64,000 nt of DNA, taken from NCBI GenBank assembly GCA_963809895.1, contig CAWELD010000003.1:1056001-1120000 (forward strand), given 5' to 3'. The notes beneath the pieces are model-generated. The model was not told the DNA's origin, ran no database searches, and saw only the letters and a program-made list of their open reading frames with translations. Position numbers and translations under genes: made by a program. The stretch's first letter is position 1. Each line of letters starts with the position of its first letter. This document shows positions 1 to 64,000 of the stretch, piece by piece. This DNA is from an uncultured Gemmatimonadales bacterium (GTDB lineage: Bacteria > Gemmatimonadota > Gemmatimonadetes > Longimicrobiales > Gaopeijiaceae).

Positions 1-2
1 GG

Positions 3-323
3 CCTCGCGGACTCCTAGAAGACCTATCCATCGATGAGCAGGGCTACCTGCGCGTAATCGTCACCGTTAGAGATGTCGATTGGCGTGATGCCGCATCGCT
101 CCGCGGCGAGGGAGCCTCTAGCGCCTATCTCCCGACTGACCTGTCCGGCTACTTCGATTCGTACGTGGACATCATCGATCCCGTTAGAGGCGTCCTTGTG
201 GCCCGGCTCTGGTCTGATGCGTACCTCACCACCTTCCTCGACCCGGAACATGCGATTGCCAACGTCGGACCGAGGGAGTCCCCGCGAACATCCATCGTCA
301 GGATTCAAGTCAAGCGACCGTGA
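3..323 (+). CDS. C-terminal part of a probable 6-bladed beta-propeller protein (5' truncated by window edge; not in ORF track)
   Basis: Frame 3 is open from base 3 to TGA 321-323: PRGLLEDLSIDEQGYLRVIVTVRDVDW...YFDSYVDIIDPVRGVLVARL. The pattern resembles the C-terminal blades of the 946-2154 protein. Confidence 0.6.
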   Translation, partial: PRGLLEDLSIDEQGYLRVIVTVRDVDWRDAASLRGEGASSAYLPTDLSGYFDSYVDIIDPVRGVLVARLWSDAYLTTFLDPEHAIANVGPRESPRTSIVRIQVKRP

Positions 324-401
324 ACTGTATCTTCCTTGGGGGAGGGGGTTCCGAACCAAATCGTTGCTTGCATCGTTCACGTATACACGTAGGAGTCTGA
401 T

Positions 402-908
402 ATGAGGAAGTTGTTTGGAGTTTCGGCCCTCTGCCTCGGCATCTTCATCGTGGCAGCCGGTTTTACGTTCCATGCTTCGCCCGCGCATGTCGCGACCGCG
501 GCAGAAGCAGAAGCGCTGTTGAGCGCCCCCATGAACTTCCGGGAGGCCCGCGTCGGTTGCGTAGCCTGCGATATCTGCGGGGATGATGGGCATCTGACAA
601 TCTCCAACCCAGAGGCCCTGAGAAGCGGACTCGTCCACAACTGCTACGACCAATACAACAACTGTGATTTCTGGCACCCCGCGGACTGCACGGTTCAGGA
701 GGACGTGCAGGAGGTCGACCTGGCCGCGCTGTGGCCAACGCTCACCGACGGGACCACCGATGAGATTCGAGGGATTCTTCAGAGGATGCCTGAACGCGTA
801 TACCTCAACGTGGACCGGAGTTCACTTCAGGTACTCGGATGCAGCGGCGCCGTCATTGCGAACCTACCGCTTGCACCCGAGAGCGTCGCGGCGTTAGCTC
901 AAGACTAG
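402..908 (+). CDS. Secreted Cys/His-rich hypothetical protein (168 aa)
   Basis: RBS AGGAG upstream; N-terminal signal peptide; central C-x2-C-x2-C-x4-H-x14-H-x-C-x6-C-x3-H-x3-C cluster. Confidence 0.8.
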   Translation: MRKLFGVSALCLGIFIVAAGFTFHASPAHVATAAEAEALLSAPMNFREARVGCVACDICGDDGHLTISNPEALRSGLVHNCYDQYNNCDFWHPADCTVQEDVQEVDLAALWPTLTDGTTDEIRGILQRMPERVYLNVDRSSLQVLGCSGAVIANLPLAPESVAALAQD

Positions 909-945
909 CCGGCGGTTTGGTTGCCCCTCCCCCAAGATTCTATCG

Positions 946-2154
946 ATGCCCACCGAGAGCTACGTCGACTTCCCCCGATCACTCAACGTGTCACGAGCGG
1001 CATCGGTTGCGGCCCTGCTTTTGCTCCTTGCGGCGTGCGGGACGGACGGCACGGTGCCGAGGATGCCCGAGTCGATGGATACGCTCCACCTCTCCAGCGA
1101 GGTCGTCATCGGACGTGAGCCAGAACAGGCCTTTGGCCACATCACCGCTATTGGCACCGCATCAGATGGGACTGCTCTGGTAGCGGACTCCTATTCTGGA
1201 CAGCTACGTGTCTTCAGCCCGGAAGGAGAAGAGCTCGCCCGCTTCGGCAGAACTGGTCAGGGCCCTGGCGAATTTGGCCTGGTCACTGCGATTTCTTCGG
1301 TGGGCGACACGCTGTGGGCGATAAGGGATGTCTCAAACGCCCGGGTCACGATTGCTTCCATGGGAGGAGAGTTTGTGACCTCTTGGTCAGCAGCCGGCGT
1401 AGAATTCTCAGGTACCAAGGGCTTGGTCACTACACCCAGCGGCAACCTGGTCCTCACCTCCTTCGAGTCAGGAGCTATTGTTGCGGAGACAAGGTCTCCT
1501 TCGGGTGCGGAAGTTGGCAAGCCCGTACGATTCCCTATGACTCACTTCGATGCCTGTCCCAAGCAACTCATCGCCGGCCCAGGTACACCGGTCATTCCCC
1601 TCTCGTCGTCTCTCCAGTGGTCCATCGCCCCTCAGGGCGGGATCTATTTCAGCTGTGGAGACGAATTTGAGGTCAGCATTGAGACATCAGCCGGGACGGA
1701 CAAGACTATCAGGAGCGTGACGCCCCCAGTGAGCGTCTCAGCTGGTGAGCGGGACTTCTACCGTGATTGGATCAATAACCGGATGCATGTCCGTAACCCT
1801 CGATGGCGATGGGACGGAAGCAACATCCCAAGCACCAAGCCACCCATCCTTGGCCTCTACGCGACCGATCGAGCTGGTTTGTGGATCGCCCTGCCGAGGC
1901 CTGGGGCTCCGGAGCCCAAACCCCCACGAGCTTCGGAGGTGGATCCCGATCCATTTTGGTTCTCTCCGAAGAGCTTCGAAGTCATCGGGCTTGATGGTCA
2001 CCCGCTCGCAATCGTTGAAGGGGATAGACACATCCAGTTGACCGTCGACCCATCTCCATGGATTGGTGGACTCTGGGCTGTGTCGACGGATCCCATTGGG
2101 ACGCCTCTTCTCGTCCACTATCGGCTTGATCAACCACTCCGGTCACTGCGATGA
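946..2154 (+). CDS. 6-bladed beta-propeller / NHL-like lipoprotein
   Basis: Lipobox LLLLLAAC; NHL-like motif VADS...LRVFSPEG...FGRTGQGPGEF. Confidence 0.8.
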   Translation: MPTESYVDFPRSLNVSRAASVAALLLLLAACGTDGTVPRMPESMDTLHLSSEVVIGREPEQAFGHITAIGTASDGTALVADSYSGQLRVFSPEGEELARFGRTGQGPGEFGLVTAISSVGDTLWAIRDVSNARVTIASMGGEFVTSWSAAGVEFSGTKGLVTTPSGNLVLTSFESGAIVAETRSPSGAEVGKPVRFPMTHFDACPKQLIAGPGTPVIPLSSSLQWSIAPQGGIYFSCGDEFEVSIETSAGTDKTIRSVTPPVSVSAGERDFYRDWINNRMHVRNPRWRWDGSNIPSTKPPILGLYATDRAGLWIALPRPGAPEPKPPRASEVDPDPFWFSPKSFEVIGLDGHPLAIVEGDRHIQLTVDPSPWIGGLWAVSTDPIGTPLLVHYRLDQPLRSLR

Positions 2155-2666
2155 GGCCTCGGCCGGCTGAATGTTGTCTAACTCGCGTCCGACGACCATC
2201 GTCGGGGAAGCAGGCTTGATCCTGGATGGATGACGCGAGAGCAGGTGCTTTCCCGACCCTTGCCGCGGCGGCCAGGACCTTCGAAGTCTGGCGATACATC
2301 TTCGGAACGGAGGACCCTGAATACCCCAACGTGCGTTTCCCGCGCGCTTTGAGCGCGGCCATCAGGACGGTGGTCGAGGAACGTCTGGAGTAAGCTCACG
2401 CGCCGAGCGCAAGGAGGCTCGCCATGCGCCGCATCGCACCACGCTGGGCCACGCCGTACCTGCTGCTGCTCATCGCTCCCCCGAGCTCGGCGGCCGCCCA
2501 GGACGCCGTCGTCTCCCGGAACGTGAACCTCCGGCATGACCCCTCAACGAACCAGCCGGCGATCCGGCTGATGCTGCCCGGCGCCGAGCTCTTCGTCCTG
2601 GACGGACAAGCCCGAACCAATGGCTACTACCACGTCCGCGCGATGGACGGGGCCGAGGGCTGGGCC

Positions 2667-4002
2667 GGGCCGGACCAGACTGGCAGATAGGTAACACTTC
2701 AGACCGACCACATGGGTAACGGCCACAGGATACTAGCGTCGCCTCCTCGTTTGTGCACCGATGCGGCGGAGACGGCCGTGCTGCTCGTCGAGAATGGCCA
2801 CGAGGCAGGGGCCGAGGTAGATATTCCAGTCTCCGCAGTCCTGGAAGTCGAGGCCCAGCGTTTCGCCGCGTAGGGTCTCGCTCACAAAGTACTCTTGGCC
2901 CCGCCATCGCATCTGCCCGTGTCGCGTGACCCGGCGGGTTTCAAATCGATCCGGATAGGAAAGCGCTTCCGGCTGTTTGGGCATCGCTGTGTTCGACGGC
3001 GTGTAAAGGCTGGCCGGTGTCTTCAGGTCGAGCGCTTCGTGCGGCCGTTCCTCATTGTAGATTCGTCGGAAGCGGTTGAACGCTCTTTGCTGGAGTTCCC
3101 GTGTCCGAGCGGGCGGCCGGGTCGCCTCAGCCTTCAGCGTCCGATGCATGCGCTCATGGGCGCCGTTGTCTTCCGGATGCCGGGGTCGGGTCCGCTCGAG
3201 CCGGATGCCCAATCGGATCCACCACACCGCGAGTTGAGACAGGCCCGCGATGGCCTGGGTGCTGAAAGGGACGCCGTTGTCCGTCCGGATGACCTCGGGA
3301 AGCCCGAAGGCACGGAAGACGCGCTCGAACCCGGCCCGAGTGCCGGCGGTCGCGGTGCTCGGCAATCCACGGCAGTCGAGCAGGAATCGACTGTGCGCAT
3401 CAACGATGGTGAGCGGGTAGCACAGACGACCGCTGCCCAATCGGAACTCACCCTTGAAGTCCGCCGTCCAGACACGGTTGGGAGCATCGGCCTCCGTCCG
3501 GGCCGGACGCCACACGCTGGGCTTCATCGTACGTCGCCTGCGCGGTTTCGTGAGGCCTTCCCGCTTGAGGATCGAGCCAATGGTGCTGCAGGCCGGCCAA
3601 CGTGCTCGAGGGCGCGCCTGCTCCAGCCATGCCTTCAGCTTTCGAGGCCCCCAGGTCGGATGCTCCTTCCGAAGCGCGACGATTTCATCAACTGTCGCCT
3701 GCGGCGTCGCTTCCCGCTGTCGGTGGGGAGCTCGCGAGCGATCCGCGAGGCCCGCCAACCCTTCCCGCCGGTACCGGTCAAGCCATTTGTACCCGACGCG
3801 TCGACTGACGCCGTACCGGGCACAGACCTCCGTCATCGAATCCCAACCCTCCAGAGCCTCCAACACGAACCGGATCCGTTCGTCCATCGGACAGGTCTCA
3901 CTCCACGGCATCGAGCACCTCGTGGCTGTAGGTGCTCTAGGTTGCGTTGAGTGTTACCTATGTGCTCGGATTATTCTGTTACCCCTGTGCCCGGTCCGTA
4001 CC
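2667..4002 (-). mobile_element. IS481-family insertion sequence (1336 bp)
   Basis: Terminal inverted repeats GGGCCGGACC (2667-2676) and GGTCCGTACC (3993-4002), 8/10 match; two internal GGTAAC-containing repeats at each end; flanking 3-bp direct repeat GCC. Confidence 0.85.
2733..3911 (-). CDS. IS481-family DDE transposase
   Basis: MPWSET...ERIRFV start with HTH; rve core with WTADFKG, IRTDNG and NGAHERMH; single ORF. Confidence 0.95.
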   Translation of the reverse strand: MPWSETCPMDERIRFVLEALEGWDSMTEVCARYGVSRRVGYKWLDRYRREGLAGLADRSRAPHRQREATPQATVDEIVALRKEHPTWGPRKLKAWLEQARPRARWPACSTIGSILKREGLTKPRRRRTMKPSVWRPARTEADAPNRVWTADFKGEFRLGSGRLCYPLTIVDAHSRFLLDCRGLPSTATAGTRAGFERVFRAFGLPEVIRTDNGVPFSTQAIAGLSQLAVWWIRLGIRLERTRPRHPEDNGAHERMHRTLKAEATRPPARTRELQQRAFNRFRRIYNEERPHEALDLKTPASLYTPSNTAMPKQPEALSYPDRFETRRVTRHGQMRWRGQEYFVSETLRGETLGLDFQDCGDWNIYLGPCLVAILDEQHGRLRRIGAQTRRRR

Positions 4003-4385
4003 GCCTACTCTCCGCGGGTCCGCATCCTCCCCCCTCCCCCACCTGGCCCCGAGGCGATCTTCAACAACTGCCCGCTCGAGGGGAACGCGGCCCGGGAGGA
4101 CACCCAGGCCCAGAACCGGCTGAAGAACCGGACGACGGCGCCCCAGGCCAGCGACATCAACCCGGCGATCACCCTCCAGGCCGGCTCCGAAGCCGGCGGC
4201 CTGGAGGTCCGCGCGCCCCTCGGTGGCTGCGCTCGTCGGGCATCTCTTCAAGGAAGGAAGGTGCAGGCGGGGCTCGCGGCGCTGGGTAGGTTACGCCGGA
4301 GCAATTACGCTGACTAGGCAACCGCCTGCGCGAAGGACGTGGGCGCTCCAAACGGCCCGGAAAACCGACGCCACACGCCCTCCGC

Positions 4386-5775
4386 TCACCATCCGTAAGG
4401 GTTCTTCGGTTTGAAGCCGAGTCTGACCCGCTCGTAGTCGGACAGGGCCCCCACGATCTCGAGGGTGACGTGGCTACCGCTCAATTCGCCGTGGTCGAGG
4501 AGAGCCTGGGCCACCGCCATTACGGCGCTCCATTCCCTGCGCAGCCACGACCGCGCCACGCGGATCGCGCCGCCTACGTCGCCGGCGCGGCCCTGCAGCG
4601 CCTGGATGCGGCGGATCGCCGCCACGGTTGAAGGCGGAGTCGAGGAGCTGGAACCCCGCCTCCAGCTCGGCCGCGATCCCCGCCGCGCATACTGTGGCGC
4701 ATGCGTCCGCCGAGGTGTCCTCTGGAGGGAGTCCCCCATGGACGCGGCCACCGTTGATGAGCAGGCGCCCGCCGTCAACGCGCCAGCGAATCTCGGCGCC
4801 GGAGAGCGTCTGGTGCAGCCGGAGCATCGCAACAGCGTGGCCTGCCTCGTGGTAGGCGACCATTCGCGCGCGCTGCCATGTCGAAGCATCGGCCAGGCGC
4901 CACGCGAGGGCCCACGGCACGCCCGCCGGCTCCTGCTCCACGACGGCGGCGATCCTCGAGGGCGCCGCGGCGGCCCGACCTGCGGGCCGAGAGCCACCGC
5001 CCTGGAGCTCCTGGAGGACGTCATCGAGGGTGGCGATGCGGTCCGCGAGCCCACGCTGGACCGCCCGGGCCGCGTCGTACGTGCGCCCACCGCCGAACTG
5101 CTGGCGAACCGTCGAGATGGACACGCCACGACCCTTGGCCACTGCCTTCTCGAACGCCCGGCCGTAGGCCTGTACGATGCTCAGGGTGTGGGCCTGGGCC
5201 TCGTCGCTCATGGGCTCGTACGGGTTGCCTTCGGCCTTCTGGTCCGGGTATCGGACGATGGTCGGCGCGATGCCGCGGCCGCCGAGGTTCTTCGACCAGT
5301 CGAAGTGCACCGTGTAGACGCCGATCGAGCCGACTTCGCCGGAGGGCGTGACCACGAGCTCCGACGCGGCGGAGGCAATCCAGTAGGCCGCGGAGGCCAT
5401 GAGGCTGTCCGCGGTGGCTACCACGCGCTTCTTCTTCGCGGCCTCGGCCACCAGAGAGGCGGCCTCCGTGACCCCGTAGACGCCGCCGCCAGGGGAATCG
5501 ACGATGAGCAGGATGCTCTCGACCGAGGGCGCGACCATCGCTGAGCGCACGGAGGCCATGAAGCTGTCGAGGCCGGTGCCGCCGAAGAAGCGGGTCATCA
5601 TCGATTCGCGGCGATCGATCAGGCCGAACAGCGGGATCACGGCTACATCACCGGCCGCGGAGATCCTCTGTCGCTGGCGGGCGGCGCGGATCGCGTGGCC
5701 CAGGCGGTCGGTGGCGAGCGCGGCGGGCTGACCCTCAAGACAGGCGAGCGCGGCGCGGAGCGAGACGTCTTCCAC
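4386..5775 (-). CDS. S49 (lambda gpC/SppA-like) head-maturation protease fused to an M41/FtsH-like HEAGH zinc-peptidase domain; frameshift near 4614
   Basis: S49 motifs DSPGG, MASAAYWIAS, GSIGV, KAEGNPYEP; then AYHEAGHAV, AGIAAE, GGD. The M41-like tail (VMAVAQALLDHGELSG) continues in another frame to stop 4386. GTG start at 5775, 2 nt after the upstream stop. Confidence 0.8.
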
Positions 5776-5777
5776 GG

Positions 5778-6476
5778 TCAGCCGCCGGTCGGGCCGTCTA
5801 GGGGCCACTTCCGCGTCTCGTCTTTGTCGTCCGAGACGGACGGCGCGACCGGCTTCGTTCCGGCCGGGATCTCGGGGTCGGCGATTGGCGGGATCGAGCC
5901 CTTGATCGCCGCCAGGCGAGCGTCGAGGTCCTTCCCGGGCTCCAGCTTCACGCGCTCGAGCTCCCGATAGGCGGCGCCGATCGCCTCGAGACGGGCGAGG
6001 ATGGAGGACCTGTTCGACACGGACCGCGCGGGCCGACCGGTGAGCCAATGCTTCGGCGCCACCTCGACCGACATGGGCTGGATCCGGCGAGTCTGCTCGT
6101 GGAGGTCCTGGAGCTCGTGCTGCAGGCGACGGATCGCGTCATCGGCCGTGCCCTTGAGTTCCTTCTCGAGCCTCGCGATACGGTGCTCGATGGAGACGCT
6201 GACGTTCCACGTCGCGCGCTCCGCGGCGGCGAGCTCATCGAGGGCGGCGCGGTGGATGCGGCCCGTCTCGGCGGCCTTCTCGCGGGCGGTGGCCTCCCGC
6301 TCTCGGAGCTTGGGAAGCTCGGCGTCTCGCTCTTTGCGCAAGGCCTCGATCTGCCTGACGAGCTGGACGCGGCGCTCCAGGCGCTGGGCCCGGGCCTGGG
6401 CCATCGCCTCCTTGTACATCGGGGTCTCGCGGAGGAAGGCCGCGACGGCGTCGGGGTGGAGTTCCGGATCCGGCAT
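5778..6476 (-). CDS. Coiled-coil hypothetical protein (232 aa)
   Basis: Long E/R/A/L-rich heptad-like helices; RBS GAGGG; co-oriented with the S49 gene. Confidence 0.75.
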   Translation of the reverse strand: MPDPELHPDAVAAFLRETPMYKEAMAQARAQRLERRVQLVRQIEALRKERDAELPKLREREATAREKAAETGRIHRAALDELAAAERATWNVSVSIEHRIARLEKELKGTADDAIRRLQHELQDLHEQTRRIQPMSVEVAPKHWLTGRPARSVSNRSSILARLEAIGAAYRELERVKLEPGKDLDARLAAIKGSIPPIADPEIPAGTKPVAPSVSDDKDETRKWPLDGPTGG

Positions 6477-6569
6477 TGTCGGGCCCTCAAGGCTGCAGGT
6501 GTTCGAGGTGGACAGTCCAACGGTAGCACCGGGTGGCCACCACGACCCCGGACAAATTCGCCGGAATTT

Positions 6570-6872
6570 TCATCGGCGTTGCCAGGCCGCTTTCCGGGCG
6601 CGGCGGAGTGCGCGGTCCAGCGTCTCTCCGTTGAGGCCAAGCCGCAGAGCCGCGGACTCCCGGATCCGCTCCGCGGTGCCTCCCTCGGTGGCCTCCAGCG
6701 CCTCGACGGCACATGCGAAGGCGAGCAGCTCGAAGAAGCCCCGCACCGCCGGTACGTGGTGCCAGCACTCCACGGGGATCCCGAGGCGACCGCAGGCGTC
6801 CACGAGCGCTACGAGGTGCTCGGGATGTAGCGCGGCCTCGATGGCCTCTCGGTCGCCAGGGTCTCGGGGCAC
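6570..6872 (-). CDS. Hypothetical protein, possible C-terminal HTH
   Basis: GTG start just after the TerS-like stop; C-terminus IRESAALRLGLNGETLDRALRRARK is HTH-like. Confidence 0.55.
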   Translation of the reverse strand: MPRDPGDREAIEAALHPEHLVALVDACGRLGIPVECWHHVPAVRGFFELLAFACAVEALEATEGGTAERIRESAALRLGLNGETLDRALRRARKAAWQRR

Positions 6873-6882
6873 GGGAAAGCGT

Positions 6883-7338
6883 CTACCGCTCGCCCAGGGC
6901 GCGGAGCTCGGCGCGGGCGGCTTCCACGACATCGCGGATCAACTCCCGGGCCCGCGACTGCGGGATGTCCAGCTCCTCGGCCACGGACGGGGCCAGCCGG
7001 CGCGGCGCATCCTTGAGGACCTGGTTCACGCGCTCCAGCGGCTCGCGGACGAGTCGCTCCATGTCGTCGAGGGCGACGAGTTGGCCCTGCTCGCGGGCCA
7101 CCTCGAGCTCACGTTTCGCGGCCCTGGCTTCGACCTCACGAACTCGAGCCCGCTGGAGGGCCGACGTGTCGTTGCCGTGCTCCAATAGGAAGCGGAGGAG
7201 CGGCTGGACCCGGTACGTCGGGCTGCGATCGTCGGTGCGAGCCTCCTGGAGGCCCTGCGACTCCCAGTTGCGCAGCGTCCGCTCGGTCATGTCGAGCGCA
7301 ATTGCCACTTCGGCACGGGTGATGGTCAGTGCGGCCAT
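6883..7338 (-). CDS. Nu1-like terminase small subunit (possible packaging redirector)
   Basis: N-terminal winged-HTH (TRAEVAIALDMTERTLRNWESQG), then coiled coil ARVREVEARAAKRELEVAREQGQLV, as in lambda gpNu1-type proteins; RBS GAGGG. Confidence 0.75.
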   Translation of the reverse strand: MAALTITRAEVAIALDMTERTLRNWESQGLQEARTDDRSPTYRVQPLLRFLLEHGNDTSALQRARVREVEARAAKRELEVAREQGQLVALDDMERLVREPLERVNQVLKDAPRRLAPSVAEELDIPQSRARELIRDVVEAARAELRALGER

Positions 7339-7384
7339 CTGGCCCTCACGGAAGAAAGGAAGGAGGTATTTTCGTGCTCTCTTT

Positions 7385-7440
7385 GGCGCGAAAAGTCGCT
7401 CGCGCGGCACCCATCCAACTCAGGTCGGGGGACGGACCCG
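7385..7440 (-). promoter_or_regulatory. Putative cos-like packaging site (cosQ/cosN-like)
   Basis: Minus strand reads GGGTCCG-N20-GGGTGCCGCGCG-AGCGACTTTTCGC directly upstream of the Nu1-like gene; layout resembles lambda cosQ-cosN. Confidence 0.45.
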
Positions 7441-7492
7441 CGCTCACTCACCGGTCCTCCTCGAGGAGCTGGTCCGGCGCGCCTGGTCATCG

Positions 7493-7855
7493 TCACTTGA
7501 GCTCTCTCCGCCAGGAGCCCAGGTCCACCTCACCGCGTCGGCGGCGCGTGGTGACGGGCTTCACCTCGCCTGCCTCGGAGCGCTGGAAGGCCCGGATGGC
7601 GGCGCGCGGGATCTTCCACTCCCTGCCCTGCTGTCGGTAGGCGCCCGGGAGCAGGTCGCGGCGGCAGTAGTCCCTCACCGTCGAGGGTGAACGCCCGAGG
7701 ACGTCGCCCGCCTCTTCGACGGTCAGGTCGGCCAGCGAGTCGCCCGTGGGGGTCGGTGTGCTGTCGGGGAGGCGCTCGAGGATGACCCGAGCCGGGACGG
7801 AGGCCTCCACCTCGGCCAGCTGCTCGAGCCAACGTCGGAAGTCGGAGTAGGTCAT
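7493..7855 (-). CDS. Excisionase-like (MerR/HTH_17-type) DNA-binding protein
   Basis: LTVEEAGDVLGRSPSTVRDYCRR...GAYR...REWKIP; RBS GGAGG before ATG 7855. Confidence 0.85.
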   Translation of the reverse strand: MTYSDFRRWLEQLAEVEASVPARVILERLPDSTPTPTGDSLADLTVEEAGDVLGRSPSTVRDYCRRDLLPGAYRQQGREWKIPRAAIRAFQRSEAGEVKPVTTRRRRGEVDLGSWRRELK

Positions 7856-7872
7856 GGCCACCTCCGCCCACC

Positions 7873-8038
7873 GTGCCCAAGCCCGGCACGTCGGATGGAG
7901 CGTCGAGTGGACCTCGGGAGTGTGCCCAATGCCCCACCCCCCTTCAGGGGGTGTGTTGGGGCACGGTGGGCACACCCCCTCTCCCGGTGTGCCCTGGGCA
8001 CGGTTTGGGCACGGTTGGGCACGGTCCTCATCGGGCAC
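7873..8038. repeat. Iteron cluster, putative replication origin
   Basis: Nine GGGCAC/GTGCCC hexamers in both orientations, three tandem TGGGCACGGT, and a central CCCCCTTCAGGGGG palindrome, at the 3' end of the helicase gene. Confidence 0.7.
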
Positions 8039-9344
8039 CTCCGGCGAGGCTGATCCGAGAGGCCTGCCCTCGCTTCTCGGGGGTCTGGATGACCACCTCT
8101 CCCCGACTGTGCAGGAGCTCGAGGGCGGCCACGATGTCGGGGTTGTGACCCTTGATTCCGTCCCGGAGCGATCGCTTCGACGAGCCCGGATGCAGGGCCA
8201 AGTACTCCAGGACGGCGGGCGCCATCTTCTCGGCGCCGGCCATGCGTTCCACGAGCTCGGGCCGGTGGTCGCTCACCCGCAACCTGAGCCACCCACCAGA
8301 GCGGAAGCTGTTGTGCGGTCCGGCTGGATCCTCGTCCTCGACTGTGAAGGCGAACGGATCCGGGGATACCTCGTCCCGGAGTTCCACCCTCACCGTGACG
8401 GGGGACGTCTCGTCCTTCCGACCGAGCACCGCCCCCATGTCATACCAGGCGCCGAACGCGGAGGAGTTGCGGATCAGGTCGGTGAGCCGCTGGCCTCCTC
8501 CTTGGCCCGGGTCCTTCCGGGCGTGGTGCGTGAGCTGGAGCGCGATGCCCTTCGCCTTGGCGCGGATCCCCGAGAACGCGTTGAGCTGGGGGGTCACCAC
8601 GTCGGAGTCGTCGCTGTCGCCGGTGGCCACGTACGACCAGTTGTCGACCGCCAGGAAGTCGAGCTCCAACTCGGCAGCGTAGTCTCCGAGCTCGTCCACC
8701 GTGCGGTCGCTGAAGCGGAGCGGGGGCCGGAACCAGAGGTGAAGCCATCCGTCGAGCTCCTGGGGGTCTATCCCCCTGCCCCGGCAGATGCGCTCGTAAC
8801 GGCGGCGGACCCGGTGGTCCCGATCCTCCATCAGGACCGCCCCGACGCGGCGGCGCTCGGGCACCTCGAACCGGCCCAGGAAGCGGGTGCCCGACGCGAG
8901 TGCCACCAGCTTCTCCAGGAGAAGGAGGGTCTTGTACGTCTTCGGGTAGCCTGCCTGCAGGATGTTGGCGTCCACGGGGTCCGGGCTCTCGATCAGGAAG
9001 GCCTCTTCGGGCTCCTCCACCGCCAGGAGCTCGGCCACGCCGATGGGGGGCGGGAGCGTTCGTGGTTCGGGCTCCTCACTCAGGCCCTCGAGCGCCCAGG
9101 ACACCGCGGACGACGCCGCACCGTCCGAGAGCCGCTGCAGCAGGAGCTCCTCCGCCGCCGCGCGAAGTGACATCCATCCGCGTGGCGAGGCCGGCCGGAA
9201 CCGCTCGGCGATCTGCCGGACGGCCTGGTAGGCGGAGATCTGACTGTCGACCCCGGGCAGGAACTCCTCGAGGGCAGCCCGGGCCTCTTCGGGCGTCGTG
9301 AGGGTGCCATTGCGCTCGAACTCTCGAGCCGACGCCGACGTCAT
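8028..9344 (-). CDS. AAA_25 / RepA-like replicative helicase
   Basis: Walker A-like AGYPKTYKT, MED, Walker B FLAVD, THHARK, RNSSAF; C-terminal winged-helix-like tail. Confidence 0.85.
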   Translation of the reverse strand: MTSASAREFERNGTLTTPEEARAALEEFLPGVDSQISAYQAVRQIAERFRPASPRGWMSLRAAAEELLLQRLSDGAASSAVSWALEGLSEEPEPRTLPPPIGVAELLAVEEPEEAFLIESPDPVDANILQAGYPKTYKTLLLLEKLVALASGTRFLGRFEVPERRRVGAVLMEDRDHRVRRRYERICRGRGIDPQELDGWLHLWFRPPLRFSDRTVDELGDYAAELELDFLAVDNWSYVATGDSDDSDVVTPQLNAFSGIRAKAKGIALQLTHHARKDPGQGGGQRLTDLIRNSSAFGAWYDMGAVLGRKDETSPVTVRVELRDEVSPDPFAFTVEDEDPAGPHNSFRSGGWLRLRVSDHRPELVERMAGAEKMAPAVLEYLALHPGSSKRSLRDGIKGHNPDIVAALELLHSRGEVVIQTPEKRGQASRISLAGGAR

Positions 9345-9494
9345 GCCCACGCCCCCATACTGTTTCCTCCACCAGGAATCACAACGCCTGGGAGGCTTCT
9401 TTCTATCTCACTGGCGGACAGCGGCTTGAGGGAGCTCGCGAATAGCGCCCGCCTGGCCACTGTAGACAGGAATGTGGACACGGCCCGGATTCCC

Positions 9495-9728
9495 TTATCC
9501 GGCGCGATCATCCGGGCCTTTCCCCATCGCGCCGAGGACCTTGGCCAGGTTGGACACGCGGCGGCGGACCACGCGCGCCTCGGCGGCTGCGAAGCGCCCA
9601 GCCTCGACGGCATAAGGCTCAAGGCCAGCGGTCACGGCCGCGTCCAACTGGTCGACGAGCGCGTCTGCCAGCTTCACGGCCTGGCGAAGATGATCCCGGG
9701 CGGCGGCCGTCATCTCATCCCTGGCCAT
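9495..9728 (-). CDS. Small helical hypothetical protein (77 aa)
   Basis: MARDEMTAAARDHLRQ...; start overlaps the end of the AlpA gene. Confidence 0.6.
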   Translation of the reverse strand: MARDEMTAAARDHLRQAVKLADALVDQLDAAVTAGLEPYAVEAGRFAAAEARVVRRRVSNLAKVLGAMGKGPDDRAG

Positions 9729-9921
9729 CGGTCTCACCCGCGACAGGCCTGGAGGTGATCCAATCCTGGATCTCGCTGGAGAGCCAACCCACGACCCCAC
9801 CGCCGAGGTCGCGGCGCCTGGGAAAGCGCCCTTCCCGCTCGCGGCCGTAGATGGTGTTTCTGCCGAGGCCGGTGACCTCGGAGACTTCGTTGATCCGGAG
9901 GATTCGGTCCTGGTCCGCCAT
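9715..9921 (-). CDS. AlpA-family phage regulator / excisionase
   Basis: RILRINEVSEVTGLGRNTIY...GRFPRRRDLGGGVVGWLSSEIQDWI; RBS AAAGGAGG. Confidence 0.92.
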   Translation of the reverse strand: MADQDRILRINEVSEVTGLGRNTIYGREREGRFPRRRDLGGGVVGWLSSEIQDWITSRPVAGETDGQG

Positions 9922-10188
9922 CGCTCGCTGCCTCCTTTCGGGAGTCGCGGATGGCGGCACCTGGACAGGAAACCAAGACAGTCCAAGGACCGCCACCCGT
10001 GCTTCTGGGTGGTTCAGTCGCCTTGGGGCTGTCTCGGTGTGAGGTTGGCCGCAAGTCCAGCTATGTAAGGGGCCGACCAACAGTGGGCCGGGCACCGTGA
10101 TCATACTGCATGTAGGGGGGTTGTCCCGTCAAGTCCCGTAGATCACGGAGGCGTACGGCGGAGTCCGACGCGACCACGTTCTTTGTGC

Positions 10189-10768
10189 TCAGAACTGGTC
10201 CGATATGAATCCAATCTTGGCGCTCCCACCCCCCAGCGCACCTTCGAGAGTTGGACGCCCAACCCAATACCGTTCGATGCTCGACACCCGTCGGATGAGC
10301 AGGTCAGCGGCGCGATGAGCTGCATCGCCGTCTACCGTGCCCTGGTCGACCAATGCCCGATCCCCATCGTCCTTCAGCCAAGAGAAGCTCCACCGTTCGG
10401 GGTCCCCCTCGGATACCTCGACCACGAACAGCGCGGGAGCTTGATCGCCGGCAGGAAAGATGAGGATCCGGGCTCGTAGGGTGGGGCCGGCATCCTTAAG
10501 CGGGAGACACGTCTTCCGTGCCACGATGGCCCATCGCTTCCCCCTGATCTCGAAATGCAGAGCCCTGTACTCTGGACTCTGCTCCTCCTTCGGCTGCGAC
10601 ACTCCGTCCATTTGCATCCGCAGCGCATCCTGCATGGAACTGCCACACATAGCCGATGAAGGCATCGGCGAAGCGTTCGAAGACGGGGAGGAGCCGTGCT
10701 TGGCGCTCTCGGAGGGGTCGGATGCGGTCGGCGAGATCCTGCACCGTCATGGGCACGAAGCTGGCCAT
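10189..10768 (-). CDS. Hypothetical protein, probably one gene with a frameshift near 10645
   Basis: RBS AGGAG plus ATG 10768. The N-part (MASFVPMT...FIGYV) and the protein-like C-part (SSMQDALR...AKIGFISDQF) are in different frames and meet at a TG repeat. Confidence 0.5.
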
Positions 10769-10790
10769 CGGTGGTCTCCTTGCTCCTGGG

Positions 10791-11166
10791 GGTGGCCCTG
10801 GGGGAGCCGGTCGCAAGATACCACGGAGACGCGGCGAGCAGCTACCTGCTACACGCCTGTCAGGCGATTGGGGACCTCGCCGAGTCGATCCCGGGGGCGC
10901 TCAGGGGGTGAGGGGCCCGAACCTGAAGCAGAGGCCCGCCTCCGTTTCCGTGATCCCACCGATCTGCGCAATGACGTGTTCGGGCAGACGTGCGGGATCG
11001 AGGATCCGGTACCAAGCGCCCTCGCGCTGCAACACGCCGTCGCTGATCAGACGTTCGAAGTCGATCGGCGTACGAAGGAGCTTGATCCGCTCTTCGACCT
11101 CTTCCTTGGTGAGGCGTGCCATCGATCCCTCCGTGCTCAGGTGGCCCTGGGGGAGCCGGTCGCAAG
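10791..11166. repeat. 27-bp exact direct repeat (10791-10817 and 11140-11166)
   Basis: GGTGGCCCTGGGGGAGCCGGTCGCAAG occurs twice, each copy just upstream of a minus-strand ORF. Confidence 0.95.
10901..11122 (-). CDS. Small hypothetical protein (73 aa)
   Basis: MARLTKEEVEERIKLLRTPIDFERLISDGVL...; RBS GGAGGG. Confidence 0.7.
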   Translation of the reverse strand: MARLTKEEVEERIKLLRTPIDFERLISDGVLQREGAWYRILDPARLPEHVIAQIGGITETEAGLCFRFGPLTP

Positions 11167-11189
11167 GTAGGAACAGCAGATGATAGACG

Positions 11190-11765
11190 CTATTGGCCCA
11201 AGTACTTCGACGGCGGGGTGCGTTCGCCCGCGATACGCGCCATTGCCTCCAACGCCTCCGCGATCCGATGTGATGGAGGGCGCGGCTGCCTGGTGTGCTC
11301 CCACGACTCCCACTCAAGAGTCGATACAGTGAAGTGGCTGGCCGGATGGAAGGCCGCAAACGGGGACCGCGCTCTACTCTCGTACTCGACACTGACCCTC
11401 ACAGGTCGGTCTTTCAGCAGTTTCGCCACCGCGTCAACCCATCCCCAGCGGACGGCCCGTTCCTCTCCCGGCGCCAGCATCGGAACCCCCGTAATCAGGG
11501 GTCCACTCTTCATGGGCCCGTCCTGCTCCCTGCCGACACGCTGTGGAAGCTCTCGGTCCAGGTGAAAGCGAACACCATAGGCTGGCCCGAGTCCCACGTT
11601 CCTGATGACGATGAGGAAGTCATCCAGCGAGTCCGGATCCAAGCGGAGGAATACGAGCACAAGCGGGTCGGTTTGTGCGCGCATCGTGAAGTAGCTTGCG
11701 AGGGCCGCAAACAGGCCAACCGCAACAAGCGCCGCCGTTGCGATCAGCATCCCGACCTCCGTCAC
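11190..11765 (-). CDS. Membrane-anchored hypothetical protein
   Basis: N-terminal TM helix followed by IRNVGLGPA beta-sandwich-like segment; GTGA overlap with the upstream gene. Confidence 0.75.
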   Translation of the reverse strand: MTEVGMLIATAALVAVGLFAALASYFTMRAQTDPLVLVFLRLDPDSLDDFLIVIRNVGLGPAYGVRFHLDRELPQRVGREQDGPMKSGPLITGVPMLAPGEERAVRWGWVDAVAKLLKDRPVRVSVEYESRARSPFAAFHPASHFTVSTLEWESWEHTRQPRPPSHRIAEALEAMARIAGERTPPSKYLGQ

Positions 11766-11986
11766 CCCTCCAACTCCTCCGCCAGCTCGACGAGCTCCGC
11801 GGCCCGGGCCCGGGCGAGCTTCGCGATGGCCGCCTCCCAGCCCGGGGGTGGAGATCGGTACCCGGTGCTGTCAGGGTCGAGACGAGCCTTGGCGATGGAG
11901 GACGACTCTCGAGCCATGCTCGACGCCACGTCGTCCAGAGTCACCCGGAGGCCGGTGATCCGGTCCGTCGCTTCCTTGAAGTCCAT
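11762..11986 (-). CDS. Small probable DNA-binding regulator (74 aa)
   Basis: MDFKEATDRI...TLDDVASSMARESSSIAKARL is HTH-like; divergent from radC across two operators. Confidence 0.65.
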   Translation of the reverse strand: MDFKEATDRITGLRVTLDDVASSMARESSSIAKARLDPDSTGYRSPPPGWEAAIAKLARARAAELVELAEELEG

Positions 11987-11989
11987 GGC

Positions 11990-12040
11990 TGTCCATCCTT
12001 TTATTGACACGGACGGGGAGTGTCCATATCATATTGGACA
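11990..12040 (+). promoter_or_regulatory. Sigma70-type promoter overlapped by two palindromic operators
   Basis: TTGACA 12004-12009, 17-nt spacer, TATCAT 12027-12032; operators TGTCCA-N8-TTGACA (11990-12009) and TGTCCA-N8-TGGACA (12021-12040). Confidence 0.8.
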
Positions 12041-12170
12041 GCGGGGCATAAAAGCAAGGCGCCAGGGCCACCCGGAAAGTGAACACCTGACGCCTCACAA
12101 ACACGGCTCTCGCCGCCCCTTACGATCGCCCTGCGAGGGGGGTGAGGGCAAGGATCAGGAGATCGGATCC

Positions 12171-12629
12171 ATGCAGAAGGCACTCGAGTTGTGGAGGACG
12201 TCGCTCATCCGCGAGCCAGGGCCCACCGTCCCGATCACGGGATCCGTCACCGGCCCGGCCCACGTGGGGCTGCTCATGGCGCACCTCTACGGCGACGCCG
12301 CCCAGGAGCACCTGGTGGTCTTCGCGCTGAACGCTCGCCATCATGTCGTGGGGATCCACCCGGTCACGACGGGGATCGCCGATGCCTCCCTGGCCCACGC
12401 CCGTGAGGTGTTCCGACCGGCGATCCTCGCCAATGCGACGGCCATCATCGTCGCCCATAACCACCCGACCGGCGATCTCACGCTGAGCCTGGAGGACAAG
12501 CAACTCGCCGCGCGCCTCGAGGTGGCGGGCCGACACCTGGGGATCAACGTCCTGGACTTCATCGTCACCGACCACCGCGGCCGCTGGCACTCGATTCACG
12601 GGAAGCACGCGAAGGGGGAGGTAGCCTGA
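12171..12629 (+). CDS. RadC-like JAB domain protein
   Basis: QEHLVVFALNARH, REVFRPAI, HNHPTGD..LS.ED (JAB motif); RBS AGGAG. Confidence 0.92.
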   Translation: MQKALELWRTSLIREPGPTVPITGSVTGPAHVGLLMAHLYGDAAQEHLVVFALNARHHVVGIHPVTTGIADASLAHAREVFRPAILANATAIIVAHNHPTGDLTLSLEDKQLAARLEVAGRHLGINVLDFIVTDHRGRWHSIHGKHAKGEVA

Positions 12630-12630
12630 C

Positions 12631-13908
12631 ATGCCCAAGCGCACCACCACGCGCCTCTACACGCGCCAGCAGGGCGGCGAGAATCGCTTCTACGGCGATT
12701 TCCGGGCCTACGCCGACGTAGGGGGCGGCCGGGAGGCTCTGATCCCGGAGGGGCAGCGCCAGGCGACCACGGATCCGGATATCGCGGCCAAGCTCTACGC
12801 CGATCGGCTGAAGGAGCTGGACGCCAAGCGCCGGAACCGTCACCTCCACGGGGTCCTGAAGGAGACCGACCTCGGACCCTACGCCGAGTATCACCTGCAG
12901 CAGAAGGCCCGGGACCGGGACGCCACGGAGCGGTGGCTCAAGATGGAGGAGCGCCACCTGCGGGACGCCGTCGCCTTCTTCGGGACCAGCACCGGACTCG
13001 CAGCGATCAGCCCGGAGGAGTGCACCCGGTGGGTCGAGGAGCTCCGCCACCAGGACAACGGCCGCGGGGGGACCCTGTCGGAGACGAGCATCCGGAAGCG
13101 GCTCAACACCCTCTCGAACCTCTTCCGCCGCGCGGTGAGCGAAGGGTACGTCCACCGGAACCCCGTGGCGGACATGTACTCGAAGCCCACGGAGGAGCGC
13201 CGGGAGGCGGACTACCTCGAGCCGGAGGAGGCCGCGCTGCTCCTCGAGTCGGCGCGGACGTACCGGGCGCCCGTGGACGATGGCGCGTTCCCGTACATGT
13301 ATCCGCTGCTGGCCACCTTCCTCCTCACCGGCGGCCGGAAGTCGGAGGTCCTGGGCCTCGAGGTGGACGACGTGAGCCTCCGCCTGGGCAAGGTCTACAT
13401 CCGGCCGAACGACTGGCGCCGGCTCAAGACGCGGGGCAGCAAGCGGACCGTCCCACTCTGGCCGCAGCTCGAGGAGATCCTCCGGGCCTACCTGGTGGAG
13501 CGGGAACGCTCGGGCGGGCTCGGCCGGCTCCTCTTCCCTTCGGCCCGGGGTGAGGGCGAGAGCCTCATCCGGGACGTGCGGAAGGCCCTGGACCACATTG
13601 CGGTCCGCGCGGGCTTCCAGAAGGGCGCCGTCCGCCTCCACCAGCTCCGGCACACGTACACGGCGGCCCGGCTCCAGACGTGCGACCGGGGTCGGCCCGT
13701 GGCCCTTTACACGGTCGCCCGCGAGCTCGGGCACTCCGGCACCGCCATGATCGAGGACCGCTACGGCCACCTCCACGACCGCGTGGAAGCCGGCGGCACG
13801 GAGGTAGTGGAGTTCCGGGTGGAGGCCTGGAGGGAGCGTCTCGGCGAGCGACTCACCGCCCTCGAGCAGCGAGCCAACGCCGGCGACGTCACCGACGCGG
13901 AGGGCTGA
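12631..13908 (+). CDS. Tyrosine recombinase / integrase
   Basis: TGGRKSE, LKT, HQLRHT, LGH, RYGH catalytic motifs; ends about 120 bp from the tRNA-Gly 3' end. Confidence 0.95.
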   Translation: MPKRTTTRLYTRQQGGENRFYGDFRAYADVGGGREALIPEGQRQATTDPDIAAKLYADRLKELDAKRRNRHLHGVLKETDLGPYAEYHLQQKARDRDATERWLKMEERHLRDAVAFFGTSTGLAAISPEECTRWVEELRHQDNGRGGTLSETSIRKRLNTLSNLFRRAVSEGYVHRNPVADMYSKPTEERREADYLEPEEAALLLESARTYRAPVDDGAFPYMYPLLATFLLTGGRKSEVLGLEVDDVSLRLGKVYIRPNDWRRLKTRGSKRTVPLWPQLEEILRAYLVERERSGGLGRLLFPSARGEGESLIRDVRKALDHIAVRAGFQKGAVRLHQLRHTYTAARLQTCDRGRPVALYTVARELGHSGTAMIEDRYGHLHDRVEAGGTEVVEFRVEAWRERLGERLTALEQRANAGDVTDAEG

Positions 13909-14028
13909 GAAGCCCCCCTTTTTTTCGCCGTTCGTGGGCACTGATTCTGACACTGCCGCCCACCGTACCCTCGAACTGAACGAGCCCGGCAAGGCCGCAA
14001 AGCCTTACCGGGTCTCGTTTTACTCCAG

Positions 14029-14101
14029 AGCGGGCGACCGGGCTCGAACCGGCGACCCTCAGCTTGGGAAGCTGATGCTCTACCAACTGAGCTACGCCCG
14101 C
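14029..14101 (-). tRNA. tRNA-Gly (CCC)
   Basis: GCGGGCGTAGCTCAGTTGGTAGAGC...TTCCCAA...GGTTCGAGCC; CCA not encoded. Confidence 0.97.
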
Positions 14102-14176
14102 GTGGAGTGAATAATCTCCCAGCGTGGGGGCCGGGTCAAGCGGACCCGGTCCCCCCTGCGGGCGGCTCGAATCAGG

Positions 14177-15634
14177 TCACATGGTCTGCAGCGTGTAACC
14201 GTAGCCCGCCACCACCTGGTCGCTGTCCCACTCGGCCTGGAAGGCGGACGTGGCGTCGGCAGCAGGCGCCTGCACCGTCACGTCCTTGGTGCCGATGGCG
14301 GTTCCGGCGTCGTCGTAGAACGAGAAGTGGAGCGTCACGCTCGTGCCCTGGTCCAGCGACACGTTGCGGATCTGGCCGGAGATGATGCCGCCGCCCTCGC
14401 GGTAGCGCTGAAGCTGGAGGTTCTCCACCAGAACGGGCAGGGCCTCGATCTTCTCCACCAGGTCCCGCGCGGTGTCGTCGTCACCGGTCTTGCTGGCCAC
14501 CTGCGCCCGGATCAGGTAGGCGTTCCTGTTGTTGGGATCGAGCTGCAGCCAACGGTCCGCGGCAGTCTTGAGCTCGTCCAACGACATGGCCGGCATGCTG
14601 TCGGCGTGCGCAAGCTGGATCGAGCGCGCCCACATCTCCACCGCGTCGCGGTCATTGACCGATGCCTCGGCGGCCTTCTTGAACGCGTCGGTGGCACCGT
14701 CGTAATCGTCCATCTGGTACAGACCCACGCCGACCTGGTAGTAGTCGCTGGCCCTCAGGTTCGGACGCCGCAGGATCTGCGCATACATGGCAGCGGCCGA
14801 ATCCGGCTGCTCCATCTGCAGATAAACCGTGGCCAGGTTCCTCATGTACGTGAGGTTGTCCGGATCGTCGGCCAGGAGACTGCGCAGCGCCTGTACGGCA
14901 CCCCGGTAGTCGCCGGACTGCATGAGCGCCTGAGCGATATAGGCAGGAATCTGCTCGCCCTGCTCGCGCCAGTTGGCCGCCGTGGCGGAATCCATCTGCT
15001 CGGTGCGGTCCGACTGGATGATCTCCAGCGCCGCGCGCAGGTTCTCCAGCGACTTGTCCCACTCGCCGAGCTGCTGGTAGATCTGGCCCAGCGTCACCAT
15101 CACCTCGGGGCGCCCGCGGTAGATGGCATTCGCCTCCTCGAAGATGTTCACCGCCTGCTCGTACTGCCCCGAGTTCACCAGCGGCACCGCCTGCTGATAG
15201 AGCTGGAGCCAGGCACGCTCGCGGCGGGATTCCGTCTCGAGCGTGTAGACGGGACGCAGCGTTTCGGCCTTGGTCAGCGCCGTGTCGGCCTTGAAGTAGT
15301 CACCGAGCCCGATGTAGGCGATCCCCTGCTGATACCAGGGCAGCGGGTTGGTGGGGTCTTCGTTGATGGACTGCTGCGCGGACTGCACCGCGGCCTGATA
15401 CTCGGGCCGGGCAGCGTCGGGAGACTCGGCGTCCTGCGCCGCCTGGATGTGATTGGCGGCGGCGCGGGTGTTCTCGTCCTGTCGAGGGCTCTCACCCTGG
15501 GCCAACGTCTCGGCACCCGGCAAGGGGCTGCTGGTCGACGTGCTGCCGGCGGGCGAGCCGCCTCCCCCGGACGCGCACGCGCCCGCGAAGACAGCCAGCG
15601 AACCGGCCAGAACGAGACCGATACGGAGCTTCAT
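14177..15634 (-). CDS. TPR-repeat lipoprotein with C-terminal FxLYD-like domain
   Basis: Lipobox FAGAC; multiple TPR helices; FSFYDDAG. Confidence 0.85.
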   Translation of the reverse strand: MKLRIGLVLAGSLAVFAGACASGGGGSPAGSTSTSSPLPGAETLAQGESPRQDENTRAAANHIQAAQDAESPDAARPEYQAAVQSAQQSINEDPTNPLPWYQQGIAYIGLGDYFKADTALTKAETLRPVYTLETESRRERAWLQLYQQAVPLVNSGQYEQAVNIFEEANAIYRGRPEVMVTLGQIYQQLGEWDKSLENLRAALEIIQSDRTEQMDSATAANWREQGEQIPAYIAQALMQSGDYRGAVQALRSLLADDPDNLTYMRNLATVYLQMEQPDSAAAMYAQILRRPNLRASDYYQVGVGLYQMDDYDGATDAFKKAAEASVNDRDAVEMWARSIQLAHADSMPAMSLDELKTAADRWLQLDPNNRNAYLIRAQVASKTGDDDTARDLVEKIEALPVLVENLQLQRYREGGGIISGQIRNVSLDQGTSVTLHFSFYDDAGTAIGTKDVTVQAPAADATSAFQAEWDSDQVVAGYGYTLQTM

Positions 15635-15682
15635 CCCAAAATCCTCCTTGATCGCGCAAAACATCGTGGACAGTCTTGAAAT

Positions 15683-17113
15683 TTAGGTTTGTCCACCACC
15701 GTGGTCAAACCGTGCCGGCCCCTCGGCTCGACGGATACGGCTCATCACTTCTTCCCTTCCCAGAACGTGCATGATCCGGGCCAGGTCGGGCCCGTGCTCC
15801 TCACCCGTGAGCGCGAGGCGCACCGGGTGGAAGAGCGCCGGGCCCCGCGCGCCGACGGCCTTGCCCCCGGCTCGCACCGCCGCTCCCAGGGCGCCGGGCT
15901 CCCAATCCTCCAGCGCCTCGAGCTCGGCTGCCACCGCCGCCAGCACCTGCACCGCTTCGGGCCGCTCGGCGAGGGCTTCCCTCCCCTTCGCTGCAGCCTG
16001 CGCATCCGGACGCATCAAAGGAAGATACTGGTCGATCTCCCCGAAGGCGCCCAGGCGCGTGCGGAGCGCTTCGACGGCCGAGAGCAGCTGGTCGTCGTCC
16101 AATCCATATCGCGCCTGGTCTACGTACGGCCGGACCCCCTGGATCATGTCTTCCAGCGACAGGCGCGCCATGTGCTGCTCCGCCACCCAGTGGAGTTTGT
16201 CGGGGTCGTAGGCGGTGTCGCTGGCGCCCACGCGCTCCAGCGAGACGCGCTCGACCAACTCCTCAGGGGTGAGGATCTCCTCGCCCTCGGCGTCCGACCA
16301 GCCCAGCAGGCTGAGGTAGTTCACCAGCGCCGCCGGCAGATATCCCGCCTCGCGATACGACGCCACGGAGGTCGCCCCGGCCCGCTTGGACAACTTGCCG
16401 CCCTCGGGGTCCAGCACCGTGGGAAGATGGGCGAACACCGGCCGAGGCCCGCCCAGCGCGTCGAACAGCAGCGCCTGCCGAGGCGTGTTGGAAAGATGGC
16501 CCGCCCCCCGGATCACGTGGGTGATCTTCATGGCCAGATCGTCGACCACCACCCCGAAATTGTAGGTGACCCGGCCATCGGTGCGACGCAGGACGAAGTC
16601 GTCGATCTCGTCGGCGGCCACGGTGACGGCGCCTCGCACCGCGTCCTCCACGGTCACCTCTCCTTCCGTGGGCGCGGCGTAGCGCAGCACGTGGGGCTCA
16701 CCCGAAAGTGCGCGGTGCGCGGCCTCGGACTGGCGCAGGTCACGGCACGGATCGGGCCCCCGGTCCCAGGCGTCCCCCTCTCCCTCGCCGCAGAAGCAAC
16801 GAAAGGCGAAGCCGTCGGCCAGGAGCCGGTGGAGCGCGGCTTCGTACACGGCGCTCCGCTGCGATTGGCGGTACGGCGCGAAGCGACCTCCCACGTCGGG
16901 CCCCTCATCCCAGGCGAGGCCCAGCCAGCGCAGGTCCTCCATCAGGGCCTCTTCGGACCCGGGCTGGTTCCGCTCGACATCGGTGTCCTCGAGCCGCAGC
17001 ACGAAGGCACCGCCGTGATGCCGCGCGAAGAGCCAGTTGAAGACCGCCACCCGGACGTTGCCCAGGTGGAGGAGCCCCGTCGGACTCGGCGCGAAGCGCG
17101 TGCGCACGCTCAC
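15683..17113 (-). CDS. gltX: Glutamate--tRNA ligase
   Basis: RTRFAPSPTG, HLGN, EDTD, KLSKR; C-terminal anticodon domain. Confidence 0.93.
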   Translation of the reverse strand: MSVRTRFAPSPTGLLHLGNVRVAVFNWLFARHHGGAFVLRLEDTDVERNQPGSEEALMEDLRWLGLAWDEGPDVGGRFAPYRQSQRSAVYEAALHRLLADGFAFRCFCGEGEGDAWDRGPDPCRDLRQSEAAHRALSGEPHVLRYAAPTEGEVTVEDAVRGAVTVAADEIDDFVLRRTDGRVTYNFGVVVDDLAMKITHVIRGAGHLSNTPRQALLFDALGGPRPVFAHLPTVLDPEGGKLSKRAGATSVASYREAGYLPAALVNYLSLLGWSDAEGEEILTPEELVERVSLERVGASDTAYDPDKLHWVAEQHMARLSLEDMIQGVRPYVDQARYGLDDDQLLSAVEALRTRLGAFGEIDQYLPLMRPDAQAAAKGREALAERPEAVQVLAAVAAELEALEDWEPGALGAAVRAGGKAVGARGPALFHPVRLALTGEEHGPDLARIMHVLGREEVMSRIRRAEGPARFDHGGGQT

Positions 17114-18942
17114 GAGCGCCCCAGGTAGGTGAGGATGCGAGCCGCCAGCACCTCGCTGAAGCCCGGCACGCGGGCGATCTCGTCCGACGTCGCCCGGCGC
17201 ACGCCGGCCAGCGATCCGAAGCGGGTCAGGAGCGCCTGCTGACGGCGGGGGCCGATGCCGGGGATGTCACCCAGATCACTCCGGATCGTGCGCTTGCGGC
17301 GGAGCTTGCGGTTGTAGGTCACGGCGAAGCGATGGGCCTCGTTGCGGATGCGTTGCAGCAGATGGAGCGCCCGGTCCCGGCGGTCCAGTAGCACCGGCTC
17401 CGGTCGGTTCGGAAGAAACACTTCCTCCTCGCGCTTGGCCAGGGCCAGGAGTTGGACGTCCCCCAGACCCAACTCCTCCAACGCCTGACGGGCCGCACCG
17501 AGCTGTCCCTTGCCACCGTCGATCACCGCCAGGTCCGGAAGCGGCTTGTCCTCGTCCAGTCGGCGCCTGAAGTAGCGGGTCACGGCCTCGTGCATGGAGC
17601 GATAGTCGTCGTTCCCCCAGTCTCCCTTGATGCGCATGTGCCGGTACTCACCCTTGCGTGGCTCCCCGTTCTCGAAGACCACGGCGCTGGCCACGGTCTC
17701 GGTTCCCTGCGTGTGCGAGATGTCGAAGCACACCATGAGACGGGGGACCACCTTCAGGTCCAGGTGCTCCTGCAGGTCGAAGAGCGCCTCGTCGGCACGA
17801 TCGGCGGCCACCGCCAGCCCCGCCACCCGGTCCTCCAGGCCGTGGCGGGCGTTGGTCCCCGCCAGCTCCACCAGGCGCCGCTTCTCGCCCCGCACCGGCA
17901 CGTGGGTCACCACCTTGCGGCCCGCGGCCTCGCCCAACACCTCCTCCAGGGTCTCCCGGTCCGGGAACTCTCCCGGCAGCAGGATCTCGCGAGGAAGATC
18001 CGCCGTCCCCGCCGCTCCACGCCCCAGGTAGTACCGGGTGGCGAAGGCCGCCAGCAGATCGGCGTCGTCCTCGTCCAGGATCTGGCTGAAGCGGAGCGTG
18101 TCGCGCCCCAGCAGGAGCCCGCGGCGCACGCGCAGCACCACGCCCACCGCCAGCTCGCCGTCCCGGGCCAGCCCCACCACGTCGTGGTCGCCGCCCCCGA
18201 CGCGGTGCACCCGCTGCTCCCGGGACAGGGCATCCAGGCCCTGGACCACGTCGCGCATGCGCGCGGCCCGCTCGAAGTCCAGCGCTTCCGAGGCCTCCTT
18301 CATGCGTTCTTCCACCTCGCCGCGCAGGCTCTCGGTGTCACCCTCGAGGATGCGCACGATCTCGTCGATCATGGCCCGGTAGTCGGCCTCGGACTGGAGT
18401 CCCACGCAGGGCGCCTTGCAGCGCCCGATGTGGTAGTCGAGACAGGGGCGATCCGGGGCCTCGTCGGGCAGGTCGTAGCGGCACGAGCGCACGGTGTAGA
18501 GACGCTTCACCACCTCCAGCGCCGCCCGCATGTTGCCTACCGAGGTGTAGGGCCCGAAATAGCGGGCTCCGTCGTTGCGCACCTGCCGGGTCACGTAGAC
18601 CCGCGGAAAGGGCTCCTGCACCGTCACCTTGATGTACGGATAGCGCTTGTCGTCGCGGAGCTGGACGTTGAAACGCGGCCGGTGCTCCTTGATCAGGTTG
18701 GCTTCGAGAATCAGCGCTTCGGCCTCGGAGCCCACCACCAACGTCTCCAGATCGGCGACCCTGCGTACCAGCTCGCGGGTCTTCACGGAGTGGGAGGCGT
18801 CGGACCGGAAGTAGCTCCGCACCCGGGCCCGCAGGCTCTTCGCCTTGCCCACGTACAGGATCTCGCCGCGGGCGTCCCGGAAGAGGTAGACGCCCGGACG
18901 CCGGGTCAGGGCGTCCAGTCGGTCCTGGAGCGTATCGGCCAT
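17110..18942 (-). CDS. uvrC: Excinuclease ABC subunit C
   Basis: GIY-YIG PGVY..LYVGKAK, FDISH, IDGGKGQ, RNEAHRFA, HhH. Confidence 0.96.
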   Translation of the reverse strand: MADTLQDRLDALTRRPGVYLFRDARGEILYVGKAKSLRARVRSYFRSDASHSVKTRELVRRVADLETLVVGSEAEALILEANLIKEHRPRFNVQLRDDKRYPYIKVTVQEPFPRVYVTRQVRNDGARYFGPYTSVGNMRAALEVVKRLYTVRSCRYDLPDEAPDRPCLDYHIGRCKAPCVGLQSEADYRAMIDEIVRILEGDTESLRGEVEERMKEASEALDFERAARMRDVVQGLDALSREQRVHRVGGGDHDVVGLARDGELAVGVVLRVRRGLLLGRDTLRFSQILDEDDADLLAAFATRYYLGRGAAGTADLPREILLPGEFPDRETLEEVLGEAAGRKVVTHVPVRGEKRRLVELAGTNARHGLEDRVAGLAVAADRADEALFDLQEHLDLKVVPRLMVCFDISHTQGTETVASAVVFENGEPRKGEYRHMRIKGDWGNDDYRSMHEAVTRYFRRRLDEDKPLPDLAVIDGGKGQLGAARQALEELGLGDVQLLALAKREEEVFLPNRPEPVLLDRRDRALHLLQRIRNEAHRFAVTYNRKLRRKRTIRSDLGDIPGIGPRRQQALLTRFGSLAGVRRATSDEIARVPGFSEVLAARILTYLGRS

Positions 18943-18965
18943 GGTGGGCGTGCTGAAAGCGGACG

Positions 18966-20588
18966 TCAGCGCCGGAGCAGGCGCCGGAGGCCGACGCTGA
19001 CACCCAGGGCGCGGGCGACGGCCAGGTATGCTACCCCGAAGCATCCCGCCGTTCCCGCCGCCGCCAGGGGCCCCGCGAGCCGGTCGGGAGCCAGTCCCCG
19101 CACCGGCGCCTCGAGCCAGGTCCGGAAGGCCAACGCCACGGCAACGCCCACGGCCGCCGCCAGGAGCAGCCGCGCCAGATGCCCGGGCCGAGCCCCGTGG
19201 GCGCCGAGACGTCCCTTCAGACGGCTCCTGAGCAGCCCGTACTCGAGCCAGGCCCCCACCGAGGCGCCCAGCGCGAGCCCCGCGGCGCCGAAATGAAGAT
19301 CCCCCACGCCGTAGCGATCCAGGGGGAACATGAGCACGGCGCCGATGGCCAGAGACACGAACACCCGCAGGGTGGCCACCCGGGCCGGTGTGCCGGTGTC
19401 GCGCATGGCGAAGTACGCCGACGACAGGGTGCGGGAGCTCCCGCTGGCCAGGAGTCCCAGGGCGTAGGCCGCCAGCACGGCCCACACCACGCGGGTGTCC
19501 GCCGCTCCGAAGGCGCCCCGCTGATAGAGCGCCTCCACCAGGACGTCGCCGAAGGCCAGGTACGCCACCGCCGACGGCACCAGGAAGAAGGACACCCGTT
19601 CCAGCGCAGCTCGCACGCGCGCCGCCAGGAGGTGGGATTCGGCCCGGTGCTGCCGGGAGAGCTCCGGCAGCTCCGAGGCGGCGACAGCCGTTCCGAACAG
19701 CGAGATCGGCAGCACGTAGAGCGTCTGGGCGCGGGCCAGCGAGGTGACCGCGCCCTCCACCAGGAGCGCCGCCAGGAAGGCGTCCAGGAGCGCGGACAGG
19801 TTCACCACGCCCCGGGCCGCCACCACCGGCAGAAAGTTGCGAATCGCCTCCCGCACCCCCGCCACCCGGGTGCTCACGGACAGGCGGAAGTGGCCGAGCA
19901 GCGGCCACAGGAAGGGCACCTGCACCCCGAGCTGCAGGACGCCTCCCACCAGGGCGCCCCACGCCACCATCACCACGAGGTCGGCGTCGCGGCCGGCCCC
20001 CCGGAGCCCCATGAACGAGCCCGCCGCCACCGCGGCGGCGATGATGGCCAGGTTCCAGGCCACCGGCGCCACGTACGAGATGAAGAAGCGGCGGTGTGTG
20101 TTGAGCACGCCCAGGGCCCAGGCCGATACCGCCATGGTGGCGGTCATGGGCAGCAGGATGCGTACGACCGTGATCAGCAGGCGCTGGTATTCGGGCTCCA
20201 GCTCGAAGAAGACCACCGGGATGAGGATCGGCGCCAGCAGCATCCCCACCAGCGCGATGCCGTAGGCCAGCGTGGCCACCAGCCCGAGGGCGGCGCCGGC
20301 GAAATGCCCGGCCTCCTCCTCCCTGCCCTCTTCCAGAAAGCTCGCGTACACCGGGATGAAGGACGCCGACAGGGTGCCTTCGCCCAGGAGGTACTGGATG
20401 ATGTTCGGGGTGCGCAGCCCCAGATACCAGATGTCCGCGGTGCGGCTGGTCCCCAGGTACGCGGCCAGCACGGCGTCGCGCACGTAGCCCGCGACGCGGC
20501 TGAGAAAAATGCCCGCGCCGACCCACCAGGCGGCGCGGGCACTTCCGCTGGCGGCGGTGCCCTCAGCGACGTCCTTCGTGGTCCTCAC
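18966..20588 (-). CDS. murJ: Lipid II flippase MurJ
   Basis: LSRVAGYVRD, GEGTLSASFIP; multi-TM. Confidence 0.95.
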   Translation of the reverse strand: MRTTKDVAEGTAASGSARAAWWVGAGIFLSRVAGYVRDAVLAAYLGTSRTADIWYLGLRTPNIIQYLLGEGTLSASFIPVYASFLEEGREEEAGHFAGAALGLVATLAYGIALVGMLLAPILIPVVFFELEPEYQRLLITVVRILLPMTATMAVSAWALGVLNTHRRFFISYVAPVAWNLAIIAAAVAAGSFMGLRGAGRDADLVVMVAWGALVGGVLQLGVQVPFLWPLLGHFRLSVSTRVAGVREAIRNFLPVVAARGVVNLSALLDAFLAALLVEGAVTSLARAQTLYVLPISLFGTAVAASELPELSRQHRAESHLLAARVRAALERVSFFLVPSAVAYLAFGDVLVEALYQRGAFGAADTRVVWAVLAAYALGLLASGSSRTLSSAYFAMRDTGTPARVATLRVFVSLAIGAVLMFPLDRYGVGDLHFGAAGLALGASVGAWLEYGLLRSRLKGRLGAHGARPGHLARLLLAAAVGVAVALAFRTWLEAPVRGLAPDRLAGPLAAAGTAGCFGVAYLAVARALGVSVGLRRLLRR

Positions 20589-20862
20589 CCTCGGGCAGCG
20601 CCTCGGGAGCCGAATCCCCGCCGGCGCGCTCCGTCAGGAGCTTGTGCAGGAACTGGCTCTCTTCGTCGAGGCGCTGGAGCTCCGAGCCGAGACGCTCCAC
20701 CTCCCCCTCGAGAAACGCCATGCGCTCGGACGTGAGGTCGTCCATGCCCTCGAGACCCTTCCGCTCCAGGCGCTGCGCCAGCGCGCGCCCGAGCTGTGAG
20801 TCGAGCACGATGGCCAGGATGGGAATCAGCAGGACGACGAGAATGATGATCTGCCACACCAT
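20563..20862 (-). CDS. Small membrane-anchored coiled-coil protein
   Basis: N-terminal TM plus coiled coil; fits the gap in the operon. Confidence 0.8.
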   Translation of the reverse strand: MVWQIIILVVLLIPILAIVLDSQLGRALAQRLERKGLEGMDDLTSERMAFLEGEVERLGSELQRLDEESQFLHKLLTERAGGDSAPEALPEGEDHEGRR

Positions 20863-20871
20863 GGCGGAAAC

Positions 20872-22482
20872 CTATCCCCGGGGCTGCGAGAGCGGCAATG
20901 CCGCTCGAAAGCGCGCGTGGAGCTCGCCGACGAGCTCGCCCCCGTAGCGCGCCAGATAGTACAGGGGATTGAAGACCCGCTCCTGGGGCTTGCCCTCGGG
21001 AAAGAGGTGCAGATGGGCCTTCTCCAACTGCTGCAGCGCGATCTCGTTCTCACGCTTCACGGCCTGCACGATCTTCTTCTCCACCTCGCCCAGGGCGTCG
21101 AAGGTGACGCTGCGCACGTGCTGGATGGGCCCCTTGAGCGTGGGATCCACGTCGCGGGCCGCTTCGGTGAGCCCCTGCGTGCCCCGGGCCACGGCACCCC
21201 GCAGCTCCCCGAGCGCCTTCTGCACGTCGGCGGGCACCTCGTCGCGGGCGATCTCGCCGGCGAGCTCGTGGAAGGGACGGTCCAGCGCCTCCACCTCCAG
21301 GTCGAACTTGTCCAGCACCTTGCGGATCTTGGACTCCACGGCGGTGGCGCCCAGGCGGGGCACCACCACCGGCATCCCCACGTCCAGGGCCCGGAAGAGG
21401 GGCTCGAGCTCGGCGAAATACGCCAGCTCGCCGGGCCCGGCCACATAGGCCAGGGTAGGAAAGACGTGACTCTCCACCACCGGCCGCAGAAGCACGTTGG
21501 GGCTCAGGACCGATGGGTCCTCGTCTACCCGCTGGACGATCTCGTCGCGCGTGAGGTGCAGCTCCGAGTGCCGGAGCCGGAACCCCTCGCCGTCCCGGTA
21601 GACGCGCTCACGGGCCGCCGGACCCTCGAGGAACAGGTTCACCCCCTCGTCGAGGATGGGCACCTGGGCGTGGTAACCCGCCGCCTCCAACTCCTCCGCG
21701 CGCCGGCGAAGCGCAGCTTCATGGCCCGCCGCCCCGTCCAGCTCGGCCAGCAGAAGCGACGTGGACAGCCGCTTCAGCGCCGGCGCGTGGGCCTGGACGA
21801 AGAGCATGCCCGTAGGCTCCAACAGGTGCGCCAGGAGCTGCTCGAAGCCCGACGGGAGCGTGGCATCGGGCGTGTAGGCTTCTCGAAGAAGCTCGAGATA
21901 AGGAGCGCTAAAGTCCGTGTCAGGAAGTAGTTCCGTACATCGCTCGATGACGCCGGCGATCCCCTCGCCCAGGGGGAGCCGATGCAGCGGTCGGTCGCCG
22001 GACCCCGCGACAGCCGGCACCTCCAACCGGTGGAGCTCGTTGTCCATCCCCACGAGCCAGGTGTGGTCCGTCTCGGCCCAGTCGTGGTCCTCGGACGCGG
22101 TCCAGAACAGCGGCGCCACCGGCGCGTCCAGGACCTCCTCCAGCGCGTCGGCCAAGGCCGCCGCCGTGAGGGCCTTGTAGAGGCTGTAGAGCGGCCCCCC
22201 GAAGAGCCCGGGCTGCTGGCCGGTGGTGACCAGGTAGCCCTTTCCCTGTCGGAGGGCCTCCAGCCGGGTGCGAGCCTTGTCGCCCGGCGCCGTGACGGCC
22301 TCGATCCAGGCGGTACGCGCGCTCGCGTCGAAGCGGGCGTCCACCTCGGCGGCCTTGCGGCGGTAGGCCCCGGCATCCCGGTGATCCCAGGTGAAGAACG
22401 ACATCGCCGTGTCGGCGCCCTCCAGGAGGTCGCGGACCAGGTCCGATCCGGCGGGATGCCGGACACGAAGCTCCAGATTCAG
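20872..22482 (-). CDS. bshC: Bacillithiol biosynthesis cysteine-adding enzyme (probable CTG start at 22482; first ATG at 22404)
   Basis: TGQQPGLFGGPLY, SEDHD, SPNVLLRP, GPGELAY, PQER. Confidence 0.93.
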   Translation of the reverse strand: MNLELRVRHPAGSDLVRDLLEGADTAMSFFTWDHRDAGAYRRKAAEVDARFDASARTAWIEAVTAPGDKARTRLEALRQGKGYLVTTGQQPGLFGGPLYSLYKALTAAALADALEEVLDAPVAPLFWTASEDHDWAETDHTWLVGMDNELHRLEVPAVAGSGDRPLHRLPLGEGIAGVIERCTELLPDTDFSAPYLELLREAYTPDATLPSGFEQLLAHLLEPTGMLFVQAHAPALKRLSTSLLLAELDGAAGHEAALRRRAEELEAAGYHAQVPILDEGVNLFLEGPAARERVYRDGEGFRLRHSELHLTRDEIVQRVDEDPSVLSPNVLLRPVVESHVFPTLAYVAGPGELAYFAELEPLFRALDVGMPVVVPRLGATAVESKIRKVLDKFDLEVEALDRPFHELAGEIARDEVPADVQKALGELRGAVARGTQGLTEAARDVDPTLKGPIQHVRSVTFDALGEVEKKIVQAVKRENEIALQQLEKAHLHLFPEGKPQERVFNPLYYLARYGGELVGELHARFRAALPLSQPRG

Positions 22483-22573
22483 GGGGTCCTCCTCGAGATG
22501 GGGCGCCCCGGGGGACGCCGTCGCGTGCTGTCCGGCGAGGTAATCACCCGGACGCGTCGGAAGTTCCGCCGGC

Positions 22574-23044
22574 TCAGGGGCCCTTGTGGTAGGGCTCGTT
22601 GCGCTGGAGGGTACCCGCCCGGTAGAGCTGCTCGGCCAGCACCAGCCGGGCCAGCTCGTGGGGCATGGTCATGGCCGACAGCGAGAGGCGGCGGCTCGCG
22701 CGCTCCAGCACCGCCCCGTCCAGACCCCACGCGCCACCGATGACGAAGCTGACGTCGCGGGCGTGGAGGGCCGCGTCCGCCAGATGACGCGCCAGCTTGC
22801 GGGAGCTCATGGGCTTGCCGTCGCGGGTGAGCGCCACCACCTCGGCTCCCGGGGCGATGCGTGCCAGGAGACGCTCGCCCTCGGCGGCGCGCACCGGATC
22901 CGGATCCTCCCTGCCCCCGGAGGCGCCGGCGTCCACCTCCACCACCTCGAGCTTCCAGTAGCGGGCCGCCCGCTCCTCGTATTCGGACACGGCGCGGGCC
23001 AGCGCGCCCCGCACCCGCCCGACGGCCACGACCTGAATCTTCAC
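22574..23044 (-). CDS. rlmH: 23S rRNA m3Psi1915 methyltransferase
   Basis: FVIGGAWG, LSLSAMTMPHELARL..EQLYRA, PYHK. Confidence 0.95.
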   Translation of the reverse strand: MKIQVVAVGRVRGALARAVSEYEERAARYWKLEVVEVDAGASGGREDPDPVRAAEGERLLARIAPGAEVVALTRDGKPMSSRKLARHLADAALHARDVSFVIGGAWGLDGAVLERASRRLSLSAMTMPHELARLVLAEQLYRAGTLQRNEPYHKGP

Positions 23045-24669
23045 GCGTCGCCTCGCAGGTCGTGGCCCTCGACGTCGCGCACGAGCACCGTGTCCGCGAG
23101 CCCCCGCTCGTTGTCGCGCCACGGATGGTCCGTGGTGTAATGGAGGCCCCGGCTCTCCCGACGGCGCAGTGCCGAACGCACGATGAGAAGCGCCACCTGC
23201 TCCAGGTTGCGGGCCTCCACCTCGGCGGGACTGCGGGGCGGACCACCAGCGGCCGACGCGGACACCCGGGCCTCCAGCGCCTCCCGTGCCTCTCGCAGGC
23301 GCCGGGTGTGGCGCACGATGCCCGCGTGGGTCCACATGAGGCCCCGAAGCGCAGCCGTGGGATCGGTGCTGCCGGCCGACGCCCCCGCGTCCGCCCGGCC
23401 CGGGTCCGGCTCACCGGGCGTTCCGGTCACCTCGCCCACCCCCGCCCCGGCGCCCCAGCGTCCGGCCCTCTCCAGCGCCTCTCGAGCCACCAGAGACGCC
23501 CGGTGGGCCACCACCACGGCCTCCAGCAGCGAGTTGGAGGCCAGGCGGTTCGCTCCGTGCAGCCCGGTGCAGGCCACCTCGCCGGCCGCCAGCAGCCCCG
23601 GCAGCGACGAACGCCCCCGGGTGTCGGTGAGGATGCCCCCGCAGGCGTAGTGGGCGGCGGGAACCACGGGAATCCCCTCCACCGCCGGCTCCAGTCCCCG
23701 GGCCCGGCATCCCTCCAGGGTCGACGGAAAGCGCTCCTCCAGGATGCCCGGACCCATCCCGCTCACGTCCAGGACCACGTGGGAATCCCCCGTCTTGTCC
23801 AGCTCGCCATGGATGGCACGTGCCACGATGTCGCGGGGCGCCAGCGAGCCCAGCGGATGGTGCTGATCCATGAAGGCTGTGCCGTCCAGGCGCCGGAGCA
23901 CCGCGCCCTCGCCCCGGAGCGCCTCGGAGATGAGGAAGGCGGGATCTTCGGTGGGATGGAGGGCGGTGGGATGGAACTGGATGAACTCCATGTTGGCGAT
24001 GCGGGCGCCCGCCCGGTACGCCATGGCCACCCCGTCGCCGGTGGCAATGGAGGGATTGGTGGTGTGCCTGTACACCTGGCCGCAGCCGCCCGTGGCCAGC
24101 ATCACCACCTCCGCTCGGACCCGCAACGGCGTCCCGGACGCTTCGTCCAGAACCTGCACGCCCACGCAACGCCGGGCCCCGTCGTCGCCGTCCTCGGTGA
24201 GCAGCTCCACCGCGATGTGGTCCTCGAGGATGCGCAGCCCCGCCTCTTCGGCCGCCTCCAGCAGCGCCGTCTCGATGGCCCGACCCGTGCGGTCGCCTGC
24301 GTGGACGATACGGCGGCGGGAGTGCCCCCCCTCGCGGCCCAGCGACAGTCCGCCGCCGTTCCGGTGGAAGGCCGCGCCCCAGGCCATGAGGTCGCGAATG
24401 CGCGCCGGACCGTCGCGGACCACCAGCTCCACCACATCGGCATGGCAGAGACCGGCGCCGGCCACCAGGGTGTCTCCGACGTGCAGCGACACGTCGTCGT
24501 CCTCGCCCACCACGGCGGCGATCCCGCCCCGCGCCCAGTTCGTGCTCGAGGTCGCCCGCTCCTTCTTGGTCACCAGCAGGACCGAGGCGCCCTCCGACGC
24601 CCGCAGGGCGAAAGTGAGGCCGGCAATCCCGCTGCCCACCACCACGACGTCCACCGAGACCTCCCTCAT
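23041..24669 (-). CDS. nadB: L-aspartate oxidase
   Basis: GSGIAGL, REGGHS..RI.H, QFHPT, HGANRLASNSLLE, ESRGLH. Confidence 0.95.
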   Translation of the reverse strand: MREVSVDVVVVGSGIAGLTFALRASEGASVLLVTKKERATSSTNWARGGIAAVVGEDDDVSLHVGDTLVAGAGLCHADVVELVVRDGPARIRDLMAWGAAFHRNGGGLSLGREGGHSRRRIVHAGDRTGRAIETALLEAAEEAGLRILEDHIAVELLTEDGDDGARRCVGVQVLDEASGTPLRVRAEVVMLATGGCGQVYRHTTNPSIATGDGVAMAYRAGARIANMEFIQFHPTALHPTEDPAFLISEALRGEGAVLRRLDGTAFMDQHHPLGSLAPRDIVARAIHGELDKTGDSHVVLDVSGMGPGILEERFPSTLEGCRARGLEPAVEGIPVVPAAHYACGGILTDTRGRSSLPGLLAAGEVACTGLHGANRLASNSLLEAVVVAHRASLVAREALERAGRWGAGAGVGEVTGTPGEPDPGRADAGASAGSTDPTAALRGLMWTHAGIVRHTRRLREAREALEARVSASAAGGPPRSPAEVEARNLEQVALLIVRSALRRRESRGLHYTTDHPWRDNERGLADTVLVRDVEGHDLRGDA

Positions 24670-25718
24670 GCCTTCGCCTCCCTGCACGATGCGACCAGCG
24701 CATCCACCAGCGCGTCCATCCGTTCCTGTCCCTCTTCGAAGCGCGGCTCCAGGGCCAGAACCCGCACCTCGCAAGCGAGGCGCTGCTCGAGCTCCACCAG
24801 CTTCACCGCGTCCTTCTCGGTCACGACCAGCGTGCGCCCACCGGCGGCCCGGGCCAGGCGCTCGGCATCGGCCGCGGTGAACTCGTGATGGTCGGGAAAA
24901 CCCACGAGCTCGGGCAGGGGCACGGGCTGGCCCGGTTCCACGCGTGCGGCCAGCGCCGCCCGCACCGTGGCCCGCACGCTCTCCGGCTCGGCCACGGCGG
25001 CGGCCACCAGCACCGGACCGGTCGGCGGAGTCGCCGGCGCCCCCTCGAGATCGCGCCAGCCCGCCGGGGACAGCGCCACCCGCGCCACCACGAGCTCCGG
25101 GCGAGCCGCGCACAACCGCTCGGCCACCTCCACGGCCCGGGCCTCCGGCGCCGACTTGCGCGTGACCACCACCAGGTCGGCGCGGGCCAGCGCCGACAGC
25201 GGCTCCCGGTAGGGTCCCACGGGGAGCGTCCGGCCCGGGATCATGGTCTCGGCAGCCACCAGCACCACATCGGCGGTCCGCGCGAGCCGGCGATGCTGGA
25301 ATCCGTCGTCCAGGACCACCACGTCGCACCCCTGACGCGCGGCACGCTGCACCCCGGCGAAACGATCCGGGCCCGCGATCACCGGCGCCCGAGGATTCCA
25401 GCGAGCGTGGAGCAGGAGCTCGTCGCGCCCGTAGCCCCGGGCCACCAGGGCCGGACGGCATCCGGCCTCCCGGAGCTGGCGCACCAGCCAGGCCGCCATG
25501 GGCGTCTTGCCGGTGCCCCCCACGGTCACGTTGCCCACCGACACCACCGGGAGCGCGCCCCGGCGGGCCCGCAGCACGCCCAGGTCGAACAGCCGGTTGC
25601 GCACGCCCACGCCGGCGCGGTAGGCGAGTCCCAGGGGCCAGGCACCCAGGGTGGCCAGGCGTCCGGCCACGCCGGCCTCCCCTCGCCACCACCGCCGTAC
25701 CCAGGCTTCGACGCTCAT
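24666..25718 (-). CDS. lpxK: Tetraacyldisaccharide 4'-kinase
   Basis: SVGNVTVGGTGKTP, DDGFQH, FPDHH, TEKDAVK. Confidence 0.95.
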   Translation of the reverse strand: MSVEAWVRRWWRGEAGVAGRLATLGAWPLGLAYRAGVGVRNRLFDLGVLRARRGALPVVSVGNVTVGGTGKTPMAAWLVRQLREAGCRPALVARGYGRDELLLHARWNPRAPVIAGPDRFAGVQRAARQGCDVVVLDDGFQHRRLARTADVVLVAAETMIPGRTLPVGPYREPLSALARADLVVVTRKSAPEARAVEVAERLCAARPELVVARVALSPAGWRDLEGAPATPPTGPVLVAAAVAEPESVRATVRAALAARVEPGQPVPLPELVGFPDHHEFTAADAERLARAAGGRTLVVTEKDAVKLVELEQRLACEVRVLALEPRFEEGQERMDALVDALVASCREAKA

Positions 25719-26368
25719 CGCCCCTCGGGAAAGGGCGCCTCTGCGCGCTCGCGGAGCACCCCGAGCCGTCGCTCCAGCTCCGAGGCCAGTCCCTCGATCA
25801 CGGCATCGTCGGCGGCCCTGGGCACCAGCACCGGCTCCCCGTAGACGATGCGCACGCGAGACAGCGGCTTGGGCACCAGGAATCGATCCCAGGAATCGAA
25901 GTGCCAGGCGCCGCTGACCCCCACGGACATGGGGATGATGGGCAACCCGGTGAGTTGGGCCGCCACCAGGGCCCCGGGCTTGAACACCTCGGCCGGGCCC
26001 CTGGGGCCGTCGGGGCTCAGGCCCAGGTCGTGTCCCTCGCGCGCGGCCCGGATCAGCTCCCTCAGGCCGCGGCTCCCGCCTCTGCTGGAGGAGCCCCGGG
26101 CGGTGCCGAAGCCGTGGCGCTCGACGACGCGTGTGATGTACTCGCCGTCGGCGTGCTCGCTCACCAGGACCACGATGCCCTCGCCCTGGTGATAGTGGAT
26201 CAGCGGGAGCATCTGGCCGTGCCAGAAGACGAAGATGACGTTCTCGCCCCGGCGCCGGTACGCCTTGTAGTGCTCGTCGTCGACCCGGGTCAGACGCGTC
26301 GTGGTGAAGAGCCCTCCCAGGAGGCCGTGACCCAGGATCCCGGCGGCCCGAAAACGCAGATCCTTCAT
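25715..26368 (-). CDS. Lysophospholipid acyltransferase family (DUF374-like)
   Basis: FWHG, S...DGE, RGSSSRGG, PDGPRGP, SWDRF..PKP. Confidence 0.9.
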   Translation of the reverse strand: MKDLRFRAAGILGHGLLGGLFTTTRLTRVDDEHYKAYRRRGENVIFVFWHGQMLPLIHYHQGEGIVVLVSEHADGEYITRVVERHGFGTARGSSSRGGSRGLRELIRAAREGHDLGLSPDGPRGPAEVFKPGALVAAQLTGLPIIPMSVGVSGAWHFDSWDRFLVPKPLSRVRIVYGEPVLVPRAADDAVIEGLASELERRLGVLRERAEAPFPEGR

Positions 26369-27507
26369 GGCTCCGCTCTCTCCGCCAGGACCTCGACCAC
26401 CAACGCTGCCACCCGCTCGGCGGCGCCCGGTCCACCCAGGGCGGCCCGAACCCGGCCGAGCCCCTCCAACTGAGCCTCCCGCGCCGGCCCGTCCGTCAGG
26501 AGCGGCTCGAGCTCGCGCACCAACCGCTCCGGCGTGGCCTCACCCTGGAGCACCTCCGGGACCACGCGCTCGTCGGCCACCAGGTTCGCCAGCGCGATGT
26601 GGTCGACGCGCACCAGGCGCTTGGCCAGCGCGAAGGTGAGCGGGTGCGTGCGATAGACCATGACGAAGGGTGTGCCCTCCAGAGCGGTCTCCAGCGTGGA
26701 GGTGCCCGACTTCACGAGCGCCAGGCGCGCGTACCGCAGCAGTGCCCTCGTATCGGCCGTCTGCGGCAACCCGGCGGACGCCAGGCCCGTCGGCTCCACC
26801 CCGCTGGCGCGGGCCAGCACCGGGGCCAGGGTCGGGTGGCGCTCCCTCAGGCGAAGGGCCGTCTCCCGGAACAACTCCAGGTGGCGGTGGAGCTCCTGGC
26901 GGCGAGAGCCCGGCAACAGGGCCAGCACCGGAGCGTCCGGCGCCAACCCCAGCTCGTCGCGGAAGGCGTCCTCGGGCGTGACGTCGTCGCCGCGCTCCAT
27001 GAGGGGGTGCCCCACGAAGGTCACGTCGGCCCCGGCCTCGCGCAGGAGCGGCTCCTCGAAGGGCAGGATGACCGCCACCCGGTCGGCGTCGCGGGCCAAC
27101 GCCGACGCGCGATGCGGCTTCCAGGCCCACACCTGGGGCGAGATGTACCAGACCACCGGCACGCCCCGTTCCCGGGCCTTGTGGGCCAGTCGTAGATTCA
27201 GGCCGGGGTAGTCCACCGCCAACACCAGATCCACCTCCCCATCGTCCATGAGGGCCACGAGCCGACGCTCGAGGCGCCAGAAGAAGCGCAGGTGCCGCAC
27301 CACCTCGGCGAAGCCCATGACGGCCAACTGATCGAGGCCCGCCAGGAGCTCCACCCCGACGGCCTTCATCTCCGGCCCACCCAGGCCGGAGAAGCGAGCC
27401 CCCGGGATGCGGCGCCTCAGCGCCTCCACGACGCGGGCGCCGTGATGATCGCCCGAAGCCTCGCCCGCCAGGACGAGGATCCGAGGGGTGGCAGTGGCGG
27501 CGGTCAG
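26365..27507 (-). CDS. lpxB: Lipid-A-disaccharide synthase (probable CTG start at 27507)
   Basis: AGEASGD, VDYPG, PQVWAW, LLPGSR, SGT.TLE. Confidence 0.93.
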   Translation of the reverse strand: MTAATATPRILVLAGEASGDHHGARVVEALRRRIPGARFSGLGGPEMKAVGVELLAGLDQLAVMGFAEVVRHLRFFWRLERRLVALMDDGEVDLVLAVDYPGLNLRLAHKARERGVPVVWYISPQVWAWKPHRASALARDADRVAVILPFEEPLLREAGADVTFVGHPLMERGDDVTPEDAFRDELGLAPDAPVLALLPGSRRQELHRHLELFRETALRLRERHPTLAPVLARASGVEPTGLASAGLPQTADTRALLRYARLALVKSGTSTLETALEGTPFVMVYRTHPLTFALAKRLVRVDHIALANLVADERVVPEVLQGEATPERLVRELEPLLTDGPAREAQLEGLGRVRAALGGPGAAERVAALVVEVLAERAEP

Positions 27508-27638
27508 AAGCGGGAGCCCAGGTACCAGATCAGGGCCACCACGAGGATCAGGAGCAGGAACAACCGGCCAGGTGACTTGGCCTTCTTGTGGTCGATCCAC
27601 TCCTTCTTGCGCTTACGCCGGACGCGGAGAAGGGACAT
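27504..27638 (-). CDS. Small basic membrane protein (44 aa)
   Basis: MSLLRVRRKRKKEWIDHKKAKSPGRLFLLLILVVALIWYLGSRF; fills the gap, and its stop overlaps the lpxB start. Confidence 0.6.
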   Translation of the reverse strand: MSLLRVRRKRKKEWIDHKKAKSPGRLFLLLILVVALIWYLGSRF

Positions 27639-28662
27639 GGCTCGCGATGCGGGCTTCGATGGAAAGAGTGAGGGCCAGGGCGTTCCGACCGTCGGGGCCC
27701 GACACGGCGGGGGCGGCGCGGCCCAGGACGGCATCCCGGAAGCTCTCCAGCTCCTTGCGCAGGGGCTCTGCACCGTCTCCCTGGAGGGGGACGCGCTCCA
27801 CCAGGCTCTCCAGCCCCTGGGCGGCCAGGTCGGGCAGCTCGCCCTGACCTGGCATCCCCCCGGCCAGCGCCGGCAGGTCGTGCTTCAGGCGCAGGAACTC
27901 CCCCGTGCCCTCGGCCAGATTGAGGCTCAGGTAGCCCGACGGTTGGAAGATCCTCAGCTTGCGCATCCGCTCCATGGAGACCCGGCTGGCCGTGAGGTTT
28001 GCCACGGCACCTCCCTCGAAGGTGAGGCGGGCGCTGGCGATGTCCACGTTGGGCGTGAGCACCGGAACCCCCGATGCGGCGATATCCACGACGGGTGTAC
28101 CCACCAGACTCCGGACCAGGTCCACGTCGTGGATCATGAGATCCAGGACCACGGCCACGTCGGTGCTCCTGGGCGAGAAGGGCGCCATGCGGTGCGATTC
28201 CACGAACAGCGGCCGGTCCAGGTAGGGCTCGGCGGCACGAATGGCCGGGTTGAAGCGCTCCACGTGGCCGATCTGCACCAGCGCACCGCCGGCGTCGGAC
28301 GCGGCCAGGATGCGGTCCGCCGCGTCCAGGTCCGGCGCCATGGGCTTCTCGATGAGGCAGTGGATTCCCCGCTGGAGCGCCGCCACCGCCACATCCTCGT
28401 GGGCGGTGGTGGGCACGGCCACCACCACGGCATCGGTGCGCTCCAGGAGCTCCTCCAGGGTATCGAAGGCGCGCACACCCAACTCGCCCGCCACCTCCGC
28501 CGCGCGCTCGGGACGAGTGTCGTGGATGCCCGCCATGACGACGCCCGGCACGTCCCGCAGGATGCGCGCGTGGTGAAAGCCCAACGATCCGGTGCCCACC
28601 ACGCCCATGCGAACCGGATCCTCTCCGGCCCGGCGCGCGCCGCGGTCCGCCGTGGAGTCCAT
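27613..28662 (-). CDS. Gfo/Idh/MocA oxidoreductase
   Basis: GVVGTG.LG, EKP, GHVERFNP, DLMIHD. Confidence 0.93.
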   Translation of the reverse strand: MDSTADRGARRAGEDPVRMGVVGTGSLGFHHARILRDVPGVVMAGIHDTRPERAAEVAGELGVRAFDTLEELLERTDAVVVAVPTTAHEDVAVAALQRGIHCLIEKPMAPDLDAADRILAASDAGGALVQIGHVERFNPAIRAAEPYLDRPLFVESHRMAPFSPRSTDVAVVLDLMIHDVDLVRSLVGTPVVDIAASGVPVLTPNVDIASARLTFEGGAVANLTASRVSMERMRKLRIFQPSGYLSLNLAEGTGEFLRLKHDLPALAGGMPGQGELPDLAAQGLESLVERVPLQGDGAEPLRKELESFRDAVLGRAAPAVSGPDGRNALALTLSIEARIASHVPSPRPA

Positions 28663-28666
28663 GCCG

Positions 28667-29479
28667 TCAGCCTACCGTGATGCCCCGCTCGGAGCTCTTG
28701 ATGAAATTCAGGAAGTGCCGGACTTCGGGGATCTGGGGCGTCTCGTCCTCGGCCCTGGCGACACCGTGCGACACGTTGAGGCCCGACATGAAGACCAGCC
28801 GGTACGCCTGCTTGAGCGACTTGCGCGTCTCCTGGCTGAACCCGCGTCGCTCCAGGCCGACGGAGTTCAGGCCGTAGAGCTTCGGGGGATTCCCCGCGGC
28901 GCGCGTGTACGGTGGGATGTCCTGGGGAATGCGCGACCCGCCGCCGATGAAGGCGTGGGCGCCGATGCGCACGAACTGATGGATGGGCGTCACTCCACCG
29001 ATGATCACCCAGTCCTCGATGACCACGTGGCCGGCCATGTTCACCGAGTTGGACAGGATGACGTGGTTGCCCAGCTCGCAATCGTGGGCCACGTGCGTGT
29101 ACGCCATCAACAGACAATCGCTACCGACCACGGTCACGCCCCGGGCGGTGGTCCCGCGATTCAGCGTGGCGTACTCCCGGATCACCGTGCGATCACCGAC
29201 CTCCAGGGTGGTAGGCTCGCCCTGGTATTTCAGGTCCTGGGGATCGGTCCCCAGGATCGCACCCTGGAAGATGCGACAGTCTTCGCCCACCACGGTGTCC
29301 CGCTCGATGAGGACGTGGGGACCCACGGTGGTGCCGGCCCCGATCTCCACCCCGGGACCGATGATGGAGTAGGGCCCCACGCTGACCCCGACGCCCAGCT
29401 CGGCTCCGGAATCCACCAGGGCGGTGGAATGGATGCGGGCCTCGGCCCGCTCGTCGGCGCCTACTGAGGTGTCACTCAT
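28667..29479 (-). CDS. lpxA: UDP-N-acetylglucosamine acyltransferase
   Basis: Hexapeptide repeats, PQDLKY, HVAHDC, IHQF. Confidence 0.96.
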   Translation of the reverse strand: MSDTSVGADERAEARIHSTALVDSGAELGVGVSVGPYSIIGPGVEIGAGTTVGPHVLIERDTVVGEDCRIFQGAILGTDPQDLKYQGEPTTLEVGDRTVIREYATLNRGTTARGVTVVGSDCLLMAYTHVAHDCELGNHVILSNSVNMAGHVVIEDWVIIGGVTPIHQFVRIGAHAFIGGGSRIPQDIPPYTRAAGNPPKLYGLNSVGLERRGFSQETRKSLKQAYRLVFMSGLNVSHGVARAEDETPQIPEVRHFLNFIKSSERGITVG

Positions 29480-30777
29480 CGGTCCACGACTCGTGCCATG
29501 AGGTCCGCTTCCGCCACCACCTGACCGTCGACGCGGCCCACGCCTCGCATCTTGCAGACGTGCCTCCGGAACTGGAGCAGCTCCAGCTCGAAGACGATCT
29601 GGTCGCCCGGGGTCACCGGGCGGCGCCACTTCACGCTGTCCAGAGACATGAAGTAGACCACCTTGTTGTCCGGATCGTCCACGTGATCCATGAGAAGGAG
29701 CCCTCCGACCTGCGCCATGGCCTCGATGATGAGGACGCCGGGCATGATGGGATGCCCGGGGTAGTGGCCCTGGAAGAACGGCTCGTTGATGGTGACGTTC
29801 TTGATCCCCACGATGCGCTTCCCGGGCTCGTAGCCCACGATCCGGTCCACCAGAAGCATGGGAAAGCGATGGGGGAGGTACTGCATGATCTTGGCGGCGT
29901 CCAGGATCGGATGCCCGCCGTTGTAGAGGGCGTGCTCGGCGATGGCCCGCGCCAGTTCCACGTTGCCGGTGTGGCTGGGGCGTTCGGCCACCACGTGCGC
30001 CCGCACGCGCCCGCCCAGGAGCGCCAGATCCCCGGCCAGATCGCCCACCTTGTGCCGCAGGAACTCGTCGGGAAAGCGGAGCCCTTCCTCGTTGAGGATA
30101 CCGTCGTCGTCCATGACCACGGTGTTTTCCAGCGACGAGCCCAGCGCCAGGCCACGGGCCCGGAGCGCCTCGGCGTCGGCGCGGAACCCGAAGGTCCGTG
30201 CCGGCGCGATCTGGCCCCGAAAGCCCGCCTCGTCCATGGCGAAGCTCCCGAACTGACGTCCGATGGACGGGTGCTGGAAGTCCACGGTGGCCGAGATGCG
30301 AAATTCGTTGGCCGGGGTGGCGACGTAGGAGACGCCCTTCGCGGGCGCCACGGTCACGGGCCCGTTGAGCTCGATGATCCTGGCGGGCTCGTCCTGGACG
30401 TGCGTGCCGGCCTCGTCCACGGCCTCCAGGAAGGGGCGGAAGCTCCCGTCCACGATGGGTGGCTCGGGCCCGTCCAGGTCGAGAACGGCGTTGTCCACGC
30501 CCAGGCAGGCCAGCGCCGCCAACACGTGCTCCACCGTGAGGACCCGGGCCTCGCCGGCGGCCAGACTCGTGCCCAGCTCGGTGCCGGCCACGTGATCCAG
30601 GTCGGCGGGTACCTCGGGCGCACCGTCCAGGTCCACCCGGCGAAAGCGGATCCCGGTGCCCGGGTCGGCCGGGCGCAACGTCAGCGACGAGGGCTCTCCC
30701 GAATGCACACCGGTCCCCTCGACGGTGACGGTCTGCGCGAGGGTGCGCTGCATCTCCTGGTCCTCGGACGCGGTCAT
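29476..30777 (-). CDS. lpxC: Bifunctional LpxC deacetylase / FabZ dehydratase
   Basis: TVEH, ARTFGF, RHKVGD; then LPHRFPMLLVD, GHYPG.P.MPGVL..EAMAQ. Confidence 0.95.
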   Translation of the reverse strand: MTASEDQEMQRTLAQTVTVEGTGVHSGEPSSLTLRPADPGTGIRFRRVDLDGAPEVPADLDHVAGTELGTSLAAGEARVLTVEHVLAALACLGVDNAVLDLDGPEPPIVDGSFRPFLEAVDEAGTHVQDEPARIIELNGPVTVAPAKGVSYVATPANEFRISATVDFQHPSIGRQFGSFAMDEAGFRGQIAPARTFGFRADAEALRARGLALGSSLENTVVMDDDGILNEEGLRFPDEFLRHKVGDLAGDLALLGGRVRAHVVAERPSHTGNVELARAIAEHALYNGGHPILDAAKIMQYLPHRFPMLLVDRIVGYEPGKRIVGIKNVTINEPFFQGHYPGHPIMPGVLIIEAMAQVGGLLLMDHVDDPDNKVVYFMSLDSVKWRRPVTPGDQIVFELELLQFRRHVCKMRGVGRVDGQVVAEADLMARVVDR

Positions 30778-30898
30778 ACGGGTCTGGGTCGGCGATGGGA
30801 GGGGTCGTACCGGTTCGGCCGTTGCGGCGGCGCCTCCGGGGACGGTCACGGAAGGGTCGCGATAATGTAATGGCTCGCTGGCGAGGGGTCGAACCTGC

Positions 30899-31990
30899 TC
30901 ACGGCGAATCCTCCGGATCCGCCGGGCCCTCCTCTCCCCCACCGAGTCCCTCCACGGCGCGCTCGAGCCGCTTCACGCGATCCACCAGCGAAGGCAGGCG
31001 TCCGACCAACGCCTGACGGCGCAGGTATTCCCGGTTGGGGCGGGAGGGATCGCCGGCCACGACCTCACCGTCGGGGACGTCGCGCATCACCCGGGCCGCC
31101 GCGGCCACCCGGACCCCGTCGCCCAGCGTCAGATGGCCGATGACACCGGCCTGGCCGCCGAACAGGACACCCGCGCCGACCCGGGTGGAGCCGGCGATAC
31201 CCACCTGACCCGCCACCGCGCAATGGGGGCCGAGCCGCACGTTGTGGGCGAGCTGGACCAGGTTGTCCACCTTGGTACCCTTTCCCACCACCGTGTCCCC
31301 AATGGAGCCGCGATCGATGGCGGTGTTGGCCCCGATCTCCACGTCGTCCTCGACGATGCAGCGCCCCACCTGCGGGATCTTGCGGTGCGCCCCGTCCCGC
31401 CAGGTGTATCCGAAGCCGTCGACCCCGAGTCGCGAGCCGGAGTGGACGATGACGCGATCCCCGAGTTGCGTGCGTGGATAGAGCGTGACCTGCGGATGCA
31501 CCACGCAATCCTGCCCCACCTTCACGCCGGCGCCCACCACCACGTGCGCGCCCACCTGCGTGCGGTCACCGAGGACGGCGTCCTCGCCCACCACGGCGTA
31601 CGGACCCACCGAGACCCCCTCGCCCAAGCGAACGCCGGGGCCCAGCACCGCCGTAGGGTGCACGCCCGGAGGCGGCGACGGTTCCGGATGAAGGGCCGCC
31701 AGGACGGGAATCAGGGCCGCGTGGGCATCGGCCACCACCACCCGGGGCCGGCCCGCCGGGGCCCGCTCGAGCAACGCCTCGGACACCAGGAACGCGCCGG
31801 CCGACGATTCCTCGGCGCCCCGTGCGTAGCGCGTGTCGGCCAGCAGTCCCAGCGCGTCGGGTCCCGCGCGGTCCAGCGGGGCCACCCGCCGGATCGTCAA
31901 CGCGTCGTCCCCATCCTCCACCCTTCCCCCCGTGAGCTCCGCCACTCGTGCCAGCGGCAGACCGGTCGCGGATTCCTGGTGTGAAGACAT
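30899..31990 (-). CDS. lpxD: UDP-3-O-acylglucosamine N-acyltransferase
   Basis: DGFGY, KIPQVG, IDRG, KVDNLVQLAHN. Confidence 0.96.
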   Translation of the reverse strand: MSSHQESATGLPLARVAELTGGRVEDGDDALTIRRVAPLDRAGPDALGLLADTRYARGAEESSAGAFLVSEALLERAPAGRPRVVVADAHAALIPVLAALHPEPSPPPGVHPTAVLGPGVRLGEGVSVGPYAVVGEDAVLGDRTQVGAHVVVGAGVKVGQDCVVHPQVTLYPRTQLGDRVIVHSGSRLGVDGFGYTWRDGAHRKIPQVGRCIVEDDVEIGANTAIDRGSIGDTVVGKGTKVDNLVQLAHNVRLGPHCAVAGQVGIAGSTRVGAGVLFGGQAGVIGHLTLGDGVRVAAAARVMRDVPDGEVVAGDPSRPNREYLRRQALVGRLPSLVDRVKRLERAVEGLGGGEEGPADPEDSP

Positions 31991-32086
31991 TCGCCTATGC
32001 CTGTCCAGAATGAAGAAGGGGCCCGAAGACCGCCGCGTCGGCGGTCCTCGAGCCCCCGTGCCCCGGGACTTCGGGCCCCGGGGAGC

Positions 32087-32617
32087 TCAGTTCCCGCCCC
32101 CGGCGGCGTTGGCGGCCTGGAGCCGCCGCACGACCTCGTCGGTGAGGTCCAGCGTGGAGTCGGCAGCCACCAGCGAGCCGGCGGCCACGTCGAAGATCAG
32201 GTGATAATGGCCTTCTGCGCGGATCTGCTCGATCACGGTGCTGATCTTGTCCATGATGGGCTGGACGATCTCCGAGCGCCGCTGCTGCGCCTGGTTCTCG
32301 AGCTGCTGGGCCCGCTGCTGCAGGTCCTGCTGGCGCTGCTGAATCTCAGTCTCGCGGCGAGCCTTGGCCTCGGGCGACATGGCCAGCGACTGCGACTGGT
32401 ACTGCTTGATCATGGCGTCCAGCGAATCCGATGCCGGCTGCAGTTGAGCTCTGAGCGCCTGCATCTCGGAATCGAACTGGTTGGCCGCCTCCTGGGCTCC
32501 CGGCGTCTGCGCCAGGATGGCCTGGGAGTTGATGTAGCCGATCTTCAGAGGCGTCTGGGCCGCCACCGGGGCGGCCACGGCCATGAAGACGGCGAGCGAA
32601 AAGACGATACGACGCAT
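32087..32617 (-). CDS. skp: OmpH/Skp periplasmic chaperone
   Basis: Signal peptide, KIGYINS, Q-rich coiled coil, DLTDEV; follows bamA. Confidence 0.92.
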   Translation of the reverse strand: MRRIVFSLAVFMAVAAPVAAQTPLKIGYINSQAILAQTPGAQEAANQFDSEMQALRAQLQPASDSLDAMIKQYQSQSLAMSPEAKARRETEIQQRQQDLQQRAQQLENQAQQRRSEIVQPIMDKISTVIEQIRAEGHYHLIFDVAAGSLVAADSTLDLTDEVVRRLQAANAAGGGN

Positions 32618-32666
32618 CTGTAATACTCCAGTCATCGAGTTCGATGTCGAGCAGCGCCCTCGAACC

Positions 32667-35113
32667 TCAATAGCCGGGGCCCATGCGGAAATGCAGCTGC
32701 CAGCCCGGGTTGGTCTTGTCGAATCCATACGCATAATCCAGCCCGATGGGTCCGAAGGGGGTCACGAGCTGCAACCCCACGCCCGCTCCACGGAAGAGCT
32801 GGGACGGGTCGATCTGGCTGGGGCTCTTCCACACGTTGCCCGCGTCGAAGAAGGTCGAGACGGAGATGTTGTCGTTGAGACGCATCGCCAGCTCGGTGCT
32901 CACGCTGAGGAACGCGTTCCCCAGGCGGTCGATGTCGGAGATGGCCCCGGAGTTCTCGGGAAAGAAGCCGAAAGGCGTAATGGACGTTTCGTCGTAGCCG
33001 CGAAGCTGTTGGCCGAACTGGACGCCGCCCATCCAGAACCGATCGAAGGGAAAGCGCTCGGGATTGCCGAAGATGGCGCCCGCCTTGAGCGAGGTGCCCA
33101 GGGCGAAGGTCACCGGCCGTCCGCCGGTGCTGCCACCGACCTCGGCCACCGGTAGCCACCAGGTGCCCTCGATCATGTGCCGGATGAAGTCCCCGTCTCC
33201 GCCGAGAATCCCGCCGTTGAACTCGGTGGTCCAACTCTGGCGCGATCCGATCGTGGGGAAGATGGGGTTGTTCAGCGTCGTGCGGGTCAGGCTCAGGGAG
33301 ACCTGGCTCTGCGTGCCCGGAGGCCGCCCGAAGAGCGAGGTGTCGTCCTGGTTGTCCCGGAGCTGATAGCGCGTCCGAGAGATCGAGTACCCGGCGAACA
33401 CGCGCGTGGAGCGCGCTCCGGGAATCGGGAACCCGAAGCGCAGCGACGCACCCACGCGCTTGCGCTGACCGGAGTTGAAGGAGAAGAACCGGTCGCGGGC
33501 GTCGAAGAGCGAGATGGTCCCGCTCACCCGGGACATGAAGAGCGAGGGATCGGAAAAGGTGAGCGTGAAGTTGTTCACGTACCGTCCGAAGTCCCAGCGC
33601 AGGTGCCCTTCCTTGGCCTGTCCGAACAGGTTGGGCTGATCGTAGCCGATGAAGCCCGCGAGCCCGATGCCGCCGCCCACCGAGGTGCCGAAGTTCACGG
33701 CACCGGTGCTCTTCTCCTTGACCCGGAAGGTCACGTCCACCTTACCGGTCTCGGGGTCGGGATCCATGTTCGGGAAGGGCAACGGTGTCTCGAAGAACCC
33801 CAGCCCGTTGATGCTCTGATAGCTCTGGATGAGCCGGTCCTGGCTGTAGACGTCGCCGGGAAGAAGCCCGAGACGGTCCCGGATCACACGCTCGTAGGTG
33901 TAATCGTTGCCGGTGATGTCCAACATGTTCACGAAGGCCGGCTGGCCCTCCTGCACGTTGATGCCGATGGCCACCGTGGGGTCGCCCCCTTCCTCCATGG
34001 GCGGCCGCTTCTCGATGAAGGGCTCGATCTGGGCGAAGATGTAGCCCTGGTTGTAGTAGAGCTGTCGGACCTGATCCACCGCGGCATCGAACGCCACCTT
34101 GTCGAACACGCGCCCGCGGGCTTCCTCTTCGCGGGCTCCGCCTCCGATCCCCAGCGTCCGGAGCAGCCCTCCCCGCTCCGGCAGGAAGAACTGTTCGAGG
34201 CGCTCGTCGTCGATGGCTCGATTGCCGTCCACCGACAGGGCCCCGACCCGGTAGCGCTGACCCTCCTGCAGCTCGATCTCCACTCGCGCCTTGCCCGACG
34301 TGGGATCCACGATGAGGGTGTCCGAGAGGATCTCCATGTCCAGGTAGCCCCGGGAGTAGTAGAGATCCGGGATCCCCTGCGTCAGGTCCGCTTCCAGCCG
34401 GTCCTCGTCGAAGCTACCGGAGCGGAACCACCAGAAGCCCTCCGGCTTCACGGTCATGGCCCCGACGACCTCGTCGGTGGGGATGTGCTCGTTTCCGGCC
34501 ATGGCTACCTGCGCCACGGTGACCCGGTGACCCTCGTCGACCTGGAAGATCAGGTCCACCACGTTCTCGAGGCCCTCTACCGCCACCTGGCGGTCCTCGA
34601 TGGAGGCGAAGGGGATGCCCTCGTCGGACAACTTGTTCCGGATCACCTGCTTGGCCCGGTACACCCGTTGCGGCGCGTACGGGATGCCCGCGCGCACGCC
34701 GGCGGAGTCCTCCACCAGGTCCGCGCTTGCGTGCTCCAATCCCCGTACCTGCACCCGGCGCACCATGGGCTGTTCCTGCACCTGGACGCGCACCACCACC
34801 GGCTGCCCACCCAGGCCGCCCTCGCCGAACACACGGACGTCGGAGAACTGGGCCAGGCCCCAGAGGGTCTTCTCGGCGGCCTGGATCTCACGGTAGGTGA
34901 TGGTGTCGCCGGCCTGGAATCCCAGGTACCCCAGCACAGTCTCGCGCGCCACGCGCGCATTCCCTTCCACCGCCACCGAGTCCACCACCAGCCTCTGCGC
35001 GGCCTGCGCACGAAGCGGCCGCGGGCCCAGGATGGAGCCCGCCAGCAGCAGGAAGGCCGCGGCTCGGGCCACGGCCTTCCACCGATGCGTCGTCTGTCGC
35101 CTCACTCCCGTCA

Positions 35114-35117
<4 letters not shown>
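32667..35117 (-). CDS. bamA: Outer membrane protein assembly factor BamA
   Basis: POTRA repeats, LRGY, TPFGPIGLDYAYG. Confidence 0.95.
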
Positions 35118-37612
<2,495 letters not shown>

Positions 37613-37643
37613 CGTAGGGTCTCGCGCGCCTCAGAGCGCGGGG

Positions 37644-38771
37644 TCACTGGCGGCCGGTGGGACGTTCGTCGGAGGGTTCGCGATCGTCCGGGGGGACATC
37701 TCCCTCGGTAGCCAACACCCTTCGAACGAACGCCGCTCGATGCGTGTCACTTTCGGCCCCGGAGAGGTCACGGCCCGCCGCCTGCTCCAGGTGGGCGGGC
37801 TGCGTGAAAATCATCAGTTTGTTGAGCGTGTATACACGGAGTTCCGGGAGAAGTTTCAGGCTCGCACCGAGCCGAACGCCGCTCAGAAGATTCATCAATT
37901 CTTCGAACGATAGACTCCTGGCATACCGCAGTAAACCGTAGGCGCGCCAGATCTTGTCTTCCGTCACGGCGCGGGCGTCACGGAGCAGCACCTGGCGCGC
38001 GTCGAGCTCGTGCTGGATTACCTTGCGAACCACGCGGTCGAGCTGGTCCACCAGGTCTTCTTCGCTCTTGCCCAACGTGGTCTGATTGGAGACCTGGAAG
38101 AAGTTGCCCACCACCTCCGAGCCCTCACCGTAGAGACCCCGGAAGGTGAGTCCCACCTGCCCCAGGGCGTGGAGCACCTTGGAGATCTCCTTGGTCAGCA
38201 CCAGGCCCGGCAGGTGCATGAGCACCGACGCCCGCAGGCCCGTGCCCACGTTGGTGGGGCAACTGGTCAGGTAGCCGAACTCGTGGTGGAAGGCGAAGGC
38301 CATCTCCCGGCCCAGCTCCTCGTCCAGGCGGTCCGCACGATTCCAGGCGTACTGCAGTCGGAGCCCGGACACCAGGGACTGGATGCGCAGGTGGTCCTCC
38401 TCGTTCACCATGACGCTCAGGGGCGAGCCGGCGCCGGTCAGCACCGCGGCCCCGCGGTGCGGTCCCGAGCCGTTCTCGCCCAGGAGATCCCGGGTCACGA
38501 CGCGGCGCTCCAGCAGGATGCGCCGGCTCCGGTCGGTCAGCTCGGGGATCTCCACCAGCGTCGAGCCCTCCATGGCCTCCAGGCGGCCCACCTGGGCCCG
38601 GACCCAGCCCAGCACGGCCTCACGGTCGTTCACCCTGGCCCGCGGACCGAACGCGTGGCCCTGGAGGTTCCTGGCCAGGCGGACGCGCGTCGACAGGACC
38701 ACGTCGGCGTGGTCGCCGCTGGCGTCCAGCCAGGAGAGGCCGAAGTCCGGGAGGGTGGTCAGATCGTCCAC
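37644..38771 (-). CDS. mcsB: Protein arginine kinase
   Basis: STRVRLARN, NEEDHLR, CPTNVGTGLRAS. Confidence 0.94.
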   Translation of the reverse strand: MDDLTTLPDFGLSWLDASGDHADVVLSTRVRLARNLQGHAFGPRARVNDREAVLGWVRAQVGRLEAMEGSTLVEIPELTDRSRRILLERRVVTRDLLGENGSGPHRGAAVLTGAGSPLSVMVNEEDHLRIQSLVSGLRLQYAWNRADRLDEELGREMAFAFHHEFGYLTSCPTNVGTGLRASVLMHLPGLVLTKEISKVLHALGQVGLTFRGLYGEGSEVVGNFFQVSNQTTLGKSEEDLVDQLDRVVRKVIQHELDARQVLLRDARAVTEDKIWRAYGLLRYARSLSFEELMNLLSGVRLGASLKLLPELRVYTLNKLMIFTQPAHLEQAAGRDLSGAESDTHRAAFVRRVLATEGDVPPDDREPSDERPTGRQ

Positions 38772-38775
38772 GGCG

Positions 38776-39297
38776 TCACCCCTGTGGCTCGGGCTCCAGG
38801 GACCGGATCTCGTCGCGAAGCTCCGCCGCGCGCTCGAAGTCCTCGGACTGCACGGCGCGCTGGAGCCGTCGTCGCAGCCCCTCGAGGCGCTTCTCGCGCT
38901 CCGACGCGGTGGGATCCGGGGGCAGGTAGACCTTTCCCACGTGCTGCGTGCTCCCGTGGATACGACGCAACAGCCCCCGGAGCCGGCCCTCGAAGGTGCT
39001 GTAGCAATGAGGGCAACCCAGGCGGCCCGCCTCGCGGAACCCCGCGAAGGTCAGGCCGCAGAAGGGGCATGGGCCGTCGTCCTCGGCACCTGCCGAGGGC
39101 TCGCTGGACTCCCCTCCCATCTGCGCCAGGAAGTCGGCCAGGGGAAACCCGCTGGGCTCCTCTCCGGTCTCCAGTCCCTTGGCCGCAGCGCAGGCCTCGC
39201 AGAGATGCGACGTGGTCATCTCGTTGTTCTCGATCTGGGTGAGATGGATGACCGCCTCGTTCTCGCCGCAATTCTCGCACTTCATGACGTCCTGCAT
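38776..39297 (-). CDS. mcsA: McsA (CxxC zinc fingers plus UVR domain)
   Basis: Four CxxC pairs, GRLGCPHCY, EDFERAAELRD. Confidence 0.93.
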   Translation of the reverse strand: MQDVMKCENCGENEAVIHLTQIENNEMTTSHLCEACAAAKGLETGEEPSGFPLADFLAQMGGESSEPSAGAEDDGPCPFCGLTFAGFREAGRLGCPHCYSTFEGRLRGLLRRIHGSTQHVGKVYLPPDPTASEREKRLEGLRRRLQRAVQSEDFERAAELRDEIRSLEPEPQG

Positions 39298-39331
39298 CCT
39301 CCCGGGGAGGGGTCCGGAGACTTCGCGTGGC

Positions 39332-40078
39332 TCATGCGGCCACGTCGGCCGGCCCGAGCACCCCGTCCTCCAGTCGGAGGATCCGGTCTGCGCGACGGGC
39401 CAACTCCAGATTGTGGGTCACCAGAACCATGGAGAGGTTCCGCTGTTCCCGAACCGAGAACAGTACGTCGTGGAGGTGCTCGCTGGTGTGGTGATCCAGA
39501 TTGCCCGAGGGCTCGTCGGCCAGAAGCACCAGCGGATCGTTGGCCAGTGCCCGCGCCACGGCCACCCGCTGCTGCTCGCCGCCGGACAGCTCCCGGGGCT
39601 TGTGCTCGGCGCGGGCGGCGAGGCCCACCGCTTCGAGAAGGCTCGCCGCCGCACCCCGGGCGTCGGCGACGGTGGCGCCGCCGATGAGCCGCGGCATCAT
39701 GACGTTTTCCAGAGCCGTGAACTCCCGGAGCAGGTGGTGGAACTGGAAGACGAATCCCACGTGACGATTGCGGACCGCCGCCAGCTCCGGATCCGACAGC
39801 CGGGACACGGCGCGACCGCCCACCAGGACCTCGCCCTCGGTGGGCCGGTCCAGGGCACCGAGCAGGTGGAGGAAGGTGGACTTCCCCGCCCCGCTGGCGC
39901 CGATGATCGCCACGGCCTCGCCGGGCTCCACGCGCAGGTCCACGCCCTGCAGCACCGTGAGCTGTCGGCCTCCCGTGGTGGCGTAGCTGCGGTGCACGTT
40001 CACCGCCTCCAGGGGCGCCGGGGCCGCCGGGGTGGGCGGCGGCGGCACGGCGTCCTGCTCGCGCACGGCCTCACTCAT
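39332..40078 (-). CDS. lolD: Lipoprotein-releasing ABC ATPase
   Basis: GASGAGKST, FVFQFHHLL, LSGGEQQR. Confidence 0.88.
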   Translation of the reverse strand: MSEAVREQDAVPPPPTPAAPAPLEAVNVHRSYATTGGRQLTVLQGVDLRVEPGEAVAIIGASGAGKSTFLHLLGALDRPTEGEVLVGGRAVSRLSDPELAAVRNRHVGFVFQFHHLLREFTALENVMMPRLIGGATVADARGAAASLLEAVGLAARAEHKPRELSGGEQQRVAVARALANDPLVLLADEPSGNLDHHTSEHLHDVLFSVREQRNLSMVLVTHNLELARRADRILRLEDGVLGPADVAA

Positions 40079-41318
40079 GGCGGATGGCCTCCACCGGCTC
40101 CAGGCGAGCGGCCTGGAGCGACGGATAGATGGTGGCGGCGAACGCGATGACGACGCTCCCCAGCACGATGGTGAGCACGTCGCCCGCCTGGAGCGAGACC
40201 GGCAGGTGGTCCACGAAGTAGACCTCCGGCGGGATGGGAATCACGCGGTAGCGGTCCAGGATCCAGCACAGGACCAGACCCAGGCCGGTACCCAGCACGG
40301 TGCCCACGATGCCGATCCACGCGCCCTGAAGGACGAAGACCCGCAGAATGCCGCGGTCGGTCATCCCCATGGACTTGAGGATCCCGATCTCTCGCGTGCG
40401 GTCGGCCACCACCATGACCAGGGTGCTGACGATGTTGAAGGCCGCCACGATGACGATGAGGAAGAGGATCACCAGCATGGCCAGCTTCTCCAGCTTGAGC
40501 GCGCTGAAGAGCTGCCGGTTGGTGGTGACCCAGCTCTGGACGACGTAGGGGAATTTCAGCCGGGCCTGGAGGTCTTCGGCGATGGCCTGTGCCTGCTCGG
40601 GATCGTCCGTCTGGATGCCCACGCCGGAAACCTCGTCGTTCCGCGCCAGACCCAGGAGCTTCTGGGCATCGGGAAGGCGCGCGTAGACGTTGTTGGTGTC
40701 GTAGTCGTACATCCCGGTGGTGAAGGTGCCCGTGACCTCGAAGGCCCCCAGCGCCGGCGACGGGATCCCCGTGGCCGCCGACGTCTGGATGTTCTCCAGC
40801 GCGATGACGGTGAGGGTGTCGCCCACGAAGATCTGCATGCGGCTGGCCAGGCCGCTCCCCAGCAGGAGTGGCGGTAGGCCCGACGGCGGAGGCTCCAGGT
40901 CGTAGAGCCCCGACAGGATCTGCTCCTCCAGCACGGTGCCCCCGGCGATGGCCGAGTCCGTGGGGATTCCGTACAGGTCGGCCGCCTGGGCGTACTCGCC
41001 GCGCTTGAGGGCGACCTTGGTGAGGATGAAGGGCGACGCCGAGCGCACGCCTTCGGTGGCCCGAGCCGAGTCCATCACGGCCCGCCAGTCACGCATGCGG
41101 AGCGCACTGCCCTGCTCCAGCACCAGGATGTGGGCGTTGGCCGACAGGATCTTCTCGCGCAGGTCCTTCTGCATCCCCGTCATGACGCCGATCACCACGA
41201 TGAGCGCGGTCACCCCCACGGTGACGCCGCCCAGCGCGATCCAGGTGATGAAGGAGAGCAGGCGCCCCCCCTTGCGGGCGGACAGATACCGGCGGGCGAT
41301 GTACCAGTCGAGCTTCAT
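40071..41318 (-). CDS. Lipoprotein-releasing ABC permease LolC/E
   Basis: IARRYL, FTTGMYDYD, AFNIVSTL..VV, REIGILKSMG. Confidence 0.9.
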   Translation of the reverse strand: MKLDWYIARRYLSARKGGRLLSFITWIALGGVTVGVTALIVVIGVMTGMQKDLREKILSANAHILVLEQGSALRMRDWRAVMDSARATEGVRSASPFILTKVALKRGEYAQAADLYGIPTDSAIAGGTVLEEQILSGLYDLEPPPSGLPPLLLGSGLASRMQIFVGDTLTVIALENIQTSAATGIPSPALGAFEVTGTFTTGMYDYDTNNVYARLPDAQKLLGLARNDEVSGVGIQTDDPEQAQAIAEDLQARLKFPYVVQSWVTTNRQLFSALKLEKLAMLVILFLIVIVAAFNIVSTLVMVVADRTREIGILKSMGMTDRGILRVFVLQGAWIGIVGTVLGTGLGLVLCWILDRYRVIPIPPEVYFVDHLPVSLQAGDVLTIVLGSVVIAFAATIYPSLQAARLEPVEAIRHE

Positions 41319-41347
41319 CGGAGCCCCTCGCCCGGTGCGCGCCACGG

Positions 41348-42876
41348 CTACTCGTCGTCCCGTAGCACGGGAAACAGGATGACGTCGCGGATGGAGGCCT
41401 GGTCCGTGAGCATCATGGTCAGACGGTCCACGCCCATGCCCAGCCCGCCCGTGGGCGGCATGCCGTATTCCAGCGCCCGGATGTAGTCCTCGTCCACCTG
41501 GTGCGCCTCCTCGTCGCCCCCGGCCCTGAGCGCGGCCTGCGCCTCGAAGCGCCGGCGCTGGTCCCGGGGATCGTTGAGCTCGCTGAAGGCGTTGGCCAGT
41601 TCGGTGCCGTGCACATAGAGCTCGAAGCGCTCCACCACGCCCGGATCGCTGCGATGGGGCTTGGCCAGGGGGCTCAGCTCCAGCGGATGGTCCAGCACGA
41701 AGGTGGGCTGCAGGAGCGAGGGCTCCACCAGGGCTCCGAAGAGTTTGTCCAGAAGCTTGCCCCGTCCCGCCCCTCCGAGATCCGGGAGCTTGAGCTCCTC
41801 GGCCCGCCGACGCAGCTCGGCATCGGACAACTCGGCCGGGTCGGCCCCCAGACTCTCCCCAGCGCTTGCAGGAAGCGAACCCGCGGAAACGGCGGCTCGA
41901 AGCGGATCTCCGTGCCCTGGTACTCCAGCGCGCGCCCCCCGGTCACCGCCTCCACCACGTGCACGACCATGCGCTCCGTGAAGTCCATCAGGTCGTGGTA
42001 GTCCACGTAGGCCTGGTAGAACTCCAGCATGGTGAATTCGGGGTTGTGGAAGCGGTCGATGCCTTCGTTGCGGAAGTCCTTGGCGATCTCGTAGACCGCC
42101 TCGAACCCGCCCACGATGAGCCGCTTCAGGTAGAGCTCGTCGGCGATGCGCAGGTACATCTCCCGGTCCAGCGCATGGTGACGGGTGACGAACGGCCTGG
42201 CCGCGGCCCCGCCGTAGAGCGGCTGCAGCGCCGGCGTCTCCACCTCCAGGAATCCCTCCCCGTCGAGAAAGCGCCTCAGCTCGGCGATGATCCGGCTGCG
42301 GGTGCGGAAGACCTCGCGCACCTCGGGATTCACGGCCAGATCGGCGTACCGCTGCCGGTAGCGGCTCTCGGTGTCGGAGAAGCCCGAGTGCACCACCCGC
42401 TCGCCCGTGTCGGGATCCACCTCGACCTTGCCGAAGGGGAGCGGACGGAGCGACTTGGTGAGCAGCTCCCAACCCTCGACCCGTACCGTCACCTCCCCCA
42501 TGCGCGTGCGGAACACCGGGCCTTCCACCCCGATCCAGTCGCCCAGGTCGAGGCTCTCCAACCGCTGGAACGACTCCTCGCCCAGTACGTCCTTGCGGAA
42601 GTAGAGCTGGAGGCGTCCGTGGCCGTCTTCCAGGTTGGCGAAGGCGCTCTTGCCGTGCCCGCGCCAGGCCGTCAGACGCCCGGCGATCCGGACGTGCTCC
42701 CCGTGGCCGTCCTCGGGCAGCGCGCCCGCCGATTCGGCGTCTTCGAACGCCTCGAGGGCCGACACCGTCGTGTGGGTGCGCTGGAACCGGTAGGCGTAGG
42801 GCAGCGTGCCCTCGTCCAGAAGCGCTTCCAGCTTCTGGATACGGGCGCGAAGGAGCTGGTTCAGGTCTTCGGTCAT
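41348..42876 (-). CDS. lysS: Lysine--tRNA ligase (class II), apparent frameshift at 41857-41860
   Basis: [26 protein letters not shown] in one frame; [13 protein letters not shown] in another; junction in a G run. Confidence 0.93.
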
Positions 42877-43983
42877 GCCGCGGTCTGGGCTCCGAACTGC
42901 TTCAGATAGGCTTCGATGAAGGGATCGAGGTCACCGTCCATGACCGCGTGTACGTCCGATTCCTTCAGCTCCGTACGATGGTCGTTGACCATGGTGTAGG
43001 GCTGGAAGACGTAGGAGCGGATCTGATGGCCCCAGGCGATATCGGTCTTGGTGGCCTCCATGGCGGCCTTCTCCTTCTCGCGCTCCTCGACCTCGCGTTG
43101 GTAGAGGGCGGCCTTGAGCATCTTCATGGCCGTCGCGCGGTTCTTGTGCTGGGAGCGCTCCTGCTGGCAGGAGACCACGATGCCGGTGGGCTCGTGGGTG
43201 ATGCGGATGGCCGAGTCCGTCTTGTTGACGTGCTGGCCGCCGGCTCCCGAGGCCCGGAAGGTGTCGATGCGGAGATCCCCCTCGTCGATCTCCACCTCGA
43301 TCTCGTCGTCCACGAGCGGATACACGAAGACGCTGGCGAAGGACGTGTGCCGCCGAGCCTGCGCGTCGAAGGGCGAGATGCGCACGAGGCGGTGGACGCC
43401 CTTCTCCGCCTTCAGGTACCCGTAGGCGTAGTCCCCCTTGATTTCCAGCGTGGCACCCTTGATGCCGGCCTCTTCGCCGGGCTGGAGATCCAGCACCGAC
43501 ACGGTGAACCCGTGCCGCTCCGCCCAACGCGTGTACATGCGGGTGAGCATCTCGGCCCAGTCCTGGGACTCCAGGCCCCCGGCGCCGGGCTGCACCGTCA
43601 GGATCGCGTCCCGGACGTCGTCTTCGCCCTGGAGCATGGTCCTGAGCTCCAGGTCCTCGAGGAGGGCCTCGGCGGTGTCCAGCTCGGACAGCCACTCGGC
43701 CTCCATCTCGGCGTCGGGCTCCGCCTCCAGCAGCTCCGCGAGCTCGCGCAGCGTCGCCGTCTTGTCCCTGGCCTTCGTCCACGGCTCGATCCAGCCCTTG
43801 AGCCGATTGGCCTCGGCGATCACCTCCCGGGCACGCTCCTGATTGTCCCAGAAGCCCGGTTCCGCCATGCGTGCCTCGAGCTGCTCGAGGCGAGGCTCAC
43901 GGTGATCCAGGTCAAAGATACCTCCTGAGCTCGGAGACCTGGCTCTCCGCCGTGGACAGACGATCCAGCGCTTCGGTGTGCAT
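42873..43983 (-). CDS. prfB: Peptide chain release factor 2, programmed +1 frameshift
   Basis: SPF and GGQ motifs; AGGAGG-TAT-CTT-TGA-C at 43926-43911. Confidence 0.97.
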
Positions 43984-44154
43984 GACGACCCGCGGAAGTA
44001 GGGGGGATGACCGTCACATGCGAAAAGGCCGCCCGTCTCGACGGACGGCCTCCAGGCTTGTCGACGACTCGGCCCAATATAACCGGAAATTCGCAACCCC
44101 CTCAACCGGCGCGCGTGCGGAGGCAGCAAGCGCGCACAGGGGCGTCCCGAAGGG

Positions 44155-45036
44155 TCAGAAGACCTCGCGCCCCCGGGCCAGCAGGTCGTTGAGGGCGTCC
44201 TTCCAGTAGGAGGTGTCGCGGGCGATGTCGGAGCCCACCTGGTCGACGTATTCGGCCCAGGACTTCCGGATCTCCTCGTCGAAGTCTTCCTGGAGCGTGT
44301 CGTTCTCCAGCGCCCGCAGATAACGCTCCGGGTTGTACGTGATGATGTCCGACACCAGCACCCGGGCCAGGCGGCGCGCCTTCTCGTGGGGGTCGCGCTT
44401 GCCGAACTGGAACGCACTGGGAAGGGGGGATGGCTCGGCCTCGGGCGCGGCCTCCTGCACCTCCTCCTCGACGATCCAGTCCGCCTCGGTCTCGACCGTC
44501 CAGACGTCCTCCCGGGCCGACGTGGGTGTCGGCTCGGGCTCCGGCTCGGCCGCCTCCACCGCCTCGGGGCTCGGCGTGGCCTCCTGCTCCGGGACCAGAT
44601 CCACATTCCACTGCTCGAAGTCCGGCGACGCCTCCGCGGAAGCCGACTCCTCCATGTTCGCGGCTTCTTCGGGGGATTCCTCCACGGCTTCCGTGCCTGC
44701 GGTCTCCTCGACCGTGGAGACATCCTCGGGTGACCACACGTCCTCCACGGTCCCGGCCGCGGTCTCGGTCACCTCTTCGCTCTCGGCCACACCGGACCAG
44801 GGCTCAGGGCTGAACTCCGGCTCGGGCCCCGCTTCAGGGAACGAGGCGGCGCCCAGGCGGTCGGCGGTGGGCTCGGGATGCTCGAGCTCCGCGGTCAGGT
44901 CGAGCGTGGGATCCTCCACCTGGAAGATCCCCCCGCACACGCTGCAGCGGGCGCGCACTCCACCGGCGGGAACCTTGCCGGGATCGACGGGAAACGATGT
45001 GTGGCACGCGCTGCATTCGACGGCGAGGACGGTCAT
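44155..45036 (-). CDS. Zinc-ribbon (MJ0042-like) protein with acidic linker
   Basis: CSAC...CSVC N-terminus; E/P-rich linker; helical C-terminal domain ARRLARVLVSDI. Confidence 0.85.
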   Translation of the reverse strand: MTVLAVECSACHTSFPVDPGKVPAGGVRARCSVCGGIFQVEDPTLDLTAELEHPEPTADRLGAASFPEAGPEPEFSPEPWSGVAESEEVTETAAGTVEDVWSPEDVSTVEETAGTEAVEESPEEAANMEESASAEASPDFEQWNVDLVPEQEATPSPEAVEAAEPEPEPTPTSAREDVWTVETEADWIVEEEVQEAAPEAEPSPLPSAFQFGKRDPHEKARRLARVLVSDIITYNPERYLRALENDTLQEDFDEEIRKSWAEYVDQVGSDIARDTSYWKDALNDLLARGREVF

Positions 45037-45062
45037 GGAGACTGGTCGTTGAGGTGGGTCCT

Positions 45063-46058
45063 TCAGCCCTCGTGGAGGGCCACGATCCGGGCGGCGCGCG
45101 GGTCGCGCCGACTGCTGCCTTCATTCCCCTGGCGACGATCGACCACGTACTTCGATCCCGGGAGGGACTTGGCGTAGCTCTTCATCTCGGCGGCCAACTC
45201 GCTCACCTGCCCCGTGTGCGTGAAGGGATGCAGCTGATTGGTGACCACACCGACGGACACGGTCATGAGCGGGACGCGGTGCACGTTGCCCCGCCGATCC
45301 TTGCCGAGGAAGTACCCCGCGCGGCGATCCTCCTCGGTGTACTGATAGGGGATGAGCTCGTCGAAGAGCGTGACGATCTCGTCGCAACAACGTTCGAGGG
45401 CCTCCATGGGCACGTTGTAGATGAAGTCGTCACCCCCGATGTGGCCCACGAAGCCCGTGGGCGCCAACGCCCGCACCACGTCCCGAAGGATGCGCGACAG
45501 GAGCAGGATCACCTTGTCGCCGGCATTGTAGCCGTAGCGATCGTTGAACTCCTTGAAGTGATCCAGGTCGGCGTAGCAGACCGCGAACGGACTGCCGGCC
45601 TCCATGCGCTCGAGCATGTCGCGCTCGATCTGCACCGTGCCCGGGAGCCGGGTGGTCGGATGGACCGAGACGTCACGGGCCGCCCGCCGCAACACGAGCT
45701 CCATGCGCAGCGACCACTCCCGCTCCGGGATCCCGTCCTCCAGCACCTCGTCGGCACCCGCCTGCAGGGCATCGGCGCCCATGTCCCGCTCCTCGGGAGG
45801 CACCACCACGACGATGGGCACGATGGCCGTGAAGGAATCGTTCTTCAGCTCCCGGGTGAGATCGAGGACCTCACGGGGCCCCGCCGCGGCGTCGAAGACG
45901 AGACAGGCCGGAAAGGACCGGTTCATGAGCTGGCGCACGCCGTCCATGGTGCCCACGACCAGATGACGGAGGCCGTGAGCAGCGCAGAATTCGGCGACTC
46001 TGCGGTGCGAGCGTGGTCGGTCCGGGCCGTAGAAGGCGAGGGTCCGGGCAGGTGGCAT
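45063..46058 (-). CDS. Diguanylate cyclase with degenerate REC-like N-terminus
   Basis: DLDHFKEFNDRYG..GD, GHIGGDDF. Confidence 0.9.
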   Translation of the reverse strand: MPPARTLAFYGPDRPRSHRRVAEFCAAHGLRHLVVGTMDGVRQLMNRSFPACLVFDAAAGPREVLDLTRELKNDSFTAIVPIVVVVPPEERDMGADALQAGADEVLEDGIPEREWSLRMELVLRRAARDVSVHPTTRLPGTVQIERDMLERMEAGSPFAVCYADLDHFKEFNDRYGYNAGDKVILLLSRILRDVVRALAPTGFVGHIGGDDFIYNVPMEALERCCDEIVTLFDELIPYQYTEEDRRAGYFLGKDRRGNVHRVPLMTVSVGVVTNQLHPFTHTGQVSELAAEMKSYAKSLPGSKYVVDRRQGNEGSSRRDPRAARIVALHEG

Positions 46059-46112
46059 GCGGTTCCGGGTCGGCGAGTGAGCGTCGATGGTATCCCCTGT
46101 CTTTGAAAGGTG

Positions 46113-48245
46113 TCAAACCCCGGCCGACGGCGGGAGGGTCCTGACCAGCACGAAGTCCACGTGACGCTCCTGCTTGTCCACCCGGGCCACCTGGATTCGC
46201 ACCCGATCACCCAACCGAAAGCGCCGTCCGCGGCGCGATCCCACCAACGCGTACTCCTGCTCGCGGAACTCGTAGTAGTCGTCCTCGAGGCTGTTCACGT
46301 GCACCAGCCCTTCGACGAAGTAGTCGTCGAGGAGGACGAAGCATCCGAAACTGGTCACTCCCGAGACCGTTCCTTCGAACTCCTCGCCCAGGTGGCGCTC
46401 CATGAACTCGATCTTCTTGAGCTCGACGCTGTCGCGCTCGGCCTGAGCCGCGGCCTGCTCGCGAAACGAGCTCCTGTCCGCGACCTCCTCCAGGTCGTCG
46501 GCCCAGGACTCGGGCACCGCGCGGCCCTCCACCAGCGCCCGTACCACCACGCGGTGGGTCACCAGGTCCGGGTAGCGACGGATGGGCGAGGTGAAGTGGC
46601 AGTAGAATTCCGCTGCCAACCCGAAGTGCCCCAGGTTCTCGGGGCTGTAGCGGGCCCGCTGCATGGACCGGAGAATCACCGTGCTCACCAGATTTTCTTC
46701 GGGCTTGCCCTCCACCCGGTCGAGGACCGCCTGGAGATGAGCCGGCTTCACCTTGCCCTTGGGCAGCGTATGGCCGAGCGAGGCCAGGAATTCGCGCAGG
46801 GACTCCATCTTCTCGCGCGTGGGTGGCTCGTGCACCCGGTAGAGGATGGGGAGCTTACGAGCCGACGCCTCGCGGGCCACGATTTCGTTGGCCATCAGCA
46901 TGAAGTCCTCGATGAGCCGGTGGCTCGCCAACCGCTGGACGCGGACGATGTCCACCGGAGCTCCCTCGGCATCCAGGATCACGCGCGCCTCGGGCAGGTC
47001 GAAATCGATGGATCCGCGGGACTCCCGGCGGGCCCGCAGGGCGCGGGCCAGCGTATCCAGCGTGCGCAGGTTGTCGTCGGTGGTGGCATCGAGGCGAGAC
47101 GAGCCGTCCAACACCTGCTGGACCTCCTCGTAGGCCAGGCGCCGTCGGCTGCGGAGGACCGTGCGGGCGAAGCGGTGCTCGCGCACGCGTCCCTCGGCGT
47201 CGAGGGTGGCGAAGAGACTCACCGCGAGCCGGTCCTCGTCGGGGCGCAGCGAGCAGGCGTCGGACGAAAGCGCATGGGGGAGCATGGGGACCACCCGGTC
47301 CACCAGGTAGACGCTGGTGCCCCGATTGAGCGCCTCCAGATCGACGGTACCGCCGTGGGGCACATAGGCCCCCACGTCGGCGATGTGAACGCCCACCTCC
47401 CAGAGCCCCTCCCCCAGGACTTTCACAGACAGGGCGTCGTCGTGGTCCTTGGCGTCGGCCGGATCGATGGTGAACACGTGCAGGTCTCGGATATCCTCGC
47501 GCCCGTCGCCCGGCTCCACGGGCAGCGAGGCGGCCTGCTCCTCGGCGGCCTTCTCGACGGCGGCGGGGAACTCCAGCGGCAGGCCGTGGCCGAAGAGCAC
47601 CGACAGGACGTCCACCCCCGGGTCGGACAGCGCTCCCAGCACGCGTTCCACCTCACCCATGGGGCCGTGGCGCCGCTCGCCGTACGACGTGATACCCACC
47701 ACCACGACGTCGCCGTCCGACGCATCGGCCTCGTCGCCCCACGGGATGAGGATGTCCGGGCCCATCTTGGGGTCCTGGGGGACCACGTAGCCCATCTTCT
47801 TGCCGCGGTGGAAGGTGCCGACGACGGTGGGATGGGCCCGCTCCAGCACCTTGATGACCCTTCCGACGGGATTGCGCCCGCGGGGTCGCCGCTCGATGCG
47901 GACCACCACGCGGTCACCGTCCATGGCGGTGGCCAGATCCGACATGGGCAGGAAGACGTCCTCCTCCGAGGCGTCGTCGACCCGCAGGAAGGCGTCGCCG
48001 GACCGGATCGTGGAGACTCTGCCGCGCACGAGGCTGATGCGGTCCGGAGCCGCGTAGCGTCCTCCCTTGACCCGGTAGACCACGCCCCGCTGCTCCAGGT
48101 CGCGCAGAAGCTCACGGAAGTCGCGGTAGTCCTGACCCGAAACGTCCAGGCTGGAGGCCAGCGCCTTGGGCTTGAGCGGCCCCCGGCTCGAGCCCCGGAG
48201 GGCCTGCAGGATCTTGGATTCGTCGGGAAGTGGCTTGTCGCTCAC
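46113..48245 (-). CDS. rnr: Ribonuclease R
   Basis: TIDP..AKDHDDA, HFGLA, HFTSPIRRYPDL, S1 domain. Confidence 0.95.
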   Translation of the reverse strand: MSDKPLPDESKILQALRGSSRGPLKPKALASSLDVSGQDYRDFRELLRDLEQRGVVYRVKGGRYAAPDRISLVRGRVSTIRSGDAFLRVDDASEEDVFLPMSDLATAMDGDRVVVRIERRPRGRNPVGRVIKVLERAHPTVVGTFHRGKKMGYVVPQDPKMGPDILIPWGDEADASDGDVVVVGITSYGERRHGPMGEVERVLGALSDPGVDVLSVLFGHGLPLEFPAAVEKAAEEQAASLPVEPGDGREDIRDLHVFTIDPADAKDHDDALSVKVLGEGLWEVGVHIADVGAYVPHGGTVDLEALNRGTSVYLVDRVVPMLPHALSSDACSLRPDEDRLAVSLFATLDAEGRVREHRFARTVLRSRRRLAYEEVQQVLDGSSRLDATTDDNLRTLDTLARALRARRESRGSIDFDLPEARVILDAEGAPVDIVRVQRLASHRLIEDFMLMANEIVAREASARKLPILYRVHEPPTREKMESLREFLASLGHTLPKGKVKPAHLQAVLDRVEGKPEENLVSTVILRSMQRARYSPENLGHFGLAAEFYCHFTSPIRRYPDLVTHRVVVRALVEGRAVPESWADDLEEVADRSSFREQAAAQAERDSVELKKIEFMERHLGEEFEGTVSGVTSFGCFVLLDDYFVEGLVHVNSLEDDYYEFREQEYALVGSRRGRRFRLGDRVRIQVARVDKQERHVDFVLVRTLPPSAGV

Positions 48246-48253
48246 GATGGGTC

Positions 48254-49099
48254 TCAGGGTGTGGGAACACGGAGCACGAGCATGGGACGGCGCCGCCCAC
48301 TCCATCCGTCCGGGACCAGGCTCACGCCCAGGCTCACGGGCGACGGTCTGCCCAGTCGCGCCGTCACGTACGCGTCGACGGCGCTGAGCACGTGGTTCGC
48401 CGCCACGGCGACCAACGCCAGCGACGCCCTGCGAAAGCGCTCGTCGCTGTCGTGGATCAGGCCCTGGAAGCGCTCCAGCTCCGCCGACGCCGACGACCAG
48501 TCCCAGGTCAGGGTGTCAGGATAGGCTCGGCGCCGGTAGTAGTCGAGCGCCTCGCCGTAGCCCGGCGCGTCGGGGTCGGCCTCCACGTCTCCGCCCAGGA
48601 AGATGTCCGCGGCGAGCTTCCACTGGGCGCCGTTGTAGGTGTCGGGACGTCGTTCGGGCTCGAGAACCGGCGTGCGCGGGTCCATGTCGAAGCGGCCCGA
48701 GCGCAGCCAATGCGACATGCGCTCGTAGTAGTCGAAATCTCCGTCGACCCGGGGCTCCGGGGCGCCGCGCGCGGTGGACCACGCGAGATCGCGGTAGCCG
48801 TCGCGAAGGCGATACCCGTCGGCGCGAGCGTCGAAGTGCACCACCAGGGCCGCCACCTCCACGCCGGCGAAGATCAGCCAACGTCGGCGACGCTGGAGGA
48901 ACTGCCCGGAGCCGGGCAGGACCGCCGACGCTGCCACTGGCACGCCCAGGGGCAGCGGTCGAGGATCCGGGTCCAGTCCAGGGGTTACCCAACGGGTCCG
49001 CACCATGTCCGGGATCACGCGCGGGCCGGGGGTCTGAGCAGCGAGACGTCCGGTGGACAGAACGACCACGAGGGCGGCCGCGGCCGGGCCGGGTCGCAT
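48254..49099 (-). CDS. Hypothetical exported/membrane protein
   Basis: Signal peptide, SAVLPGSGQ, SAVDAYV; coupled to the upstream gene. Confidence 0.8.
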   Translation of the reverse strand: MRPGPAAAALVVVLSTGRLAAQTPGPRVIPDMVRTRWVTPGLDPDPRPLPLGVPVAASAVLPGSGQFLQRRRRWLIFAGVEVAALVVHFDARADGYRLRDGYRDLAWSTARGAPEPRVDGDFDYYERMSHWLRSGRFDMDPRTPVLEPERRPDTYNGAQWKLAADIFLGGDVEADPDAPGYGEALDYYRRRAYPDTLTWDWSSASAELERFQGLIHDSDERFRRASLALVAVAANHVLSAVDAYVTARLGRPSPVSLGVSLVPDGWSGRRRPMLVLRVPTP

Positions 49100-50100
49100 C
49101 AGAATACGTAGCCGAGCGTCAGGTGAACCGGCTCGGTCTCGCCGTTCAATCCGGTGGAGGCCAGCGACTTGCCGATCCCCAGCTCGAAGCTGTCATAGCG
49201 GAGGCCCACGCCCACGCCGGCGCCGTCCACCTGGAGTTCGGCACCGAACACGTACCCGGCCCGCACCACCAGCGACTGCTCGCCCCCGGCTCCGACCTCG
49301 GCGCCCACGTAGGTGGCGGGCGATCCTGGATCCCTCCAGCGCTCTTCCAACTCGACCGAGATCAGCGCGTGGAGCAGCGGGTCGTCGACGAAGTGACGGA
49401 GCACGTCGTAGGCGGCCCCCACCCGAAGCCGCGTCGGCTGCGGGTCGGACTGCTCCGCATTGATGAACTGAATCGAAGGGCCCGCATGCACGATGGCCGC
49501 ACCCAACCTCAGAGGAAGGCCCGCAACGTCGCGCCATTGCAACCCGGCATCCACCGAGTAGGTCGTGGCGGTGACGCCGGCATCGTTGCACTGACCCCGG
49601 CAGGTGATCCGTTGTTGGACCAGCTTGAGATTCACGCCGAGCGACACGGCTGACACCACTTCCGAGGCTACGGAAAGGATGCCCAGGTGATCCCGGAAGG
49701 AGACGTTGCCGAGCACGTTGCCGTTGTTGTCCCTGAGCTCGACGTCGGCTACGTCGGTGAGCTGATACGACAGGCCGACCACCCCCAGATTCGGGCGCGG
49801 GAAGAGAAAGCTCACCCCTGTCGCCTGCCCCGAGATGTCCTCGCCGCGCAAGAGCAGGGCTCGCCCCTCGGTCACCGTGCCGAGGCCCGCCGGATTCCAC
49901 CACACCGACTCGGGACCGTCGAGGGCGGTCATGGCCCGACCGAGGGCTATGCCGCGGGCGCCGACCGGCAGCAGGAGAAAGAGCGCCCCCTCGGAGGCCG
50001 ACGAGACGTCCTCCTCGTCCTGCGCGCGTAGCGGAGCGGGCATGAGCACCCCGCTCAGCGCCGCGACCATCAGACCGCTCAAGAGCACCCGTCTGATCAT
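49099..50100 (-). CDS. PorV/PorQ-like outer-membrane beta-barrel
   Basis: FLLLPVGARGIALG, WNPAGL, C-terminal LTLGYVF. Confidence 0.8.
   Translation of the reverse strand: MIRRVLLSGLMVAALSGVLMPAPLRAQDEEDVSSASEGALFLLLPVGARGIALGRAMTALDGPESVWWNPAGLGTVTEGRALLLRGEDISGQATGVSFLFPRPNLGVVGLSYQLTDVADVELRDNNGNVLGNVSFRDHLGILSVASEVVSAVSLGVNLKLVQQRITCRGQCNDAGVTATTYSVDAGLQWRDVAGLPLRLGAAIVHAGPSIQFINAEQSDPQPTRLRVGAAYDVLRHFVDDPLLHALISVELEERWRDPGSPATYVGAEVGAGGEQSLVVRAGYVFGAELQVDGAGVGVGLRYDSFELGIGKSLASTGLNGETEPVHLTLGYVF

Positions 50101-64000: not shown

What the first reader, a model, noticed from the sequence alone, without database searches (positions are those of the whole stretch)
4386..14028. Candidate new phage-satellite type: cos-like site, Nu1-like TerS, coiled-coil protein and dual protease, with no capsid gene
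Seen: tRNA-Gly, then integrase, radC, switch, variable ORFs, alpA, AAA_25 helicase, iterons, xis-like HTH, cos-like site, Nu1-like gene, HTH-like gene, coiled-coil gene and S49/M41 protease, in about 9.6 kb. No capsid, portal, TerL, tail or lysis genes. Established: Gram-negative PICIs have an int-alpA-pri/rep layout, and E. coli PICIs use a Nu1-related Rpp plus their own cos to hijack lambdoid terminases; cf-PICIs carry full HK97-type head modules. Inference: this element fits neither. It keeps only the lambda-type packaging-specificity factor and a head protease, suggesting it redirects packaging and interferes with or remodels helper prohead maturation, in a phylum where I know of no described satellites.
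Basis: partly seen in the sequence, partly recalled or inferred. Interest (0 to 1): 0.85.

Follow-up and report, generated by a model that had tools for sequence, protein, structure and literature searches.

The report
Capsid-less phage satellite with fused proteases
A 16-kb mobile element in a tRNA gene of a Gemmatimonadota bacterium carries its own DNA-packaging tag and a two-part protease gene (broken in this copy, intact in relatives) but no virus shell genes, so it is likely a parasite of lambda-like phages that would use their packaging motor and possibly act on their capsid assembly.

Summary
No capsid, portal, TerL or tail gene was found in it, and no lambda-type helper in the genome. 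It meets up to four of five SatelliteFinder PICI core components, so 'fits neither' is too strong; E. coli PICIs with a gpC-like protease are already published. What is new: it belongs to an unannotated satellite family of Longimicrobiales (about 100-aa marker, 16 of 401 genomes; 529 protein clusters) whose late module swaps TerS, capsid, prohead proteases and tape measure. The S49 + FtsH-fold (M41-like) zinc-protease fusion is intact, with catalytic motifs, in five other sequences, and a same-genus element has a triple S49-S78-M41 fusion. The S49 is closest to the S49-capsid polyproteins of lambda-type phages of the same order, which share the cos-like motif. The coiled-coil + S49 cassette without capsid recurs in Caballeronia and Chloroflexota elements. 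Packaging hijack is well supported by inference; action on helper proheads is untested. Verdict: new variant of PICI.

The parts
14024..14101 (-). tRNA-Gly(CCC) at attL; 49-bp att core 14024-14072, repeated exactly at G000:C3:1053708-1053756 (attR, 2.3 kb left of the window)
12631..13908 (+). Tyrosine integrase, 425 aa, pointing outward toward attL
   Evidence: PF00589 3e-13, phrog_1 1e-43
12171..12629 (+). RadC-like JAB domain protein, 152 aa
   Evidence: PF04002 9e-29
12004..12032 (+). Near-consensus sigma70 promoter (11 of 12) facing radC-int, divergent from the leftward genes
   Evidence: 2 sites found, 0.3 expected; consensus match only
11762..11986 (-). 74-aa putative regulator; 47% identical to the gene at the same place in L037, but widespread outside satellites, so not a family marker
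   Evidence: (70 of 301 genomes)
10189..11765 (-). Variable zone: 191-aa, 73-aa and uncertain ORFs; no Pfam, PHROG or PADLOC match
9715..9921 (-). AlpA regulator/excisionase, 68 aa
   Evidence: PF05930 2e-17
9495..9713 (-). 72-aa conserved protein (homologs in L037, L205, L320)
8028..9350 (-). AAA_25 (RepA-type) helicase, 440 aa; no primase domain detected
   Evidence: PF13481 3e-18
7851..8040 (-). Iteron cluster, likely replication origin
   Evidence: 9 hexamers against 0.24 expected
7493..7855 (-). HTH_17 Xis-like protein, 120 aa
   Evidence: PF12728 3e-12
7409..7439 (-). cos-like motif (GGGTCC core with a downstream GGGT), 101 nt upstream of TerS; shared with lambda-type prophages of the phylum
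6883..7338 (-). Full-length Nu1-type terminase small subunit, 151 aa
   Evidence: phrog_57 1.2e-12 over profile 7-174 of 199; aligns through the C-terminal helices of prophage TerS
6570..6878 (-). About 100-aa helical protein with a weak C-terminal HTH signal; family marker
5778..6476 (-). 232-aa coiled-coil (helical hairpin) protein; homologs next to capsid or S49 genes in other satellites
4386..5775 (-). S49 prohead protease (Ser128, Lys about 52 residues later) fused to an M41-like HExxH zinc-protease domain (HEAGH at 309); frameshift near 4615
1..4385 (.). Cargo inside the element: beta-propeller and secreted proteins, SH3 fragment, IS481 transposase (2733-3911); continues 2.3 kb left of the window
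   Evidence: GC 0.627 against 0.685 in the core

Best explanation
This is a 16.3-kb element integrated at tRNA-Gly that likely behaves as a PICI-type satellite: it would excise and replicate from its own helicase and iterons, and its full-length Nu1-type TerS and cos-like site would recruit the large terminase of a lambda-type helper phage to pack its DNA into helper heads. Shown: boundaries, gene set, absence of detectable capsid, portal and TerL genes, conservation in relatives. Inferred: the S49 domain was captured from the S49-capsid polyprotein of such a helper and became fused to the M41-like zinc-protease gene that follows the capsid gene in capsid-bearing members of the family; the fusion is kept by selection and probably acts, with the coiled-coil protein, on helper prohead assembly (size change or sabotage). 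This copy is frameshifted, so it would make an active S49 with a truncated second domain. Odds: satellite 0.85; packaging by a lambda-type TerL 0.75; protease acting on helper proheads about 0.4.
For: 49-bp att repeat, 16,316 bp; relatives with mapped att repeats are 7-17 kb (8 of 13 loci tested). Same order in L205 and, with TerS moved, L037. Marker in 16 of 401 genomes of the order and 529 clusters. Lambda-type prophages (Nu1 TerS, gpA TerL, gpB portal, S49 or S49-capsid) occur in the phylum. GGGTCC core upstream of 8 of 8 Nu1-type satellite genes and 9 of 11 prophage-type loci; strict pattern in 4 of 8 and 6 of 11. Intact S49-M41 fusions P0002, P0003, P0004, P0279 and the N-truncated P0006, 41-47% identical to the window protein where aligned, keep Ser, Lys and HExxH. 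Model of the intact fusion: residues 301-441 match FtsH-family protease domains, Z 14.5, rmsd 2.7, 139 aligned. S49-M41 rows form a clade (FastTree 0.96; SH-aLRT 90.9) next to S49 proteins of lambda-type phages (0.92). Capsid followed by a stand-alone M41-like gene in L320, L324, L325. A soil contig about 96% identical has 11 more bases at 4615, so the break is local.
Against: No helper found in this genome (phrog_57 only once). No excision, circle or virion evidence (one search shows none). The protease gene is broken here, an IS481 sits in the cargo, and a decayed S49-M41 copy exists in L235. No primase domain. int points outward, unlike the unidirectional Gram-negative PICIs (PMC10111431). 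The coiled-coil protein has no specific fold match, so the scaffold role rests on position alone. One origin for all five satellite S49s tested, L037 included, was not rejected (AU p 0.053, 5000 replicates). The cos pattern was chosen after seeing the data, and 2 of 4 P27-type loci also have a GGGTCCC core.
Confidence: 0.7

Rival explanations
1. An ordinary PICI on its way down: it captured a helper S49-capsid gene, lost the capsid part by deletion, and the S49-M41 fusion is a passenger with no role in capsid assembly; only TerS and cos matter.
For: PICI late zones capture helper genes and then lose many (PMC10111431); capsid and head-decoration genes of EcCICFT073 were not needed for interference (PMC6092414). 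Frameshift here, decayed copy in L235, capsid-M41 order in three relatives makes the fusion a one-step deletion.
Against: Five other fusions at about 44-54% mutual identity keep both catalytic sets and an open frame; a related triple fusion exists in L037; capsid-less elements with a prohead protease recur in L335 and five loci outside the order.
Confidence: 0.18
2. The S49-M41 protein is a defence effector: S49 senses or co-oligomerises with an incoming phage's head protease and the zinc protease destroys phage or host proteins, protecting the cell rather than helping satellite packaging.
For: No capsid to process in the element; satellites often carry anti-phage genes (search listings); position at the end of the late operon next to cargo.
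Against: It sits in the slot where relatives have capsid, prohead protease or tape measure, co-oriented and translationally coupled to the coiled-coil gene. No defence-library comparison of the fusion itself was run.
Confidence: 0.09
3. Remnant of a decayed lambda-like prophage.
For: TerS, cos-like site and S49 are all of lambda type; int points outward as in prophages.
Against: Intact att pair 16 kb apart; no TerL or portal remnant between TerS and S49, where prophages have them; marker and coiled-coil genes were not found in the prophage loci held; the layout is conserved in other genomes.
Confidence: 0.03

Closest known systems
PICI, SatelliteFinder Type B lacking the capsid component (PMC10085698)
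   Same: tRNA-integrated, satellite-sized; integrase, AlpA, replication module, TerS; no tail or holin.
   Different: No primase domain detected; int divergent and outward; S49-M41 fusion, coiled-coil and marker genes are not part of the model; host phylum Gemmatimonadota.
E. coli cos-type PICIs with Rpp (EcCICFT073; PMC9026076, PMC6092414)
   Same: cos-like site directly upstream of a Nu1-related gene; lambda-type helper inferred.
   Different: The window gene aligns through the C-terminal helices of prophage TerS, so it could recruit TerL itself; Rpp lacks that part. Four relatives (L205, L322, L326, L329) have a truncated, DNA-binding-domain-only form that is Rpp-like in that respect. EcCICFT073 encodes capsid and decoration proteins; this element does not.
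E. coli tRNA-Ile2 PICIs bearing a CLP_protease (lambda gpC-like) gene (PMC10111431)
   Same: PICI with a captured gpC-type head protease in the late zone.
   Different: Those lack alpA; no M41-like fusion is mentioned in the passages and section read; the protease's role was not tested there.
cf-PICI (PMC10085698)
   Same: Early module; some relatives carry capsid, HNH, prohead protease or TerL.
   Different: No capsid, portal, TerL or head-tail genes in the window element.
Lambda gpC / S49 head-maturation proteases (phrog_53) and FtsH M41 protease domain
   Same: Ser-Lys dyad motifs; HExxH and FtsH-type fold.
   Different: Fused to each other, with no capsid domain and no AAA+ motor or membrane anchor.
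TMP-carrying satellites (EPIPs, PMC12822802; PLE11 as cited there)
   Same: Relatives L205 and L326, and L083, L215, L225, L233, carry tape-measure genes without tails.
   Different: The window element has no tape measure.

Membership tests
PICI (SatelliteFinder) | Integrase at a chromosomal att site | tested here: met
PICI (SatelliteFinder) | alpA, merR or stl regulator | tested here: met
   PF05930 2e-17
PICI (SatelliteFinder) | Primase-replicase module | tested here: inconclusive
   AAA_25 helicase and iterons present; only a weak phrog_2597 match, no primase domain; SatelliteFinder's own profiles not available
PICI (SatelliteFinder) | Capsid morphogenesis gene (may be absent in Type B) | tested here: not met
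   No capsid match by Pfam, PHROG, tblastn or own HMM (the own HMM missed one known partial capsid, L333)
PICI (SatelliteFinder) | Terminase small subunit | tested here: met
   phrog_57 1.2e-12
PICI (SatelliteFinder) | No tail, holin or cf-PICI genes | tested here: met
PICI | Helper-induced excision, replication and packaging | not testable with these tools
   No junction seen in two contig sets at low depth
Gram-negative PICI | Unidirectional genes with int aiming inward | tested here: not met
   int and radC are on +, all other core genes on -; criterion from PMC10111431
E. coli Rpp-type PICI | Rpp lacking the C-terminal TerL-binding region | tested here: not met
   Window protein aligns to the C-terminal helices of prophage TerS; no Rpp sequence was compared directly
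E. coli Rpp-type PICI | cos site upstream of the TerS-like gene | tested here: met
   Motif shared with lambda-type prophages; cleavage untested
cf-PICI | Capsid, portal, TerL, head-tail adaptor and connector | tested here: not met
P4-like | Psu/Sid coiled-coil capsid-size proteins | tested here: inconclusive
   Coiled-coil model matched only generic helical hairpins; Psu and Sid were not among the listed rows
Peptidase S49 | Ser-Lys dyad on a ClpP/crotonase fold | tested here: met
   PF01343 above cut-off; motifs kept; SppA best fold match Z 19.8
Peptidase M41 | HExxH and FtsH protease fold | tested here: met
   Intact relative: Z 14.5 to FtsH-family domains; Pfam score below cut-off; hhalign 87% on the C-terminal helices only; truncated in this copy

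The most novel reading that the evidence does not exclude
A cross-phylum class of capsid-less satellites uses a coiled-coil + captured prohead-protease cassette to take over helper head assembly, and the Longimicrobiales branch has armed it: the helper-derived S49 domain serves as an address label that carries an FtsH-type zinc protease into the helper prohead to recut or destroy its capsid polyprotein, with TerS, cos and protease type swapped as a set to match lambda-type or HK97-type helpers.
Probability: 0.25. Interest if true: 0.85.

Novelty: new variant of a known kind. Interest (0 to 1): 0.6.

Why it matters
Known satellites change helper capsids with scaffolds or their own capsid protein (recalled: Sid, CpmAB, TcaP; Ccm). 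A satellite that works through proteolysis of the prohead would be a new interference route, and the intact fusions in relatives make it testable. Even without that, the roughly 100-aa marker, which has no PHROG match in 96 members scanned, opens a large unannotated satellite family in Gemmatimonadota, an abundant soil phylum, with natural variants (capsid or none, full or truncated TerS, one to three proteases, tape measure) that show how PICI late modules are assembled.

Tried and rejected
The 74-aa 'switch' protein as a marker: found in 70 of 301 genomes, and none of 40 loci fetched showed the late module by the reference search. Single-sequence searches with the coiled-coil protein found only itself. 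Viral-contig searches with the 74-aa and marker alignments found nothing. DNA patterns for the HFDWS stretch returned 5 viral and 7 metagenome loci, the readable ones all ordinary phage head modules. Fold searches of the coiled-coil model gave generic hairpins only. No PADLOC match for 19 cargo and variable proteins. A stand-alone M41-like protein had no match among 50,697 phage records. A second degenerate tRNA-Gly copy at C3:1032081 is not the boundary, since host genes (engA, gpsA, surE by my reading of the translations) lie between. L037's coiled-coil protein could not be linked to the window's by sequence (94 of 300 shuffles reached its score), nor those of L225 and L233; they are placed by position only. 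L336 was a false marker hit (transposase-like), and 6 of 17 loci had the marker at a contig end or no readable element. The 35-row IQ-TREE run timed out without supports. A coiled-coil/capsid complex prediction was not obtained. Sequence and place look-ups of earlier findings returned nothing.
Full report
Boundaries. The tRNA-Gly(CCC) gene lies at 14028-14101 on the minus strand. Its 3' half is repeated exactly over 49 bp at G000:C3:1053708, 2.3 kb left of the window, which gives an element of 16,316 bp. The remaining 6.7 kb is lower-GC cargo (0.627 against 0.685): beta-propeller and secreted proteins, a 274-314-aa phrog_5990 protein, an SH3 fragment and an IS481 transposase. No capsid, portal, TerL or tail gene lies there, and tblastn with head genes from related prophages found none elsewhere in the 95%-complete genome. 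Record titles of the nearest loci name Longimicrobiales, phylum Gemmatimonadota.

Core genes. Integrase and radC point toward the tRNA; a near-consensus promoter at 12004 faces them. All else runs the other way: a 74-aa putative regulator, variable ORFs, AlpA, a 72-aa protein, an AAA_25 helicase without a detected primase domain, an iteron cluster (9 hexamers against 0.24 expected), an HTH_17 protein, the cos-like site, TerS, a protein of about 100 aa, a 232-aa coiled-coil protein and the protease gene.

Packaging module. The 151-aa TerS matches phrog_57 over nearly the whole profile and aligns through the C-terminal helices of prophage TerS proteins. Rpp proteins are described as lacking the last 30-40 residues that bind TerL (PMC9026076, passages), so this gene reads as a true TerS; I did not compare an Rpp sequence directly. 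Lambda-type prophages with Nu1 TerS, gpA TerL, gpB portal and S49 or S49-capsid genes are present in genomes of the phylum. A GGGTCC core lies upstream of TerS in 9 of 11 such loci and of 8 of 8 Nu1-type satellite genes. A stricter pattern matched 6 of 11 and 4 of 8, occurs 13 times in the genome and once in the window, at 7439. The pattern was set after inspection, and 2 of 4 P27-type loci also carry a similar core, so it is supportive, not decisive.

Protease gene. The S49 domain keeps the Ser and Lys motifs, and HEAGH follows at residue 309. Near 4615 the frame shifts: the helices that end the domain in relatives continue in another frame to 4386, with coding-like GC3. A 992-bp soil contig about 96% identical to this stretch has 11 more bases at that point (one contig, depth 5); other short contigs of that run cover the coiled-coil gene, TerS and the integrase end. 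The break is therefore local, either a real deletion or an assembly collapse. Intact fusions exist: P0002, P0003, P0004, P0279 and the N-truncated P0006. A model of P0003 (mean pLDDT 65; mostly 70-93 in the second domain) matches SppA in the first domain (Z 19.8) and FtsH-family protease domains in the second (Z 14.5, rmsd 2.7, 139 residues). In a 171-row tree the four full fusions included form a clade (0.96) beside S49 proteins of lambda-type phages, among them the S49-capsid polyprotein of the G224 prophage (0.92); a 22-row IQ-TREE gave SH-aLRT 90.9 for the clade and 96.2 for its grouping with those phage proteins.

The family. L205 (15.9 kb between repeats) has integrase, repressor, primase-helicase, cos-like site, a truncated Nu1-like gene, the 100-aa protein, coiled coil, intact S49-M41 and a tape-measure-like gene. 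L037, same genus, 13.5 kb at tRNA-Val, has a P27-type TerS, a coiled-coil gene, an S49-S78-M41 triple fusion and a 131-aa phrog_5707 protein (decoration-like by my recall), and no capsid. Its S49 groups with HK97-type phages, but one origin for all five satellite S49s was not rejected (AU p 0.053). A profile of the 100-aa protein hit 16 of 401 genomes of the order, 6 of 401 of the phylum at a stricter cut-off, one of them false, and 529 clusters among 1.84 billion proteins; 0 of 96 members match PHROG and Pfam gives only weak HTH hits. Of 21 further loci fetched, 14 showed an element; with the window, L205 and L037 that makes 17. Seven have a capsid gene (L317, L320, L324, L325, L329, L330, partial L333) and ten have none detected, two of these on short contigs. 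Twelve have a coiled-coil gene in the late module. A stand-alone M41-like gene follows the capsid gene in L320, L324 and L325. L317 has a gpA TerL, L326 a clear tape measure, L335 an HK97-type protease without capsid, and L334 probably the same by motif only.

Beyond the phylum. Among S49 loci with no phage head gene nearby (17 of 163), I examined six: one (L106) was an ordinary phage, and five were capsid-less elements: L083 (viral contig), L215 (Chloroflexota), L225 (Planctomycetia), L231 (Caballeronia) and L233 (Rhizobium), four of them with a tape measure. A profile of the window and L205 coiled-coil proteins, searched over 14,723 ORFs of 339 loci, ranked as its top four outside hits genes adjoining S49 in L236, L101, L215 and L231; for L215 and L231 none of 300 local shuffles reached the observed score. 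These loci were all selected for S49, so adjacency is the signal, not presence. The coiled-coil model is a long helical hairpin with no specific structural match.

Comparison with the literature. SatelliteFinder defines PICI by integrase, alpA/merR/stl, primase-replicase, capsid and TerS, and counts elements with four as Type B (PMC10085698, passages). PICI late zones capture helper late genes, and one E. coli genotype carries a gpC-like CLP_protease gene (PMC10111431, passages and section 20). EcCICFT073 has cos sites, capsid and decoration genes (PMC6092414, passages). Marine VEIMEs lack capsid genes and some carry TerS or serine proteases (PMC9618062, passages). EPIPs carry a tape measure (PMC12822802, passages). 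Six searches listed no paper on an S49-M41 fusion or on Gemmatimonadota satellites; only 20 of 401 papers were listed, the library is open-access only, and supplements were not read, so SatelliteFinder's tables may hold members of this phylum.

Mechanism and verdict. Shown: a bounded, satellite-sized element with a lambda-type TerS and cos-like site, no virion shell genes, and a conserved family. Inferred: helper-dependent packaging by a gpA-type TerL; origin of the fusion by capture of a helper S49-capsid gene and loss of the capsid part; selection for both protease activities; action on helper proheads together with the coiled-coil protein. The last step is untested and competes with passive decay and with defence. 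The finding is a new variant of PICI, not a new category, but the protease fusions, the unannotated marker family and the cross-phylum coiled-coil + S49 cassette make it worth follow-up. Interest 0.6.

Noticed in passing
L037:7513-11052 (G390, same genus): 13.5-kb tRNA-Val element with P27-type TerS, a triple S49 + S78 + M41-like protease and a phrog_5707 protein, but no capsid, portal or TerL detected.
   Followed up: yes
L205:8265-8735, L322:10303-10779, L326:5128-5538, L329:10202-10723: Nu1-like DNA-binding domain with a conserved N-terminal extension and no C-terminal oligomerisation region, behind a cos-like site: a possible independent Rpp analogue.
   Followed up: partly
window 11762-11986: 74-aa protein family found in 70 of 301 Longimicrobiales genomes, up to 15 copies each, mostly outside satellites; no Pfam, PHROG or NCBIfam match.
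   Followed up: partly
L317:4168-6503: Satellite-like element with Nu1 TerS, gpA TerL, marker, coiled coil and capsid but no portal seen.
   Followed up: partly
L328:10341-11359: Two tandem full-length Nu1-type TerS genes in one capsid-less element.
   Followed up: no
L083, L215, L225, L233: Capsid-less elements in several phyla with S49 (plus a second protease-like region in L083 and L225) and a tape-measure gene.
   Followed up: partly
L101:4385-11100: A marker-like gene, coiled coil and S49 with HNH and small regulators appear inserted right after a shortened portal gene of a prophage: possible helper-embedded satellite.
   Followed up: no
G000:C3:1032081-1032173: A second, degenerate copy of the tRNA-Gly 3' end and adjoining sequence 21.6 kb beyond attR, next to a small cluster of beta-propeller cargo; possibly the scar of an older insertion.
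   Followed up: partly
window 13930-13955 and L001:3850-3872: A near-identical 24-bp sequence lies just inside both ends of the element in the same orientation; possible integrase arm site.
   Followed up: no
L001:4256-5200: Cargo gene for a 274-314-aa protein (phrog_5990) that looks like an Ntn-hydrolase/proteasome-subunit relative by my reading; no Pfam, NCBIfam or PADLOC match.
   Followed up: partly
G000:C3:1555306-1556956 and 2232855-2233784 (L337, L338): Two further tRNA-linked integrase elements in this genome, without packaging genes in the calls made.
   Followed up: partly
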